Shown here one piece after another: positions 1 through 64,000 of a stretch of 64,000 nt of DNA. This stretch comes from an uncultured Verrucomicrobiae bacterium. Lineage in GTDB: Bacteria > Verrucomicrobiota > Verrucomicrobiia > Limisphaerales > JAFGQR01. The notes under the pieces were generated by a model that made no database searches, had not been told where the DNA came from, and saw nothing but the letters and a program-made list of their open reading frames with translations. Position 1 is the stretch's first letter, and every line of letters begins with the position of its first letter. The stretch is taken from contig CAWBHS010000038.1 in the NCBI GenBank assembly GCA_963788655.1, positions 182,728-246,727 on the forward strand. The letters run 5' to 3'. The position numbers and the translations under genes are program-made.

Positions 1-135
1 CTTTGGAGTTCTCTCATCGCTTCCTGAGGAAGGGGGATTTGTTGATGTTTTTATATGATTTTCCATGCTTACTGATTCCCTGTTAGCGGTAAGACATTTT
101 CAGGATGGATTTAGGGATTGAGCGTTGCAATGGTG

Positions 136-2106
136 CTATGGAGTCGAGACTCGCAGGCGGACGAACCGCGCCGTAGCATCTTGAATCGGCGTGTTATCAC
201 GCAGGACAAGCTGGGTGGGCGTTTCGGTGAGCGTCACGAACTCCGCCGGGCCGGAGATCCACGTGAGCAGGCCGGAGGAAACCTCCACCGTGTAATTGAG
301 TTGCGCTGCTTCGGCGGCGCGGGTGACTGTCACCACGAGATACTTCTGGCCACTGTCTTCGACGATGCTTACGGACAACCGGGGTTTCGTATATGCAATC
401 CGCCAAATCGTGCCGTTGGCGTCCTCCGTCATCAGCAAGGCGCCATCGTGTGCGACGGCGACCCCGACGGGGCGTCCCCAAACATTGCGATCAGTCGCTA
501 CAAAGCCAGTCAGGAAATCATCATATCGACCGGTCGGCGCGCCATTATTCAAAGGGATTCGGACCACCTTGTATCCGGTGCGGGTCGCACGGTTCCATGA
601 TCCATGGAACGCTACAAACGCGTCGCCCTGATACTCCGGAGGAAACGCTGCCGGACCATTGTTGGCCGGGTAGAACGTCATCTGCAAAGATGCCGAATGC
701 GCCTGTTCCAACACGTCGGGAACGATTGCCTCGCCGGCCAGATCCGGCCGTTCGCCAGCATGACGGGGGTCTTCGAAACTGCCCATGTAATACCACGGCC
801 AACCATAAAAGCCGCCTTCGGTGACGCGAGTGACAAAATCCGGCACCAGGTTATCGCCCAAACCATCCCGTTCGTTGGTGGACACCCAGAGGTCACCCGT
901 CGTCGGATGAATGGCGAGTCCCACGGGGTTGCGAATCCCTGTGGCATAAGGGTGCGGCGGTTCGAGCCCTTCTGGATCAGTTACCAGAATATTTGCGCGA
1001 TGTGTTTCTGAACCCCACGCGGCCCCCAGCCCATTCGTTGCTTCCCATGCCGTAATTTCAGCAGGCGTCTTTTGTCCCATCGATTCTCCAACATTCGATG
1101 CTGACCCGACGGCAATAAACATCCGCGTGCCATCTTGGGAGAACATGACGTCCCGCGTTGTATGCCCACCCGTTGTAGCGCTCAATGTCGGAACAACAAC
1201 CTCGACAGCTCCGGTCGCTATCAGGTCTCCATTGGTATATGGAATTCGCACCACGGAGTTATTCAGCGCGATGTAGAGCCAGTGCGGGTCGTCACCTGCG
1301 GGATAGAATGCTGTGCCGAAGGGCCGGTTCAATCCCTGGGCAAAAATTCGGTTGGTCGATGGTGTGTCAGCTCCATCATTTGCGCGGAAGACACGAATAC
1401 GGTTTTGCGATGTTTCTGAAACAAAAATATCCCCATTGGGCGCGACGCGGACGATTCGGGGATTACTCAGGCCCGACGCAAACTGCTTTACGGTGAACCC
1501 GGCAGGCACAGACAAGCTGGCATTCGCGGGCCGCGGCACGACGGTGGGGAAATTCCCTGCGGATGGAGTTGCGTATGGCGCCGGTAAGTCGGCTACGGTG
1601 ATGTAATGTTGATTACCCGGCGCTGCTTCCTGCCAGTCATCCGGATTGAGACCTGTGACCGTGGGTAGTTTGTCCAGGTCAATGCCGTCTGGCACTATCA
1701 GGGTTGCCAAATAAGCAATCACATCCGCTCGGTCGCTCGCGTCGGGAACCGTCACTGACATCGTTGTGCCGGGAACGGCCGTGGCAGGATCGGTCAAATA
1801 TTGATCGAGGGTTTCCGCGTTCCACACCAATCCTGAATCCTTGAGGGCTTGGGTAAAACCAAAATGCGGACTGGTGCCTGCCCTCCGCCCCGTCACTCCG
1901 ACGAGCGTGGGTCCCTGCTTGATCACCACCGTATTGCCCGGACCGAGACTGTCGCTATGACAAAGTGCGCAACTCGTCTGGAAAAACGCATTCCCGCGTT
2001 CCGCGTTGCCGGCGGGGTTGGTTTGGGCCGTCACCATTGTCGCTCCAGCGACGCACGAAATGCTGGCAATTGACACCCACTTTGATGGTAGAAGACGTTT
2101 GTTCAT
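136..2106 (-). CDS. Secreted cytochrome c / glucose-sorbosone dehydrogenase (PQQ-type beta-propeller) fusion with C-terminal beta domain
   Basis: Signal peptide; CALCH heme motif in a cytochrome c2-like domain (GPTLVGVTGRRAG, PGTTM); sorbosone dehydrogenase motifs GIRNPVG, NERDGLGDNLVPD, FHGSWNR, GRPVGV. Confidence 0.85.
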   Translation of the reverse strand: MNKRLLPSKWVSIASISCVAGATMVTAQTNPAGNAERGNAFFQTSCALCHSDSLGPGNTVVIKQGPTLVGVTGRRAGTSPHFGFTQALKDSGLVWNAETLDQYLTDPATAVPGTTMSVTVPDASDRADVIAYLATLIVPDGIDLDKLPTVTGLNPDDWQEAAPGNQHYITVADLPAPYATPSAGNFPTVVPRPANASLSVPAGFTVKQFASGLSNPRIVRVAPNGDIFVSETSQNRIRVFRANDGADTPSTNRIFAQGLNRPFGTAFYPAGDDPHWLYIALNNSVVRIPYTNGDLIATGAVEVVVPTLSATTGGHTTRDVMFSQDGTRMFIAVGSASNVGESMGQKTPAEITAWEATNGLGAAWGSETHRANILVTDPEGLEPPHPYATGIRNPVGLAIHPTTGDLWVSTNERDGLGDNLVPDFVTRVTEGGFYGWPWYYMGSFEDPRHAGERPDLAGEAIVPDVLEQAHSASLQMTFYPANNGPAAFPPEYQGDAFVAFHGSWNRATRTGYKVVRIPLNNGAPTGRYDDFLTGFVATDRNVWGRPVGVAVAHDGALLMTEDANGTIWRIAYTKPRLSVSIVEDSGQKYLVVTVTRAAEAAQLNYTVEVSSGLLTWISGPAEFVTLTETPTQLVLRDNTPIQDATARFVRLRVSTP

Positions 2107-2186
2107 AGAATTTGGTTCCTTGGCGGTAAGATATTTTCAGAATTGATGCAAGCAGACGTTTTACTCTTGAGTGGTTTTATTTTCGT

Positions 2187-2489
2187 TCACAATTCCTGCC
2201 GCGTGGGCCGGAACAGGATTTCGTTCACGTCCACGTCTTCCGGCTGGCTCATCGCGAAGGCGACCGCACGCGCAAATGATTCGGCGGGAATCGCGGTTTG
2301 CTCGTAGAAGGAGGCAAGCGCCTGGCCGCCTTTTGACTCCATTTCGGCAGCCAATGAATGAATACCTTCAACCCGCCGCGCACCCAGCACCACGGTTGCT
2401 CCTTGTGCGGAAAGATGCCGGGCCGTCGCCTCGCCCAATCCGCTGCTCGCACCAGTGATGACGACCACTTTTCCTTTGATGCTTTCCAT
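2187..2489 (-). pseudogene. SDR oxidoreductase with large in-frame internal deletion
   Basis: TGASSGLG N-terminus joined directly to the typical C-terminus ([20 protein letters not shown]); NNAG and YxxxK core missing; only 100 aa. Confidence 0.8.
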
Positions 2490-2614
2490 GTTTGAATCCT
2501 TTCTTTCAGTTGAATGTTAAAACGACTTTACCTCACGTGGACAAAACTGTCGCATGCGGTCTTGCCAGACCTGTTGTGAAATTGCTCGAAAGTGCGGGCA
2601 CGGATTCATTGGCC

Positions 2615-3112
2615 TTACGATGCCTTGTGGACTCCCAAGCTGCTGCGGACTTCGAACCCGGGCGTCATCGCCAGTTTGACCACGAGCTCAGCCACGCTCT
2701 TACGCGAAACTTGTGCGGAGGCGTTTTTGAAATGCTCGCCCTTGTGCGTCGTGCCGTAATCAATCTCGTCGAGGTTATTCAGCCATGCGGGCCGCAGGAT
2801 GGTGTAATCAAGTTCGGATGCTTCAATGATGCCGGTCTTTTGCATGGTGTTCACGATGCACCGTGCTTGTTGCTCCAAATCACCGGCGAGGTTTGCATAG
2901 ACAACATCCTGGCCCGCCATAGTTGCCTCCAGCGTCTGGGTGTCCAAGACATCGCCTTCCACCACGCGCACCCGGTCGGCGTGGCCTGATATTTTGAGCC
3001 GACGGGCATTGCGCAAGTATAGCGTCAGTCGCGCATTGGTCTGTTCCAAAAACAGTTCGGCGGCCACACGGGCAATCTGGCCATTCGCGCCGAGAATCAG
3101 GATGTTGGGCAT
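2615..3112 (-). pseudogene. NAD(P)H-binding atypical SDR, probably internally deleted
   Basis: LGANGQIA and DYTILRPAWL motifs; MQKTG joins IIEASELD without the usual intervening segment. Confidence 0.65.
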
Positions 3113-3123
3113 GAGCGAAGGGT

Positions 3124-4705
<1,582 letters not shown>

Positions 4706-4714
4706 AAATATGAT

Positions 4715-4782
4715 TTGAACTGGAGGCAACAGAGGCAACAGAGAAACAAAAACCTCTGTTCACTCCGTTTTCTCCTGTTCAA
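4715..4782. repeat. Second related palindrome downstream of GxxExxY gene
   Basis: TTGAACTGGAG-GCAACAGAG-GCAACAGAG ... CTCTGTTCA-CTCCGTTTT-CTCCTGTTCAA. Confidence 0.8.
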
Positions 4783-4995
4783 TTCAGTTCACCGTTGCCG
4801 CCGGTAATCGCTTGGGGAAAGGCCCTGTTTCTTTTCGGAACAGTTACGCAAAATGGCTGGGATTGGCGTAGCCTACGTCGAGGGCGATTTCCACCACGCT
4901 CTTCTTTGTTTCGCGGAGCAGGCGTTTCGCTTCATCCATGCATCGGAGACCGAGCGCCGAGACTTCCAGATTACTGTTACCTAATTTTCTCTTGT

Positions 4996-5639
4996 TCATT
5001 TTGGTCTTTGAGTTCGCCAATCAGCGTTGCGCCTCGACCGGGGTGGCAGCATGTCGAGTCCGCCATTCGTTGGGTGAAGTTCCTTCCCAGCCTTGAAACG
5101 CACCCGGCAGCCGAAATGGCTCTCCAACAACTCGCGATGCTGAACAGGACGCGTCAGTTCCAACCGCAGTGGTTTGATTTGGCCGTCAGTGCCCCGGCGA
5201 CCCACGCCCAGAATCCAGGACATCACCATATCAACCAGCACTGCGGGCTGAGCTTCCGTGGCTTCGACATAAAAGAACTCCACCGCGGCTTCCTGCGCTT
5301 GGCGGTGGACGCGAATTTCTTCCGGCAGGTCAGTCGTTTGTAGCGACCGAGTCGCTCCAGAGAATCTCCAAAGGTCCGGCTGCATACGACGGCAATGGCC
5401 GCCGGGTGGAACCGCTCCAGTCGTTGTTCTGCGCCCAGCTTCAAGGCGATGCCCGGATCGGAATTCATTTCGCCAACGCTCCGCCAAAGCGCGAAGGCTT
5501 CAGCCGTCGTGACGTAAACCTTCTCCAGTTGGAAAAGGCCCGGCGGTAATCCTGCGCGTCGAAGTAGTGCCGGCAATGCAATCTTATGGTCTTCGAACCG
5601 CTGTGCCCAGGTGCGGGAGATTCGTAATCGATCACTCAT
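4996..5639 (-). pseudogene. AraC-family regulator; ligand-binding domain only, frameshifted, HTH lost
   Basis: MSDRLRIS...LERLGRYKRLTC continues in another frame as PEEIRV...LLESHFGCRVRFKAG, then ends; no HTH. Confidence 0.7.
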
Positions 5640-5889
5640 CGGTTAATGGGCTGAAATCCGAGGGATAGCTCTGTTGCCGGGCTTGCGCCATGGAATGCCC
5701 AACGAAACGGAGGCTGAGCTCGCGCTCCTTGGCATACACGTTTGGATTCCGATCGCGGTCATGGGTCCACAGTATGCCGAACGCAGAATCTCGTCACTAG
5801 CAGAAGGCGCCAATTTACTTGCTGAACACGCCAAGCAGTCGGCCGCTCGAATCGGGTTGAACTTTGCCAACTCTCGTCAGGACTTGTTT

Positions 5890-6005
5890 CATCTCCATGA
5901 GTACGTTCGATACCAATCTCGTTCTTCCACGTGAAGTATTTCGATTGGCGGTCGTAGCGAGTGCCGCGGCCATCGTTATCGCGCATCCGAGCAGTGAGCC
6001 GACGG
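5890..6005 (+). pseudogene. RadC (JAB domain) fragment
   Basis: ISMSTFDTNLVLPREVFRLAVVASAAAIVIAHPSSEPT resembles the RadC PREVF...AHNHPSGDPT motif, with HNH degraded. Confidence 0.65.
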
Positions 6006-6164
6006 CTTCATACCCCGCGTCGCGCTGGCTGAGTGCCGAGCTCCGGAGCGTTACCCCGGCTGAGCTCCATTTTCCCTTGCCCACAAAGCATTGGCGGCGA
6101 TGCCCTCATTCGTTAAATCACCGCAGACCGCGGCGGGAAAATCCCGTGGTTGCTGGGCACGCCT

Positions 6165-7361
6165 TCAGTTCGGACTGATTGAGTGACTCTGGAAATGTGG
6201 ACGCAGCACCCTCATCTGTGGCCGATCCTGCCCGTTCTTCGGTTCCAAGGTAAACATGTAATCACCCCACCACGGGCCTGCCGCCCACCAAGTGAAGCCG
6301 GCCCATACGTCCCGGTTCTGTTCCATAAACCGGAGCATGTCGTCCGTTGCCTGCAGGGCCGTCTCGTTGTTGGCTGCTCCAAACTCGCCCAGGAATGCCC
6401 GGTGCCCATGCGTCCGACACCACGACGTGACTTCCTGTAAGCGCTCGCTGCCGATAGTCCTGCTTACCGCCTCGGGCTTGGTGCCCGAACTGTTCTTGTC
6501 CAGATACTGGTGAACCTCAATCAAGTAGTGATCCAGCGGGTCAACGACCTTGAGCATCACTTGGGCGTTCCGGCTTGAAATCCAACTATGTGCCCCGGTC
6601 CACGAGTTGCCGGGCACAAGGATCAGATTGGTCGCGCCCACATTGCGGATTGCGCCGATCACGGCGTTTGCTGCCGTCAACCATTGATTATTGGGCATAT
6701 CGTGTGGTTCGTTCATCAGACCAAACCAGACCCGCGGATGGTTCTTAAACGGCGTCACCAACCTGGACCAGAAATCGGCAAACGCTGCGTGAGGCACTTC
6801 CGGACTGCCGATGATTTTCCCCCCATAGCGGGCATAATCGTGCGGATCCAGGATGATCACCAATCCCCGCTCGTTTGCTGTGCTCACGACTTTCTTCACG
6901 CGCTCCAGCGCGGCGCTTTCGAGCGGCTGTCTTAAAACCGGCTGCAGGTCTGCCCAGCGGAACGGGAAGCGGATAATGTTGACTCCGTTGCGGACGAAAT
7001 AGTCCATGTCCGTGGCGGAGGGATAGATGTAATGCTTCCCGTAGGCTCGAGTTACGCTTGCTTTCGTCGGCCCAAACTCCCCACCGGCCAAGTTGACGCC
7101 GGTGAACTCTAATGGTGCAACGGATCGAGATGACGAACCCGTGCTGTTCTTGGTCGGCTCGACAGAGGCGCGGGAGAGTGTATCGGCCGCAATGGCTGGG
7201 CTCAAACTCGTCACCAGGAGGAGGATAAGCGCGAAAGCCCATTGAATAACACCAGGCCGTGGAAACGTGCCGACGGGATGCAGCCAGCCACAGCGCCGCG
7301 TGTGCGCAAGCCGCCACCGTCCACAGAGATGCCTATGAGTTGTTGCCCGAGACTGAGCCAT
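6165..7361 (-). CDS. Glycoside hydrolase family 5 endoglucanase
   Basis: GVNLAGGEFG, IRFPFRW, LDPHDYARY, LMNEPH (acid/base), HQYLD, FLGEFG (nucleophile), WWAAGPWW; start uncertain. Confidence 0.9.
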   Translation of the reverse strand: MAQSRATTHRHLCGRWRLAHTRRCGWLHPVGTFPRPGVIQWAFALILLLVTSLSPAIAADTLSRASVEPTKNSTGSSSRSVAPLEFTGVNLAGGEFGPTKASVTRAYGKHYIYPSATDMDYFVRNGVNIIRFPFRWADLQPVLRQPLESAALERVKKVVSTANERGLVIILDPHDYARYGGKIIGSPEVPHAAFADFWSRLVTPFKNHPRVWFGLMNEPHDMPNNQWLTAANAVIGAIRNVGATNLILVPGNSWTGAHSWISSRNAQVMLKVVDPLDHYLIEVHQYLDKNSSGTKPEAVSRTIGSERLQEVTSWCRTHGHRAFLGEFGAANNETALQATDDMLRFMEQNRDVWAGFTWWAAGPWWGDYMFTLEPKNGQDRPQMRVLRPHFQSHSISPN

Positions 7362-7442
7362 GTGGCGTCTGACGAGAGCAATAGCAAGGCTATTCAAGAT
7401 TGCTCCCCGAGCGCTGAGGTTGTCGGCTCGATGGATCACTTC

Positions 7443-7514
7443 GCCTCCTGGCAGCAGCCTGCAGGCTTTCTTTGTAAGCAAGCCGGGCCGGGGCAGCACC
7501 GGCGGGAGGCTCCA
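7443..7514 (+). tRNA. Atypical tRNA-Thr(TGT)-like
   Basis: Acceptor GCCTCCT/GGGAGGC + T + CCA; anticodon loop TTTGTAA; T arm GCCGG-GGCAGCA-CCGGC; D arm degenerate. Confidence 0.7.
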
Positions 7515-7629
7515 GCGCCTGCGATGCAATGACACATCGCCAATTGCAAATGGCCGAAAAGAGGCAGGGAGGTAGGGCTTTCCTTGGACGATTTGCTCTT
7601 TGCCATTGGCCATTCGCGTAAAGCGCGCC

Positions 7630-7706
7630 GCTCGCATAGTCCAACCGGCAGAGACCCGACGTCGAGAGCGTCGCCAGTGCAGGTGCGAATCCTTCCGCGA
7701 GCACCA
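7630..7706 (+). tRNA. Atypical tRNA with GAG (Leu) anticodon and short variable loop
   Basis: GCTCGCA/CGCGAGC + A + CCA; anticodon arm CGACG-TCGAGAG-CGTCG; T arm GCAGG-TGCGAAT-CCTTC. Confidence 0.75.
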
Positions 7707-7774
7707 GCCTGCGCTCGCCGAGCTTCCGCCTTCGCCTGCTTCGGCGGGACGAGTCGGCTTGGCGAACCGAATTC

Positions 7775-7848
7775 AGCCTGCAAGCATTAAAGTGATACAA
7801 CGGACTTTTAATCCGTGGAACCGGGAGCGTTACCCTGGCGGGCCACCA
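7775..7848 (+). tRNA. Degenerate tRNA-Lys(TTT)-like
   Basis: AGCCTGC/GCGGGCC + A + CCA; anticodon arm ACGGA-CTTTTAA-TCCGT; T loop AGCGTTA; single mismatches in acceptor, D and T stems. Confidence 0.7.
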
Positions 7849-7851
7849 ATT

Positions 7852-7906
7852 TGCCAGGTCGTCTAACAGTCGGACATCGCCCTTTGAAGGCGAGCGTGGT
7901 GGTGCG
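7852..7906 (+). pseudogene. 3'-truncated tRNA-Gln(TTG)-like
   Basis: TGCCAGG-TC-GTC..GAC D arm; anticodon arm TCGCC-CTTTGAA-GGCGA; GGTGG-TGCG then breaks off. Confidence 0.6.
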
Positions 7907-8067
7907 TCTGCAAGTCGCGACAGCGACGGTCCATTCTCGGGAAACTGGCTGCAGGGCCGGGAGGCCAATCCATCCCCGGCAGCCAGTTTAATTGCGGAGT
8001 GAGGAATGCGGATTGCAGAGCATCTGCTGAGATTCCGCACTCCGAGCTCCAAATTCCGCGTTCAAAT

Positions 8068-8141
8068 CGCTCGGTGGTGAAATAGAATCACGTCTGGCCT
8101 ACACCCAGAAATCGAGGGGGCAGAACCTTCCCGGGCGACCA
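8068..8141 (+). tRNA. Atypical tRNA-Val(TAC)-like
   Basis: CGCTCGG/CCGGGCG + A + CCA; D arm GTGA-AATAGAA-TCAC; anticodon arm TCTGG-CCTACAC-CCAGA; T arm GAGGG-GGCAGAA-CCTTC; all four stems pair. Confidence 0.8.
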
Positions 8142-8564
8142 TGGCTTCGCCTCTCGGCTATAGCCCAGCAGGCCATTTGCCTCGTGGTGCTATTAGTCAG
8201 ATCGGCCTGCTTCGGCAGGCTGATGCGGACGGCCAGATAGATTCAAAATTCGAATGTAATCCCTGAATTGGACAACAAGTTCCCTCTGCGGGCCGGAGGC
8301 TGGTTTCAGCCAACTTGGAGCGGTTTGGTTCCCGCTTCTCCCCCATGTGGCGCCGCAAAAGGGCGCGTTTCGTGCCAAAAGCTTGCGGCACGCGGACGGT
8401 ATGATCGGCCAACCCGTCCTGTAGCGGGTCTTCAGGTTGGCGTATTTTGAGATCAGCATGAGCAGCGCCGACCGATCGTTCGCCAACTACCCGAAACAAA
8501 CCTGCCGCTGATATGCTGACCAGGCCGGTTTCTTTGGGCTGCTTTTGAGTGCATTTACCGTGAC

Positions 8565-9721
8565 ATGAACCGGCAAGCGTCAATCACGCGTCGCTCGCAA
8601 AGTGGGATTCGTGGCTGCCCTCGGGGCTGTGGGAGCCCTGGTGCTCCTGTTTGCGGCGCCCATTCGCATCGACCGTCCCGCACCGTTCATGTCGCCAGCA
8701 GGTTACATTCGGAGCGTCTTTTTGGGCGCTTCGGCTGTTGTTCCTACCGGTCGTGGCGTCGCCCTCTTTCCGCTTTTCCGATAGAACGGAAGAAACTCCC
8801 TTCTGGGAGTGTCTCCATTTGTAGCCTGCCTCCTCATCGTCTTGCCAGAGGGCTGCCTTTCGCGGTCTGACCCGGATCACTCCTCCTCTGCAACGTTCGC
8901 AGACGCCCGGGCGATCGCCGGGGTTCGAGAAATGGTTAGGCTGGGGCCGCCGGGTGCGTTCACTTCATTTTCTTGCGCTTCGCGCCGCTCTGGACGTTCT
9001 GGTCTATTCGTCTTTAGTGGGCGTTGGCCAGGCAATCAGGAATTTTCGAAGTTCGCAGGAGCGGGAACGGCAGGCGGCCGAATTAGAGGCCAGGCTCACA
9101 AGCGCCAAACTGCAAGCGCTGCGGATGCAGATCACCCGCATTTTCTTTCAACACGCTCGACTCGATTGCCGCGTTGGTTTATGTCAACCCGCGAGCGGCC
9201 GACGAGATGCTGGGTGATTGAGCGAGTTGCTGCGCCGCTCTCTTCATTCGATGGCGGAACAGGAGTTTCCCCTGGGGCAAGAGCTTGAATTCATTGGGGC
9301 CTATCTCAGCATCGAGCAAAAGCGTTTTGGCGAACGGCTTCGACTGGAACAGAGCGTCCGGATGAACTCAGGAAAGCCCTGGTCCAGCTCTCAATCTTCA
9401 AGCCCTGGTCGAGACGCTATCGACACGGCATCGAACCGCGGCGAGGCCCGGGGCTCATCGCGATCGAGGCACAACAGGAAGATCAGCATCTGCACCTGAT
9501 TGTCCGGGACAACGGCAGGGGCTTGCCGCTCGCGGATTTGAACCGCACCGTGCGGCGTGGTATCGGGCTGGCCAACACCAGCAAGACTGCACGGACTCTA
9601 TGGCCAGGACCAACGTTTCTCGTTCGGCAGGGCTGAACCTCAAGGTTCAGTCGATATTCACCTCCCCTTTCACTTGGAGCCGGTGCATGTTCCCACCATC
9701 TCGAACGAGCCAGCCGCATGA
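8565..9721 (+). pseudogene. LytS/YehU-family sensor histidine kinase, multiply frameshifted
   Basis: Fragments in several frames: TM segments, KLQALRMQI, LSELLRRSL, LGQELEFIGAYLSIEQKRFGERL, VRDNGRG, GIGLAN; immediately upstream of a LytTR regulator. Confidence 0.8.
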
Positions 9722-10479
9722 AAATCCGAGCACTCATCGTGGATGACGAACCGTTGGCAAGGCAGCGTGTTCGTTTGCTATTGAGTGAAGAACCTGACGT
9801 GGAGGTCATGGGAGAAAGCGAAGATGGTTTTGCGGCGGTAGACCGAATCCAGGCAACCAAGCCGGACCTGGTCTTTCTCGACGTGCAGATGCCGGACATG
9901 GATGGATTTGAGGTGTTGCGACGAGTCCCGCAGGCATTGCTGCCGGTCGTGATCTTCACGACGGCTTACGACCAGCACGCGCTTCGGGCGTTCGAGGTGA
10001 ATGCGCTGGATTATCTCTTAAAGCCATTCAAGCCCACTCGGTTCAAGGAAGCGGTCCAGCGGGTGCGGGACCTCATTGCCAACAAACAGGTCGGCGTCGC
10101 CGCCCGCGGGCTTCTCGCGCTCTTAGGTCAGCCGCCGGCACTTGCAGGTCAACTCACTCGATTGGCGGTCAAGACCCCGGGCAAGATCACGTTTGTGGAG
10201 TTGGCCCAGATCCAGACCATCGAGGCCGCCGGCAAATACGCTGTCGTGAATGTCGGCAAGGAAAATCATATCCTGCGCGAGACCATGAGCGCGTTGGAAT
10301 CCCGTCTCCCTCCGCAACGATTCCTGCGCATCAGCCGCTCGGTCATCGTCAACATTGACCAGGTCCAGGAGCTTCAACCCCTGTTCAAGGGCGAGAACGT
10401 GGTCTTGCTGAAGAACGGGAAGAGCTATCCCACGACACGTCCGCTTCGCGAACTCCAACAAAGACTGGAATTCCGGTAG
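9718..10479 (+). CDS. LytTR-family response regulator
   Basis: IVDDEPLAR, FLDVQMPDMDG, FTTAYDQHA, FLRISRSVIVN. Confidence 0.93.
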   Translation: MKIRALIVDDEPLARQRVRLLLSEEPDVEVMGESEDGFAAVDRIQATKPDLVFLDVQMPDMDGFEVLRRVPQALLPVVIFTTAYDQHALRAFEVNALDYLLKPFKPTRFKEAVQRVRDLIANKQVGVAARGLLALLGQPPALAGQLTRLAVKTPGKITFVELAQIQTIEAAGKYAVVNVGKENHILRETMSALESRLPPQRFLRISRSVIVNIDQVQELQPLFKGENVVLLKNGKSYPTTRPLRELQQRLEFR

Positions 10480-10742
10480 AGCCTGAGATTTTCATTTCGC
10501 GGAAGGTCTCAAGCACCGACTCAACGTGCGCAGTCTGGGTGGTTTTGCGTTTCAATGGGTGCGCTCCTGACGGGGATCTCAACATGTGATCGACTCGGCG
10601 GGGATCAGGTTCATTCCTTCTCGCTGGCGTTTCGCACCAGAATTACCCGCCTTCGTTCCAAACCGAAAGCCAACTCCCAGAAATTCGCGCACAATGGTGC
10701 AGCGAAAGTGAACTTAGAGCTTCAATGGAAAAGCAAACGAAA

Positions 10743-11063
10743 ATGAAACGGAAATATCTCTTCCTGGCAGCAGCAGCGCTGCTCGTCGCCGGAGGATTGT
10801 GCCTCGTTCGGTCGGCCTGGCGCACGCAATCGTTCCCAAAATCGAGCACGGACGTCGGCCTTAAAATGCCACGCGACCAACCCCAGTCCAACCAGGTGCT
10901 CGGTTCTCCCGATTCGCGCCTGGGGATCGGCTCTGAAATGCCAGGCGGCCAACACGAGTCCGGCCAGATGCTCCGGCCTCCCAATCTGAATCGGCGGTTT
11001 CTGGACTTCACTCCGGAACAACGGGTCGAGTTCGCAAGACAGGGGCACGGCCCCGGAGGATGA
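10743..11063 (+). CDS. Small exported or membrane-anchored hypothetical protein
   Basis: MKRKYLFLAAAALLVAGG signal/anchor; co-oriented with the next gene. Confidence 0.55.
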   Translation: MKRKYLFLAAAALLVAGGLCLVRSAWRTQSFPKSSTDVGLKMPRDQPQSNQVLGSPDSRLGIGSEMPGGQHESGQMLRPPNLNRRFLDFTPEQRVEFARQGHGPGG

Positions 11064-11103
11064 GAAATATCTGCCTAACCCGACGACCACCAATGACTGA
11101 ACT

Positions 11104-11874
11104 ATGACTCTGCTTATGAAAACATACCCTCTTGAGGCGAACTGCTGCGCAGGGAGACGCAACCGCCCGACCCGGTGTTACAACGCGCTCAAAAACAATC
11201 TGCGACGAGCTTTCGGATTCGGATTTCGGGCTTATTTCGATTTCGAAACTCGGATTTCGGACTTCCGACGCGCCATTACTCTCATTGAATTGCTTGTGGT
11301 GATCGCCATCATTGCCATTCTGGCGGGCCTGTTGCTGCCCGCTTTGGGCCGTGCGAAAGCCAGAGCCTACAACGCGGCTTGCGCGAACAATCTTCGGCAA
11401 CTGGGGATTGCCACCCGTCTTTATTCTGATGACCACCAGGAGCGCTTGCCGAGTGCGGAGATCCTTCCCACGCTGCCCATCGATCCCCAAAATCCGTTAC
11501 CACGTATCTGCGATGTCCTGGCGCGTTACGTTGGCCGAACCACTGGCACCACCCCAAACAGTGCAACGGCCTTCAAATGCCCGGCCGATCAACGGGGTAG
11601 GTTCACCGCCGAAGGATCGAGTTACGAATGGAATGCCGAGCTGAACGGGCATCGCATTGATGAAACTCGAACCGATAGCGCCTTCCTTTTATTGCAACCG
11701 GGGAACCTCTCCGGCGGAATTACAAACTTCGTCCTAACGTTTCCTCCAGGAACGACTCCGCTCTTTCTCGATTATGACGAGTTTCACCCTCGTCCACCCG
11801 AATCCGGCAAGAACGTTGTCTTTATGGACGGGCACGTGGCACCTCTGGAAGCCATTCGCCACGACTCCGAGTAA
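11104..11874 (+). CDS. Prepilin-type N-terminal cleavage / H-X9-DG domain protein
   Basis: [40 protein letters not shown]...NVVFMDGHV. Confidence 0.9.
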
Positions 11875-11975
11875 AGGCCGAGGCCAGCAACGCCAGCATT
11901 AGTGCAGAACACAAGTCGCGTTTTTGGAGTTTCAAGAGATTCCGGCGTGCGACATCAGGACGCGACGTGTATGTA

Positions 11976-12261
11976 TGTGGCCTGAGCAATCTCGATTCAA
12001 TCGCCGTCATCTGGCTGGCCGCTTTCAACCTGGCGGCATTCGGCGCATATGCTTTCGACAAATGGTGCGCCAAACGGTCTGACGCGTCGAGTCCCCGAAA
12101 CCCTGTTAGTGATGCTGGGTGCCCTGGGAGGATGGCCCGGCGGGGCCCTCGCCATGAGTCTGTTTCGTCACAAGACGGCCAAGTGGTCGTTTAAGCTCAA
12201 GTATGCCCTCGGATTGATTCCTTTTACCGCCGCCATCTGGCTCTGGCTCCGCTGGCGCTGA
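11976..12261 (+). pseudogene. DUF1294 membrane protein, frameshifted
   Basis: NLAAFGAYAFDKWCAK, then RRVPETLL...GGWPG...FRHKTAKWSF in the next frame. Confidence 0.75.
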
Positions 12262-12373
12262 TTCCCATCTCATCAAAGAACAAACACCTCGGGGTGAAAC
12301 ATCAAGCGTGAAGCGTGAATACACACCGCCGCTTCTACGACTTTTCACGCATCACGTTTCACGCATCAATTTT

Positions 12374-12556
12374 ATGAGCAATGTTCTGAACCAGACGATT
12401 GTGCTGGTGTTGAACCGCAATTGGCAGGCGATCAACATTCGCACGCCGCAGGACGCGTTCTGTCAGATGGCGACGAACGTGGCCACGGGCCTGGACATTG
12501 AAAGCGAGGCTTGCATCCGTCCCGTCACTTGGGATGCAACTTATTCACCTAATTGA
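12374..12556 (+). pseudogene. N-terminal fragment of an HNH endonuclease
   Basis: MSNVLNQTIVLVLNRNWQAINI matches the VLVLN-type HNH N-terminus; truncated before the HNH motif. Confidence 0.65.
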
Positions 12557-12603
12557 CATTTGTTTTACAAGCGGCGGTATCCGGTTCATCCTGCCGTAGT
12601 ATT

Positions 12604-13839
12604 ATGACATCACGCGAACGAGTTCTGACCGCATTAAACCACCAGCCGCCGGATCGCATTCCCATTGATCTCTCCGGACACCGTTCCTCCGGTATTGCGG
12701 CGATTGCGTATGCCCGGCTGCGCGATTACCTCGGGCTGCCCCCAAAGCCCATCCGCGTTTACGATCCGGTCCAGCAACTGGCCATCGTGGACGAGGACGT
12801 GCTCGCGCGTTTCCGGGTGGACACCATCGAATTAGGGCGGGCGTTTGCTCTGGAAGACAAGCATTGGGCCGACTGGGTGTTGCCGGACGGCACGCCTTGC
12901 CAGATGCCGGTCTGGGCATTGCCGCAACAGGAAAACGGCGGTTGGGTGCTGCGTTCGCCCAGCGGACGCGTGGTCGCGCAGATGCCGGAAGGCGTGCTCT
13001 ACTTCGAGCAAACATATTATCCCTTCGCGGAGCAGGATGATTTGGATCGGATCGAGGAATTGTTCGACGAAGGAATGTGGACCGGCGTCAAGTCGCCCCC
13101 CGGACCGCTGGTTGCCGGACCGGACGGCGCCAAGACCTTGGCTGCGGGCGCCCAACGGCTGCGTGAACAAACCGACCGCGCCATCCTGGGATTATTCGGC
13201 GGCAATCTACTGGAGATGGGCCAGTTCTTTTATCGCAACGACAACTTTCTGATGCTGCTGGCGGGCGATCCCCAACGCGCCCACGCGTTCCTGGACAAGG
13301 TGGTTGAAATCCATCTCCGCAACCTCGACTGGTTCCTCGGCGCGGTGGGACCTTACATCGACATCATTCTATTTGGCGACGATCTCGGCATGCAGAAGGG
13401 TCCCCAAATCTCGCCGAAAATGTACCGCGAGTTTTTCCAGCCGCGGGAAAGAATCCTTTGGCAGCGGGCCAAGGAACTGGCGCCCAAGGTCAAGATTCAA
13501 CTCCATTGCTGCGGCGGCGTGCGCGAGCTGTTGGACGGGCTTATCGAAGCGGGTTTGGAAGCCATCAACCCGGTGCAAATTACTTGCAAAGGGATGGACC
13601 CGGCCGGACTGAAAAAGGATTTTGGCAAACGCCTCACCTTCTGGGGTGGCGGTTGTGACACTCGCGATATTCTCAGCCAGGGCACCCCGCAACAGGTGCG
13701 GGACCACGTGCGGCAGTTGTTGGAGATTTGGGCGCCTGGCGGCGGATACGTCTTCCAACAGGTGCATAACATCCTGGCCGATGCGTCGCCGGCCAATGTC
13801 GTGGCGATGTATGACGCGGTGAATGAGTTCGCCGGTTAA
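12604..13839 (+). CDS. Uroporphyrinogen decarboxylase-like (MtaA/CmuA-related) protein
   Basis: MTSRERV...PPDRIPID, FGDDLG, HCCG, INPVQ, FWGGGCDT, GGGYVFQQVHNI. Confidence 0.85.
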   Translation: MTSRERVLTALNHQPPDRIPIDLSGHRSSGIAAIAYARLRDYLGLPPKPIRVYDPVQQLAIVDEDVLARFRVDTIELGRAFALEDKHWADWVLPDGTPCQMPVWALPQQENGGWVLRSPSGRVVAQMPEGVLYFEQTYYPFAEQDDLDRIEELFDEGMWTGVKSPPGPLVAGPDGAKTLAAGAQRLREQTDRAILGLFGGNLLEMGQFFYRNDNFLMLLAGDPQRAHAFLDKVVEIHLRNLDWFLGAVGPYIDIILFGDDLGMQKGPQISPKMYREFFQPRERILWQRAKELAPKVKIQLHCCGGVRELLDGLIEAGLEAINPVQITCKGMDPAGLKKDFGKRLTFWGGGCDTRDILSQGTPQQVRDHVRQLLEIWAPGGGYVFQQVHNILADASPANVVAMYDAVNEFAG

Positions 13840-14458
13840 CACCGCGGCCGGTTCGCTTTCACTGGGTGTCGTCATCCTGGCGGCGGGGGCCAGTCAGCGT
13901 ATGGGGCGACCGAAACTGCTGCTGCCGTGGGGCGGCACTTCCGTGCTGGGGCATTTGCTGAGTCAGTGGCAGCAACTCGGGGCCGCGCAAATCGCCGTGG
14001 TGTGCGCCCAAGGGAACACGGCTTTGGATACTGAATTGGATCGCCTGCAATTCCCTGTCTCGGGTCGCATTGTAAATCCCCATCCCGAACAAGGGATGTT
14101 CAGTTCCATCCGTTGCGCGGCGGGCTGGAGCGGTTGGCGGTCCGAGTTGAACTTAACGCATTGGGCCATCGTGTTGGGCGACCAACCGCACTTGCAGCCG
14201 GCAACCTTGCGCAAGTTGCTCGAGTTGGTTGCCGCGCATCCGGAAAACATTTGTCAACCCAGCCGGAACGGACGCGGTCGGCATCCAGTGGTGTTGCCGA
14301 AGCGGGTCTTCCAACAACTGCCGGATGCCCCGGAATCAAACCTCAAGCAATTCCTTGGACGTTGGGCGTCCCTCGTGGCCCGCTGCGAACAGGACGATCC
14401 GGGATTGGACCTCGATCTGGACATGCCCGCGGATTACGAACGCGCCCGGCGATTGTGA
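13823..14458 (+). CDS. MobA/MocA-like nucleotidyltransferase
   Basis: ILAAGASQRMGRPKLLLPWG, GMFSS, LGDQP, GRHPV, DLDMPADY. Confidence 0.88.
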   Translation: MSSPVNTAAGSLSLGVVILAAGASQRMGRPKLLLPWGGTSVLGHLLSQWQQLGAAQIAVVCAQGNTALDTELDRLQFPVSGRIVNPHPEQGMFSSIRCAAGWSGWRSELNLTHWAIVLGDQPHLQPATLRKLLELVAAHPENICQPSRNGRGRHPVVLPKRVFQQLPDAPESNLKQFLGRWASLVARCEQDDPGLDLDLDMPADYERARRL

Positions 14459-14656
14459 TTCGGTGGGCGGACTGAATTGTACGGACTTTGAGGTGGCCAG
14501 AGCCTGTGTCACTTTGAGCACCCTCATGGTTCCTACAGATGCCAAGCCAATCCAAAGCCAACATCCAGCCGGCTTTGAATGAGCACTCCTCCACTGCAAG
14601 AGTGAACAGGTCAGGCTGCTTACAGACGATACTCTCCATTTCGAGACGAAGGATTC

Positions 14657-15451
14657 CTATTGCTTGGGGGCCGCCCATGCTACGGCGTTGCGCATGATTT
14701 GCCGGACCTCGGGGCGGAAGAAATCGTTGTAGGTTTCGTGGCCGGGTGTGAAGTAGAAGACCCGCCCCTTGCCCACAGTCCAGCAGAGACCCATTCGACC
14801 CGTTTGCGTCTGGCCGTTGGGCTTGGTGTAGATGCCGTCCAAGGGCACCGCTTCCGGTTCCGGCACGGCAAACGGTTCGCCATAGCGTTCAATCTTCGGC
14901 AACTCAAAATCTTTCACGCCTTGGACAATCGGGTGATTGGGTTCCTTGATAATGATCTTCACCGAGGTGCCATCGGCCTGGTATTCGCGCCAACTGCACC
15001 GCGTGCCCATCAGTCGCTTATATGGCTTGGCAAAATGCGACGAGTGGAGCGCGATGAATCCCATGCCGTCCTGTTTCACCCGGCGCTCGATGCGGTCCAC
15101 GAGACCGTTCTTCACGTCGCCGTGCTTCTGGTGCCCCCACCACATCAGCACATCCGTCGCATTCAGCCGTTCGTCATTCAGCCCTTGATCGGGATCGTTG
15201 AGGCTGGCAGTGATGACTTCCCAGCCTTCCAGGCTTTTGAAGCCCTCGGCGATGGCACCGCTGATGTCGTGCGGATACGTGTCCTTGGGCGCGGTGCCTT
15301 CGGTCCAGATCACAACCCGGCGTTGGCCGGTCGCGGCATGGAGCGCGGAGGGTAACAGCAAGGTGCCGACCGCGGCGGCACTGAGGCCAAGCATGCGGCG
15401 ACGGGAAATGGGTAAGGTGGCTGAATTGTCGGTAAGAGTAGTTGATTTCAT
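14657..15451 (-). CDS. Tat-exported ThuA-like (trehalose utilization) protein
   Basis: SRRRML Tat motif; DVLMWWGH, LHSSHF, YGEPF, FYFTPGHETY. Confidence 0.88.
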   Translation of the reverse strand: MKSTTLTDNSATLPISRRRMLGLSAAAVGTLLLPSALHAATGQRRVVIWTEGTAPKDTYPHDISGAIAEGFKSLEGWEVITASLNDPDQGLNDERLNATDVLMWWGHQKHGDVKNGLVDRIERRVKQDGMGFIALHSSHFAKPYKRLMGTRCSWREYQADGTSVKIIIKEPNHPIVQGVKDFELPKIERYGEPFAVPEPEAVPLDGIYTKPNGQTQTGRMGLCWTVGKGRVFYFTPGHETYNDFFRPEVRQIMRNAVAWAAPKQ

Positions 15452-15643
15452 GCGTGGATGGTTGAGACACCAAAGATGGGAATCAAGGAGGAAATGCGGT
15501 TGGAGAGGTTAAAGGTTGAAAGGTTAAAGATTTGATGCGGAAGAAATGTTGAAATGCCAGCGAACGTCTTCTTCCGCTTCAATCTTTCAATCCTTCAACG
15601 GGTTTGCGCCTATCGTGCTCCCGAGTCAAAACAGCATTGCCAA

Positions 15644-16243
15644 CTACACCGACTTCTTCCGCTTCCGTTTGGGCTTGAACAGTTCGAGCTGGGGCTCGCG
15701 GATGAAATCGTAATTCTTCAAAATGCGAATCATCTGGAGCAGGTCAGATTTCTGGTAATTGCGGTTCACCTCGATTTGCGCAATCAGGTCGGCCAGCAAC
15801 GTGCGAAAGGGAATCACCGCGTCCACCCCTTTGGCGCGCAGCAGTTCGAAGCTCTGCTGCCGGGCTTCTTCCTGCGCCGGCAGGGCCGGCACCACGAGCA
15901 ATTTGGTCAGCGGGCCATCCGCGCCAAACGAACGTTTGGCGTGTTCGAAAATCGCCGGCTCCAAAAAACGGAAGATCTCCGGAGTGTTGGCCATCAGGCT
16001 GGCCCCGAACGTGTCCGTGTGCCAGCCCTTCACCACGACCACGGCGCGCGCGATGTGCCGCAAATCGGGCGAGGTCAACACGACGGGCAGGTCAGTGGTG
16101 GGTTCCGCCAACGGGTTGAGCACATAGAAATCAATCTCATCTACGTCGGCTCGGCCACGGGGGATGTACTTGCGCTGTTGCCGGACGAAAAAGCCGTGCA
16201 GCTCGAAATACTCGCGGACGATGGTTTCACTGACGGCAGCCAT
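15644..16243 (-). CDS. Hypothetical protein, possible PD-(D/E)XK-like fold
   Basis: ETIVREYFELHGF...EIDFYV...VKGWH; directly downstream of aroB. Confidence 0.7.
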   Translation of the reverse strand: MAAVSETIVREYFELHGFFVRQQRKYIPRGRADVDEIDFYVLNPLAEPTTDLPVVLTSPDLRHIARAVVVVKGWHTDTFGASLMANTPEIFRFLEPAIFEHAKRSFGADGPLTKLLVVPALPAQEEARQQSFELLRAKGVDAVIPFRTLLADLIAQIEVNRNYQKSDLLQMIRILKNYDFIREPQLELFKPKRKRKKSV

Positions 16244-16248
16244 AGAGC

Positions 16249-17349
16249 TTAGCGAGGAGTTGAGGATTGTTGGTCGAGCGATTGCGCCACGAGATCTTCC
16301 GGCACTTTTTGGCCCCATACGACCTGGCCAATTCGCTTCGCCAGCACGAACTTGATTTCACCGCCGCTGACTTTCTTGTCGAGGCGCATGGCGGCGAACA
16401 ATCGCTTCCGTTGGCCGGTGTTCAGGTTAATTCGTGTGGGCAGACCGGCTCGTTCGAACAAGGCGCGAATCCGTTGCCCATCCTTGTCAGGCAATCCCAT
16501 CAACTGCGCGGACAACCACGCCGCGGCGACCTGCCCGATGGCAATGGCTTCGCCGTGCAGGTATTTGCCGTAGCCGGAAATCGCTTCGATGCCGTGCCCA
16601 ATCGTGTGCCCGAAATTCAAAATGGCGCGCAGCCCGCCCTCCTTTTCGTCCTGCCCCACCACGGCCGCCTTGATGGCGCAACAGCGGGCGATCACTGCCG
16701 CCAGCCGCGACGGGTCAAGCTTCAGCAACTGTGGCAACTCACGTTCCAAGCGGCGGAACAAGGCCGCGTCGTAAATGATGCCGTATTTGATGACTTCCGC
16801 CATTCCGGCGCGAAATTCGCGAGGGGGCAGGGTGGTCAACGTGCCCAGATCGCACAGCACGATCCGCGGCTGATAAAAGGCGCCGACCAGATTCTTGCCG
16901 GCTTTGAGATTGACGCCCACTTTGCCGCCCACGGAACTGTCCACCTGGGCCAACAGAGTGGTGGGTACCTGAACAAAAGCAACACCGCGCAAATACGTGG
17001 CCGCTACGAAACCCGCCAAATCCCCCACCACGCCGCCCCCCAGCGCGATGATGAACGATTGGCGCTCGAGTCGATGGCGGGCCAGGTGGTCATAGCAAGC
17101 TTGCACATTCTGCAAACGCTTGGCTTTTTCTCCGGCGGTCACCGTGATCAGGGTCGGATCGAAACCCGCGGCAGCCAGACTGTCCAATGCCGTGCGGGCA
17201 TACCGAGTCGTCACGTTACTGTCGGAAATTACCGCGCACCGTTTGCCCAGGCCAAGCCGCCCACATTCTGTCCCCAAGCGCGGCAGCAAGCCGGTTCCAA
17301 TCCGGATGGCATAGCTCCGTTCGCCCAGGGGTACACTGACATTACGCAT
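16249..17349 (-). CDS. aroB: 3-dehydroquinate synthase
   Basis: ALGGGVVGD, PTTLLAQVDSSVGGKVGVN, GKNLVGAFYQP, LNFGHTIGH, HGEA, DKK. Confidence 0.97.
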   Translation of the reverse strand: MRNVSVPLGERSYAIRIGTGLLPRLGTECGRLGLGKRCAVISDSNVTTRYARTALDSLAAAGFDPTLITVTAGEKAKRLQNVQACYDHLARHRLERQSFIIALGGGVVGDLAGFVAATYLRGVAFVQVPTTLLAQVDSSVGGKVGVNLKAGKNLVGAFYQPRIVLCDLGTLTTLPPREFRAGMAEVIKYGIIYDAALFRRLERELPQLLKLDPSRLAAVIARCCAIKAAVVGQDEKEGGLRAILNFGHTIGHGIEAISGYGKYLHGEAIAIGQVAAAWLSAQLMGLPDKDGQRIRALFERAGLPTRINLNTGQRKRLFAAMRLDKKVSGGEIKFVLAKRIGQVVWGQKVPEDLVAQSLDQQSSTPR

Positions 17350-17411
17350 GGCCGAAGCATAGGAATGCACCCCCCGCAGCGCAACGCGCAAAGCGCGCCG
17401 CCGCATTACAG

Positions 17412-17530
17412 CGTAGGATAGGCGTCCCGCCTGTCCCGAACTGGCCAACGACATTCAATCACATCTGTAACGTCCAATAAACAGTGGGCATCTGGTGGAC
17501 GTTCGGGACAGCCGGGACGGCTGTCCTACG
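17412..17530. repeat. Inverted REP-like pair
   Basis: CGTAGGATAGGCGTCCCGCCTGTCCC ... GGGACAGCCGGGACGGCTGTCCTACG. Confidence 0.7.
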
Positions 17531-17610
17531 TAGGCGCGACGTTCGGAAGCCAGCGGGAATTTCCCTTCCTTTTCCATGGAGCGTTTCCTTGTTTTCGCTA
17601 TAACTCTCCG

Positions 17611-20600
17611 CATGACTTATTTGCCTGCACATCGCAAGGTACTGCCCTCCCGGAGCATCCACCTCCAATCCTTGCTGGCCTTGTTGCTGTGTCTCGGTTG
17701 CCTCGGCCCGCTGGGTGTCAATATGCCGATCGGTAAAGCTGCGGAAGCGCAAGCCCCCCTGGATCAAGATTCCATGAACGCCGAAGAAAAAGCTCAGCCC
17801 GCTGCCGAATCAACCCAACGCCGGCTGAGGTCACATCGCTCCGCCTGATCCCTTTTCCCAAGGAGGTGCAGCGGACTGAAGGCAGTTTCGCGATGAAGAT
17901 CGCCCAAGTCCTCTCGATCACCGGACCTGCCTTCGCAAAGTCCGGCGACCTCGTCCGTCAAGAAATGGAGCGAGTGGGGCTAACCACCCCCCTCTTAGTT
18001 CAATGGACCGACGCCGACCGGCCGGCGTTGCGACTGGCTGCCGCGACGGGCGGCAAAGTGCTGGATGTCAACCTGCCTGCCACGGGAACGGAGGAAGGGT
18101 ACGCCCTGGCTGTGGAGCCTGACGCGATCCGCATCGTGGCAGCGACCGAAGCCGGATTGTTCCACGGCATTGAAACCCTTTGCCAACTCATCCGGGCCAA
18201 TCGGGAAGGGAATCGCATTCCGTGCCTGACCATTCGCGACTGGCCATCCCTCCGCTGGCGCTGTTTCCAGGACGACCTGACGCGCGGCCCCAGCACCAGG
18301 CCCGACGTGTTGCTGCGCCAGCTTGAACTGGGCGCCTTCTTCAAACACAATCTCTTCACCTACTACATGGAATATCAATATGCCTGGAAGAAACACCCCT
18401 CGCTCGGTCCGCCGGATGGCTCCTTGTCCCCGGAGGCACTGAAATGGTTGGTGGAGTATGGCCGTGACGTTCACGTGGACATCCTGGGGAACCAACAATC
18501 GTTTGGCCACTTTGGCCGCATTCTCCAGCATCCGGAATACGCCCCGCTTCGCGAGACGGCCGATGTGTTGTGCCCGGTCCAGGAGGGGAGCTATCAGCTT
18601 CTGGACGATCTTTATTCGGAAGTCGTGCCGCTGCTGCCGCTACCCTTCTTCAACGTGTGTTGCGACGAAACCTACGGCCTGGGCGAAGGACCGTCGAAAG
18701 ATCTCGCTCGTCAAATCGGTGTCGGCGGAGTCTATGCCCGTCACCTGCGGCGCATTCATGACCTGCTGAAAGACAAATATGGCAAACGAATGATGATGTG
18801 GGGCGACATCATTTTGCAGCATCCCGATCACCTGAAGGAGATCCCCAAGGACACGATCATGCTCACTTGGGGTTACGATCCGCGAAAGAGCTTCGAGGGA
18901 CAAATCCTTCCCTTCGCGCAATCGGGCTACGACTTCTTTGTGTGTCCCGGCGTAAATAATTGGAGCCGTATTCTGCCCGATTTTGGTGCCACCCTGGTCA
19001 ACATTCGCAACTTCGTCCGCGACGGCGTGAAGCACGGCGCGCTGGGCATGCTCAACACGGCCTGGGATGATGACGGCGAGAATTTCAACGCCCCGAGTTG
19101 GCACGGTTACGCGTGGGGCGCCGAGTGCGCCTGGAACGCCTCCACCACCACGCCCGACAACTTCAACCGCCGGATTGGCGCCGTGCTGTTCGGGGAACCT
19201 GGCGACCATTTCGGACAGGCGATTGAGTTGCTGGCCCAGACTCATCGTTTGCCGGGCATGCGCGGCATGAACAACGCGCGTTTTTGGCAACTCGACCTCG
19301 AGGCTCCGCCAGCCAATGTCGCGACTGCCACGCGGTTGCTCGCGCTCGTTCGACCCGCGATCGACCATCTGCTGGCCTGTCAGCACGAAGCCACCGCCAA
19401 TGCCGATCTGCTGGACTATTTCCTGTTTGGCGCCCGGCGGATGGAGCAGATTGGGCAACGAATTCTCGACACCATCGAGGCCGCCAAAGCGTACCAGGAT
19501 GCGGGCGAACTGCCACCGGCGCAGGCTGGATTGCATGTCGAGAAAGCTGTTGCGATCATTCAAAAACTTCGTGATGCCCACGCCGCGCTCGGTCGGCAAT
19601 TTACGCAGTTGTGGCTTGGAGAGAATAATCCTTACGCGCTCGACTGGACCATGCGCCGCTACGAGAAGGCCGTGTCCACTTACCAGGCGCTGCTCACGCG
19701 GCTCGCTGCGGCAAGAGTGGCCGCATACTCCGGTAAGGCCATTCCCACAGCACACGAAATCGGATTGGAAGATGCGGAACCCGGTGCGCGGCGCACCCAC
19801 CCGGACCGAGTGGTGCCAACGCTGCTGCAACCTGATGCGCCGTGGCTCGAGCCACAGGCCAGTCACCGCCTGGGACTGGAGATTGCCGCCGGAGCAATTG
19901 AGCGCGCCGAACTGCCGGTGGAGGTCGATCTAAAATTGCCTGCTGAACTGGCGACCAAACCCATCCGCGCCTTTCGCCGGATGGCCGGCAATGAGGCGCA
20001 GGAAGTGCCAGCCCAACTCGACCTGGTTGGCGAGACCAAACAACCGCGGCTTGTGCTCATGCTGCGCGATCCGTTGGCAAAGGATACATGCACGGTGGTT
20101 GATGTTTACCTGGGGCTGCCCGCGTCCCCCAAACCGTTGCCCGAATCGGTCTCAACCGCTGACGCGCCGAACGGAATGAAGTGGCTGGAAAATGACCAGG
20201 TGCGGCTGCTCCTTGGTCCGGAAGGCGCCCACCTTTACCGCTGGGACGTCAAGCCGCTGAACCATCGCGACCTGACGATGCCGGGCGAGACTTCGTGGTT
20301 CGGGTTTGCCGACCTTGGTGGCGAATGGCGCTCGACTCCCAACACGCTGGTGGCCATCCCCCGTGGACCTGCCCTCGTGCGCTATCGTTGCACCGACCAA
20401 TTCGGCACCGAAAAGACGGTCAGCCTGTTTGCCGGTGCCTCCTGGGCGGAAGTTACGTTGAATGAAAATGTCGCGTACTTTTGGGCATTGGATGATCCGC
20501 AGAACTTTGCCGCCGACGGCCCCACGCCCGGCCGCTACCTGTTCTCCACTGGTGCTGCCGGGGCAGTGGGCCGCGCAGCGGATGGCGTCGCGGCGCAGGT

Positions 20601-20883
20601 CAAGGCCGACCGTGCGGAGTGGAGTGTCAAGTACTTGCCCGGCAAATTGGCGTTGGGTTTGGCCACGCCGGGCACGCTTACTCGCCACGTTCTGGCGCCG
20701 GGGGGAGGGGCAGGCGGCGTGGGCATTGAAGGTGGGCCGGGGGCTAGTCATTTCGTCATCTACGGCGGCCCGCTCGGAGCCGAACTGGCAGTGCTGATGA
20801 ACCGACTAATCCGGACGCTGGATTTCCGAAAACCGGTGACAGTAAGCGTCCATGGACTTCAGAGCAATCCGGCCAACCGGTAA
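17611..20883 (+). CDS. GH20-like beta-hexosaminidase with long C-terminal extension; frameshift near 17820 separates the signal peptide
   Basis: LIPFPKEV, EGYAL, GLFHGIETL, IRDWP, DDLTRG, CCDETY, MMMWGD, TAWDDDG. Confidence 0.8.
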
Positions 20884-20946
20884 AAGTTGTTAAAAGAAAA
20901 TGGCGACGGTGACGCGTCAGAGAGTTACGGGTGGCCTCCAACAATC

Positions 20947-21080
20947 GCGCAGCGTTTGGAGTGCGTGGCACTTGCTCCCGCTTTCGTTCGCTGCGGAACG
21001 GGCCAAGGCCAAACTAACAAGCGCGTGATTTTGACCGTCATTCCTGTCGGAAAAGCGCCGGCAAGCTCCGCGCACTGAAA
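20947..21080. repeat. REP-like palindrome (TTGGAGTGC family); relatives at 26626-26710 and 56151-56190
   Basis: GCGTTTGGAGTGCGTGGCACTTGCTCCCGCTTT ... AAAGCGCCGGCAAGCTCCGCGCAC. Confidence 0.7.
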
Positions 21081-21091
21081 CCCGGCAGCGA

Positions 21092-21215
21092 TTGGTGGCC
21101 GACTTGGATCAAAATCATCCCGCGTGGGCCGTGCTTTATCAGGTGGACGACCTCTATGGCTACCTCGGCACGGCGGACGTGCTGGGCACCGATCCATATC
21201 CCATTCCCAAGCGTT
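21092..21215 (+). pseudogene. Internal fragment of a putative TIM-barrel glycoside hydrolase
   Basis: LDQNHPAW...YLGTADVLGTDPYPIP (D.HP ... DPYP pattern). Confidence 0.4.
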
Positions 21216-21413
21216 CCGTGCGGCACCAGAGGGTGAGGTTCAAACCAAACACGAGGCTTGCGCCGAGGACATGGTGTCACTCTTTGTGCCACGCCACCTC
21301 GTTGCGGCCCACCCTCAATTGGAGCTCGGGAAAAAGAAAAGTTGACAGTGTGGCCGCATGAGGCCACATTACCTCGCGTGAAACGGAAACTGACCAAATA
21401 TCCGGGGCCAAAA

Positions 21414-21701
21414 ATGAAAACGGAAGCCTTGAAAGAAGCCGCCTTGGCCAGAGAACCACCACGTCAATTGGTGAATGTCCGAGCCGCCAAAGACCAGTTG
21501 TCCAGTCTGCTGGAACAGGCCGCCAGGGGAAATGAGGTCATCATCACCAGCGACGGCGTGCCCAAAGCCAAACTGGTGCCGTTCTTGGCGGCCCGGAAAC
21601 CATTTCGGGTGGATTGGGAACACCTGCGCGCCCTGAAGCCGAAGGCTGGCGGAAAGTCCGCCGCAGAACTGGTCCGCGAAGATCGTGATGGCCGTGACTA
21701 G
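21414..21701 (+). CDS. Phd/YefM antitoxin
   Basis: VNVRAAKDQLSSLLEQAARGNEVIITSDGVPKAKLVP. Confidence 0.88.
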   Translation: MKTEALKEAALAREPPRQLVNVRAAKDQLSSLLEQAARGNEVIITSDGVPKAKLVPFLAARKPFRVDWEHLRALKPKAGGKSAAELVREDRDGRD

Positions 21702-21836
21702 CTGCAGCGAAGTCGGTGTGCCGAAGTGGCGGAGCGTCGTGCTTCGCCACTACCCGCATCAACACCTATCACACTTTTCCTGGCGACTCACGGCACCGCT
21801 TCACTCCGTTTAGCCTTTCAACCCTTCACCTCGTTT

Positions 21837-22265
21837 GTGTATCTCGATACGGCCATTCTCGTAAAGCTCCTGGCACCCGAGCCGGACAGCGAGTTCTTCG
21901 GCAACCTGACCGATGGACAATTGCTTTCCTCGGCCTGGCTGGCATACACCGAAACGTGGTCAGCGCTGTTGGCCAAAGAACGCGCGGGAACGATTACCGC
22001 GCCGCAACGGCGGAAAGCGTGGCGCGTCTTTGAAACGCATCTGCGCGAGGAGACCATCTGGCTGGCCCCGACCACGGAAGCCATTTACCGCCGGGCCAAT
22101 CGGATTCTCGAAAACTGCCATCCTCAAGTGGCGTTGCGCTCGCTGGACGCGTTGCACTTGGCCACGTGCGATCAACTCCAGGATTGGCCGCTGTGTACCA
22201 CGGACAAACGAATGCTCGCCGCGGCGGCGCACCTTGATTTCCCGACCACGCCCTTGCCGGCGTAA
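21837..22265 (+). CDS. VapC PIN-domain toxin
   Basis: YLDTAILVK, LRSLDALHLA, TTDKRM. Confidence 0.88.
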   Translation: MYLDTAILVKLLAPEPDSEFFGNLTDGQLLSSAWLAYTETWSALLAKERAGTITAPQRRKAWRVFETHLREETIWLAPTTEAIYRRANRILENCHPQVALRSLDALHLATCDQLQDWPLCTTDKRMLAAAAHLDFPTTPLPA

Positions 22266-22330
22266 TGTCATCGCCAAGTCCGAGCTGGGAACTACGGACG
22301 GACACGGATCAAAGACTGTTTAAGAGATTG

Positions 22331-22397
22331 TAGCCGCCGACGTAACAGGGAGGTTCCTAGCCGCCCAATCATGTCTGCCTCCTCACGTTGGTGGCCA
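22331..22397. repeat. GTAG-type REP pair; relatives at 32637-32703 and 53981-54004
   Basis: GTAGCCGCCGACGT...CTCACGTTGGTGGCCAC. Confidence 0.65.
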
Positions 22398-22496
22398 CAG
22401 TGTCGGCGGGTGAAGAGAGGTATGAAAATTCCGGGCTCGTTTTTCAAGCCCACCGTTTCCGGATTTGCGACAGACTGAGCCGCTGCTGCCCCCTCG

Positions 22497-23312
22497 CTAC
22501 GGGGCCGGGCGCCGATGCACTTTGTAAATGGCCGCCTGGTCAGTCGGTTTGATGACAAGTTCGTCGATGCATACGTGCGCCGGGCGGCTGGCTACCCAGA
22601 CCAGCGTCTCGGCAATGTCTTCGCCTGTCAGCGGGACCATGCCGTCATAAACCTTTTTGGAGCGCTCGGCATCGCCGTCGAAGCGCACCAGCGAAAACTC
22701 CGTTTCCACAAAACCGGGATCAATTGTGCAGACCCGCACCGGCTTGCCGCAAAGTTCGAGCCGCAAGGCCTGGGTGATGGCGCGTTCGCCATGCTTGGCC
22801 GCACAATAGGCGGAACCGTTTTCGTAGGCGAGACGCCCGGCAATCGAGCCAATGTTCAGGATGCAACTGCCGGGATTGTCAGTCATCAGCGGCAGACAGG
22901 CGCGGGTCATGCGCAACAAACCGAGCACGTTCGTTTGCACCATGAATTCCCAATCCGCATCCTTGCCGGTGGCCACGGGATCGAACCCTTTGGCGCCGCC
23001 GGCGTTGTTGACCAGCACGTCCAGTTGCGGCGGATGGGACGCCTGGGGGGTGAGGTTGACGAGCTGCTCCTTGGCCCACTGGACAAACGCCTCCACACTG
23101 GGCGTCTGGCTGACATCGAGTTCGCGAAACACGGCATGGGGTGCGCCAGCCTTTTGCGCTTCGGCGGCGACGGTTTTCAAGCGGTCCAGCCGACGCGCGC
23201 CCAGCAGCACATTGGCGCCGGCAGCACCGAACGCGTTGGCGGCGGCGGCGCCAATACCGCTCGAGGCGCCCGTGATCAAAATCCATTTGTTGGCAAGTGA
23301 TGAAGACATCAT
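22497..23312 (-). CDS. SDR oxidoreductase (YdfG-like)
   Basis: TGASSGIG, LVNNAG, YCAAK, DPGFVETEFSLVRF. Confidence 0.9.
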   Translation of the reverse strand: MMSSSLANKWILITGASSGIGAAAANAFGAAGANVLLGARRLDRLKTVAAEAQKAGAPHAVFRELDVSQTPSVEAFVQWAKEQLVNLTPQASHPPQLDVLVNNAGGAKGFDPVATGKDADWEFMVQTNVLGLLRMTRACLPLMTDNPGSCILNIGSIAGRLAYENGSAYCAAKHGERAITQALRLELCGKPVRVCTIDPGFVETEFSLVRFDGDAERSKKVYDGMVPLTGEDIAETLVWVASRPAHVCIDELVIKPTDQAAIYKVHRRPAP

Positions 23313-23506
23313 GACCGTCATCATGGGTGCGTCATCGCAACGGTCAAGTCAAAGGATAGATTACACGGCTAAGCTCAGAGAGCGCGCCTGTCACGGCCAT
23401 CCAGCGTGGGCGGCGCTTGGTAGCACCCGCCACGGGCGCTCTCCTCCCTTCAAGTCACGTATAGTTTCTCCCCTTCAACTCTTCAACCATTCAACCACTC
23501 ATTCGC

Positions 23507-25129
23507 TTAGGCCAATCCCGGCACCGCTTCCTTCCCATTGGCTGCAAACGGCAGCGGCGATAAGGGAATGCCCGGATTCCGTTCCATGAAATATCCACAG
23601 GTCCAGTCCTCGGGAAACAGGATGACGGTTTGACCTTGCGCATCTTTGGCCAGGCGCGCGCCGGTAGGCAGCAAGGAATCCGTGAGTGCTTGCGGAGTTA
23701 CGTCTGGCGAAACCCAGCGCAGCAGATTCCACGGACCTTTCTCCAGCCGCGATTCGGCGCCGTATTCGCTTTGCAGGCGGTATTGCACGACTTCGAATTG
23801 CAGCGGACCGACCGCGGCCAGCAAGGGCACCCGTTGCGTGGAATTTTCCAAGTAAAGCGCCTGGACCACGCCTTCCTGAAGAAGTTGATCGAGCCCGGTA
23901 CGGAAACGTTTGAACTGCGCGGTGTTGGGGCTGTGCAGCCAGGCAAAATGCTCCGGCGAAAATCGCGGCATTTCGGGAAAGACAATCGCGGCATCCTCCG
24001 TAAGCGTGTCGCCGATCCCAAAGTCCGAATGGCCCACCACGCCCAGCACGTCGCCGGGATACGCCTCATCGACGGTTTCGCGGTCCTGCCCAAAAAGCTT
24101 GTGCGAACTCGAAAGACGCAGACGCCGTCCCGTACGCGCATGGATGACGCTCATGTCGCGAGTGAACTTGCCGGAACACACCCGCACGAACGCCAAGCGG
24201 TCGCGATGCCGGGGATCCATATTGGCCTGGATCTTGAAGATGAAGCCGGAGAACACCGGCTGTTCCGGGGCAATCACTTGATTGAGCGCCGTGCGCGCCC
24301 GCGGCGGTGAAGCATACTCGAGAAAAGAATCCAACAGCAATTGCACGCCGAAGTTATTGACGGCGCTGCCGAAGAAGACCGGGGTCAGTTGGCCGGCGAG
24401 CACGGCCGCCGGATCGAACGTGGCTCCGGCACCTTCGAGCATGGCCAGTTCGTCAACGATCTTGGCGTGGGTAGCCTCGTCCAAACGAGCGCGCACTTCT
24501 TCATCGTTCAATCCGAGAATGTCCACCGGCGCGCGATAGGCGCCGCCCGGCACGCGTTCGAAGAAATGGACCTGTTGCCGCAAGCGGTCGAAGACTCCGG
24601 CAAAGTCCGTCCCATTGCCCAGCGGCCAGTTCATCGGGTAAGCATGGATTTGCAACACGCTTTCCAGTTCATCGAGCAGGGCCAGCGGATCCCGCGTCGG
24701 GCGGTCCAGCTTGTTCATGAACGTGAAGATCGGGATGTGCCGCAGTCGGCAAATCTCGAACAGTTTGCGGGTCTGGCTTTCGACCCCTTTGCCGGCATCG
24801 ATCACCATCACCACGGCGTCCACCGCCATCAGCACCCGGTAGGTGTCTTCCGAAAAATCCTTGTGGCCGGGTGTGTCCAGGAGATTGACCCGGAAACCGT
24901 GGTAGTCGAATTGCAGCACGGTCGAGCTGACCGAGATGCCGCGCTGACGTTCCAGTTCCATCCAGTCCGACGTGGTGGCCCGCTGGTTCTTGCGCGCCGT
25001 CACCGACCCGGCCAACTGCACCGCGCCGCCGTATAACAGCAACTTCTCGGTTAAGGTCGTTTTGCCGGCGTCCGGGTGCGAAATGATTGCAAACGTTCGC
25101 CGCCGGGCAATTTGTTGTTTCAAAGGCAT
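23507..25129 (-). CDS. prfC: Peptide chain release factor 3
   Basis: RRRTFAIISHPDAGKTTLTEKLLLYGGA, SDWMELE, DTPGHKDFSEDTYR, NKLD, FKIQANMDPRHRDR. Confidence 0.97.
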   Translation of the reverse strand: MPLKQQIARRRTFAIISHPDAGKTTLTEKLLLYGGAVQLAGSVTARKNQRATTSDWMELERQRGISVSSTVLQFDYHGFRVNLLDTPGHKDFSEDTYRVLMAVDAVVMVIDAGKGVESQTRKLFEICRLRHIPIFTFMNKLDRPTRDPLALLDELESVLQIHAYPMNWPLGNGTDFAGVFDRLRQQVHFFERVPGGAYRAPVDILGLNDEEVRARLDEATHAKIVDELAMLEGAGATFDPAAVLAGQLTPVFFGSAVNNFGVQLLLDSFLEYASPPRARTALNQVIAPEQPVFSGFIFKIQANMDPRHRDRLAFVRVCSGKFTRDMSVIHARTGRRLRLSSSHKLFGQDRETVDEAYPGDVLGVVGHSDFGIGDTLTEDAAIVFPEMPRFSPEHFAWLHSPNTAQFKRFRTGLDQLLQEGVVQALYLENSTQRVPLLAAVGPLQFEVVQYRLQSEYGAESRLEKGPWNLLRWVSPDVTPQALTDSLLPTGARLAKDAQGQTVILFPEDWTCGYFMERNPGIPLSPLPFAANGKEAVPGLA

Positions 25130-25627
25130 AATGTGTTCAAAACTTGTTCTTCCTCCGCGGTGACCATTGGGCAATTGATTCCTTCCGTCGGGAAGTGAAC
25201 CAGATTCGGGGTCGGCTCCATCGACCGCCTTGGGAAGCGGTCACAGAACCGGAAGACTCAGCCGGCCGAAGCCGTTCAATCCGCGGAGGAATTCGAGTGA
25301 AACGACGCCGTCCCGAGTCTGCCTGAAGGGGCGGACTAGGGCGGAGTGCAACCCGTCCAAGCCGTTGGCTGGCAGGTTACGAAAGAGGCCGTCACGTCCG
25401 TCGGAACGCGGCGCAAGTCGTTGACCATTGCAAAACTCACGAGCGTGAATGTAACCAACCGTCGCCGGTGGGCAAGTTTTCTTTTAACGGGCGGATTAGT
25501 GGTCAGAATATAGCTGAAGCTCAAGAATTGAAGTGAAGTTAAAGGGACGCTGTGTTCGTGACTGCGCAGCGGGAATGGAAAGAAATTTGCCTTCACTCTT
25601 TTAGACCGGTCCGCCACAGTACGGTCC

Positions 25628-26335
25628 ATGACCAATCCAATCATTGTCGCCCTGGACGTTCCCACGGCGGAAAGGGCTTGGGCGTTGGCGGAAGAACTGG
25701 CGCCGGTTGTTGGGGCGTTCAAGATCGGCAGCGAACTGTTCACCAGCGCCGGACCGGACATTGTCCGCCGCATTCGGGCGACGGGTGCGGCAGTGTTCCT
25801 GGATTTGAAATTTCATGACATTCCCAACACCGTCGCCAAAGCGGTCGCCGCCGCCGTGCGCCTCGAAGTACAAATGTTGACCATTCATACCAGCGGCGGG
25901 CTGGCGATGATGTTCGCCGCCGAAGCTGCGGCCCGGGAAATGGCCCAGGAACTGGACCACCCGCTGCCCTTGATCCTGGGGGTAACGGTTTTGACCAGCA
26001 TGGACAGCCAGGCGTTGGTCGAACTCGGGCTGGATTCCAGCGTGGGCAAGCAGGTCGAACGATTGGTCGGCTTGGCCGTCCAAGCCGGACTGCGCGGCCT
26101 GGTGTGCTCGCCGCTCGAAGTGGCGGGCTTGCGCCAGTTGCTGCCGGCTGAAATGCAACTCGTCACCCCCGGCATTCGCGGTCCCGAAGACGCGGCCGGT
26201 GACCAGAAGCGCACGTTGAGCGCGAGCGAGGCCATGGCTGCCGGAGCCAATTGGCTCGTCATTGGCCGGCCTATTTATGCCGCGCCGAGTCCGCGGGCGG
26301 CGGCGGAGAAAATATTGGGCACGCTGGGCGATTAG
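25628..26335 (+). CDS. pyrF: Orotidine-5'-phosphate decarboxylase
   Basis: IVALD, FLDLKFHDIPNTV, VTVLTS, TPGIR, DQKR, VIGRPI. Confidence 0.97.
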   Translation: MTNPIIVALDVPTAERAWALAEELAPVVGAFKIGSELFTSAGPDIVRRIRATGAAVFLDLKFHDIPNTVAKAVAAAVRLEVQMLTIHTSGGLAMMFAAEAAAREMAQELDHPLPLILGVTVLTSMDSQALVELGLDSSVGKQVERLVGLAVQAGLRGLVCSPLEVAGLRQLLPAEMQLVTPGIRGPEDAAGDQKRTLSASEAMAAGANWLVIGRPIYAAPSPRAAAEKILGTLGD

Positions 26336-26468
26336 CGTTGAAGACCGAAGGCCGAAATTCGCAATCCGCTAGAAACGCAAAGCGCGAATGCCGAAAATCC
26401 AGAATGGCGTCACTTTGATTGGCTGGTGCTCGACTGGCTGGAGTTTCAAGGCGCCTTCCAGTAACGAG

Positions 26469-26610
26469 ATGAAGACTGCGTCAATTATCCTGGTGATGAT
26501 TCTGGCGGGTTGCGTCACCAGCGAGGGGGCCACCAACGACTCCGTGTTGGCCAAGGCAGCTCGCGGCATCGAAGCCCATCGAAAAGGTCAGGCGACAATT
26601 CATTGGCAGC
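26469..26610 (+). pseudogene. Orphan N-terminal fragment of a secreted protein, truncated at a REP
   Basis: Signal peptide MKTASIILVMILAG, then AARGIEAHRKG, reminiscent of GH10-type N-termini. Confidence 0.4.
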
Positions 26611-26769
26611 GAACGACCGTTAGGTTTTGGAGTGCGGCAGTCCTCTGCCGCTGTCGAACGTAACGCCATCGCTCGAAAGCGGCAGAGGACTGCCGCACTC
26701 CAAGACGCTACCGCGTTGGCGCCAGCCCGAACCCATCCACCCCGGCTCCTTGGTCAGTCTCGAGCAAAT

Positions 26770-29607
26770 TCAGTTTGTTCGTTTATTGGTAATACCACCC
26801 ACGTCAACCCGGGAGATGGGTTGTCCGTCCGCATCCAGACGAAGCACGGTAACGAACGCGGTGGTCGTCGTTCCGGCAAAACCAGTTGTTGCGCCTGGTC
26901 TGCCGTCGAACATGGGATCGTTGCGGATGATGATTACGTCGCTGCCCCCATCCATGCGCTGGACGCGAACGCCAGTGGCGGGGATGGGCCCGCTGGTCGT
27001 CAGTGGCTCGATCGACTTCACGAGGTCAATCTCCTGGTAGGGATCGATGAGGCAGACAAACGTGGCGTCGTTCCCCGTCTGACGGAGAATGGCTTGCTGG
27101 CGATCGCCCGGAACGTTGCCGGTGAACACCTTCATACCGGGAGCGGGCCGGACCCAGGTTTTGACTTCAGTGGCCGGGTGACCGTGGCGTTCATTGGGCG
27201 CTGCCGCGTCGGGATTGGGTTTGGTTGCGTTTCGCGACCAAATGCCGGTCCATTGGCCCGGCACTGGTTGGGGGCCGATGGCTAGAACATTGCGGTACCC
27301 CGGCGTGGTATCGGCCATGGGCCGAAGGGTGGCCCGGTCGATGCCTTGCATCCGGTCGAGCTGGCCGCGGAAACAGAGCGGGTAATCGAACACGTGCTGC
27401 GCCGGACCCCAGGCCCGATAGACATCGAGGAGGTACCCGGGCATTTGGATAACGGTTCGGTCCAGCGCCACTCCGGCGTAAGCGCCCGCCGCCTGGGCCC
27501 GTATCACCTTCACGCCGCCTTCGTCCGCGAAGCAAATCAGCCGACCCGAAGTGGGATTCTGCGAATGCTCGTCAATGCTCAAGGTCCAGTGGGCAATGCT
27601 GGTCTTGGTCCAGTTGGCATGCCGGTCGTCTTCGTAACGGAAAAACTGCGGTTCACCCGCAAGTTCGTCACCGTCGGCGAACAGGATGAGGTTGAGTTTA
27701 TCGTAGTGGCCATGGACGCCTCCGTGCGGGCCGTAGTCCATCAGGAGAAAGGTTTCGCCGCCGGCGTCCTGGCCGCGGAGGATGGCATAGCCCAACTTGT
27801 CGAAAACGAGCGAGCGTTGGCCCTTTACGGGCACTTCGGGCAGCGGTTCGTAAATTCGGGTGGGGAAGTAGCAGGCGGGCGATTGATGGAGCTGCCGGGG
27901 CGTCTGGTTGATGGTGTGGGCATAGTTCGGATCACCATAGCGCAAATAGGCGTAGTCGAACGCCATTGCCGTCCATCCGCTGCCCACTGGGGCGCGGCTG
28001 GAATCGTTGATGCCCGGGCTGGTGCCATCGGGATACGCGTAGGCAAATTCGGAGTCGAAGAGATTTTTGAACGCGTTCGTTTTGTAGCTCCACAGGTCAA
28101 TGCCTTTGCACGCCAGCGCCTCGAGCCCGCCAACCATGGCGTGCCGGGCGAATTGCTGGTAACCGATGGCGCCTTCGCCCCACATGCCGTCCTCCCCAAT
28201 GCCGTTTTCGAGCATGTACTTCAACCCGTCGGCGCCCACGTCGATCCAGTCCTGATCTCCGAGCACACTGCCGCCCTGAACGAAGGCCAGATTGTAAAAA
28301 GCCGTCCAGTTGCCCAGCGCGCCCGAGCGCGTTTTCTTCGGCGCCGGATCGGTCCGCCAATTGGGATTCGCTTTCGTTTTGGCGGCGACCGTTTCGGCTG
28401 CCGGCGTCTTCCGGTTGATGAACGTGAGGGCACACCGGATGAGGTCTCGCTCAATGAGCGTTCGGTCGGCGGCGGAAAACGCCTTGCTGTCCGCGGTCAA
28501 ATCGTAAGCCTGAATGAGCGGGATCAACCACATGGCTTCGCTCAAACGTTGGGCCATCACTTTCGAGGTGTCGCTGCCGTTGACACCTTTGTGTTCCTGG
28601 TAATCGTTGGGATAGAGGCGGGCGTAACCGACCAGGATTTCGCGCACGCGTTCCGCATATTTCCGGTCCCCAGTAATGCGGTAAGCGTAACCGCAAATAC
28701 CGGCTTGTTTCGAAAGGGCGTCATGGGCTTGGGCCGCCGCATCGCCGCGGCTCTTGATCTGCGCAGGCATCTTCGGATCCGGATGAATGACGGGATGGTC
28801 CAGGTATTGGTCGGCGCTCGCAATGATTCCGTCGAGCACGGGCTGGCCGCGCGGACTTTGGCGCATCCTGGCAAACAGCGTCTGCCATCCCTCGGCCGTC
28901 AGGTAAATGCCCGGTCGCTCTTCCAACGGAATGGGCTTCGGCAACGTGACGGCAACCTCCGAGTAATCGTTGCGCGGCGGCCGACTGCGGATGTCGCGCG
29001 GCAGATCCGGATTGAAGTTCGGAACCGTGAGATACGGCGCCAAGTCGGCCGAAGTTACCACCTCGATCTCGCCGAAACCACCCCACCCGCATGGCTGACC
29101 GTTCTTCATTAGGCCCCCCGGATGATTGTTCCGGACAGTGACTTCGATCCAACTCGCTTTCCGTCCGCCCAGATCCAGCGTCTGGCGCGGCTTGGGCTGA
29201 CCGCGTTTCGCGGGCTCCTTGGCCAGTGTCTTCGCAAACGTGGTGCCATCGGACAGCTTGACTTCGACGTCGCAGGGGCACTGTTCCGAGGCGTAGTCAC
29301 TGTCAATGAAATGAATCGCATCGAGCGACAATTCAGCGACCAGATCGATGTGGAACCGATACGGGGCGCCGGTGATGACCTGCCGCGAGTGAACATTGCC
29401 GTCCACCACGTCCGGCGGGAAGGTCTGGCGATCCTTGATCACCTTTTCGTCCAGCAGTTCGAGGCGAATCCGCCCGCCGTTATCCAGCCGGGCGGCGTTG
29501 TGGGCCTGGATGTCCCGATCCGCCTGGCGCGGATCCACCCGGTTTGGCGCTGCCCAGACGGAACCGCCAATCATCAACAAAGCAAAGAACGTTACACGTG
29601 TCATCAT
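26770..29607 (-). CDS. Heparinase II/III-like / alginate lyase (PL17-like) with N-terminal beta-sandwich domain
   Basis: Signal MMTRVTFFALL; QRLSEAMW, DGMWGEG, PGINDS, DYGPHGGVHGHYDKLNL. Confidence 0.8.
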   Translation of the reverse strand: MMTRVTFFALLMIGGSVWAAPNRVDPRQADRDIQAHNAARLDNGGRIRLELLDEKVIKDRQTFPPDVVDGNVHSRQVITGAPYRFHIDLVAELSLDAIHFIDSDYASEQCPCDVEVKLSDGTTFAKTLAKEPAKRGQPKPRQTLDLGGRKASWIEVTVRNNHPGGLMKNGQPCGWGGFGEIEVVTSADLAPYLTVPNFNPDLPRDIRSRPPRNDYSEVAVTLPKPIPLEERPGIYLTAEGWQTLFARMRQSPRGQPVLDGIIASADQYLDHPVIHPDPKMPAQIKSRGDAAAQAHDALSKQAGICGYAYRITGDRKYAERVREILVGYARLYPNDYQEHKGVNGSDTSKVMAQRLSEAMWLIPLIQAYDLTADSKAFSAADRTLIERDLIRCALTFINRKTPAAETVAAKTKANPNWRTDPAPKKTRSGALGNWTAFYNLAFVQGGSVLGDQDWIDVGADGLKYMLENGIGEDGMWGEGAIGYQQFARHAMVGGLEALACKGIDLWSYKTNAFKNLFDSEFAYAYPDGTSPGINDSSRAPVGSGWTAMAFDYAYLRYGDPNYAHTINQTPRQLHQSPACYFPTRIYEPLPEVPVKGQRSLVFDKLGYAILRGQDAGGETFLLMDYGPHGGVHGHYDKLNLILFADGDELAGEPQFFRYEDDRHANWTKTSIAHWTLSIDEHSQNPTSGRLICFADEGGVKVIRAQAAGAYAGVALDRTVIQMPGYLLDVYRAWGPAQHVFDYPLCFRGQLDRMQGIDRATLRPMADTTPGYRNVLAIGPQPVPGQWTGIWSRNATKPNPDAAAPNERHGHPATEVKTWVRPAPGMKVFTGNVPGDRQQAILRQTGNDATFVCLIDPYQEIDLVKSIEPLTTSGPIPATGVRVQRMDGGSDVIIIRNDPMFDGRPGATTGFAGTTTTAFVTVLRLDADGQPISRVDVGGITNKRTN

Positions 29608-29769
29608 GGTTTCAGGAAATACCTTAAGGGCGGCGCTATTTAAGTTAAAGTCGAAAACGATGCTTTGTCCAAAACCGCCCGGCCCGCCCGCATTAACTTG
29701 CTGCCGCAGCCCCTCAAGAAATGGCCAAGGATCAATGCTCCTTGACCAGTCCCCCATCGGCCAGAAGAA

Positions 29770-29946
29770 CGCAGCCCGAACCGCCCCGGCACTGGGTTTC
29801 AAGGGAGAAAGTCCGCGCGCGATTTCGTACGCGTTCAGGAAGCGCAGGCACTTCACTTCCTTGGGCAGATACTCCTTCGCGAACGTGGTCTTCCCCGCGC
29901 CGTTGGAACCGGCAATCAAATAGATCGTTGGAGGCTGTGCGGGCAT
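29770..29946 (-). pseudogene. Zeta-toxin-like P-loop ATPase N-terminal fragment
   Basis: IYLIAGSNGAGKTTFAKEYLP...FLNAYEIARGLSP. Confidence 0.75.
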
Positions 29947-29949
29947 GGA

Positions 29950-30189
<240 letters not shown>

Positions 30190-30286
30190 CTATCGTTCCG
30201 CGAAATCCTTCTCGCCGCTTCCCAAGCGGCTGGAATCCAAGCGCGCCGCTCTTGTTGAGAAACTTTGGTTAGAGATGAGGCTCGCA

Positions 30287-30493
30287 TCACGTGAACAGTT
30301 GCCGAACCTTGGCTTTGGTTTCATCCAGTTTCGGGTTCTTCACCTTGCCGGCAGTGTAGAGGATCACCGATTGCCCGACCGTGAACAGGCGATTCGGACG
30401 GATGAAGCTGTCCAGAGCGGGACGGCGTTTGCCCGCTTGCAAGTTTGTTTGCGGAAACGGCAGGACGACAACCTCGCCGACTATAGGCTTGCC
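30287..30493 (-). pseudogene. MazF/PemK toxin remnant, internally deleted
   Basis: GEVVVLPFPQTNLQAGKRRPAL joined directly to SFIRPNRLFTV...GKV. Confidence 0.75.
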
Positions 30494-30630
30494 GCGTAGA
30501 GACTGCCCCGAATTCCCTAGTGGCTGAATTCGGTGCCCTTTCGTGACTTCTTGACCTTCGCGATGATGCGAGAATAGTTCCGCATTAGTTCCGTATGGTC
30601 TATCTGACTCACCAAATCCCCAACAAAAAG

Positions 30631-30984
30631 TGGTGGAGGCGGCGGGAATCGAACCCGCGTCCCTAGCCAAGTTGTCAGCAGCGCCTACATGTTTAGCCGG
30701 AAGAGAGTCTCAGCGTTTGGATAACCTTCCGGCACGAATCCATCCGCCCAGTCCGCATGTAAAATCTTCAGGCCATTGCGCGCCGACTCCGCATTGACCC
30801 TAACCTGCTGTGGCGTTCGTCCGGCGTAGCAGGTGTCCACCGGCAAACGTCGCGGCGTAGTTAGGCCGCGAGAGCTAATTCATTGTTAGCAGTTAATTTT
30901 TGACCCGATGATTAACGAGGCCAACGGATCGTCCTCGACATGCCGCCTCTGACGCATCAACCAGGTCGAAACCAGTACGCCCCC
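30631..30984 (-). ncRNA. ssrA: tmRNA
   Basis: 5' GGGGGCG pairs with 3' CGCCTCC-ACCA (G3-U70); T arm GCGGGTTCGATTCCCGC; tag reading frame ANNELALAA* (about 30890-30861). Confidence 0.96.
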
Positions 30985-31266
30985 AGAGACGACGACACTA
31001 TCCGCCCGATTCGTCTGAGGGTCAAGGAAACAGGGTAAAGAGTTCAAAGGTCGAATCCGGACGTTACCCACCGGGCTTAACACCCCGATGGTCTGTCGCC
31101 GCCAGATAATTTGCGCTCCGGGCTCCAGATTGCCAGGCTGCGACGCCAAATTGAAGGTGGGTTCACGGCAAATTCGCTGCGAATTCCTCCTTCACTTCGG
31201 AAGTCAAATCGAACATGCTGTCGCACAACCGCAATAACAATTCGCAACCATAGAAAGCAATTCATC

Positions 31267-32619
31267 ATGAACCGACGACAATTTCTTCAACGCACCGGCT
31301 TGGGCGTAACCCTGTTTAACCTGGCTCCCTCCGTGGGGCTGCACGGAGCCCAGAATGCTTCCCCGAATAACAAGCTCAACCTGGCCGGCATCGGCATCGG
31401 CAGCCGCGGCGGGGCGGACATCGACGCGATGGCGGCCGAGGGGCAGAACTTCGTGGCCTTGTGCGACGTGGACGACAAGTATGCCGCCAATGAGTTCGCG
31501 AAATATCCGCAAGCCAAGCGCTTTAAAGATTACCGAGTGATGCTTGACCGGATAGGCCGCGAGATCGATGGGGTGGTGATCGGCACTCCCGACCACACGC
31601 ACGCCATTATTGCGATGGAAGCCATGAAACGCGGTAAGCACGTCTATTGCGAAAAGCCCCTGGCGCACTCGGTCCAGGAAGTTCGCAAGCTTATGGCCGC
31701 GGCGCACCAGTACAAAGTAGTCACCCAACTTGGGAACCAGGGGCATTCCGACAACTCGATCCGGCGGCTCTGCGAATGGGTTTGGGCGGGCGCCATCGGC
31801 AAGGTCCATACCGTCCACGCGGCGTGCGATGCCTTTCCCGAGGTGTATTGCCAACTCCGGAACCTCGACAAGATCAACCAGCACTACGACGTGCCCAAGA
31901 CGCTGGACTACAACCTCTGGATCGGGCCGGTTCCGTTTCGTCCCTACACCCCGTTCTGGGTGCCTTGGAATTGGCGCGGGTGGTTGCCGTTCGGCACCGG
32001 CACGATTGGCGACTGGTTCTGTCATGTGCTCGATCCGTCGTTCTGGGCCTTGGATCTCGACGCGCCGACCACAGTGCGGGCGGAGGTGACCGGTTACGAT
32101 CCCGTGAAAGACGGGCTAACGTATCCGCCAGGCAGCAAAATTACATTCGAATTTCCAGCCAAAGGGCAGCGCGGCCCCGTCCAAGTAGTTTGGCACGATG
32201 GCAAAACGCGGATTCCGACCCCGAAGAATTTTCCAAACGACGAAAAGGTGCCTGGAACCGGTGGGATTTTGTTCGGGGACAAAGGCATGATTGTCCACGG
32301 TTCGCACGGGGCCGGCGGCTGCCATCTTGTTCCAGACGAACTCATGAATCAATACTCCGGCAAGAACGCGCCTGCGCAAAAAATCCCCCGCGTCAAAAGC
32401 CATGCCTGGGATTGGCTGGAAGCCATTCGCACCGGCCGGCAAGCGGGCAGCAATTTCGATTTCGGCGGGCCGCTCACTGAAACCGCCCTGCTGGGCGCCA
32501 TTGCCATCCGGTTTCCGGGCCAGACCCTCAAGTGGGACACCCGGGCGATGCGCTTCACTAACCACGAGGCGGCCAATGCTTACTTGAATCCGCCGTATCG
32601 CGAGGGCTGGAGCCTGTAA
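31267..32619 (+). CDS. Tat-exported Gfo/Idh/MocA oxidoreductase
   Basis: MNRRQFL, IGIGSRG, ALCDVD, TPDHTH, HVYCEKPL, QLGNQGH, WRGW..FGTG. Confidence 0.92.
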   Translation: MNRRQFLQRTGLGVTLFNLAPSVGLHGAQNASPNNKLNLAGIGIGSRGGADIDAMAAEGQNFVALCDVDDKYAANEFAKYPQAKRFKDYRVMLDRIGREIDGVVIGTPDHTHAIIAMEAMKRGKHVYCEKPLAHSVQEVRKLMAAAHQYKVVTQLGNQGHSDNSIRRLCEWVWAGAIGKVHTVHAACDAFPEVYCQLRNLDKINQHYDVPKTLDYNLWIGPVPFRPYTPFWVPWNWRGWLPFGTGTIGDWFCHVLDPSFWALDLDAPTTVRAEVTGYDPVKDGLTYPPGSKITFEFPAKGQRGPVQVVWHDGKTRIPTPKNFPNDEKVPGTGGILFGDKGMIVHGSHGAGGCHLVPDELMNQYSGKNAPAQKIPRVKSHAWDWLEAIRTGRQAGSNFDFGGPLTETALLGAIAIRFPGQTLKWDTRAMRFTNHEAANAYLNPPYREGWSL

Positions 32620-32786
32620 GTCCTCAGATCGGATGAGTCGGCCAACGTAGGAGGAGGACCAGACGCCTTACTTTCTGGTTCGCCTCTTCACGTTGGCGGC
32701 TACAACCTGGCCGAACTGGACCTCAGAACCGTTCCACGGCAAACAATCTGAAACGGACGGCCGCAAATCACGTCCAATTTCTCGAC

Positions 32787-34836
32787 ATGAAAAACGCTCT
32801 CCTCGCGCCAACAGCCATTCTACTTAGTTGCCTCACCATCCAAGCCACCGATTTTTACGTGGCCCGGGACGGCAAGGATACCCAACCCGGCACTGCCGAC
32901 CAACCGTTTGCCACGCTCACCCGTGCGCGGGACGCCATCCGCCAACTCAAGCAAGCTGGACCACTCCCACAGCCCGTGACCGTCCACGTGCGCGGCGGAA
33001 CCTACTATCTGGCGCAACCAGTCACATTCACGCGCGAGGATTCAGGCACCGCGAAGGCGCCGATTGCCTACGCTGCCGAACGCGGATCATCTGTGCGCCT
33101 GACGGGCGGGCGGGAAATCACTGGTTGGCGTCCAGTAACCGATCCGGTGGTGCGGCAGCGGTTGCCGGCGGAAGCTCGTGACCATGTGCGGGTGGCCGAT
33201 TTGCGGGCGCAAGGCATCACCGATTTCGGCAAGCTTAGCGTACGCGGCTTTGGCGCGGGAAGCCCGCCTGCCGAAGCCGAATTGTTTTATGACGATGATC
33301 CGATGACCCTGGCCCGATGGCCGAATGAAGGATTTCGGGGCGCGAAGTCCAAAGAGAGCGATCGTACCGATTGTCGTGGATACGGATCGCGTGGCCCGCT
33401 GGACGGCGGAAACCGAGCCGTGGGTGTTTGCCTATTGGCACCATGATTGGGCGGAACTTTACGAACCGCTCGCCGGGGTGGATGCAACGAAACACGCTTT
33501 GTTGCGAACCGCAAAAGTCCGGCCGGCTTATGGAGTTACCCCAAGCCGCGCCCGTTGGTACGCCTTCAACTTGTTGGCGGAACTCGATCGTCCCGGCGAG
33601 TATTATCTCGACCGCGCCAAAGGCTTGCTCTATTTCTGGCCGCCCCGTTCCGGTGGCCATGCTGTGCTCTCGTTGACGGATCGGTTGGTTGACGCCAACG
33701 AGTTGTCCCACGTGACCTTCCAAGGATTTACCCTTGAAGCTTGCCGCGGTACCGCGTTGACCCTCCACAGCAGTGCCGATTGCCACGTGGTCGGTTGCAC
33801 GATTCGCAATACCGGTAAGCAAGCCGTGCAGGTTTCCGGAGGCGAACGGGACGAGGTTTATGGATGTGACATTTACTTCACCGGTGAAGGCGGCATTACC
33901 ATGAGCGGCGGTGACCGGCCCACACTCGCGCCTGCCCACCACAACGCCGAGAACAACCACGTCCACCATTACGCCCGTCGCGCGCGCACGTACAAATGCG
34001 CCATCAGCGTGAGCGGGGTGGGCAATCGCATTGCGCACAACCTCATTCACGACGGTCCTCACATGGCGTTGTCCGCCAGCGGCAACGACCACGTGGTCGA
34101 ATTCAATGAAGTCCACAACGTGGTCGAAGACAGCGGCGATGCCGGCGCGTTTTATGTGGGACGGGACTGGACGCAGCGCGGCAACATTCTGCGTTATAAT
34201 TATTGGCACCACATTCTCGGCTCGACCGGTTATGGGGGCATGACCATTTACCTCGACGACCAACATTGCGGCTACACGATTTATGGCAATCTCTTCGAGC
34301 GTTGCATGCAGGCGGTGTTCATTGGCGGCGGCGATGACAACCTGGTGACCAATAACGTGTTCATCGATTGCCGCAAGGCCGCCCACCTCGACAACCGCGG
34401 GATGGGTTGGCAAAAGCAAGCCACGGACGATCCCAAGGGCACTCTGCGTACCCGTTTGCAGGCCATGCCCTACACCAATGCCCTGTGGCGGTCCCGTTAC
34501 CCGACCTTGGTCAACATCCTCCAGGACGATCCGGGCGTGCCGAAGCGGAACGTCTTCGCCGGCAACATCAGCGCCGGCGGCACATGGGACGACATTAATC
34601 GCTCGATTCGCCAGTTCCAAACCGTCACCAACAACCTGGTGTTAGACGACAAAAACTGGGTCCGCATCGTGCGAGATGCCGCGGGCCGGATGGAACGTTT
34701 GGAATTCAAGGATCCGGCGGCTGTGCGCGCCATGGGTTTCGTGCCGTTGCCAGTCGAGAAAATGGGCCTGTATGCCGATCCGCGCCGCCCCAGTTGGCCG
34801 GTGGCCCATGAAGTCCGGCCGGTGAACTTGCCCTGA
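32787..34836 (+). CDS. Secreted right-handed beta-helix protein (frameshift near 33360)
   Basis: FYVARDGKD..GT..QPFATL.RA, LARWPNEG, ELDRPGEYY, DAGAFY, IYLDD; two overlapping ORFs. Confidence 0.8.
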
Positions 34837-35285
34837 AGCGTAATCAGTCGTACCGGGAGTCTTGGGCATCCGTTAGGGCGGAGGGCTTCACGTCGCTACT
34901 GATATTGCGTAGTCAGTCTCAATTTCTTGGATCGTGCGCCCGGCTTATCGGCTCTTCCAAATGGAAGGGACGGTCAAACCTCGCGCCTTCCGCAAAAGGC
35001 TATGCACGATCGAGAGCAATCGAAAGCGGGACCAAACACCCGTCAGTCCGGCGTGCTCGAGTGCTTTTCGTTGAACTTTCGGTTGCAAGTCATCGGAAAT
35101 GTCGGATGATATTTCCAACACATGAAGACCCCGGGGCGACTTGGTATGCCCCGCACAGGTTCGATATCTGGTAAAATACAGACTTTGAAGAAAACCAGAA
35201 ACGCAAACAACGGCGCAATTCAGCGGTGTCCGGCTGAATTCTGAACTACAATGCGCCCAATGAACATGGCCAGATTTCACTCTCC

Positions 35286-37592
35286 ATGAGAACAACCTGC
35301 CTTCGATTCATCTTGGGGGTAATGGGCTGGAGCGTGTTGACGGCGGCACACGCGGGCAATGTCATTCTCCTTATTGGCGACGGCATGGGTTTTGAGCAGG
35401 TGAAAGCCGCGCGGGTTTATGCGGCCTCACCACTGTCATTTGAAGCGTTGCCTTTCCAAGGGGAGGTTACCACCGCTTCCTCCAATGCTACCATAACCGA
35501 CTCGGCGGCCGCAGCGACGGCCATGGCGACGGGAGTCAAAGTCAATAACGGTGTCGTTAGCCTGGCCTTGCCAGGAGACGGCAGTGAATTGGAAACGTTG
35601 GTCGAGTATTATAAAGCCCGCGGCCGAACAGTGGGGCTGGTAACGACGACCTACATCACCCACGCCACCCCGGCTTGCTTTGGGGCGCATGAAACAAGCC
35701 GCAATAATTACAGCGCGATTGCCGACGATTATTTGACGCAAACAATACCCAACGTGCTGTTCGGCGGCGGCGCCAATGGGATGAGCGTCAGCGCCGCTGA
35801 GAACGCCGGCTACGTGGTGGCAACGACCACAGCTTCGTTTGACGGCTTGGATACGACTGCCGATCTCCTTTCGGCACAATTCGGAACCACTGACCTGCCT
35901 TACGAATACGACTATCTTGGTGAGGAGTATCCATATCCTCATCTGGCAAACATGGTTACCGTGGCCTTGGATGCTTTGGATAATGATCCGGATGGCTTCT
36001 TCCTGATGGTTGAAGGGGGGAACATCGACCATGCATGCCATGCGAACAATCTTCGCCGGGCGGTTCACGAGACCTTGGCGTTTTCCGACGCGGTGCAGAC
36101 AGCCCTGGATTGGGCAGCCGGCCGTGATGACACGTTGATCATGGTGACTGCCGATCATGAAACGGGCGGATTAACGGTGTCGGACCAAGTGGATTCGGAC
36201 GGCTATCCGATCGTCAGTTGGACTACTGGCGGTCATACTGGAGTGAATGTTCCGGTTTATGCCTGGGGTCAGGATGCCGCATTGGTTGCGGGTGTCCTGG
36301 ACAACACGGAAATCAACGCGGTGTGTAAGGCCCAAGTCACAGCGGTTTCCCTTGCCGGAGCGGTTCATTACTATCCGGGTACGACGGCCATCGCGGATGC
36401 GACGGTGGCGCTGAGTGGCGACGGTTCTCAAAGCACTGTGAGCGAAAGCGATGGATCGTATGGTTTCCGCGTGCTGCCAGAACGGAATTACCGCGTGACG
36501 CCGAACGCCGTCGTTGAAGCGACGGCAAACCGGGGTGTGGACACCATGGATATCATTGCGATCCGCAAACATCTCCTTGGCCATGCGTACTTTGATTCGG
36601 CATACCAGACCATTGCGGCGGATGTCGATGGTTCCGAAGAAGTCGATACGCTGGACATCGTTTACGTGCGCAAGTTGATTCTCGGGAAGATCACCTCGTT
36701 TCCCGCCGGCCGGTGGCAGTTTGTCCCTTCGGATTATCCCTTCAGCAGTTCATCCCAACCGTGGCCCTTTCCCAACATGCGCGACTATTCCCTGCTGACG
36801 GAAGACACCGCCGACCAGGATTTCGTCGCGATGAAATTGGGCGACGTTGACGGCACTTGGGTCGGTGGATCATCGGGCTTTGCGCCGGCGTTGGCAGGAG
36901 CCCAGGGACAAACGACAACTGGGGATGCAACCGAGTCGTGGGTGACATTTTCGATGGGCCAACAAACCGCTTTACCAGGTCAGACGGTGACCATTCCGGT
37001 AGCCGTCGGTGGGTTTCGCGAGGTGAACGGTGTTCAATTTACGCTGGAATGGGATCCCGCTGTCCTTGAGTTTGCAACGGTCGGCGAGTTCGGGTTGCCC
37101 GGCTTGGGCGCTGGAAATTTCAATCCGCAGACCGTTCAAGGCAGACTGGCGTTTTGTTGGGAAGATCCCGCCGCCGGGAGCCAAACGTTGGACCGCAAGA
37201 CTGTTTTGTTTGTCATTCAATTTGCGATCGTCGGCAAACCGGGTACGGCATCCGCGCTAGAGTTTGCAGATGTTCCCACGCCCCGAAAGGCGATCGCCAA
37301 TTACCAAACAGCTTTGGCGGGCTGGCAGAATGGCATCGTCGAAGTGGGATTAGCTACGGAGTTGCCACCCGGCACCTGCCGGGTGCGCGCTGAATCCGCC
37401 GGCGGCTACCGGATTGCGTTTGCCGGTGATCCCGAAGAAAGCTACGTCATCCAGTGCGCGGACCGACTGAACGATCCGAACTGGCGGGCATTGGCTACCG
37501 TCACAACCGATCAACTTGGTTTCGCGGAGTATCTGGACGTGCCGGCAACCACGACCGCAACCCGATTTTACCGTCTTGTGAAACTGCCATAG
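35286..37592 (+). CDS. Alkaline phosphatase with Ig-like, dockerin-like, cohesin and C-terminal domains
   Basis: IGDGMG, TDSAA (catalytic Ser), HATPA, EGGNIDHACH, TADHETGG; duplicated D.xDI..IRK.LLG motif (about 36530-36690); cohesin-like (about 36940-37350). Confidence 0.88.
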   Translation: MRTTCLRFILGVMGWSVLTAAHAGNVILLIGDGMGFEQVKAARVYAASPLSFEALPFQGEVTTASSNATITDSAAAATAMATGVKVNNGVVSLALPGDGSELETLVEYYKARGRTVGLVTTTYITHATPACFGAHETSRNNYSAIADDYLTQTIPNVLFGGGANGMSVSAAENAGYVVATTTASFDGLDTTADLLSAQFGTTDLPYEYDYLGEEYPYPHLANMVTVALDALDNDPDGFFLMVEGGNIDHACHANNLRRAVHETLAFSDAVQTALDWAAGRDDTLIMVTADHETGGLTVSDQVDSDGYPIVSWTTGGHTGVNVPVYAWGQDAALVAGVLDNTEINAVCKAQVTAVSLAGAVHYYPGTTAIADATVALSGDGSQSTVSESDGSYGFRVLPERNYRVTPNAVVEATANRGVDTMDIIAIRKHLLGHAYFDSAYQTIAADVDGSEEVDTLDIVYVRKLILGKITSFPAGRWQFVPSDYPFSSSSQPWPFPNMRDYSLLTEDTADQDFVAMKLGDVDGTWVGGSSGFAPALAGAQGQTTTGDATESWVTFSMGQQTALPGQTVTIPVAVGGFREVNGVQFTLEWDPAVLEFATVGEFGLPGLGAGNFNPQTVQGRLAFCWEDPAAGSQTLDRKTVLFVIQFAIVGKPGTASALEFADVPTPRKAIANYQTALAGWQNGIVEVGLATELPPGTCRVRAESAGGYRIAFAGDPEESYVIQCADRLNDPNWRALATVTTDQLGFAEYLDVPATTTATRFYRLVKLP

Positions 37593-37712
37593 ACTGTCGA
37601 GTGCCCGAATTAACTGCAAATGCGACTTAAACGAACCATCTTGAAGCCGATTCCCAATGGATATTGCGACCGCCGCGGTTCTTTTCGTGTGGCAACCGAC
37701 GAGTTTTAGACC

Positions 37713-38315
37713 GTGAAGACCATCAGTTCAGTTTTTTTGGCAATCATGGCAGTGGGAACGTTGTTGGCGCCTTCGGGGAAGGCGGCGTTGACGTTTTCCG
37801 CGAGCCAGGCAATCGTCGCTCCGGGCGATCCGGTGAACGTGGCCATTTCGGTTCAGGGGTTCAACGGCGTTCTGGCCATGCAGGGAAGTATCGCTTGGGA
37901 CACCTCGCTCCTGACTTACGTTTCGGTGGACAATTTCGCGTCAGGTCTGAGCGGTTTGAACGAAACAAGCTTTGGTTTCCGGGACGACCACTTGACATAC
38001 TCTTGGAACGATTCGGAGGACATGGGTGTTTCCATTCCCGATGAAACCGTGCTATTCACGATTCAATTGGCTGCCGGTTCCAGTCCCGGCAGCACCATGA
38101 TCACGTTCGACGATTCTCCCCTCACCAGTTGGGCTGCCGATCAGGATTTGAACAAAACCTATTTCGCGGTAGATGCTCTGCCGGGAAGCGTCACCGTCGT
38201 TCCCGAGCCCGTCAGCAGTGCGTTGGGTATCTTCGGAGGACTGGCGGTATGCGTTCAGGTGGTTCGTTGGCTCAGCCGCGCAAAGCATCGCCGCGGCAAT
38301 TGCGGTTGCGGCTGA
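37713..38315 (+). CDS. Cohesin-domain protein with PEP-CTERM anchor
   Basis: Signal peptide; cohesin-like PGDPVNVAISV..F...QGSIAWDTSLLTY...LFTIQL; VPEP + TM + basic tail RAKHRR. Confidence 0.85.
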   Translation: MKTISSVFLAIMAVGTLLAPSGKAALTFSASQAIVAPGDPVNVAISVQGFNGVLAMQGSIAWDTSLLTYVSVDNFASGLSGLNETSFGFRDDHLTYSWNDSEDMGVSIPDETVLFTIQLAAGSSPGSTMITFDDSPLTSWAADQDLNKTYFAVDALPGSVTVVPEPVSSALGIFGGLAVCVQVVRWLSRAKHRRGNCGCG

Positions 38316-38784
38316 CTTGTTTCCTCGGCGTGTCTGCACATGTCTCTGCGGCGCGTGACATGCAGAAGTCTGGATCGCCATTCACCCCTCTTCGGTGCAT
38401 TCGCCAAAATGTTTCTCACGCTCAGTAGCCACTGAAGTCTGGAGACAGACCCGATGTCCGAAAACGTGCTCCGCCTCCTTACATCGCGGTTATGGTCGGC
38501 TGACGTTGTGCTACGGTGCGAATTATCGGGACTCACCGGTTGTAATTGTTTTGCGCCCTCTCACGGTCGCGACTCTGTCAACGAGTGCAAGCTCGCAACT
38601 CGAAGCCACACACGAGCCGGCGACGAACGATCCTCCGCCGACTGTAAAATGAAATAAATACGCAACGCGTTCCCTCACTATCCCGTTGACGCTGGGGCAA
38701 GCTTGCCAACATTATCGCGTTACGACCGGTAGTGAGCTACGCGGTTTGGTTGAGTAACTCAACATATTGAACACGACATTGAAA

Positions 38785-40011
38785 ATGAAATTGGACGAAC
38801 TTTATTCCGAGTTGACTTTGAAGACCCAGGCCAAGCTCGCGCTGGTGGTGCTTGATGGATTGGGTGATTTGGCGACCAAGGCGCAGGGCGAAGCCACGCC
38901 ACTGGAAGCCGCCCGCACTCCCAATCTCGATGCGCTGGTGCGAGACGGTTGCGCGCAAGGCCGTATGATCCCCGTGGCTCCGGGCATCACCCCGGGCAGC
39001 GGCCCCGGTCACCTGGCTCTCTTTGGTTACGATCCCCTGGAATACATGGTGGGACGCGGCGTCATCGAAGCGCTGGGATTGGGGCTGGAATTGAAAACCG
39101 GCGACGTGGCCGCGCGCGCCAACTTCTGTTCGCTGGATTCGAAAGGCATTGTCACCGATCGCCGCGCGGGCCGCATTGAGACATCGGTTTGCGAACGGCT
39201 TTGCGACCTATTGGCCTCCAAAATCAAGAAAATCGGTCCAACTGAGGTCATTATCAAAGCCGGCAAGGGGCACCGTTTTGTAGTGATTTTCCGCGGAAAA
39301 GGGCTGGAAGGGCCGTTGACGGACGCCGATCCGCATCGGGAAGGTGAACCCATCCCGGAAGCCAAACCGGTCAATGCGAAATCGGCCAAAGCGCAAAAGG
39401 CCGCCGAGTTGATCGCTGAGTTTTACAAGCAGGCGCTGCCGGTCCTGGCCAAAGAAACACCGGCGAATGGTTTCCTGATGCGCGGCATTGCTCATCAGCC
39501 GCACATCCCGTTGTTCGAAGAACGCTACCAACTCAAACCGGCCTGCCTGGCCGTCTATCCGATGTACAAAGGACTGGCGCAACTGGTCGGCATGACGAAG
39601 ATCGAAGGGCCGCAAACCATCACCGAGCAGTTCCAACGATACCTGGACGAGTACGACCACTACGACTTCTTCTTCATTCATTACAAGTACCCCGACATGT
39701 ACGGCGAAGACGGCAATTTCGAAGCGAAGAAGAACGCGATTGAAGAATTCGATGCCGCGCTGCCGGTGTTGCTGCGGAAGAAACCGGACGTGGTGGCGAT
39801 CACTGGCGATCACTCGACGCCGTGCGCGCTCAAAGGTCACTCGTGGCATCCGCAGCCCGTGTTGTTGCACTCGGCCGTAACGGGGTCGGACAAATTGGAT
39901 CGCTTCACGGAGACCGGCGCCAACCTTGGTTCGCTTGGCATCTTCGAAGCGAAATTCTTGATCCGTTACCTGCAAGCCAACGCGCGCATGTTCGACAAGT
40001 TCGGCGCGTAG
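38785..40011 (+). CDS. apgM: 2,3-bisphosphoglycerate-independent phosphoglycerate mutase, archaeal type
   Basis: LDGLGD, TPLEAARTPNLD, PGSGPGHLALFGYDP, GRG..EALG, DRRAGRI, TGDHSTP. Confidence 0.92.
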   Translation: MKLDELYSELTLKTQAKLALVVLDGLGDLATKAQGEATPLEAARTPNLDALVRDGCAQGRMIPVAPGITPGSGPGHLALFGYDPLEYMVGRGVIEALGLGLELKTGDVAARANFCSLDSKGIVTDRRAGRIETSVCERLCDLLASKIKKIGPTEVIIKAGKGHRFVVIFRGKGLEGPLTDADPHREGEPIPEAKPVNAKSAKAQKAAELIAEFYKQALPVLAKETPANGFLMRGIAHQPHIPLFEERYQLKPACLAVYPMYKGLAQLVGMTKIEGPQTITEQFQRYLDEYDHYDFFFIHYKYPDMYGEDGNFEAKKNAIEEFDAALPVLLRKKPDVVAITGDHSTPCALKGHSWHPQPVLLHSAVTGSDKLDRFTETGANLGSLGIFEAKFLIRYLQANARMFDKFGA

Positions 40012-40357
40012 TTGCGATCCAAAATCGCGAAGCGCGATTCGACGGACCGCGCTTCGCGCTCCGGGCAATGACGCGGCAACTAACCGATGCGTTTTCTTTC
40101 GCGCTGCCTTCGGAAAATATTTTTAAAGAATTATGCTTGCGTTATACTGCAAGTCATCATAAGAAAGAATCCCAAGATGCTCACAGCCGCATGGCTTAAC
40201 GCGCCTAAACAAAAACGATTCGCTGGCCCGCACGTTGCAGCGACCAATTATTCGCCGCTGAACAGTGCCGTGGCGAGTGAATCCCGATCCGTCGGGAACG
40301 ATTTCCTTTCGCCCCCTTAGTGTTCAACCCCTCACCGATGAATGGAGGTGAAAATAG

Positions 40358-40471
40358 ATGCCAGCTAAGAAAGTAAAAGCAAAAGCAAAAGCAAAACCGA
40401 AAGCCAAAGCTAAAGCTAAAGCGAAAGCCAAAGCGAAAGCTAAGCCAAAAGCTAAAGCCAAGAAAAAGTAA
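40358..40471 (+). CDS. 37-aa Lys/Ala-rich basic microprotein (histone H1-like)
   Basis: GGAGGTG RBS; MPAKKVKAKAKAKPKAKAKAKAKAKAKAKPKAKAKKK; varied synonymous Ala codons; hairpin follows. Confidence 0.75.
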   Translation: MPAKKVKAKAKAKPKAKAKAKAKAKAKAKPKAKAKKK

Positions 40472-40495
40472 CTAGATCGTTAAGATCATAACCTA

Positions 40496-40538
40496 CCAGG
40501 GTGAAAAACCTGGTTGTACGACAGGTTTTTCATCCTGG
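40496..40538. terminator. Long hairpin, probable terminator
   Basis: CCAGGGTGAAAAACCTG-9 nt loop-CAGGTTTTTCATCCTGG. Confidence 0.65.
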
Positions 40539-40569
40539 AGTGAGGTTCAAACCCCATCCTCCTTCTCCC

Positions 40570-41289
40570 ATGGCCGTGTTGGTATTCGATATTGAGACTT
40601 CGGCGTTACCGTTGGACCAATTCGATGCGGTACAACACGAATACTTGTTCCGCGACGCCGAACGTTTGACCGACGAAACCGAGCGGACCAAACGTCGGGC
40701 GGAGATTCAGCAACTGTTCAACCTCTGGCCCCTCACGGCGCGAGTGGTGTGCATTGCCATGTTGAATGCTGAAACCAACCGTGGCCAAGTGCTCTTCATC
40801 GCGGACGATTACGCGCAAGACGCCAGCGACGTCGGCCCCGTCGAGTTCGTTGCCTGCATGGATGAGGTCGAGTTACTGACCGCGTTCTGGGATGTCGCCA
40901 AGCATTACGACCAGATTGCCACGTTCAACGGACGCAACTTTGACGTGCCGTTTATCTACTTGCGTTCCGCCGTGTTGAACGTCCCCATCACTCGCAAGAA
41001 CTGGCTGGGCTACCGTTTTGCGACCGAACCACATTGTGACCTGGCCGAGCAGTTGACGTTTTACAGCGTGAGCGGTCGCGACGGTGCCGCCCGCAAGTTC
41101 AATCTCGATTTTTACTGCAAAACGTTCCGGATCGAATCGCCTAAGAGCCACGGCGTCACGGGGATGGATGTCAACCGCCTCATGGAGGAAAAGCGATACC
41201 GGGACATCGCGGAATACTGTTTGCGCGATGTGGAAGCCACGGTAAAGCTCTATCAAATCTGGCGCGAACGGTTGGCGGGCATCAAGTAG
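40570..41289 (+). CDS. PolB-like 3'-5' exonuclease (DEDD)
   Basis: FDIET, TFNGRNFDVPF, HCDL, IAEYCLRDV. Confidence 0.88.
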   Translation: MAVLVFDIETSALPLDQFDAVQHEYLFRDAERLTDETERTKRRAEIQQLFNLWPLTARVVCIAMLNAETNRGQVLFIADDYAQDASDVGPVEFVACMDEVELLTAFWDVAKHYDQIATFNGRNFDVPFIYLRSAVLNVPITRKNWLGYRFATEPHCDLAEQLTFYSVSGRDGAARKFNLDFYCKTFRIESPKSHGVTGMDVNRLMEEKRYRDIAEYCLRDVEATVKLYQIWRERLAGIK

Positions 41290-41307
41290 CCGTGAATTGA
41301 CTGGGAA

Positions 41308-41967
41308 TTGCCTGCAACTGTCTCAATCGTCCCCACGCTCGTTTGCTTCGCTTTGCAAGAAGAAGCAGGCCCCTTTCGGCGCCGGATTGGAGTGCGCACG
41401 GAGATTGAGATTTTGGTTACGGGCATGGGGGCAAAGAACGCGGAGCAGCGTTTCCGGGAAGGGCTCGCTCGGTGGCAGCCCGGCTTGGTATTAACCTGCG
41501 GTTTTGCCGGTGGACTGAATCCTGATCTCCGACCGAACGCCGTGGTCTTTGCGGCGGACGATGAATTCCCACTTACGCCCAGGCTGCTGTCGGCCGGTGC
41601 GGTGCCCATTTCTTTCCATTGTTCGCCGCGCATTGTGCCGACGGCAGCAGAAAAGGCTACTTTGCGGCAGCGCACCGGAACGGACGCAGTCGAAATGGAA
41701 TCCGCCGCGATTCGCCGAGTGTGCCGCGAGCGGCAAATCCCCAGTGCCACCGTGCGGGTCATTTCGGATACCGCCACCGAAGATCTGCCGCTGGACTTCA
41801 ACCAATTCACCAAACCGGATCTGCGCCTGGATTACGGCAAGCTGGCGTTCGCTGTTTTACGTTCACCCAAGAAACTGGGCGCGTTGCTGAATTTGCAAGG
41901 CCGCACTCGCCAGGCCGCCGAACAATTGGCTGGCGTGCTGACGGCAGCGCTGGTGGGAGATGTTTGA
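41308..41967 (+). CDS. Nucleoside phosphorylase-like protein, probably hopanoid-associated (HpnG-like)
   Basis: TGMG, CGFAGGL, AVEMESAA, VRVISD; near hpn genes. Confidence 0.8.
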   Translation: MPATVSIVPTLVCFALQEEAGPFRRRIGVRTEIEILVTGMGAKNAEQRFREGLARWQPGLVLTCGFAGGLNPDLRPNAVVFAADDEFPLTPRLLSAGAVPISFHCSPRIVPTAAEKATLRQRTGTDAVEMESAAIRRVCRERQIPSATVRVISDTATEDLPLDFNQFTKPDLRLDYGKLAFAVLRSPKKLGALLNLQGRTRQAAEQLAGVLTAALVGDV

Positions 41968-42195
41968 CCGACTTTGGAATGGCCAAGGTAGGCTGGGGTG
42001 TTTTGAAACGACGGATGTTGGATGCCAGATGCCAGATGATGGACGCGTCACTCTGCGCGCGCCGTCTGCTTCCGGTGACACGACCTTCTCAAATTACGGT
42101 GCGCCGAGGACTGCGCGGCTGACAATGGAGCCAGCGTTGTTGGCGAGAACGCCCGAGGCCATTCGTTGCCCTAAACCGTATGTATGCAGTGACTG

Positions 42196-42345
42196 TGGCT
42201 GCGTTCGTGAGAACGCGGCTGACTTTAAAGGGAAACACGGCACCATCGGCAGCGTCCCACCAGTCACCGAAAAGTGACTGGATTGCCTTCGCTTGGATCA
42301 GGCGTTGACCGCGCCAGTCGGCCGCGTTCTCACGAACGCAGCTAC
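42196..42345 (+). mobile_element. MITE-like element, copy 1
   Basis: Terminal inverted repeats GTGGCTGCGTTCGTGAGAACGCGG / CCGCGTTCTCACGAACGCAGCTAC; internal sequence shared with copy 2. Confidence 0.65.
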
Positions 42346-42364
42346 TCCAACTGAATCGTTACGG

Positions 42365-42799
42365 CTAAGGCGCGTTGACCTTTGCACTCGAAGGCGCTGA
42401 AGCGTCGGTGATTTTCGGTTTGGCATGCTCACTGTAGCTGATACAGGCCGCACCGCCCACGATGAGAATCACCCCCACCCAGCGGATCAAGGACACTTCT
42501 TCGTTCAGGAAAACCATGGCGGCGATGGTTGTGAACACAAAGCTCAGCGCCGTCAGTGGCCAGAGAAAACTGATGTCACTTTTCGACATCAAGATCAGCA
42601 AGCAACCAAAAAACAGCGCCTCAAAGAACACGCCCATCAGGATGTGTCCGTTGGTGGCTCCTGCCTTGACCACACTCCATAACGCCGGGACGCTCATCTG
42701 CGGCAGGTCGCCCAGTTGGGTCATGCCCTTCTTGAGTTGCACGACGCCGGTGGCTTCAAACCCGAGTCCGATCAAGAGAATCAACAGCAATTTAAACAT
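42365..42799 (-). CDS. EamA/DMT-family small transporter
   Basis: Four TM segments; DISFLWPLTALSF, FLNEEVS..RWVG. Confidence 0.85.
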   Translation of the reverse strand: MFKLLLILLIGLGFEATGVVQLKKGMTQLGDLPQMSVPALWSVVKAGATNGHILMGVFFEALFFGCLLILMSKSDISFLWPLTALSFVFTTIAAMVFLNEEVSLIRWVGVILIVGGAACISYSEHAKPKITDASAPSSAKVNAP

Positions 42800-42800
42800 G

Positions 42801-43634
42801 TTACAGGTCTTGGTACCGAATCAATTCAAGGCCGCGGGCCTTTACCAACTCCCGGACCCGCGGGCTCAGCAGGGCGTCCAGTTCGGGTCTAAATTCATCA
42901 AGGTCAGGATGCGAGTAAAGCTCGGAATCGCCCGGTGGCAACGCCGGCAGCAGGCGCAACACGTAGGCTTCATTGACCGCCGCGTTTTGCAGCAATCCGA
43001 AAACAGCCCGGGAGCACCGCACCCCGCGCGCTTGCAACGCCGGACGGGCACGTCGCGATAACGCCGTATAAATGACGGCATGGCTGGTTCGATAGAGCCA
43101 CCGGCCCGACGCCAGCCGCGCGTTCAACCAAAATGGATCGCGTGTCAAACGCAGGTGCGTAAGGCCCCAGGCCGCGGCGTGGTCCATGAGAATGCGGAAC
43201 ACCACCGGGTGCAGGTGCAGGTGCAAGTGGCCGTTGACGTGGTCCAGTTTCAACCCGCTGGATTGAAACCTTTGGAATTGCGCCGCGATTTCCGCGCGCA
43301 ACTGCTCGCGCAGTTCCCGGTAAAAAAAATATCGCCAACCCGCCCGAACCGGATCATCGGTGAACCGCCCCTCGCCGTTCACCAAACCGGGAATGTGGTC
43401 GGGCGGCAACGCCGCATGGCCGCACAACAAGGTCAGGTGCAAGCCCACGCCCAATTGCGGATGTTGGCGGGCCAGCGCCACGGCTTCGTCAAATCCCGGC
43501 TCGTTGACCATCAGACTGGCCGTGGTGAGAATTCCCTCGGTGTGAGCGCGGCGGACCGCCTCGTTGATGCTGGCCGAGCGGCCAAAATCGTCAGCGTTGA
43601 CGATCAGGCGACGCGGCAGAGCTGAAGTGTCCAT
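42801..43634 (-). CDS. hpnK: Hopanoid biosynthesis-associated YdjC/ChbG-family protein
   Basis: LIVNADDFG, ASLMV, VGLHL, DHVNGHLHLHLHP, ELYSHP. Confidence 0.88.
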   Translation of the reverse strand: MDTSALPRRLIVNADDFGRSASINEAVRRAHTEGILTTASLMVNEPGFDEAVALARQHPQLGVGLHLTLLCGHAALPPDHIPGLVNGEGRFTDDPVRAGWRYFFYRELREQLRAEIAAQFQRFQSSGLKLDHVNGHLHLHLHPVVFRILMDHAAAWGLTHLRLTRDPFWLNARLASGRWLYRTSHAVIYTALSRRARPALQARGVRCSRAVFGLLQNAAVNEAYVLRLLPALPPGDSELYSHPDLDEFRPELDALLSPRVRELVKARGLELIRYQDL

Positions 43635-43735
43635 TCGAGGTCCAACGGGGAAACGCCGGCGAGGCGGTTTATTCGATTTGATCTCCGCACCGGAGGGTAG
43701 CCCACGCTTTCCGCCGTCCTTGCGGCCCGCCCTGT

Positions 43736-44606
43736 TCACGGAGTTCCATAGTTCGGAGTCAGTGCCCCCACCGCGGCCCGGAACCACACTCGGAGTACCA
43801 GGCGTAGCTTCTGGGCCTTGCTGAGGCGGGTTGGGTTGGCGCCAAAGACATTGAAGTGCTGCCGCTCCAATTTGGTCATCAACTTCCAATACACCGAGCC
43901 CATCAATTCCGCGGAAGCCATGGACCGGCGGTCTTCCGGGGGCAGGGTTTCCCGCGCCAGCCGATAGAATTGGCGCGCCTGCGTGGCAACCTCTTCGGCC
44001 AGTTGGCGGAAACGGGGCGAGTACCTGGTGGCGCAGGATTTCTTCCTCCGTCACGTGAAAACGCTGAAGGGCTTCCAATGGCAGATAGATCCGGCCGCGG
44101 TCGGCATCGACTCTCACGTCGCGCAAAATGTTCGTCAATTGGAGCGCCTTGCCCAAATAGTCGGCGTATTGCCGGCACGCGGGATTTTGATACCCGAAAA
44201 CCTCAATGCTCAACAAACCCACCACTGAAGCCACGCGATAACAATACCGCTCCAATTCCATGAAGGTGGCGTAGCGTTTGATGTCCAAATCCATTTCCAC
44301 GCCGCGAATGAGTTCGTCAAAGAGTTCGAAGGGAAGGTGATGGCGCTCGATGAACGGCTGGAATTCGCGGTTAACGCTGATTTGTGGACGACCGCCGGAA
44401 CAAGCGAGCGCGATGTCGTCCCGCCACGCCGCCAATTGCCTCCGGCGCTCTTCCACGGGCCGGGATTCTTCGTCGGCCAGATCGTCAACTTCCCGGCAAA
44501 ACGCATACAGCGCGGACATCCCGTCCCGTTTGGCCTTGGGCAAGAGCACGAAGGCCAGCGCCAGATTGGAAGCGCTCTTGCGGGTGATGGAACGACTCAA
44601 CTCCAT
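43736..44606 (-). CDS. hpnD: Presqualene diphosphate synthase (frameshift near 44030)
   Basis: LYAFCREVDD, YCYRVASVVG, LQLTNILRDV..D..RGRIYLP; C-terminus SAELMGSVYW in another frame. Confidence 0.85.
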
Positions 44607-44609
44607 GCG

Positions 44610-45065
44610 TTATTGCGCCTGGGCCTGCGGCGGAAATTGGGGCGATTCCGACGGTGATTCGGCGGCCGGTCCCGGTTCCGGTTCCGGCTCCGGTTCCGCG
44701 GGTCGCAATGGCGGCAGGCCGCCGGCTTCGGCCAGGGTGGGATTGCGTGGCAGATTGTCGGAATGTGCCCGCCGGCGTTTGCGGCGTTGCTTGTGCCGGC
44801 CGGAACCGGAGGACAATTCTTTTTCCGTGCGATAAACGAGCCGGGTGCCTCGCGCCGAGCCCGCATTGCGCTGCCGGTCTTTGCGCGTCAGGAAAAAATA
44901 CAAAAACAAAATGAGCGCCATCAGCAAGGCGGCGCCGACCACGATCAGAATATCCCGCAAACTGGTTGAAAGTCCGCTGCCCGAGCTCGACGTGGGAACG
45001 GGGGTTTGGTCCAGCGGATCAAACGCGCTGGCGGCGGCGATAAGCAAAGGAATCAGTTGGTTCAT
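44610..45065 (-). CDS. Small membrane protein with basic and Pro/Glu-rich tail
   Basis: One TM segment; RRKRRR, RNPTLAEAGGLPP; operonic position. Confidence 0.7.
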   Translation of the reverse strand: MNQLIPLLIAAASAFDPLDQTPVPTSSSGSGLSTSLRDILIVVGAALLMALILFLYFFLTRKDRQRNAGSARGTRLVYRTEKELSSGSGRHKQRRKRRRAHSDNLPRNPTLAEAGGLPPLRPAEPEPEPEPGPAAESPSESPQFPPQAQAQ

Positions 45066-45075
45066 ATAAACGGTC

Positions 45076-46491
45076 CTATTTGTTTTCCGAGGGAGTTTCT
45101 TCCTCGGTGGCGGTGTCCCCCTGGATGTTCAACCGGTGCATCCGATAACGCAGCGCGTGCCGGGTGATTTTCAATTGTTCGGCCGTGCGCGTCAGGTTGT
45201 ATCGGCATTGTTCCAGCGTGTTCAGGATCAACTCCTTTTCCATTCCCGCCATGATCTCGTCAATCGATTGTCCCGTGGCCAGCAGCGGTTGCTCGTTCTT
45301 GCGCAATCGCGATTCCAGGCCGAAGTCCGGCAAGTTGCGTGCCTGGAGTTCGTGGGTGGTTTCGAGGATCACCGCGCGTTCGACGGCGTTGCGCAGTTCC
45401 CGCACATTCCCCGGCCAATGATGGGTCAGCAATTTCTGACGCGCGGGTTCGGCGATGCCCTGGATGACTTTGCCCATGGAGGCACTGAATTGTTTCAAGA
45501 AATTCTCGGCCAGCAGCAGAATGTCCTGGCCCCGCTCGCGCAACGGCGGCGAAACGAACTGGACGACGTTGAGGCGGTGGTACAAGTCTTCACGGAACTG
45601 TTCCTGCCGGATGGCCTCCACAATGTCCCGGTTGGTGGCCGCCAGTAAACGCACGTCCACGTGCAGTTCCTCGTTGCCGCCCACCCGGGTGAACGTTCCA
45701 TCTTCGAGAAACCGCAGCAATTTGGCTTGTAAGGAACGGCTCATGTCGCCGATTTCGTCCAAAAAGACCGTGCCGGCAGCGGCTTCCTCGACGCGACCGA
45801 CCTTTTGTTTGATCGCGCCGGTGAAGGCGCCTTTTTCGTGCCCGAACAACTCGCTCTCCAACAACATTTCAGGAATCGCTGCGCAATTAAGGCGCACATA
45901 GCTTTCATCGGCGCGCGGGCTCAGGAAGTGCAGCGCGCTGGCGATGAGTTCCTTGCCCGTGCCGCTTTCGCCCAGGATCAAGACGGTCGCGTTCGAGGCG
46001 GCCACGGTCTTGACCAGTTGCTTGAGTTCCCGCATGCGGGGCGATTCGCCGATGATCTGCTCGATGTCACACACCTCACCGGTGCGGACCCGCAAGGCGG
46101 CGTTCTCCTGTTTCAGCCGATACCGCTCCGCACACCGGTCCACGGAATGAAGCAGCGTTTCCGGTTCGAACGGCTTGGACAAATAGTCCATGGCCCCGGC
46201 CTTGATGGCTTCAACCGCATGGTTGGGAGTCGCGTAGGCGGTGATCATGAGCAGGGGCAGCTTCGGCCAACGCGCCCGCGCTTTCGCGAGAAAATCGTAT
46301 CCGCTCATCCCGCCCAGGCGCGCGTCGGTGATGACCATGAAGACTTTTTCCCGCTCGAGGAACCGTAGGCCTTCCTCCGCGCTCTCCACCACCTTGGCTA
46401 CGTAACCGGCATCGCCCAGCATCGTCTGCAGCGAGAGACGCATGTTCTTCTCGTCATCAACGACCAATACGGGTGGCATCACGACGCTCAT
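45076..46491 (-). CDS. Sigma-54-dependent NtrC-family response regulator
   Basis: Receiver domain; GESGTGKE, ESELFGHEKGAFTGA, FLDEIG, WPGNVREL; Fis-type HTH. Confidence 0.95.
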   Translation of the reverse strand: MSVVMPPVLVVDDEKNMRLSLQTMLGDAGYVAKVVESAEEGLRFLEREKVFMVITDARLGGMSGYDFLAKARARWPKLPLLMITAYATPNHAVEAIKAGAMDYLSKPFEPETLLHSVDRCAERYRLKQENAALRVRTGEVCDIEQIIGESPRMRELKQLVKTVAASNATVLILGESGTGKELIASALHFLSPRADESYVRLNCAAIPEMLLESELFGHEKGAFTGAIKQKVGRVEEAAAGTVFLDEIGDMSRSLQAKLLRFLEDGTFTRVGGNEELHVDVRLLAATNRDIVEAIRQEQFREDLYHRLNVVQFVSPPLRERGQDILLLAENFLKQFSASMGKVIQGIAEPARQKLLTHHWPGNVRELRNAVERAVILETTHELQARNLPDFGLESRLRKNEQPLLATGQSIDEIMAGMEKELILNTLEQCRYNLTRTAEQLKITRHALRYRMHRLNIQGDTATEEETPSENK

Positions 46492-48014
46492 GTCTTCAGC
46501 TTCATAAATGTTCTGGTGGGGAAATGTAGGATGAATCGGGCGCCTTTTCCAAGCTCGGATTCCACCCGCACACTGCCGCCATAAATCTCGATATTGTGGC
46601 GGACGATGGACAACCCCAGGCCGGTCCCACGTTCCTTCGAAGAGAAATACGGCTCAAAAATCCGCTCGACGTGATCCGGCTGCAAGCCGGGGCCGTGGTC
46701 GGATATAGTCAGCAAAACAGCTTCTTCGGATTCGGAATGGGCGGTGATTTCGAGCTGGCCGGCGCCCGCCATGGCTTCCCGGGCATTGAGCAACAGGTTC
46801 ACCAGGATCTGCGACAAATGGGCGCGTTGCATCAACAACGCCGGCAGATTGGGTTCCACGCGTTTGACGAGGCGCGTGGTGTATTGCGCGCCTGGGGGAA
46901 ACACCTCCTCGAGCGCGCGGCCCACTTCCTCGGCCACGTTCAGCCGTTCCACGCGGCCTTCGGCCAATTGGGCATAGCCCATCAGCCGGGTGATGATGGA
47001 ATCCGCCCGCGCCACTTCGCTGCGAATGATCTCCAATTGCTGGGGATCAAGCGCGCGGTTCTTCTTGCCGGCCTGTTGCAGGGAGAAGGCGACGGTGTTG
47101 ATAATGCCCAACGGATTCTTGATTTGATGCGCAATTTCCGCCGCCAAACGACCGGCCGACCGCAGTTGTTCCTGGCGCGCGGCCGCTTCCTTGGATTCTT
47201 CAGAAGCCCGCCGCTGTTTTTCCAACAGCACCTGCAAGCCGTAACACCAAGTGCCCCAAAGCATCAGCACCAACACCCGGATTAAAATGGGCTGTGTCGG
47301 ATTTTCGATGGCGCCACGGCTGAGTTCCTCCATCTCCAACGATCTGGGTTGCCCCATCGAATCAAAGATATGCCACAAGGCACTCCAGCCTTGATGTACG
47401 TTGGCCGGAGCGCTGTAGCTGCCAAAATCCAGCATCTCGTCCGGATACGCCACATCCAGTAGGCTGGCCGCCAGGTAACACAAAATGACCGAACCGTTCA
47501 ATACCAGTTGCTGGCGGGCGCGGGGACTGCTCAGGGCATTGCGTACAATTAGCCCCGGAAACAGCCAGAACACCAGACTATCGACTCCCCCGGTTATGTA
47601 GGTCAGCGCGGCCACGAACAGCCAATCCAGAAAGTTGGAACTAAAAATGACCCATTGCACTGCGAGCCGGGACAGCCGGTGCCCATTCCACAGCACGACC
47701 GCCACAAACACATTCACCACCACATAAATGAGATAAAACTGTTTAAAACTCTGTATCGCCACCGAGCGCGGCAGGACAATAGCTTCGTTGGGTTCATACC
47801 AGTGCTGGAGATAAAAATAGTAGAAGAGCACCAGCAGAAACGCGCCCTTGACCGGAAGAATGACATCCCGCTCCATCGTTTGGAGCCGCAGCGACATCTC
47901 GTGCTTACTTGGAGCCGTCTCCTTGAGCAAATCCCGAAGCTTGTGAAAAGACTCCCACCGCAACCACTTGGGACGCGGCTTTGTTCGCGGCGGAGATGTT
48001 GCCTCGCTGCTCAT
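46488..48014 (-). CDS. Membrane sensor histidine kinase
   Basis: Multiple TM segments; AHQIKNPL, NLLLNA, DHGPG, FEPYFSSK, GTGLGL. Confidence 0.93.
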   Translation of the reverse strand: MSSEATSPPRTKPRPKWLRWESFHKLRDLLKETAPSKHEMSLRLQTMERDVILPVKGAFLLVLFYYFYLQHWYEPNEAIVLPRSVAIQSFKQFYLIYVVVNVFVAVVLWNGHRLSRLAVQWVIFSSNFLDWLFVAALTYITGGVDSLVFWLFPGLIVRNALSSPRARQQLVLNGSVILCYLAASLLDVAYPDEMLDFGSYSAPANVHQGWSALWHIFDSMGQPRSLEMEELSRGAIENPTQPILIRVLVLMLWGTWCYGLQVLLEKQRRASEESKEAAARQEQLRSAGRLAAEIAHQIKNPLGIINTVAFSLQQAGKKNRALDPQQLEIIRSEVARADSIITRLMGYAQLAEGRVERLNVAEEVGRALEEVFPPGAQYTTRLVKRVEPNLPALLMQRAHLSQILVNLLLNAREAMAGAGQLEITAHSESEEAVLLTISDHGPGLQPDHVERIFEPYFSSKERGTGLGLSIVRHNIEIYGGSVRVESELGKGARFILHFPTRTFMKLKT

Positions 48015-48192
48015 GGACCTTGCTCCAGACTAGCTTATCTCAGTTCCAAAAATCAACTTTGGGCACAATTATCGCATTCATCGGCAGAATTTAAGCGGTT
48101 TGGCAGCAGAGCCCAGTCCAATTTTGGCTGATCGGCCCGCACGCCAGCCATCAAGATTGCCAATCCGGCCCGCAATCTGGTTTCCTTTCTCG

Positions 48193-51100
48193 ATGAACAT
48201 CGCTTTTAGAACGCCGCCGGCCGGCTCCGTACCACCATCTGGCTTAATCCTCACCACCCGCGCCCAATGCCAGCCCCTTCAATCCTTCAATCCTTCACTG
48301 CTTCACCGCCCTTGGTTACTTCTTCCCCACACGGTGTTGGTTTTGATGTTGGCGGTCACCGTTTTACTGGTCGGTCAATCCACCACCGCCGCCGCGCCTG
48401 CGACCTGGCTAACCAACGCCTCCAGCCTGCCTCCGGCGCCGCTGGATTCGGAACCGCACGCTCAAGTCGATTGGCTCGTGACCGTGCCTCCGACTCACGC
48501 GGCGGTGTACCGCGGCTCGACGGCGAATGAGCTGGTCCTCGACAACGGCCTTGCCCGTCGCACATTTCGGCTGGGGCCGAATGCCGCCACCGTCGGATTG
48601 GACAACCTTGACACCGACGAAGCGTTACTGCGCAGCGTGCGTCCGGAAGCGGTTGTGGAGTTGAACGGCCAGCGCTTCAATATTGGTGGGCTGATCGGCC
48701 AACCCATCCACAATTTCCTCAAGCGCGAATGGCTCGACACGATGCGTGCCGACCCGGCGGCGTGGCGTTGCACCGGCTTCGCGGCGGGACCGACGGAAGC
48801 GCGTTTTCCGTGGAAGCCACGCCGCGAATGGCTCAGCACCGAAGCGGTTTGGCCGCCACCCGGAGTGCAGCTTACCTTCGAATTTGCCGCTACATCGGCA
48901 GCCTTGGAGACTGGTGCCGCCGAAAGCAACGTCCCGCGCGAAATGCTGTTGGAGGACGCCTTCAAAACGTTGTCTCCCGACTGGGAAGTCCATACCAGCA
49001 CCACTTCGCCGCGGTCGTCGTTCCAGAACGAAGGCAAGCCGGGCGAAATCATGGCCGGCGAGAACACCGCCGTCTTTGCCGAACGCAAATTGCCCCCAGG
49101 AGTGAAAGTGGTGCAGTGCCTCGTCGATCCAGGAACGGACCGCAGCGCCAGTTGGGGACCAGGACTCACGCTCGTTTGGCCGAACCGGGTCGTGAAGTTT
49201 TATCTTCGCCCAGGCAAGGAGGAGTTGGGCCTCAATGACAACGGCGGCGAATCCTATCCTGCCCGCATTGATCCGGCTCAAGCTTATTGGTTGCGCGTCC
49301 GCATCGCGCCGCATGCGTTGTTCTGCGCGTTCTCGACGAACGGCGTTGATTGGAAACCGGCGCGTACACTGCAACTGGACCCGCCGTTGGGCGATCCCGT
49401 GGCCGTGCGCCTGGGCAAAACCTCCCGAACCGGCGGCGCCGATGATTTTTCCGAACCCGGCGAACTGGCGCGTTGCCAGGTCAGCCATTTCAGTGCTTTC
49501 GGCGATATCAAGCGTGATCCGAGTGCGCCGCGTCCTGCATTGGCGGACGTGCGGGTGCAAGTGCATTACGAACTGTATGACGGCCTGCCATTGCTGGCCA
49601 AGTGGTTGACGGTTCACAATCAATCGTCCGAACCAGTGCGGTTGGATTCATTTGTGGTCGAGCAACTGGCCGTAGTCGAGCCCGAGTCCATCGTGGACGG
49701 CAACCCACAAAACTTCCGCGGTGAATTCCGCGACTTGGAAGCATTCAGTGACTATGCTTTCGGCGGCAACATGACCGGCAACGCTGACGCGCCCGGCGTC
49801 CGTTGGAAGACTGATCCGCTCTACACCACGCAAGTCCATTACCTGCGCGAAACGCCCTGCCTGCTCGAAGGCGCGCCACCGCTCGGACCGGCGGTGGACG
49901 TTCCGCCGGGCAAGACCTTCGAGTCCTTCCGCGTGTTCGAACTGTTGCACGACAGTACTTGCCGCGAACGCCGCGGTTTGGCCGTGCGCCGCGCATATCG
50001 CGCCCTTGCGCCGTGGGTGCAGGAAAATCCGGTGCTCATGCACGTCCGCAGCGCCCGGCCGGACGCCGTCAAGCTGGCCATCGACCAGTGCGCCGACGTG
50101 GGATTTGAGATGGTGATCATGACGTTTGGCAGCGGCTTCAACGTCGAAAACGAATCGCCCGACTACCTGGCGCAAATCAAGTCCCTGGCAGATTACGCGC
50201 ATAAGCAAGGAATCGAACTGGGCGGCTACTCGCTGCTGGCCAGCCGGCGCATCAACGACGAACAGGACGTCATCAACCCCGAAACCGGCCACACCGGCGG
50301 CGCGCGTTTCGGCAATTCGCCGTGCCTCGGCAGCCAGTGGGGACAAGATTATTTTCGCAAGCTGCGGCAGTTCTTCGAAACGACGGGCTGCGGCATCTTG
50401 GAACACGATGGTTCGTATCCCGGTGACGTGTGCGCTTCGACCAATCATCCCGGGCATCACGGACTGAACGATTCGCAATGGACCCAGTGGAAGGTCATCA
50501 GCGATTTCTACAAGTGGTGCCGCGGCCGGGGCATCTATTTGAACGTGCCGGACTGGTATTATCTCAGCGGCTCGACCAAGTGCGGCATGGGCTATCGCGA
50601 ATCCAATTGGTCCCTCCCGCGCGATGAACAGGAAATCATCGAACGCCAGAATGTTTTCGACGGCACCTGGGAAAAGACGCCGAGCATGGGCTGGATGTTT
50701 GTGCCGCTGGTGCAATATCACGGTGGCGGAGCGGCGGCGACCATTGAGCCGCTGAAGGACCACCTCGCCCATTACGAAAGCCGGCTGGCCAATCTCTTTG
50801 GCGCCGGCGTGCAGGCGTGCTATCGTGGACCGCGCTTGTTGACGCACCGGAAACCACGCGCGGTCGTGAAGCGGTGGGTGGATTTTTACAAACTGCACCG
50901 CGCGATCCTGGATTCCGATCTCATTCATCTGCGGCGTCCCGATGGCCGCGATTGGGATGGCTGGCTGCACGTCAATCCGAAACTGCCGCGAACGTGGACT
51001 GGCGATGCTTTACAATCCGCTGCCCCAATCCATCACGCGTCAGATTACGCTGCCGCTGTATTACACCGGCTTGACCAACGCCGCGTTGATTCGCGAAGCC

Positions 51101-51962
51101 GACGGCGAAGCCAAATCCTATTCTTTGGACCGCGAATATCGCGCGACGGTGAGCGTCACCCTTCCGGCGAAGGGCCGCACTTGGCTGGTGGTGGAATCGC
51201 CGGACGCCCCGCCGTTTCCTGGGAAACGATCTGCCTGGAACGGTTACGACCGCTACGATTTCACCGTGGATGGCCGGCCCGTTCTGGTCGTGGCGCCCAA
51301 AGCAAGCGGCGCCTGGCAAGCCCTGGGTATGGGAAGGGGAATTCTTCGGTCACAAGCCCGCGCCGGACGTTGCCTTGCTTGGCAAAGGATTTCACGTCGT
51401 TTACATGAGCGTGCCCGACATGCTCGGTTGCCCGGAAGCGGTGGCGCATTGGAATGCGTTCTACCGGGAGTTGACCGGAAAATATGGCTTCGCGAAGAAA
51501 GCCGCGGTGACCGGCCTGAGCCGGGGCGGCCTTTACTGCTACAACTGGGCCGAGGCGAATCCTGACAAAGTTGCGTGCATCTACGGCGACGCGCCGGTGT
51601 GCGACTTCAAGAGTTGGCCAGGCGGCCAAGGCAAGGGCCAAGGCAGTCCGCGCGACTGGCAACTGGTGATGGAGCGGTACCATTTCGCGTCGGAAGCAGA
51701 GGCGCTGGCTTACGACAAGAATCCTATCGACAACCTCGCGCCCCTCGCCCGCGCCAAGGTGCCGCTGCTGCATGTGTACGGCGACGCCGACCAAGTGGTG
51801 CCGTGGGAGGAAAATACGGGCATTGTGGCGCAGAGGTATCGCCAACTTGGCGGCAGCATCACGCTTATCGCCAAACCCGGCGTGGGACATCACCCGCACG
51901 GCCTGGACGACTCGACGCCGATTGTGGAGTTCATCCTGAAACATGCGTTGCCGGCGGAATAA
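48193..51962 (+). CDS. Large secreted GH36/alpha-galactosidase-like protein, probably fused to a C-terminal alpha/beta hydrolase (two frameshifts)
   Basis: EHDGSYPG, LNVPDWY, GMGYRE, LRRPDGRDWDG; frames overlap near 50990 and 51310; hydrolase GLSRGG, DADQVV, GHHPHG. Confidence 0.65.
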
Positions 51963-52448
51963 GGGGGAGAGAAAACCGAAAGCTGAGTGCAGTGCTTCTT
52001 GCGTTGCTACCTGTACAACGTCACCACTCAATGGAACACTTCGGACTTCGCCCTACGCTTCTTCCTTCGTGAGATGGGCACTCTCCCGAGACAGCCAGGT
52101 GGGCGTACGCACAATCGACACCCCTGCATCACCAACAGTGAAACAGTGACAAGCATGCGTTACATCCTTCGTCCGCATCGAGCTGCAGCAGCAAAACCTT
52201 GTGCAATACCAGCGAAGGTTGGGCAACTGTGGTGAGGCGGCGCGAGGACCAACCACGCCAATCTGATTTGTAACGTCCCGATTGCGCGGCACGTCTTAAT
52301 TCACCAAGAAAGACTTCTTTCGCGGACGGTTTCGGGTATAACGATACCGGAAACTCTGAGCCTTCGAGCCGGGTTTGATGTTAGATTTGACCGTTGCTTC
52401 CGGGCCACCTGATCCTGCCGGGAGAACAGGCATGACGAACTGTAGTAT

Positions 52449-53849
52449 ATGAGCACAACTGACCTTCTTGCCCACCGGGCGGCGAATCCGACGGCAACCG
52501 GGCTGCCCTCGGGCCTGCATTACCCACGCATTTCCCGCCGCGAAGCTTTGCGTCGCGGCCTCAGTGGCGCTGCCGGATTGCTGCTCGCCGGTCGCGTCGG
52601 ATTGCCGGTAGTGATGGCAGCGCAACCGGAAAAACCAAAGGCCAAGGCCAAGGCGGTCATCCAAATCTGGATGTGGGGCGGCCCCGCGCATCTGGATACG
52701 TTTGATCCGAAGCCCGAAGCCGGCCAGGCATATTGCGGTCCGCTGCTCAATCCGATTGCCACCAACGTGGACGGCATCCGCATCGGCGAATTGTTGCCGC
52801 TGCTCGCCAAACAGGCGGACAAGTATTCCATCATTCGCAGCATGACCCACGGTGTGAACGGCCACGAGACCGCGTCCTACCTGGTGCAGACGGGCCGCAA
52901 GCCGGGTGATGGGGAAGTCTATCCGGCCGTCGGGGCGGTGGTGTCGCTGTTCAAGGGTTACGAAGCTGGTTACACCGGCCTCATTCCGCCTTACATTGTG
53001 TTGACCGAACCGCAGGGGCGATTCTCGGAGGCCGGCTTCCTGGGCTCGCGGTTTAAGCCCTTCGCCACCGGAGGTGATCCGGCGAAAACGCCCTTTGTCG
53101 TGGAAGGCGTCGTGGCCCAGGGCATTTCGGAAAAACGCCAGCACGACCGTCGCGATTTGCTGCACAACCTCGACACCCTGGGACAGATTTTGAAAACCCA
53201 ACCGCAGTTGCAGGCGCTCAACCAATGCGAGAAACAAGCTTACGACTTGATCTTGGGCGACGCCGGCAAGGTGTTTGATCTATCGGATGAAAAGGCCGAA
53301 TTGCGCGAACAGTATGGCCGCAGCAGCTTTGGGCAGTCCTGCCTGGTGGCGCGACGGCTGGTCGAACGCGGCGTCCCCTATGTCACCATCAATTACAAAG
53401 GCTGGGACACCCACAAGGAACACTTCCCGGCCATGCGCCGGAAGCTGCCGGAATTGGACAAAGGCATGGCCACGCTGTTGCAGGATTTGTCCGACCGGGG
53501 CCTGCTGGAGAGCACCATTATTTGGTGGGGAGGCGAATTTGGTCGAACGCCCAAGGTCGATTACAATCCGCCTTGGAACGGGGGCCGCGGTCATTATGGG
53601 AAAGTCTTCTCGGTAGTGGTCGCCGGGGGTGGATTCAAGGGCGGCCACGTGGTGGGGGCGTCGGATGCAAAAGGCGAGGAAGTGAAGGAGCGGCCCGTGT
53701 ACCCGGTCGATCTGATCGGCAGCATGTATGAATTGCTCGGTATCGATCCCAACGGCAAGTTGCCGCATCCCCAGGGCAAGCTGGTGTATGTCACGCCCTC
53801 CGCGAAGGAGGACGTGAAGCGCGGCGGACTCTTGCGGGAAATCATGTAA
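52449..53849 (+). CDS. DUF1501 domain protein, Tat-exported
   Basis: SRREAL, WMWGGPAHLDTFDPKP, ARRLVERGV, WDTH, GEFGRTP, GRGH. Confidence 0.92.
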   Translation: MSTTDLLAHRAANPTATGLPSGLHYPRISRREALRRGLSGAAGLLLAGRVGLPVVMAAQPEKPKAKAKAVIQIWMWGGPAHLDTFDPKPEAGQAYCGPLLNPIATNVDGIRIGELLPLLAKQADKYSIIRSMTHGVNGHETASYLVQTGRKPGDGEVYPAVGAVVSLFKGYEAGYTGLIPPYIVLTEPQGRFSEAGFLGSRFKPFATGGDPAKTPFVVEGVVAQGISEKRQHDRRDLLHNLDTLGQILKTQPQLQALNQCEKQAYDLILGDAGKVFDLSDEKAELREQYGRSSFGQSCLVARRLVERGVPYVTINYKGWDTHKEHFPAMRRKLPELDKGMATLLQDLSDRGLLESTIIWWGGEFGRTPKVDYNPPWNGGRGHYGKVFSVVVAGGGFKGGHVVGASDAKGEEVKERPVYPVDLIGSMYELLGIDPNGKLPHPQGKLVYVTPSAKEDVKRGGLLREIM

Positions 53850-53852
53850 CCA

Positions 53853-56060
53853 ATGAAAGCCACGATGAAACTTTTTCAATCGCCGTCAGGACTTGGTGGA
53901 AGCGCTAGATTTATGGATTATCGAGATGTGCCAATTGCACGAACGCCGACGCAGTCCCTTTCTTTTCACTATGAATCTTGTAGCAGCCGACGTGAGGAGG
54001 CTCATGCCTATTGTGCTGGAAATCAGAACCAAAAATCACCTGGGCTCCAAAGCGCCCTCACGATCGCAACTCGGTTCGGCGTGAAAACCGCCGGATTGCT
54101 GCTGGCAATTTTGTTCGCATTGGTCCCCGGTGCCCTGGCCCAACGAACTCCGGATATCGGTTATGTATTTCCCGCCGGCGGCCGGCAAGGCGCCACCGTC
54201 CAGGTGAAGCTGGCTGGGCAGTACCTGGACGGAGTCAGCGGTGCCGACATTTCCGGAACCGGCGTGCAAGCCACGGTGGTTGATTACGTCAAGCCGCTGA
54301 ACGGGAAACAAATCAATTTGCTGCGCGACCGGCTGAAGGCATTGCAGCAGGGATTGAGGTCGGCCAGGCGAACCGAAACCAAGATTGACGTCCGCAGCGA
54401 AATCAACACCAACGTCGTCGAACACCTTGACCGGGCCGCCGTGCAACAGGAAATCACCGACATCAGGGACAAGCTCGCCAATCCCAAGAACCGCAAGCGC
54501 GACAACCCGCAACTTTCGGAAGATGTCACCCTGCGCGTCACGGTGGCGGCGGATGCCGAACTGGGCAAACGGGAACTGCGTCTGAAAACCGCCTTGGGTT
54601 TGTCCAACCCGCTGGCTTTTTATGTGGGCCAATTGTCCGAATTCGCTGAGCAAGAGCCCAATGACAAGACTGCCGATGCCGGGATGCTGTCGGGACTGCC
54701 GTTGGTGATCAACGGCCAGATTATGCCCGGCGACGTGGATCGTTTCCGGCTGAAGCTGAGCAAGGGCCTGCGATTGGTTGTGGTCGCCAGCGCGCGCGAA
54801 TTGAGGCCTTATTTGGCCGACGCTGTTCCCGGATGGTTCCAAGCCACGCTGGCGCTGTACGATGCCAAGGGCGATGAACTGGCTTACGACGACGATTATC
54901 GTTTTCATCCCGATCCGGTGCTGTTTTACCAAATCCCCCAGGACGGCGAATACGTAATGGAGATCAAGGACGCCATCTACCGCGGGCGCGAGGATTTCGT
55001 CTATCGCATCACCGTGGGGGAGCTGCCTTTTGTGACGAGCATCTTTCCCTTGGGCGGCCAGCCGGGCACGCCAACTACAGTGGCGCTTAAAGGGTGGAAC
55101 CTGCCCGTCACTGAGTTGACTTTGGATGCCGAACCAAACGAGGCGGGCATACTCCCTGTGTCGGTGCGCAAGGATGGCTTGGTGTCCAATCATCTTCCTT
55201 TCGCCGTCGATCCGTTGCCGGAAGCCCTCGAACAGGAACCGAACAATCAGGAGGGCGGCGCCCAACCGATTCCCGTGCCCGCAGTGGTGAATGGGCGCAT
55301 TGATTCGCCGGGGGACACGGATGTGTTTCGCTTTGCGGGCCGCGCGGGCGATGAGCTGGTGGCGGAAGTCTATGCCCGCCGGCTTGATTCCCCACTTGAC
55401 TCCGTGCTCAAGCTGACCGACGCCAACGGCCAACAACTGGCGTTCAATGATGATCACGAAGATAAGGGCTCGGGCTTGAACACACACCATGCCGATTCAT
55501 ATTTCATGGTCCGCCTGCCGGTCAACGGAACCTACTACCTGCACCTGAGCGACGCGCAACATCACGGTGGCGCGGCTTATGGCTATCGTCTGCGGGTCAG
55601 CCCACCGCACCCGGATTTTGAGTTGCGCGTGGTGCCGCCCAGCCTCAATGCCCGCGCGGGTGGGGCGGTGCCGGTAACCATCTATGCGCTGCGCCGGGAC
55701 GGCTTTAGCAACGACATCCGAGTGTTCCTGCAGGATGCCCCCACCGGATTCACGCTGGCCGCTGGCCGAGTAGCGGCGGATAAAGATCAGGTCAAACTCT
55801 CGTTGCGCGTACCGACGGTGCCTTCAAAGCAAGCCGTTGCCTTGAACTTTGAAGGCCGCGCCTGGCTTCAGGGGCGGCAAATTGTCCACGCGGCCGTGCC
55901 GGCGGAAGACATGATGCAAGCCTTCGCTTATCGCCATCTGGTCCCCGTCCAGGCAATGAAAGTGTCCGTCATCAACCGGGGAAGAGCCGGCGCCGGGATG
56001 CGAAACCTGGCGCAGCGAGGCAAGAAAAAGGCGGCGCCGAAGAAGTCCAAAACGAACTGA
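53853..56060 (+). CDS. PPC-domain (pre-peptidase) repeat protein typical of DUF1501 operons
   Basis: YVFPAGGRQG, EQEPND/EQEPNN repeats, GDVDRF, ARRLDSPLDS; alternative start GTG 54081. Confidence 0.8.
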   Translation: MKATMKLFQSPSGLGGSARFMDYRDVPIARTPTQSLSFHYESCSSRREEAHAYCAGNQNQKSPGLQSALTIATRFGVKTAGLLLAILFALVPGALAQRTPDIGYVFPAGGRQGATVQVKLAGQYLDGVSGADISGTGVQATVVDYVKPLNGKQINLLRDRLKALQQGLRSARRTETKIDVRSEINTNVVEHLDRAAVQQEITDIRDKLANPKNRKRDNPQLSEDVTLRVTVAADAELGKRELRLKTALGLSNPLAFYVGQLSEFAEQEPNDKTADAGMLSGLPLVINGQIMPGDVDRFRLKLSKGLRLVVVASARELRPYLADAVPGWFQATLALYDAKGDELAYDDDYRFHPDPVLFYQIPQDGEYVMEIKDAIYRGREDFVYRITVGELPFVTSIFPLGGQPGTPTTVALKGWNLPVTELTLDAEPNEAGILPVSVRKDGLVSNHLPFAVDPLPEALEQEPNNQEGGAQPIPVPAVVNGRIDSPGDTDVFRFAGRAGDELVAEVYARRLDSPLDSVLKLTDANGQQLAFNDDHEDKGSGLNTHHADSYFMVRLPVNGTYYLHLSDAQHHGGAAYGYRLRVSPPHPDFELRVVPPSLNARAGGAVPVTIYALRRDGFSNDIRVFLQDAPTGFTLAAGRVAADKDQVKLSLRVPTVPSKQAVALNFEGRAWLQGRQIVHAAVPAEDMMQAFAYRHLVPVQAMKVSVINRGRAGAGMRNLAQRGKKKAAPKKSKTN

Positions 56061-56338
56061 TAAGACCGAAATCCCGGCGCTTTCGAGTGACTCGGGACGA
56101 GGATACGCTGGCAAACGCTGCCCCGGACATTGCACGTTCGGCCCTGAGCGAAAGCGGGAGCAAGCTCCGCGCACTCCAAACGCTGGCGCGAGGATTGGCC
56201 AAGCCAGCAGGAGACTTACCCCCGCTTCCGTTTCGACCGTCGGCTTTGGGTCCTTTGGCTGCTCGCCTAGCTTCGGTTCCAGACCGAAAAAGATTTTTCC
56301 GTGGCCGCCATTCTGTTAGTCCTGACGCACTGGTTATC

Positions 56339-56737
56339 ATGTTCAACTGGTTTTGGATCTTTATTGGCGGTGGACTGGGCAGCCTGGGGCGATTCTGGGT
56401 ATCGGGCGCCGTGGCGCGGCAGTTGGGGGAAACGTTCCCGTGGGGCACGCTCGCGGCGAATGTCACCGGGTCGTTTGCCATCGGCTTCTTTGCGACGCTC
56501 ACCGCCCCGGAAGGCCGATGGTTGGTGCCGGCTTCGTTTCGGCAATTCTTCATACTCGGCCTCTGCGGCGGTTACACCACGTTTTCTTCGTTCAGCCAGC
56601 AAACCCTGGCCCTGGCCGAAGACGGCCAATGGTTGAAAGCCGGCGGCAATGTGTTGTTGTCCGTGACGGCTTGTCTGGTGGCGGTATGGCTGGGCCATCT
56701 GCTGGCCATGAGCTTGAACTCAACGAAAGGCACTTGA
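56339..56737 (+). CDS. crcB: Fluoride channel Fluc
   Basis: GGGLGSLGR, FPWGTLAANVTGSF, GLCGGYTTFSSF. Confidence 0.95.
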   Translation: MFNWFWIFIGGGLGSLGRFWVSGAVARQLGETFPWGTLAANVTGSFAIGFFATLTAPEGRWLVPASFRQFFILGLCGGYTTFSSFSQQTLALAEDGQWLKAGGNVLLSVTACLVAVWLGHLLAMSLNSTKGT

Positions 56738-56738
56738 T

Positions 56739-57128
56739 ATGCAAATTCCCCACGAAGCCGTCCTCCTCCGCATCTTCATCGGTGAAAGCGACCGCTACGA
56801 CCACAAACCGCTCTACGAAGCCATCGTGCTGAAAGCGCGCGAACTGCACCTCGCCGGAGCGACCGTGCTCCGCGGCCCCATGGGCTTCGGCAAATCCAGC
56901 CGGTTGCACACCGCCAAAATCCTGCGCCTGTCGATGGACCTGCCGCTGGTGATCGAGATTGTGGACAGCAAGGAAAAAATCCAAGCGTTTCTGCCGGTGC
57001 TCGACTCGATGATGGGCGGCGGGTTGCTGACCATGGAAACGGTGAAAGTGATGGATTATCGCGCGGGAACGCCGGAACCGCCCGCGGAGGGTGAGGAAGA
57101 GGGAACGAGTGGGAGCGGGAGTTGTTGA
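56739..57128 (+). CDS. DUF190 PII-like protein
   Basis: LLRIFIGESD, AGATVLRG.MGFG, LS.DLP.VIEIVD. Confidence 0.92.
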   Translation: MQIPHEAVLLRIFIGESDRYDHKPLYEAIVLKARELHLAGATVLRGPMGFGKSSRLHTAKILRLSMDLPLVIEIVDSKEKIQAFLPVLDSMMGGGLLTMETVKVMDYRAGTPEPPAEGEEEGTSGSGSC

Positions 57129-57181
57129 AGGATTGAAGCGTGAAGCGTGGAAGAGGGAAACCGGTGAGGGTTTGAAGTGTT

Positions 57182-58396
57182 ATGAACGAAGGGGGGCAAC
57201 GGTCGTCCCAGGCTAAAGGAGGTTGGCTCAACCGCACGGTGCTGGGCATCGGGTTGGCTTCATTGTTCAGCGATTGGGCCCATGAAATCGCCACCGCGGT
57301 CCTGCCGGCGTTTCTGGCCACGATTGGCGCTTCGGCGGCCTGGTTGGGATTGATTGAAGGAGTGTCGGACGGCCTGTCGAGCTTCGCCAAAATGGCGTCC
57401 GGCTATTATACCGACCGCCTGCAACGGCGCCGGCCCGTGGCCGTGGTTGGTTACATCATTACCGCTCTGGGCACCGCGGCGTTTGGCCTGGCGACTGCGG
57501 CCTGGCACGTCTTGGTGGCGCGCTCGCTGGCGTGGCTGGGACGCGGGGTCCGCAGCCCGATCCGCAAAGCGCTGCTCGCAGCGGCCGTGACCCGCGAGAC
57601 GTACGGGCGCGCGTTCGGATTTGAGCGGATGATGGATACGTTGGGCGCCATCGTGGGCCCGGCGTGCGCCGTGTTCCTGTTGGCCGCCTTGAACCACTCG
57701 TATTCCAGTCTCTTCGCGTTGACACTCATTCCCGGACTACTGGCGGCGGCCTGTATCGGTTTCCTGGTCAAAGAGAAGGACCGCAAACCAATCGGGCACA
57801 TTTCCTTTGGCCAGAGCCTGCGCAACCTGCCCTCAATTTATCGGCGGTTTCTGGTGGCGGTGGGGCTGTTCGGCCTGGGCGACTTTTCCCACACGATGCT
57901 GATTCTGTTGGCGACCCAGAAACTTGCTCCGGCATGGGGCGCCAATACGGCGGCCAGCCTGGCGATTGGGCTGTATGTCTTGCACAATGTGTTCTACGCG
58001 GGCTTCGCGTTTTTGGCGGGCTGGTTGGCTGATCGGTTCGCCAAGCCCCAGTTGCTCGCGGGAGGATATTTTCTGGCTGCGGTTATGGCAGGCTTGGTCA
58101 TCGGCCTGCCGGCCGGTATCTGGACCTTGGGCGTGGTCTTTGTTCTGGGCGGCATGTTTGTGGGCGTCGAGGAAACCCTGGAAGATTCGCTGTGCGCCGA
58201 ACTGGTGCCCCCGGAGCAACACGGCATGGCCTTTGGCACGCTCGCCACGGTGAACGGCATCGGGGATTCGCTTTCGAGCGTGATGGTCGGGTGGCTCTGG
58301 GCCGTCGGCGGAACCAGCGCGGCGTTTGCCTACTGCGGCGTCTTGTTTTTGGTCGGCAGCGTTTTGATGTGGCGGATGCCGTCGCGCCACGAATGA
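57182..58396 (+). CDS. MFS transporter
   Basis: About 12 TM segments; GRGVRSP.R.AL, GRAFGFER.MD. Confidence 0.9.
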   Translation: MNEGGQRSSQAKGGWLNRTVLGIGLASLFSDWAHEIATAVLPAFLATIGASAAWLGLIEGVSDGLSSFAKMASGYYTDRLQRRRPVAVVGYIITALGTAAFGLATAAWHVLVARSLAWLGRGVRSPIRKALLAAAVTRETYGRAFGFERMMDTLGAIVGPACAVFLLAALNHSYSSLFALTLIPGLLAAACIGFLVKEKDRKPIGHISFGQSLRNLPSIYRRFLVAVGLFGLGDFSHTMLILLATQKLAPAWGANTAASLAIGLYVLHNVFYAGFAFLAGWLADRFAKPQLLAGGYFLAAVMAGLVIGLPAGIWTLGVVFVLGGMFVGVEETLEDSLCAELVPPEQHGMAFGTLATVNGIGDSLSSVMVGWLWAVGGTSAAFAYCGVLFLVGSVLMWRMPSRHE

Positions 58397-58497
58397 AGGC
58401 CTCAATCATCGCCGGAGTCGCCGTGGTCACTGAGCCGGCTGGGTGGTGCCGAGGTCACCGGGAACGTCGATTACCAAGCCGTGTCTATGCAATGACT

Positions 58498-58649
58498 GTG
58501 GCTGCGTTCGTGAGAACACGGCTGACTTTAAAGAAAAACACTTCGCCAACCGCATCGCCCTAACGGCCATCGGAAAATGACTGGATTGCCTTCGCCTGAA
58601 TCAGGCGTTTCACCGTGCCAGTCAGCCGCGTTCTCACCAACGCAGAGAC
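58498..58649 (+). mobile_element. MITE-like element, copy 2
   Basis: Same termini and internal motifs (GCTGACTTTAAAG, GACTGGATTGCCTTCGC, ATCAGGCGTT) as 42196-42345. Confidence 0.65.
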
Positions 58650-58713
58650 AAATCGAACTTCATCGACGGCTGGCTCCCGTGGCTGACCTCATCGTCATTC
58701 TAGAAATCCACCT

Positions 58714-58965
58714 ATGACAAAGTTGCTTCTAATCGCATTTGTCCTCCTCGTCGTTTTTATGGCCTACTCCGCTTATGTGGCGGACCAGTGGCTCGGAGTC
58801 GTTGCATTCACCTACCGATACCTGCTGTTCTGTGTGATTGCCTCGCTAGTGCTGGGCGCGGCGTGGTTTGCAGGTTTCAGGAAACACGCCCTGCCAGTCG
58901 GCCTGGGGATCTTCTGCCTGCTTGCAGCAAATATCTTTATGCCGCCTCCGATGCGGAGACGCTGA
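58714..58965 (+). CDS. Small membrane hypothetical protein
   Basis: Three hydrophobic segments, ATG start. Confidence 0.5.
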   Translation: MTKLLLIAFVLLVVFMAYSAYVADQWLGVVAFTYRYLLFCVIASLVLGAAWFAGFRKHALPVGLGIFCLLAANIFMPPPMRRR

Positions 58966-59122
58966 TTTCCATCATTGCCACAAAGCCCTGACCAAAATGA
59001 AAGCAATCGGCAGCAACCAACAAACAGGGCGAGTGCTGTCATTCATCATTCTGGGTTTCGCCAGGCGTAAAGGCATCCGGGATGCTGTTGCCCCTTAATG
59101 CCTCCCATGTATTCGTGCCGTC

Positions 59123-59563
59123 GTGCCAAGCGATTGGTGGTCCGGTTGTGCTGGATCAGACGGCACTGTTTTGCAAGTGGTCGCTCGGGCAGACCGGCGG
59201 CTGGAAAATGGTTCCGTGGCCGAAGAGGGGGCCTTGAAGACAGTGGGCCAGCAAATGGAATGGAACCTTCGCCCGGAGATGAGCCAGCAGGCCGGGCATG
59301 TGATCCGCAAGCGACAAGAGAATCTGTCCAAGTTCATTCCAGGAACAAAGCTGGACCAGCGCCGGAAACCGGCCAATGCCAAACACTGCCAGACCAAAGG
59401 TAAGTTGCGGATCCGGAAATACGAGGCGCGGGTAGTGTGTTTAGGAGAAAAGGGAGGGCATGATTTTAGAGCCATCGCCAAAAGGATCGGGATTGGACCT
59501 GATCGCGTTCGAACCCTTTACGCGCGTTCGCTAAGGCGCCGGGGCCTGCCTGGTCCTGCGTAG
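59123..59563 (+). CDS. Hypothetical protein or fragment with C-terminal sigma-70 region 4-like HTH
   Basis: HDFRAIAKRIGIGPDRVRTLYARSL. Confidence 0.4.
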   Translation: MPSDWWSGCAGSDGTVLQVVARADRRLENGSVAEEGALKTVGQQMEWNLRPEMSQQAGHVIRKRQENLSKFIPGTKLDQRRKPANAKHCQTKGKLRIRKYEARVVCLGEKGGHDFRAIAKRIGIGPDRVRTLYARSLRRRGLPGPA

Positions 59564-59671
59564 GGCGCTGAGCGAACAGCGAGTCAACAGTCAAATTAAA
59601 AGAACACTAATATGCGAAAGAATTGGTATAAAGAAATGGCGCTCCCGGGCAAGGAAGTGCTGGCGTGTTTT

Positions 59672-59767
59672 CCACCGGAGCAATTGGCCGCAAGTATCCT
59701 GAAAAAGGAACAGCGCATCGCGGAGATTATGGGCAACATCCAAAAGCTTTTGGCAAAGCAGGCATGA
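59672..59767 (+). pseudogene. C-terminal fragment of type I R-M methyltransferase (HsdM)
   Basis: PPEQLAASILKKEQRIAEIMGNIQKLL; stop overlaps the next ATG (ATGA). Confidence 0.65.
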
Positions 59768-60940
59768 GCAACGTGTTTTCCAGATGCCCCATCGGGGCAA
59801 CCGAGAATAGCCCAGCGTTTCAACGCTGGGTAAACGCGAGTGGAGATTTTCCAAGTCCCGCAGGGACGGCAGTCGTTTTCAAAACTTCCGGGGCAATGGC
59901 GCGGGGATTCTTTTGTCCCTACGGGACTCGATTCCCTTTGGCCCGGAAACCCACCGTTGAAACGGTGGGCTATTGTCGGGCGTCCCTCCGGGACGATGGA
60001 GGCGCACGATGAATCCGTGGCCAATGGTGAAGCTGGGCGAGTGCTGACGCCGACAGGGCGCGGCGAAAGTGTTGACGCTTCGAAGGAATATCGCCTGCTG
60101 GGAATTCAGCTCGACGGGCAAGGGCGGTTTTGCGTTGCCGAAAATGATTTCATTTACAGCCGGTTATTTGCCTGTCGCGGAGCATTCGGCGTCATCAGCA
60201 AAGACTTGGACGGCTGTTTCGCCTCTGGCGAATTCCCGGCATTCATTCCCGTAACGGGCAAGATTGATGTCGAATTTCTGAAATACTGGTTTCGGCTGCC
60301 GAGCGTCATTGCCACCGTGGACGCGGATTGCTCCGGTAGCACGCCGCTGACGCGGAATCGGTTCAAAGAGCATTTCTTTCTCGCGCTGGAAATTCCGTTG
60401 CCGCCGTTGGTAGAGCAGCGGCGGGTGGTGGCGCGGATTGAGGCGCTGGCCACTCAAATCCACGAAGCCCGCACTCTCCGCCACCAAGCCGCCGAAGAAA
60501 CCGAGGCACTTTTTGAGGCTTTTCTGGGTGCTCAATTTGATTCATCCGAATGGCCTCTTAGGTTATTGCCGGATGTCGCAGAAGTTGCGCGAGGGAAATT
60601 CGCGCACCGGCCACGCAATGAGCCACGTTTCTATGGCGGCGAATTTCCATTCATTCAAATCGGGGACATTTCAAATTCCGGTCGCTACATCCGCAATCAT
60701 TCTCAAACGCTCAATAAAGATGGATTGGCAATCAGTCGGATGTTTCCCGCTGGCACGGTTGCGATAGCAATTACCGGCGCAACAATTGGTGTCACCGGTA
60801 TTCTTGGTTTTGATTCATATTTTCCGGATAGCATCGTCGGCGTTCAGGCAATGCCAGAATCAGCCACGCCGGAATTCATTTACCTTGCGGTGGAACATGC
60901 CAAGAAAATCGCGCTCGCAGAAGCGACGCAAACAACTTTG
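59764..60940 (+). pseudogene. hsdS: Type I R-M specificity subunit, interrupted and truncated
   Basis: WPMVKLG, IPLPPLVEQRRVVARIE, HRPRNEP, PFIQIGDI, ITGATIG; palindromic insertion after the start; 3' end lost. Confidence 0.8.
59786..59996. repeat. Composite palindromic element inserted at the 5' end of hsdS
   Basis: AATAGCCCAGCGTTTCAACGCTGGG / CCCACCGTTGAAACGGTGGGCTATT, with GTCCC..GGGAC units. Confidence 0.75.
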
Positions 60941-60969
60941 CCGGTTTCTGAAACTGCTTGCCCGGGAAC

Positions 60970-63366
60970 TTACGGCGAGCGATCCAGCAACCGTTGGCGC
61001 ACAGTGTCCGGCAAGGATGACTGTTGCACCCATTGCCGGGCGGCAGCCGGATCGCTGTCCAGCCAGCGCCGGGCCGCCGATTCAAGTTGGCGATTGCGGG
61101 TCTTTTCGTCACTCACGCTTTGCAGCCAGCTTATGGCAGTTTCCGGATAGTTGTAGGCAATGGAATCGGCAAACGCCACCACGGCCGATTCTCGACCGGT
61201 GCCGGCGGGAAGTTGGTCGAGCCAGTCGGCCGCGGAACTCGGATCATAACTGCCCCACCGCTCGGCGACGGTTCGCAAGGCCTTATCCTGTGTCTCGCCT
61301 TGCGGAAAGGACGAAGCCCATTGGGCGGCCGCCTGAGGGTCAGCGGATGCCCACTTTGTAACCACCCGTTGGACGGCAGATTTCTGGGTCTTCCCGGGTG
61401 GCAGGGCGGATACGAATTCCGCCGCCTTGTCCGGCGCTACTTCCGCCCAACCGGCACTGAGGCTGGCATAGACCTGATCGCGCATGGTTGCGTCAGGCAA
61501 GGAGTTGGCCCAGCGCACCGCGGCGGCGGGATCATTGGCCGCCCACTGGTTGGCCACGGTGTTGAGAAAATTGTTGCGGGTGTTGCCTGCGGGAAGATCG
61601 GCGGCAAACGCGGCCGCACTCCGGGGATCGTTCTGGGCCCATTGATGGCTGATGCTGTTTAACGCGTTTTGTTTGCCGCGGCCGTCCGGCAATTCTTTAA
61701 TCCAGTCCACGGCGCTACTGAAATCGTTGTTCGCCCATTGCGAAGCCACGGAACCGATCAACTCATCGCGCGATTGCCCGGCGGGCATGGATAAAGCAAA
61801 GTCCGCTGCCGCTGCCGGATCTTGATTGGCATATTGCCAGACAATCCCCCGGGCGGCCTCGCGCTGCGCCGGGCCGGCGGGCAGGGTTTGGTACCATTCC
61901 AGCGCGGCCGTTACGTCGCTGGCGGCCAATTGGCCGGCGACGGTGTTGTAAACGTAGGTCTTCGCTTCGGAGGGCGGAATCGTTTGCAGCATGGTGGCGA
62001 CGGTCTGCGGATCGGAATAGGCCAGGGACGACAGAATGTTTTGCGTGGCGGTCACTTTCGCCTGGCCCGGCGGCAACGCTTGGACATAACCCATGGCGGC
62101 CTGCGGATCGGAGCGGGCCCAGGTGGAAACAATATTGCGCAGGGCATCCAAGCGGCCCTTGTTGGCCGGAAGCGTTTGGACCCAGGCCAGCGCGGCGTTG
62201 ACATCCTGGCTTGCCCATTGGCTGGCCGCCGTCGCCAGGAGGACGTCGCGGGCTTTGCCCGCCGGCTGCTTCATCGCATACTGGACGACGGCCTGCGGAT
62301 CGTCCTGCGCCCATTGGTAGCTGACGCGTTGCAGAATTTGCTCCCGCGTCGCCCGATCGGGAAACTGCTGAATCCAGGCCAGCGCGGCGTTCAGATCCTG
62401 ATTCGCCCACGTGCCGACAATGGAGGTCAACAACTGGCGTTGGGTCGAACCTTTGGGCAAGGCCGTGGCCAGCGCAATGGCGGCCTGGGGATTGGATTGC
62501 CCGAGCATGCTGCCGACACGGGAGATGGCGTGTTGCTTGACCTGGCCTTCGGGAAGCGTCTTGATCCAGCCCCACGCCGCTTCAGGATCGGTTTCCGCCC
62601 ACTGCCCGGCGACGGTTTCCAGTACCTCGTTACGCCGGATTCCCGCGGGAAGCAGCAACGCGCGGGCGGCGGCCGTCGCTGGATCAGTGGCAGCCCAGGC
62701 ACGAAACAAGTTGCGGTAAAGCGACAGTTGTTCGACGGAGTTGCCCGTCTTTTGCACGAAATCGAGCGCGACCTGCGGGTTGCTTTCCGCCATTTGGGTA
62801 ACGACTATGTTCAACGCATCCATGCGGAGCTTCCGACCGGCAGTCGTTGAACCCAGGCATTCGCCCCGGCAAGATCTACTTGCGCCCACCCCTTGAGGAC
62901 CGCTTGAATTTGCTGATTGCGATCCGCCCCGGCGGGCAACGCCTCAACCTGCTTGAGCGCGGCAACGGGATCCATCGTGGCCCACCGGGTCAGCAATTGG
63001 CCACGGAAACTGTAACGCAAACTGCCATTGGGAATCAGACGCTCCAACGCCAGCACCTGCGGGATGGACCGGAAGTCCAATTGGTCGGCCAGGCGCATCA
63101 AGGCTTGATACCGGGCCTGATAGTCCGGTTCCCGCAGCGCGGCGCGAATGACCGCCTCCGGATGGTAGGGCAATGCTGGCGGTGGCCGGCACAACCGTTT
63201 TGCGGAGCGACCGTTGCGCGATAGCGGGAGGCGCGGACGAAGCGCTGGCAGAATTATCGGCGGCGGCCCGGCCATTGCCGTGGGGCAGGATCATTCGATC
63301 TGCCAAAATGCCGCTCAAGATTCCGGCCGCCAAAACGGCCGCCAAAGCCAATCGATTTGCGTTCAT
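60970..63366 (-). CDS. Membrane-anchored alpha-helical repeat protein (W...DPxAAxxW); two frameshifts
   Basis: Three overlapping ORFs; N-terminal TM; many repeats of about 32 aa, WAxxDPxAAxxW..LPxG. Confidence 0.8.
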
Positions 63367-63498
63367 TGGAAGAATGCCGGCCCGCCTGGCAGCGACCTGG
63401 TTTGGCTCACTGCTGCGAGCGCATCATGAAACATGCGGGCATTCACTCCGAAGAGCAAGCCCGCGTAAAGGTGCGTGGAAATGGCGGCGACGCTCAGT

Positions 63499-63966
63499 CA
63501 GCATGCTGCCGGCGTCCCACCGACAGAAACGACCGCGCCAGAAACATTCGTACCTTGGCCGATGCCCGAAGTGCCTGGTGCGCTCAAGGCTGCTTGGCGG
63601 TTCGCAGCGTCTTCTTCCGTTCGCTCTGCCGGCAAGATGCCGGCAGCACGCTGACGCAACGTGCTGTCGGCGTCCCGCCGGCAGAAACAAACACACCAGA
63701 AACGTCGAACCTGGCCCACGCCCGAAGTGCCTAGTGCGCTCGAGGCTGCTTGGCAACTCGCAGCGTCTTCTTCCTTCGCTCTGCCGGCAAGATGCCGGCA
63801 GCACGTTGACGCAGCGTGCTGCCGGCGTCCCGCCGGCAGAAACGAACACGCCAGAAACATTCGAACCGTTGCCGGCGCCCGAAGTGCCTGGTGCGCTCGA
63901 GGCTGCTTGGCAATTCGCAGCGTCTTCTTCCGTTCGCTCTGCCGGCAGGATGCCGGCAGCACGTTG
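63499..63966. repeat. Three tandem 155-158 bp BIME-like units
   Basis: Units start at 63499, 63657 and 63812, each bounded by CAGCGTGCTGCCGGCGTCCCGCCGGCAG / CTGCCGGCAAGATGCCGGCAGCACGTTG. Confidence 0.9.
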
Positions 63967-64000
63967 ATGCTCGGCTGAAGCTGTGCTCCGTCGAAAGGGA

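Follow-up and report, generated by a model that had tools for sequence, protein, structure and literature searches.

The closest described system to the locus analyzed here is the trn operon on the delta plasmid of Anabaena/Nostoc sp. PCC 7120, an L-array (Santamaria-Gomez et al. 2021, PMC8421152). According to the available parts of that paper, the operon has a conserved HNH gene and a co-regulated rtcB gene, it is normally silent and is induced by translational stress, 23 of its 26 tRNAs are aminoacylated in vivo, and a back-up tRNA role in translational stress or tRNA damage has been shown experimentally; Verrucomicrobia are listed among the phyla that have L-arrays, and the arrays contain up to 43 genes and are far more frequent than accretion alone would give. 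A second described class is the tRNA array unit, defined in the available text of Tran et al. (2016, PMC4758250) as at least 20 genes at a density of at least 2 per kb. The array units of Acidithiobacillus, Firmicutes, mycobacteria, and their phages or plasmids resemble the arrays discussed below in being dense sets of at least 20 genes on mobile elements or phages (see also Morgado and Vicente 2018, PMC5966550, and PMC12803027), and tRNA arrays have been proposed, in one abstract, as a putative anti-defence system.

We analyzed a 64-kb window (the whole stretch of DNA under study) from G000, a draft bin that is 86% complete with 5.6% estimated contamination. Units were located with a loop-agnostic cloverleaf scanner and with a covariance model, R1, that was trained on 80 tRNAs from relatives' arrays, leaving the window out. 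The original prediction had listed five co-oriented cloverleaf-like units within about 700 bp, four of them with an encoded CCA and none with a canonical TTC T-loop; all of these elements are present in the sequence, and R1 finds five of five units (E=1e-13 to 0.003). Between 7443 and 8149 the cloverleaf is complete in four tRNA genes (Thr-TGT, Leu-GAG, Lys-TTT and Val-TAC), and a Gln-TTG gene is truncated (Table 1). Units 1, 2, 3, and 5 have stems of 7, 4, 5, and 5 bp, 7-nt anticodon and T-loops, and a discriminator followed by CCA; truncated unit 4 lacks this full set of stems and the CCA, and R1 matches only its D and anticodon arms (7861-7893, model positions 10-43). Unit 2 has a 5-nt variable loop and C33, and the T-loop of unit 3 represents an A54:T58 swap. 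The universal elbow nucleotides G18, G19, U54, U55, and C56 are not kept as a set: all four complete units have G55, and only unit 2 has a D-loop GG. The units have full anticodon arms and acceptor stems with CCA and so do not qualify as YrlA or other bacterial Y RNAs; no Y-RNA family match was found at 7000-8700, even at E<=10.

The spacer hairpins that had been noted are real (7942-7956/7975-7989, 7995-8007/8032-8044 and 7546-7555/7608-7617). A suspected sixth 5' end fares less clearly: positions 8178-8189 are identical to the first 12 bases of the relatives' Gln units (L016, 10293), but 12 bases are too few to be set apart from chance, and array homology has already ended at 8149. The isolated upstream fragment in Table 1 is 78-84% identical to L016 9182-9244, L024 6921-6983 and the matching stretch of L019, and ARAGORN calls a tRNA-Ile(tat) at the corresponding places in the relatives.

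Table 1. Array-derived features of the window.
Feature	Position	Strand	Characteristics	Basis
Fragment, isolated, of a ~90-nt Ile-TAT-like array unit	5993-6055	+		Similarity to relatives' arrays
Unit 1, tRNA-Thr(TGT)-type	7443-7514	+	T-loop GGCAGCA; discriminator T, encoded CCA	R1 33.5 bits, E=2.1e-6
Unit 2, tRNA-Leu(GAG)-type	7630-7706	+	T-loop TGCGAAT; discriminator A, encoded CCA	R1 48.7 bits, E=2.6e-10
Unit 3, tRNA-Lys(TTT)-type	7775-7848	+	T-loop AGCGTTA; discriminator A, encoded CCA	R1 44.9 bits, E=2.4e-9
Unit 4, tRNA-Gln(TTG)-type	7852-7906	+	Truncated inside T-loop	R1 21.2 bits, E=0.003
Window-specific spacer	7907-8067	+	Two strong hairpins (7942-7989, 7995-8044)	Single-copy in G000
Unit 5, tRNA-Val(TAC)-type	8068-8141	+	C33; T-loop GGCAGAA; discriminator A, encoded CCA	R1 61.9 bits, E=1e-13
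Stub(s) of next Gln-type unit	8142-8189	+		Array homology stops at 8149
Array-linked HNH endonuclease gene	12271-12534	+	Leader and first 54 codons	tblastn, DNA homology

Default annotation overlooks these units, as had been anticipated. ARAGORN on the window reports none of the five, and neither does Rfam at its gathering score over the whole 64 kb. With permissive filters on 1.7 kb, Rfam reports RF00005 at 8068-8138 (39 bits, cut-off 29), at 7630-7703 (27 bits, under the cut-off) and, in part, at 7861-7893 (15.6 bits), and it has no RF00005 report for units 1 and 3. In relatives ARAGORN finds 14 (L016) and 15 (L017) genes where 25 and 26 are actually present. The silence of ARAGORN and of default Rfam is not absence, because these tools penalize the recoded elbow described below, which is a practical warning for annotation.

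Of 40 other genomes in the order, 13 contain orthologs of the window units at 75-98% identity (14 of 41 with G000), and these orthologs exclude a chance origin of the units. In G005, G037, G039, G040, and others, the array's 3' end matches units 1-5 with their order kept; orthologs of unit 1 lie in L016, L017, L020, and L024, and unit 5 is 93-98% identical to its orthologs in L017, L019, and L021. Intact arrays in the order comprise a co-oriented run of about 20-30 tRNA genes for most amino acids, almost all of them with an encoded CCA, with a full-length HNH gene directly 3' of the last tRNA, and they often include Ro60 (Rsr, a protein with TROVE and vWA_Ro60 domains), RtcB and a Y-RNA-like element (RF01656 hit). 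A collection scan kept HNH-linked loci from 80 contigs, with 892 array tRNAs, and among the 80 loci Ro60 is present in 21 and RtcB in 33. The RNA-repair connection raised originally is thus real in relatives, where Ro60, RtcB, and HNH genes lie within or beside the arrays. RF00005 matches 82 times across 11 loci of relatives, and 112 of 151 cloverleaf candidates in 9 loci have an encoded CCA. Nineteen arrays have at least 20 members with 20-29 anticodons each (10 kb examined per locus), including several isoacceptors for Arg, Leu, Thr, and Val; Trp and Tyr tRNAs are absent from all 19. Array Leu tRNAs mostly have short variable loops, and Arg-GCG occurs in place of Arg-ACG. Of 301 genomes sampled from the order, about 83 have array-type HNH genes (rows with E<=1e-80), whose product is homologous to the HNH protein encoded next to the trn operon of Anabaena (42% identity over 79 residues, E=9e-21).

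Canonical genes for all five anticodons (Thr-TGT, Leu-GAG, Lys-TTT, Gln-TTG, and Val-TAC) exist elsewhere in G000, and in G037 the array on C121 accounts for 19 matches (30-58 bits), another 41 (52-76 bits) being dispersed. Since carrier genomes have a complete set of canonical tRNAs outside the array, the array constitutes a second set that runs parallel to it. These arrays resemble L-arrays in their long co-oriented tRNA runs that duplicate the housekeeping set (redundancy with dispersed genes being seen in both G000 and G037), in the adjacent HNH gene (a stub at 12271-12534 in the window, the full gene in relatives), in rtcB linkage, and in a patchy distribution that fits horizontal spread, and the original comparison with the cyanobacterial trn operon as a horizontally spread accessory array is supported. 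The window copy itself, with four complete and one or two truncated units, is too short for an L-array, whereas the 19 large arrays of relatives are long enough; similarly, it has the density of a tRNA array unit but not the number of genes. Relatives' arrays also have Rsr, Y RNA, and RtcB in common with the Salmonella rsr-yrlBA-rtcBA operon (Chen et al. 2014, PMC4201824; Hughes et al. 2020, PMC7790460). As the accessible text of those papers describes them, such operons encode a few non-decoding, tRNA-like Y RNAs, whereas the arrays encode full cloverleafs with anticodons and CCA, and the window copy differs further in that neither Ro60 nor RtcB is encoded in the window.

Could the window units nevertheless be an artefact, either chance cloverleafs or foreign DNA mis-binned or mis-assembled into the contig? 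The estimated contamination of the bin and the silence of ARAGORN and default Rfam at the site might hint at this, but the orthologs in 13 of 40 other genomes and the 80 collection-scan loci, the R1 E-values down to 1e-13, and the presence of four separate array pieces along 13 kb of one 247-kb contig, interleaved with ordinary genes, make it exceedingly improbable.

Few nucleotides in biology vary as little as U55 (pseudouridine 55) and G18, which form the tRNA elbow. Readers of the elbow include RNase P, T-box leaders, TruB, and the CCA-adding enzyme. The ribosome contacts it at all three tRNA sites (PMC4810234, in the part available). G55 replaces U55 in 872 of the 892 array tRNAs from the HNH-linked loci of the 80 contigs and in 109 of 112 array tRNAs from 9 loci of relatives, and 64 of 80 aligned array tRNAs have A18:G55; the housekeeping tRNAs of G000 have TTC in 44 of 47 cases and a D-loop GG in 47 of 47. 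The odd T-loops are therefore a conserved trait of the class and not a sign of decay. In alignment columns, 19:56 in array tRNAs is G:C in 57, U:A in 3, U:G in 3, C:G in 1, and unpaired in 14, a count that is suggestive rather than strong. Placement of position 19 by a fixed offset was dropped, as it gave G:C in only 23 of 43 even of the housekeeping tRNAs.

Full arrays with covarying stems, which the original prediction proposed to look for, were found in genomes of the same order: stem cells in the array tRNA alignment are paired in 96.1% of cases vs. 56% when shuffled and 36-44% with slid partners, and 21 of 21 stem pairs vary on both sides. The array tRNAs are real RNAs under selection. 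Synthetase identity elements are preserved, with Ala G3:U70 in 21 of 21 array Ala tRNAs (vs. 2 of 960 other tRNAs), G-1 and C73 in 30 of 30 array His tRNAs, and U1:A72 in 92 of 98 array Gln tRNAs, and there are initiator-like CAT units with a 1:72 mismatch; the identity elements favour chargeable, decoding tRNAs over pure decoys. C33 is present in 163 of the 892 array tRNAs and U37 in 26 of 26 array Asp tRNAs. These two features are not typical of efficient decoders, and neither is the lack of Trp and Tyr tRNAs in the 19 large arrays.

At the elbow the arrays differ from the Anabaena L-array, in which the elbows are canonical (TTC in 18 of 19, GG D-loops) vs. 98% G55, mostly with A18, here. 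The short Leu variable loops, Arg-GCG for Arg-ACG, and the missing Trp and Tyr tRNAs set them apart from it as well. We found no mention of altered T- or D-loops for array units, and "T-loop" occurs 0 times in the available text of Tran et al. (PMC4758250). L-arrays are known, and we found no description of tRNA arrays with the A18:G55 recoding in the literature searched; a prior account may exist in subscription journals or supplementary files. By analogy with Anabaena, whose array tRNAs have canonical elbows, we infer that intact arrays would supply chargeable, decoding back-up tRNAs under translational stress or tRNA damage, and the recoded elbow may hide them from, or make them withstand, some factor that recognizes canonical elbows.

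With respect to the window copy, the original notion of a partly decayed array holds for truncations and broken stems and not for the T-loops. Unit 1 has two broken stem pairs, one of them window-specific (7469:7479, T:C), unit 2 has two (7636:7696 A:C and 7680:7694 C:T; 21 of 31 orthologs have none), and unit 3 has 3 of 21 pairs broken, where 30 of 32 orthologs have none and never more than one. Six broken pairs in units 1-3 together are window-specific. Unit 3 is probably a pseudogene, and unit 5, with 0 of 21 stem pairs broken, is the only window unit that looks fully functional. Unit 4 lacks the 3' half of its T-arm and the 3' strand of its acceptor stem, with homology stopping at 7906, and its orthologs are complete in six loci (L017, L018, L019, L022, L023, and L024). 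Spacers specific to the window are 68-161 nt long vs. about 6-26 nt in L017, the closest intact array, and the upstream part of the array has been replaced by a convergent GH5 cellulase gene.

The array is moreover interrupted by unrelated genes. The HNH stub, which is 85% identical to array HNH over residues 1-54 by tblastn and lies in a region with 76-82% DNA identity to L016, L017, L019, and L024, is 4 kb downstream of the units and is cut where an unrelated gene (12553-13839) starts. Array-type rsr is represented in G000 only by a 46-residue fragment on C75, the sole RtcB match (C62) is a distant relative with 28% identity, and further array debris lies on C49, C75, and C109. The array had been put forward as a possible stress-backup, decoy, or repair system; what the window retains of the array is a fragment only, with more debris elsewhere in the window (5993-6055, 12271-12534) and on a further three contigs. 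With homology, synteny, and decay evident in the window copy, and the recoded elbow and preserved identity elements evident across the array class, the window units are very probably what survives of the middle of an array of L-array type that was acquired horizontally and is now fragmented and decaying in G000. Since the window holds a fragment of a former island, this copy probably no longer works as a system, and in G000 the whole system is in all likelihood dead. G000 is a draft bin, so missing partners could be unassembled and the scattered debris could partly reflect assembly.

It is unlikely that the units are instead a still working mini-operon, a trimmed accessory set for Thr, Leu, Lys, and Val. 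Four co-oriented units with cloverleaf and CCA (R1 E=1e-13 to 2e-6), and the intact stems of Val-TAC with its 93-98% identity to orthologs, would fit such a set, but six window-specific broken pairs, two truncated units, long spacers in place of the short ones of L017, and lost partner genes do not. The upstream array part, with any promoter it carried, has given way to the cellulase gene, and nothing resembling a promoter lies upstream of unit 1. A promoter and terminator scan of 7100-8500 found nothing above chance and no terminator; its single promoter-like site falls within unit 5 (against 0.5 in shuffles). On the reading of a decaying fragment, Val-TAC and perhaps Thr-TGT and Leu-GAG could be usable tRNAs at most, if transcribed. 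Units 1, 2, and 5 keep good cloverleafs with CCA, and residual function is possible. For G000 itself, then, the decaying relic is a modest matter.

The recoded elbow is also found in the whole tRNA sets of several phage contigs, including L148, which has a T4-type capsid gene, and L110, which has a portal gene. Canonical and recoded arrays are mostly separate, with G55 in 34 of 34 tRNAs in L153 and TTC in almost all of those in L126, L146, and L147. Among four cloverleaf-bearing phage contigs that were found independently of HNH, three have G55 arrays and the fourth is mixed, and HNH, Ro60, and RtcB are absent within 10 kb in four of four; the pattern-found viral contigs L292 and L296 contain no cloverleaf by the strict scanner. 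In searches by DNA similarity the relatives' array has one trivial match among annotated plasmids and only four single-tRNA matches among phages, and phage G55 arrays match cultured phages at the single-tRNA level, with no array-level relative and no cultured carrier found.

These contigs bear on the possibility that the recoded elbow is a self/non-self tag for the HNH nuclease, Ro60/RtcB or phage enzymes, in which case the array's own tRNAs would be spared while host tRNAs are attacked, or would be selectively repaired. We regard this as unlikely. It would account for G55 and A18 in nearly every array member, for the separation of canonical and recoded arrays, and for the HNH gene directly after the array in Verrucomicrobial loci, and the HNH domain is weakly similar to PtuB (E=1.7e-4 by PADLOC with the island proteins), PtuAB being among the anti-phage tRNases (PMC13056530, in the part available). 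However, the three independent phage contigs with G55 arrays have none of the putative partners within 10 kb, the Anabaena array has an HNH gene yet canonical elbows, and the similarity to PtuB is limited to the HNH domain and at best equal to that to Cas9. A search of the PDB with the HNH alignment likewise returned HNH domains only (those of IscB and Cas9 and a 112-residue HNH endonuclease), and the N-terminal 100 residues of the HNH protein had no match in the PDB sequence search; the SPFH protein of the island has an HTH-level PADLOC match only. Assignment of the island to a known defence system was rejected, PADLOC similarity being confined to the HNH-domain or HTH level.

Array tRNAs might alternatively act off the ribosome, as nuclease decoys or as donors for non-ribosomal aminoacyl transfer, and there is a natural precedent. 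The Staphylococcus aureus non-proteinogenic tRNA-Gly lacks G18, G19, U55, and C56 (PMC4574755, in the part available), so that it too is an elbow-altered natural tRNA, and it is charged by the normal synthetase in S. aureus. That case concerns one amino acid, three genes, and cell-wall use, with U18/U19 or C18/U19, unlike the array tRNAs with their dozens of anticodons, consistent A18:G55, and retained 19:56 pair. Sponge and non-canonical roles were raised by the L-array authors in the text available (PMC8421152), and the C33 and the U37 of Asp tRNAs mentioned above could be read in the same sense. The 20-29 anticodons per large array, with several isoacceptors, are sensible only for decoding, though, a decoy for an elbow-reading enzyme should retain the canonical elbow, and both the initiator-like CAT units and the whole phage tRNA sets of the same type speak against an off-ribosome role, which we consider decidedly unlikely.

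Phage tRNAs are known to evade tRNA-targeting defences via mutations in the anticodon loop (van den Berg et al. 2023, PMC10264068), and T5 tRNAs act against PARIS and retron PtuAB (PMC11464382, PMC11555353), as far as the accessible text of these reports goes. The array tRNAs are similar in departing systematically at conserved positions, C33 being a change in the anticodon loop, but here the main change is in the elbow (18:55) and affects the whole set, and a defence directed at the elbow is hypothetical. Extending the decaying-fragment reading, we tentatively suggest, as a possibility we would not bet on, that the window is a relic of an undescribed natural class of orthogonal tRNAs, in which complete parallel sets with the universally conserved G18:U55 contact changed to A18:G55 would mark an arms race over the elbow and not the anticodon loop alone. 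The class would include some C33, short Leu variable arms, and Arg-GCG for Arg-ACG with identity elements kept, and it would be carried by Verrucomicrobial chromosomal islands and diverse phages. Recoded sets might sustain translation while ordinary tRNAs are put out of action by a defence or toxin that recognizes the canonical elbow or T-loop, or else a phage might destroy host tRNAs and spare its own recoded ones. The recoded sets, which replace the elbow contact in hundreds of genomes and several phages, indicate that the elbow can be rewritten wholesale in nature, and they offer a handle on the role of L-arrays and phage tRNA sets, namely to seek a reader of G18:U55 that does not read A18:G55; natural orthogonal tRNA scaffolds also become available for engineering.

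Among public sequencing runs none holds the window stretch (best share 0.07). Four metatranscriptome runs have contigs that cover tRNA units only; these come from relatives and not from G000, and DNA carry-over is possible. Their joints skip the window-specific spacers, and at 7907-8067 the relatives' sequences pass over the spacer altogether.

The window carries a remnant, broken up and in part decayed, of an accessory tRNA array of the L-array type. The sequence at 7443–8192 agrees as read with its earlier description. Over the full window ARAGORN calls a single tmRNA and none of the flagged units, and Rfam at gathering score reports only the tmRNA and two Acido-Lenti-1 RNAs (see the table). 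With permissive filters over 7000–8700, the Rfam tRNA model (cut-off 29 bits) matches Val-TAC at 39 bits, gives Leu-GAG 27 bits and makes one further, partial match. A custom cloverleaf scanner, which disregards loop sequence and allows at most two stem mismatches, recovers Thr-TGT, Leu-GAG and Val-TAC; Lys-TTT lies just beyond its mismatch limit, and it finds no cloverleaf on the − strand at this site.

Features of the window, the contigs of its genome (C) and the fetched loci (L); coordinates without a prefix count from the window start
Feature	Position	Strand	Remarks
Thr-TGT	7443-7511	+	cloverleaf scanner; CCA directly 3′
Leu-GAG	7630-7703	+	cloverleaf scanner; CCA directly 3′
Lys-TTT	7775-7848
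Partial match, Rfam tRNA model	7861-7893
Val-TAC	8068-8138	+	cloverleaf scanner; CCA directly 3′
Array homology (DNA comparison)	5993-6055, 7434-8149, 12271-12534		first stretch: fragment of the Ile(tat) unit of relatives' arrays
HNH residues 1-54	12374-12535		tblastn, 85% identity
GH5 cellulase gene	6165 to about 7300	opposite	unrelated DNA between array pieces
LytS-type histidine kinase, frameshifted	8954-9499 and 9718-10479 (given for kinase/regulator region)	+	unrelated DNA between array pieces; His_kinase match confined to 9218-9499
LytTR response regulator, intact	directly downstream of the split kinase	+	unrelated DNA between array pieces
Prepilin-like gene	between array pieces		unrelated DNA
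tmRNA gene, complete	30631-30984	-	tag peptide ANNELALAA (ARAGORN); RF00023, 173 bits
Acido-Lenti-1 RNA (RF01687), two divergent copies	59785-59830; 59950-59995	-; +	about 120 bp between; 39 and 51 bits
tRNA-like element with RF01656 match, upstream of Ro60 gene	L017 4421-4499 and 5477-5546; L024 4190-4269
Ile(tat) unit, about 90 nt	L023 9858-9947 (reverse strand); L016 9167-9258; L019 9124-9217		within G55 arrays
Repeat, about 75-95 nt	L016 about 8083-8184 (array spacer); C22:83120-83194; C26:69899-69989
Distant HNH paralog	C26:96044-96598		38% identity, about 150 bits
Mixed viral array	L299 8944-11370 (reversed locus)		15.6-kb IMG/VR contig
Anabaena trn Ile-GAT	L028 5508-5579	reverse	NC_003273

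Homologous arrays are found in relatives. A DNA search of 41 genomes (the window's own, one congener and 39 others from its order) gave array matches in 14, the window's own counted, with unit order kept at 75–98% identity. The 11 loci retrieved for these matches together give 82 tRNA matches with Rfam and, with ARAGORN, as many as 15 tRNAs in a single locus; in nine of these relatives' loci the custom scanner finds 151 candidates, 112 of which are followed by CCA, and the 39 lacking it, mostly two-mismatch candidates outside arrays, were left out. The window's own genome has 50 tRNA genes scattered across 115 contigs by ARAGORN (46 RF00005 matches), and canonical Thr-TGT, Leu-GAG, Lys-TTT, Gln-TTG and Val-TAC are all among them. 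G037, a relative whose array is intact, has 60 RF00005 matches: 19 fall within the array contig region (30–58 bits), and the other 41 are dispersed (52–76 bits). Thus, the arrays are a second, accessory set. They also hold a unit that ARAGORN calls tRNA-Ile(tat), whose L023 copy parses with a canonical elbow (TTCGAAT T-loop, GG D-loop), a 23-nt variable region and no encoded CCA. The repeat in the L016 spacer recurs some 30 times, in either orientation, on about 22 contigs of the window's genome and looks like a REP/MITE-like element.

The array of a relative, L017, is interrupted by a gene for a 595-residue TROVE plus vWA_Ro60 protein, followed by genes for a 194-residue HNH endonuclease, RtcB and an SPFH/Band-7 protein. 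Two of the 11 loci have a match to RF01656 (an sbRNA/Y-like family) immediately upstream of the gene for Ro60, together with a tRNA-like element whose T-loop is canonical (RF00005 model positions 7–64; "Trp" according to ARAGORN); the two elements probably represent a Y RNA of the YrlA type and a Ro60-binding stem. In tblastn with the L017 island proteins, the window's genome retains, besides the HNH piece in the window, a 46-residue Ro60 fragment on contig C75, and its sole RtcB match is a distant relative (C62, 28% identity). The debris on C75 comprises a Y-RNA leader, the rsr 5′ end and an HNH piece; more remnants occur on C109 and 400 bp before the window's start, and C49 has a lone Asn-GTT unit with G55, no CCA and two mismatches. 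The LytS-type kinase in the interrupting DNA, apparently split over two reading frames, is likely a pseudogene or a sequencing frameshift. The paralog of the array-linked HNH on C26 is independent of arrays.

Decay reaches the units themselves, as the original prediction of a partly decayed array had it. Broken stem pairs were counted in each complete unit against orthologs from 80 independently fetched loci. Lys-TTT has 3 of 21 pairs broken (orthologs: none in 30/32, one in 2/32), Leu-GAG has 2 of 20 (none in 21/31, at least two in 5/31) and Val-TAC has none; in Thr-TGT the 7469:7479 break is window-specific, and a second mismatch, common to the orthologs, is probably an unusual D-arm. Gln-TTG ends inside its T-loop, and six orthologs (L017, L018, L019, L022, L023 and L024) run on into a normal T-arm and acceptor strand. 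The spacers (68–161 nt, single-copy in this genome) do contain the hairpins ascribed to them.

That none of the window's units has a canonical T-loop was also correctly noted, but the odd loops are a trait of the whole class. We compared the 112 array tRNAs of the nine relatives' loci with 47 parsed of the 50 housekeeping tRNAs of the window's genome: G55 occurs in 109/112 versus 0/47, TTC at 54–56 in 2/112 versus 44/47, GG in the D-loop in 14/112 versus 47/47, and C33 in 19/112 versus 0/47 (U33 in 45/47). In a MAFFT alignment of 80 array tRNAs from relatives, 96.1% of stem cells are paired, against 56% in shuffles and 36–44% with slid partners, and double changes occur at all 21 stem pairs. 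The column preceding the 19:56 partner is A in 64/80, opposite G55 in 80/80, so that G18:U55 is replaced by A18:G55. Elsewhere in the elbow, 54:58 is T:A in 55 and reversed to A:T in six, and 19:56 is G:C in 57 with seven double changes. The array class thus carries an A18:G55 elbow; we found no description of such arrays in the literature searched, whose coverage was incomplete. The tRNA-like end of the window's tmRNA weakly matches the covariance model built from the same 80 tRNAs.

The class is spread widely among Verrucomicrobiota and occurs in phages as well. An HNH alignment searched against one genome per species found at least 551 stretches encoding a relative, and for the best 80 almost every record names Verrucomicrobiota, Verrucomicrobiae, Limisphaerales or Pedosphaera MAGs, while a few bear other labels. 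On the HNH strand of these 80 loci lie 892 cloverleafs with encoded CCA, 872 with G55 and 10 with TTC; at least five array cloverleafs occur in 60/80 and at least 15 in 28/80, counts that are bounded by the 10-kb flank and contig ends and, being anchored on HNH, biased toward HNH-linked arrays. Ro60 occurs in 21/80 of the loci and RtcB in 33/80. HNH scores fall into two modes across 301 genomes sampled from the order: the array type (E≤1e-80) is present in about 83 by table count, and the distant paralog (about 150 bits) is nearly universal.

In IMG/VR, 49 loci encode relatives of the HNH protein. Among cloverleafs that have no more than one mismatch, position 58 A or T, and either C56 or a CCA tail, G55 occurs in 21/23 parsed tRNAs of L110 (encoded CCA in 18/23), 36/38 of L148 (1/38), 34/34 of L153 (none), 33/35 of L155 (2/35) and 34/35 of L157 (1/35); the tRNAs of L126, L128, L129, L130, L146, L147 and L156 are almost all TTC. 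Those of L153 look canonical save that D-loop GG is AG and TTC is TGC, and overall 78–86% of tRNAs in G55 arrays have AG and no GG, with GG in 95/96 tRNAs of five TTC arrays. By their genes these are real phages: L148 encodes a T4-type major capsid protein (E=8e-78), L110 both RtcB and a portal protein of the lambda family, and L155 a Ro60-like protein. Viral contigs were also scanned, independently of HNH, for pairs of G55-type T-arms spaced by one tRNA; nine stretches on eight contigs fit (canonical control pattern, at least 124). Four of the six newly found contigs have arrays, these four with GC 0.43–0.55: L295 (G55 in 30/31), L293 (22/24), L300 (14/16) and L299, mixed with 10 G55 and 8 TTC among 21 CCA-encoding tRNAs, which may be an intermediate or recombinant of the two elbow types. 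No HNH, Ro60 or RtcB gene lies within 10 kb of these four arrays, and the custom scanner finds no cloverleaf on the other two contigs. The array of the cultured Xanthomonas phage X1 is canonical (24/30 TTC, 0 G55).

Selection maintains both the cloverleaf fold and synthetase identity in members of the class. Among 981 G55 tRNAs with encoded CCA, G3:U70 is present in 21/21 Ala tRNAs versus 2/960 others, G-1 with C73 in 30/30 His and U1:A72 in 92/98 Gln; 11 of 15 CAT units have an initiator-like acceptor stem (10 without a standard 1:72 pair, one with T:G), and discriminator bases match the usual bacterial pattern. By these elements the array tRNAs look chargeable. Other traits are unusual: most Leu members have 5-nt variable loops, and U37 occurs in 26/26 array Asp tRNAs; of 19 large arrays (at least 20 members, 10 kb examined), 18 have Arg-GCG and none Arg-ACG (one was seen in L023), Trp or Tyr.

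According to PMC8421152, L-arrays are known from seven phyla including Verrucomicrobia and go with a conserved HNH gene, rtcB is co-regulated with the L-array, and the Anabaena trn operon is switched on by translational stress, with 23 of its 26 tRNAs aminoacylated; the terms T-loop, T arm and elbow are absent from that paper. The trn-adjacent HNH is 42% identical to the array HNH over 79 residues (E=9e-21). By analogy with Anabaena, and from the Ro60/RtcB linkage, we infer that intact arrays would serve as a decoding back-up when tRNAs are damaged or translation is stressed. The altered elbow might permit escape from, or distinction by, a reader of the canonical elbow. The closest documented precedents, each for a separate part of this reading, are phage tRNAs with anticodon-loop escape mutations (PMC10264068) and the elbow-less non-proteinogenic tRNA-Gly of S. 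aureus (PMC4574755). The window's own stretch was not found in any public run. Metatranscriptome contigs from four runs in four studies cover only tRNA units, skip the spacers peculiar to the window and in one case have the Gln 3′ end intact, so they derive from relatives; they are consistent with transcription of relatives' arrays in nature, DNA carry-over being possible in those libraries.

The trn operon lies on the delta plasmid of Nostoc/Anabaena sp. PCC 7120 (NC_003273). The custom scanner parses 19 of its tRNAs, 18 with TTC and GG D-loops; the other, an Ile-GAT with a GGCAGTA T-loop and a D-loop without GG, resembles the Verrucomicrobial G55 class.
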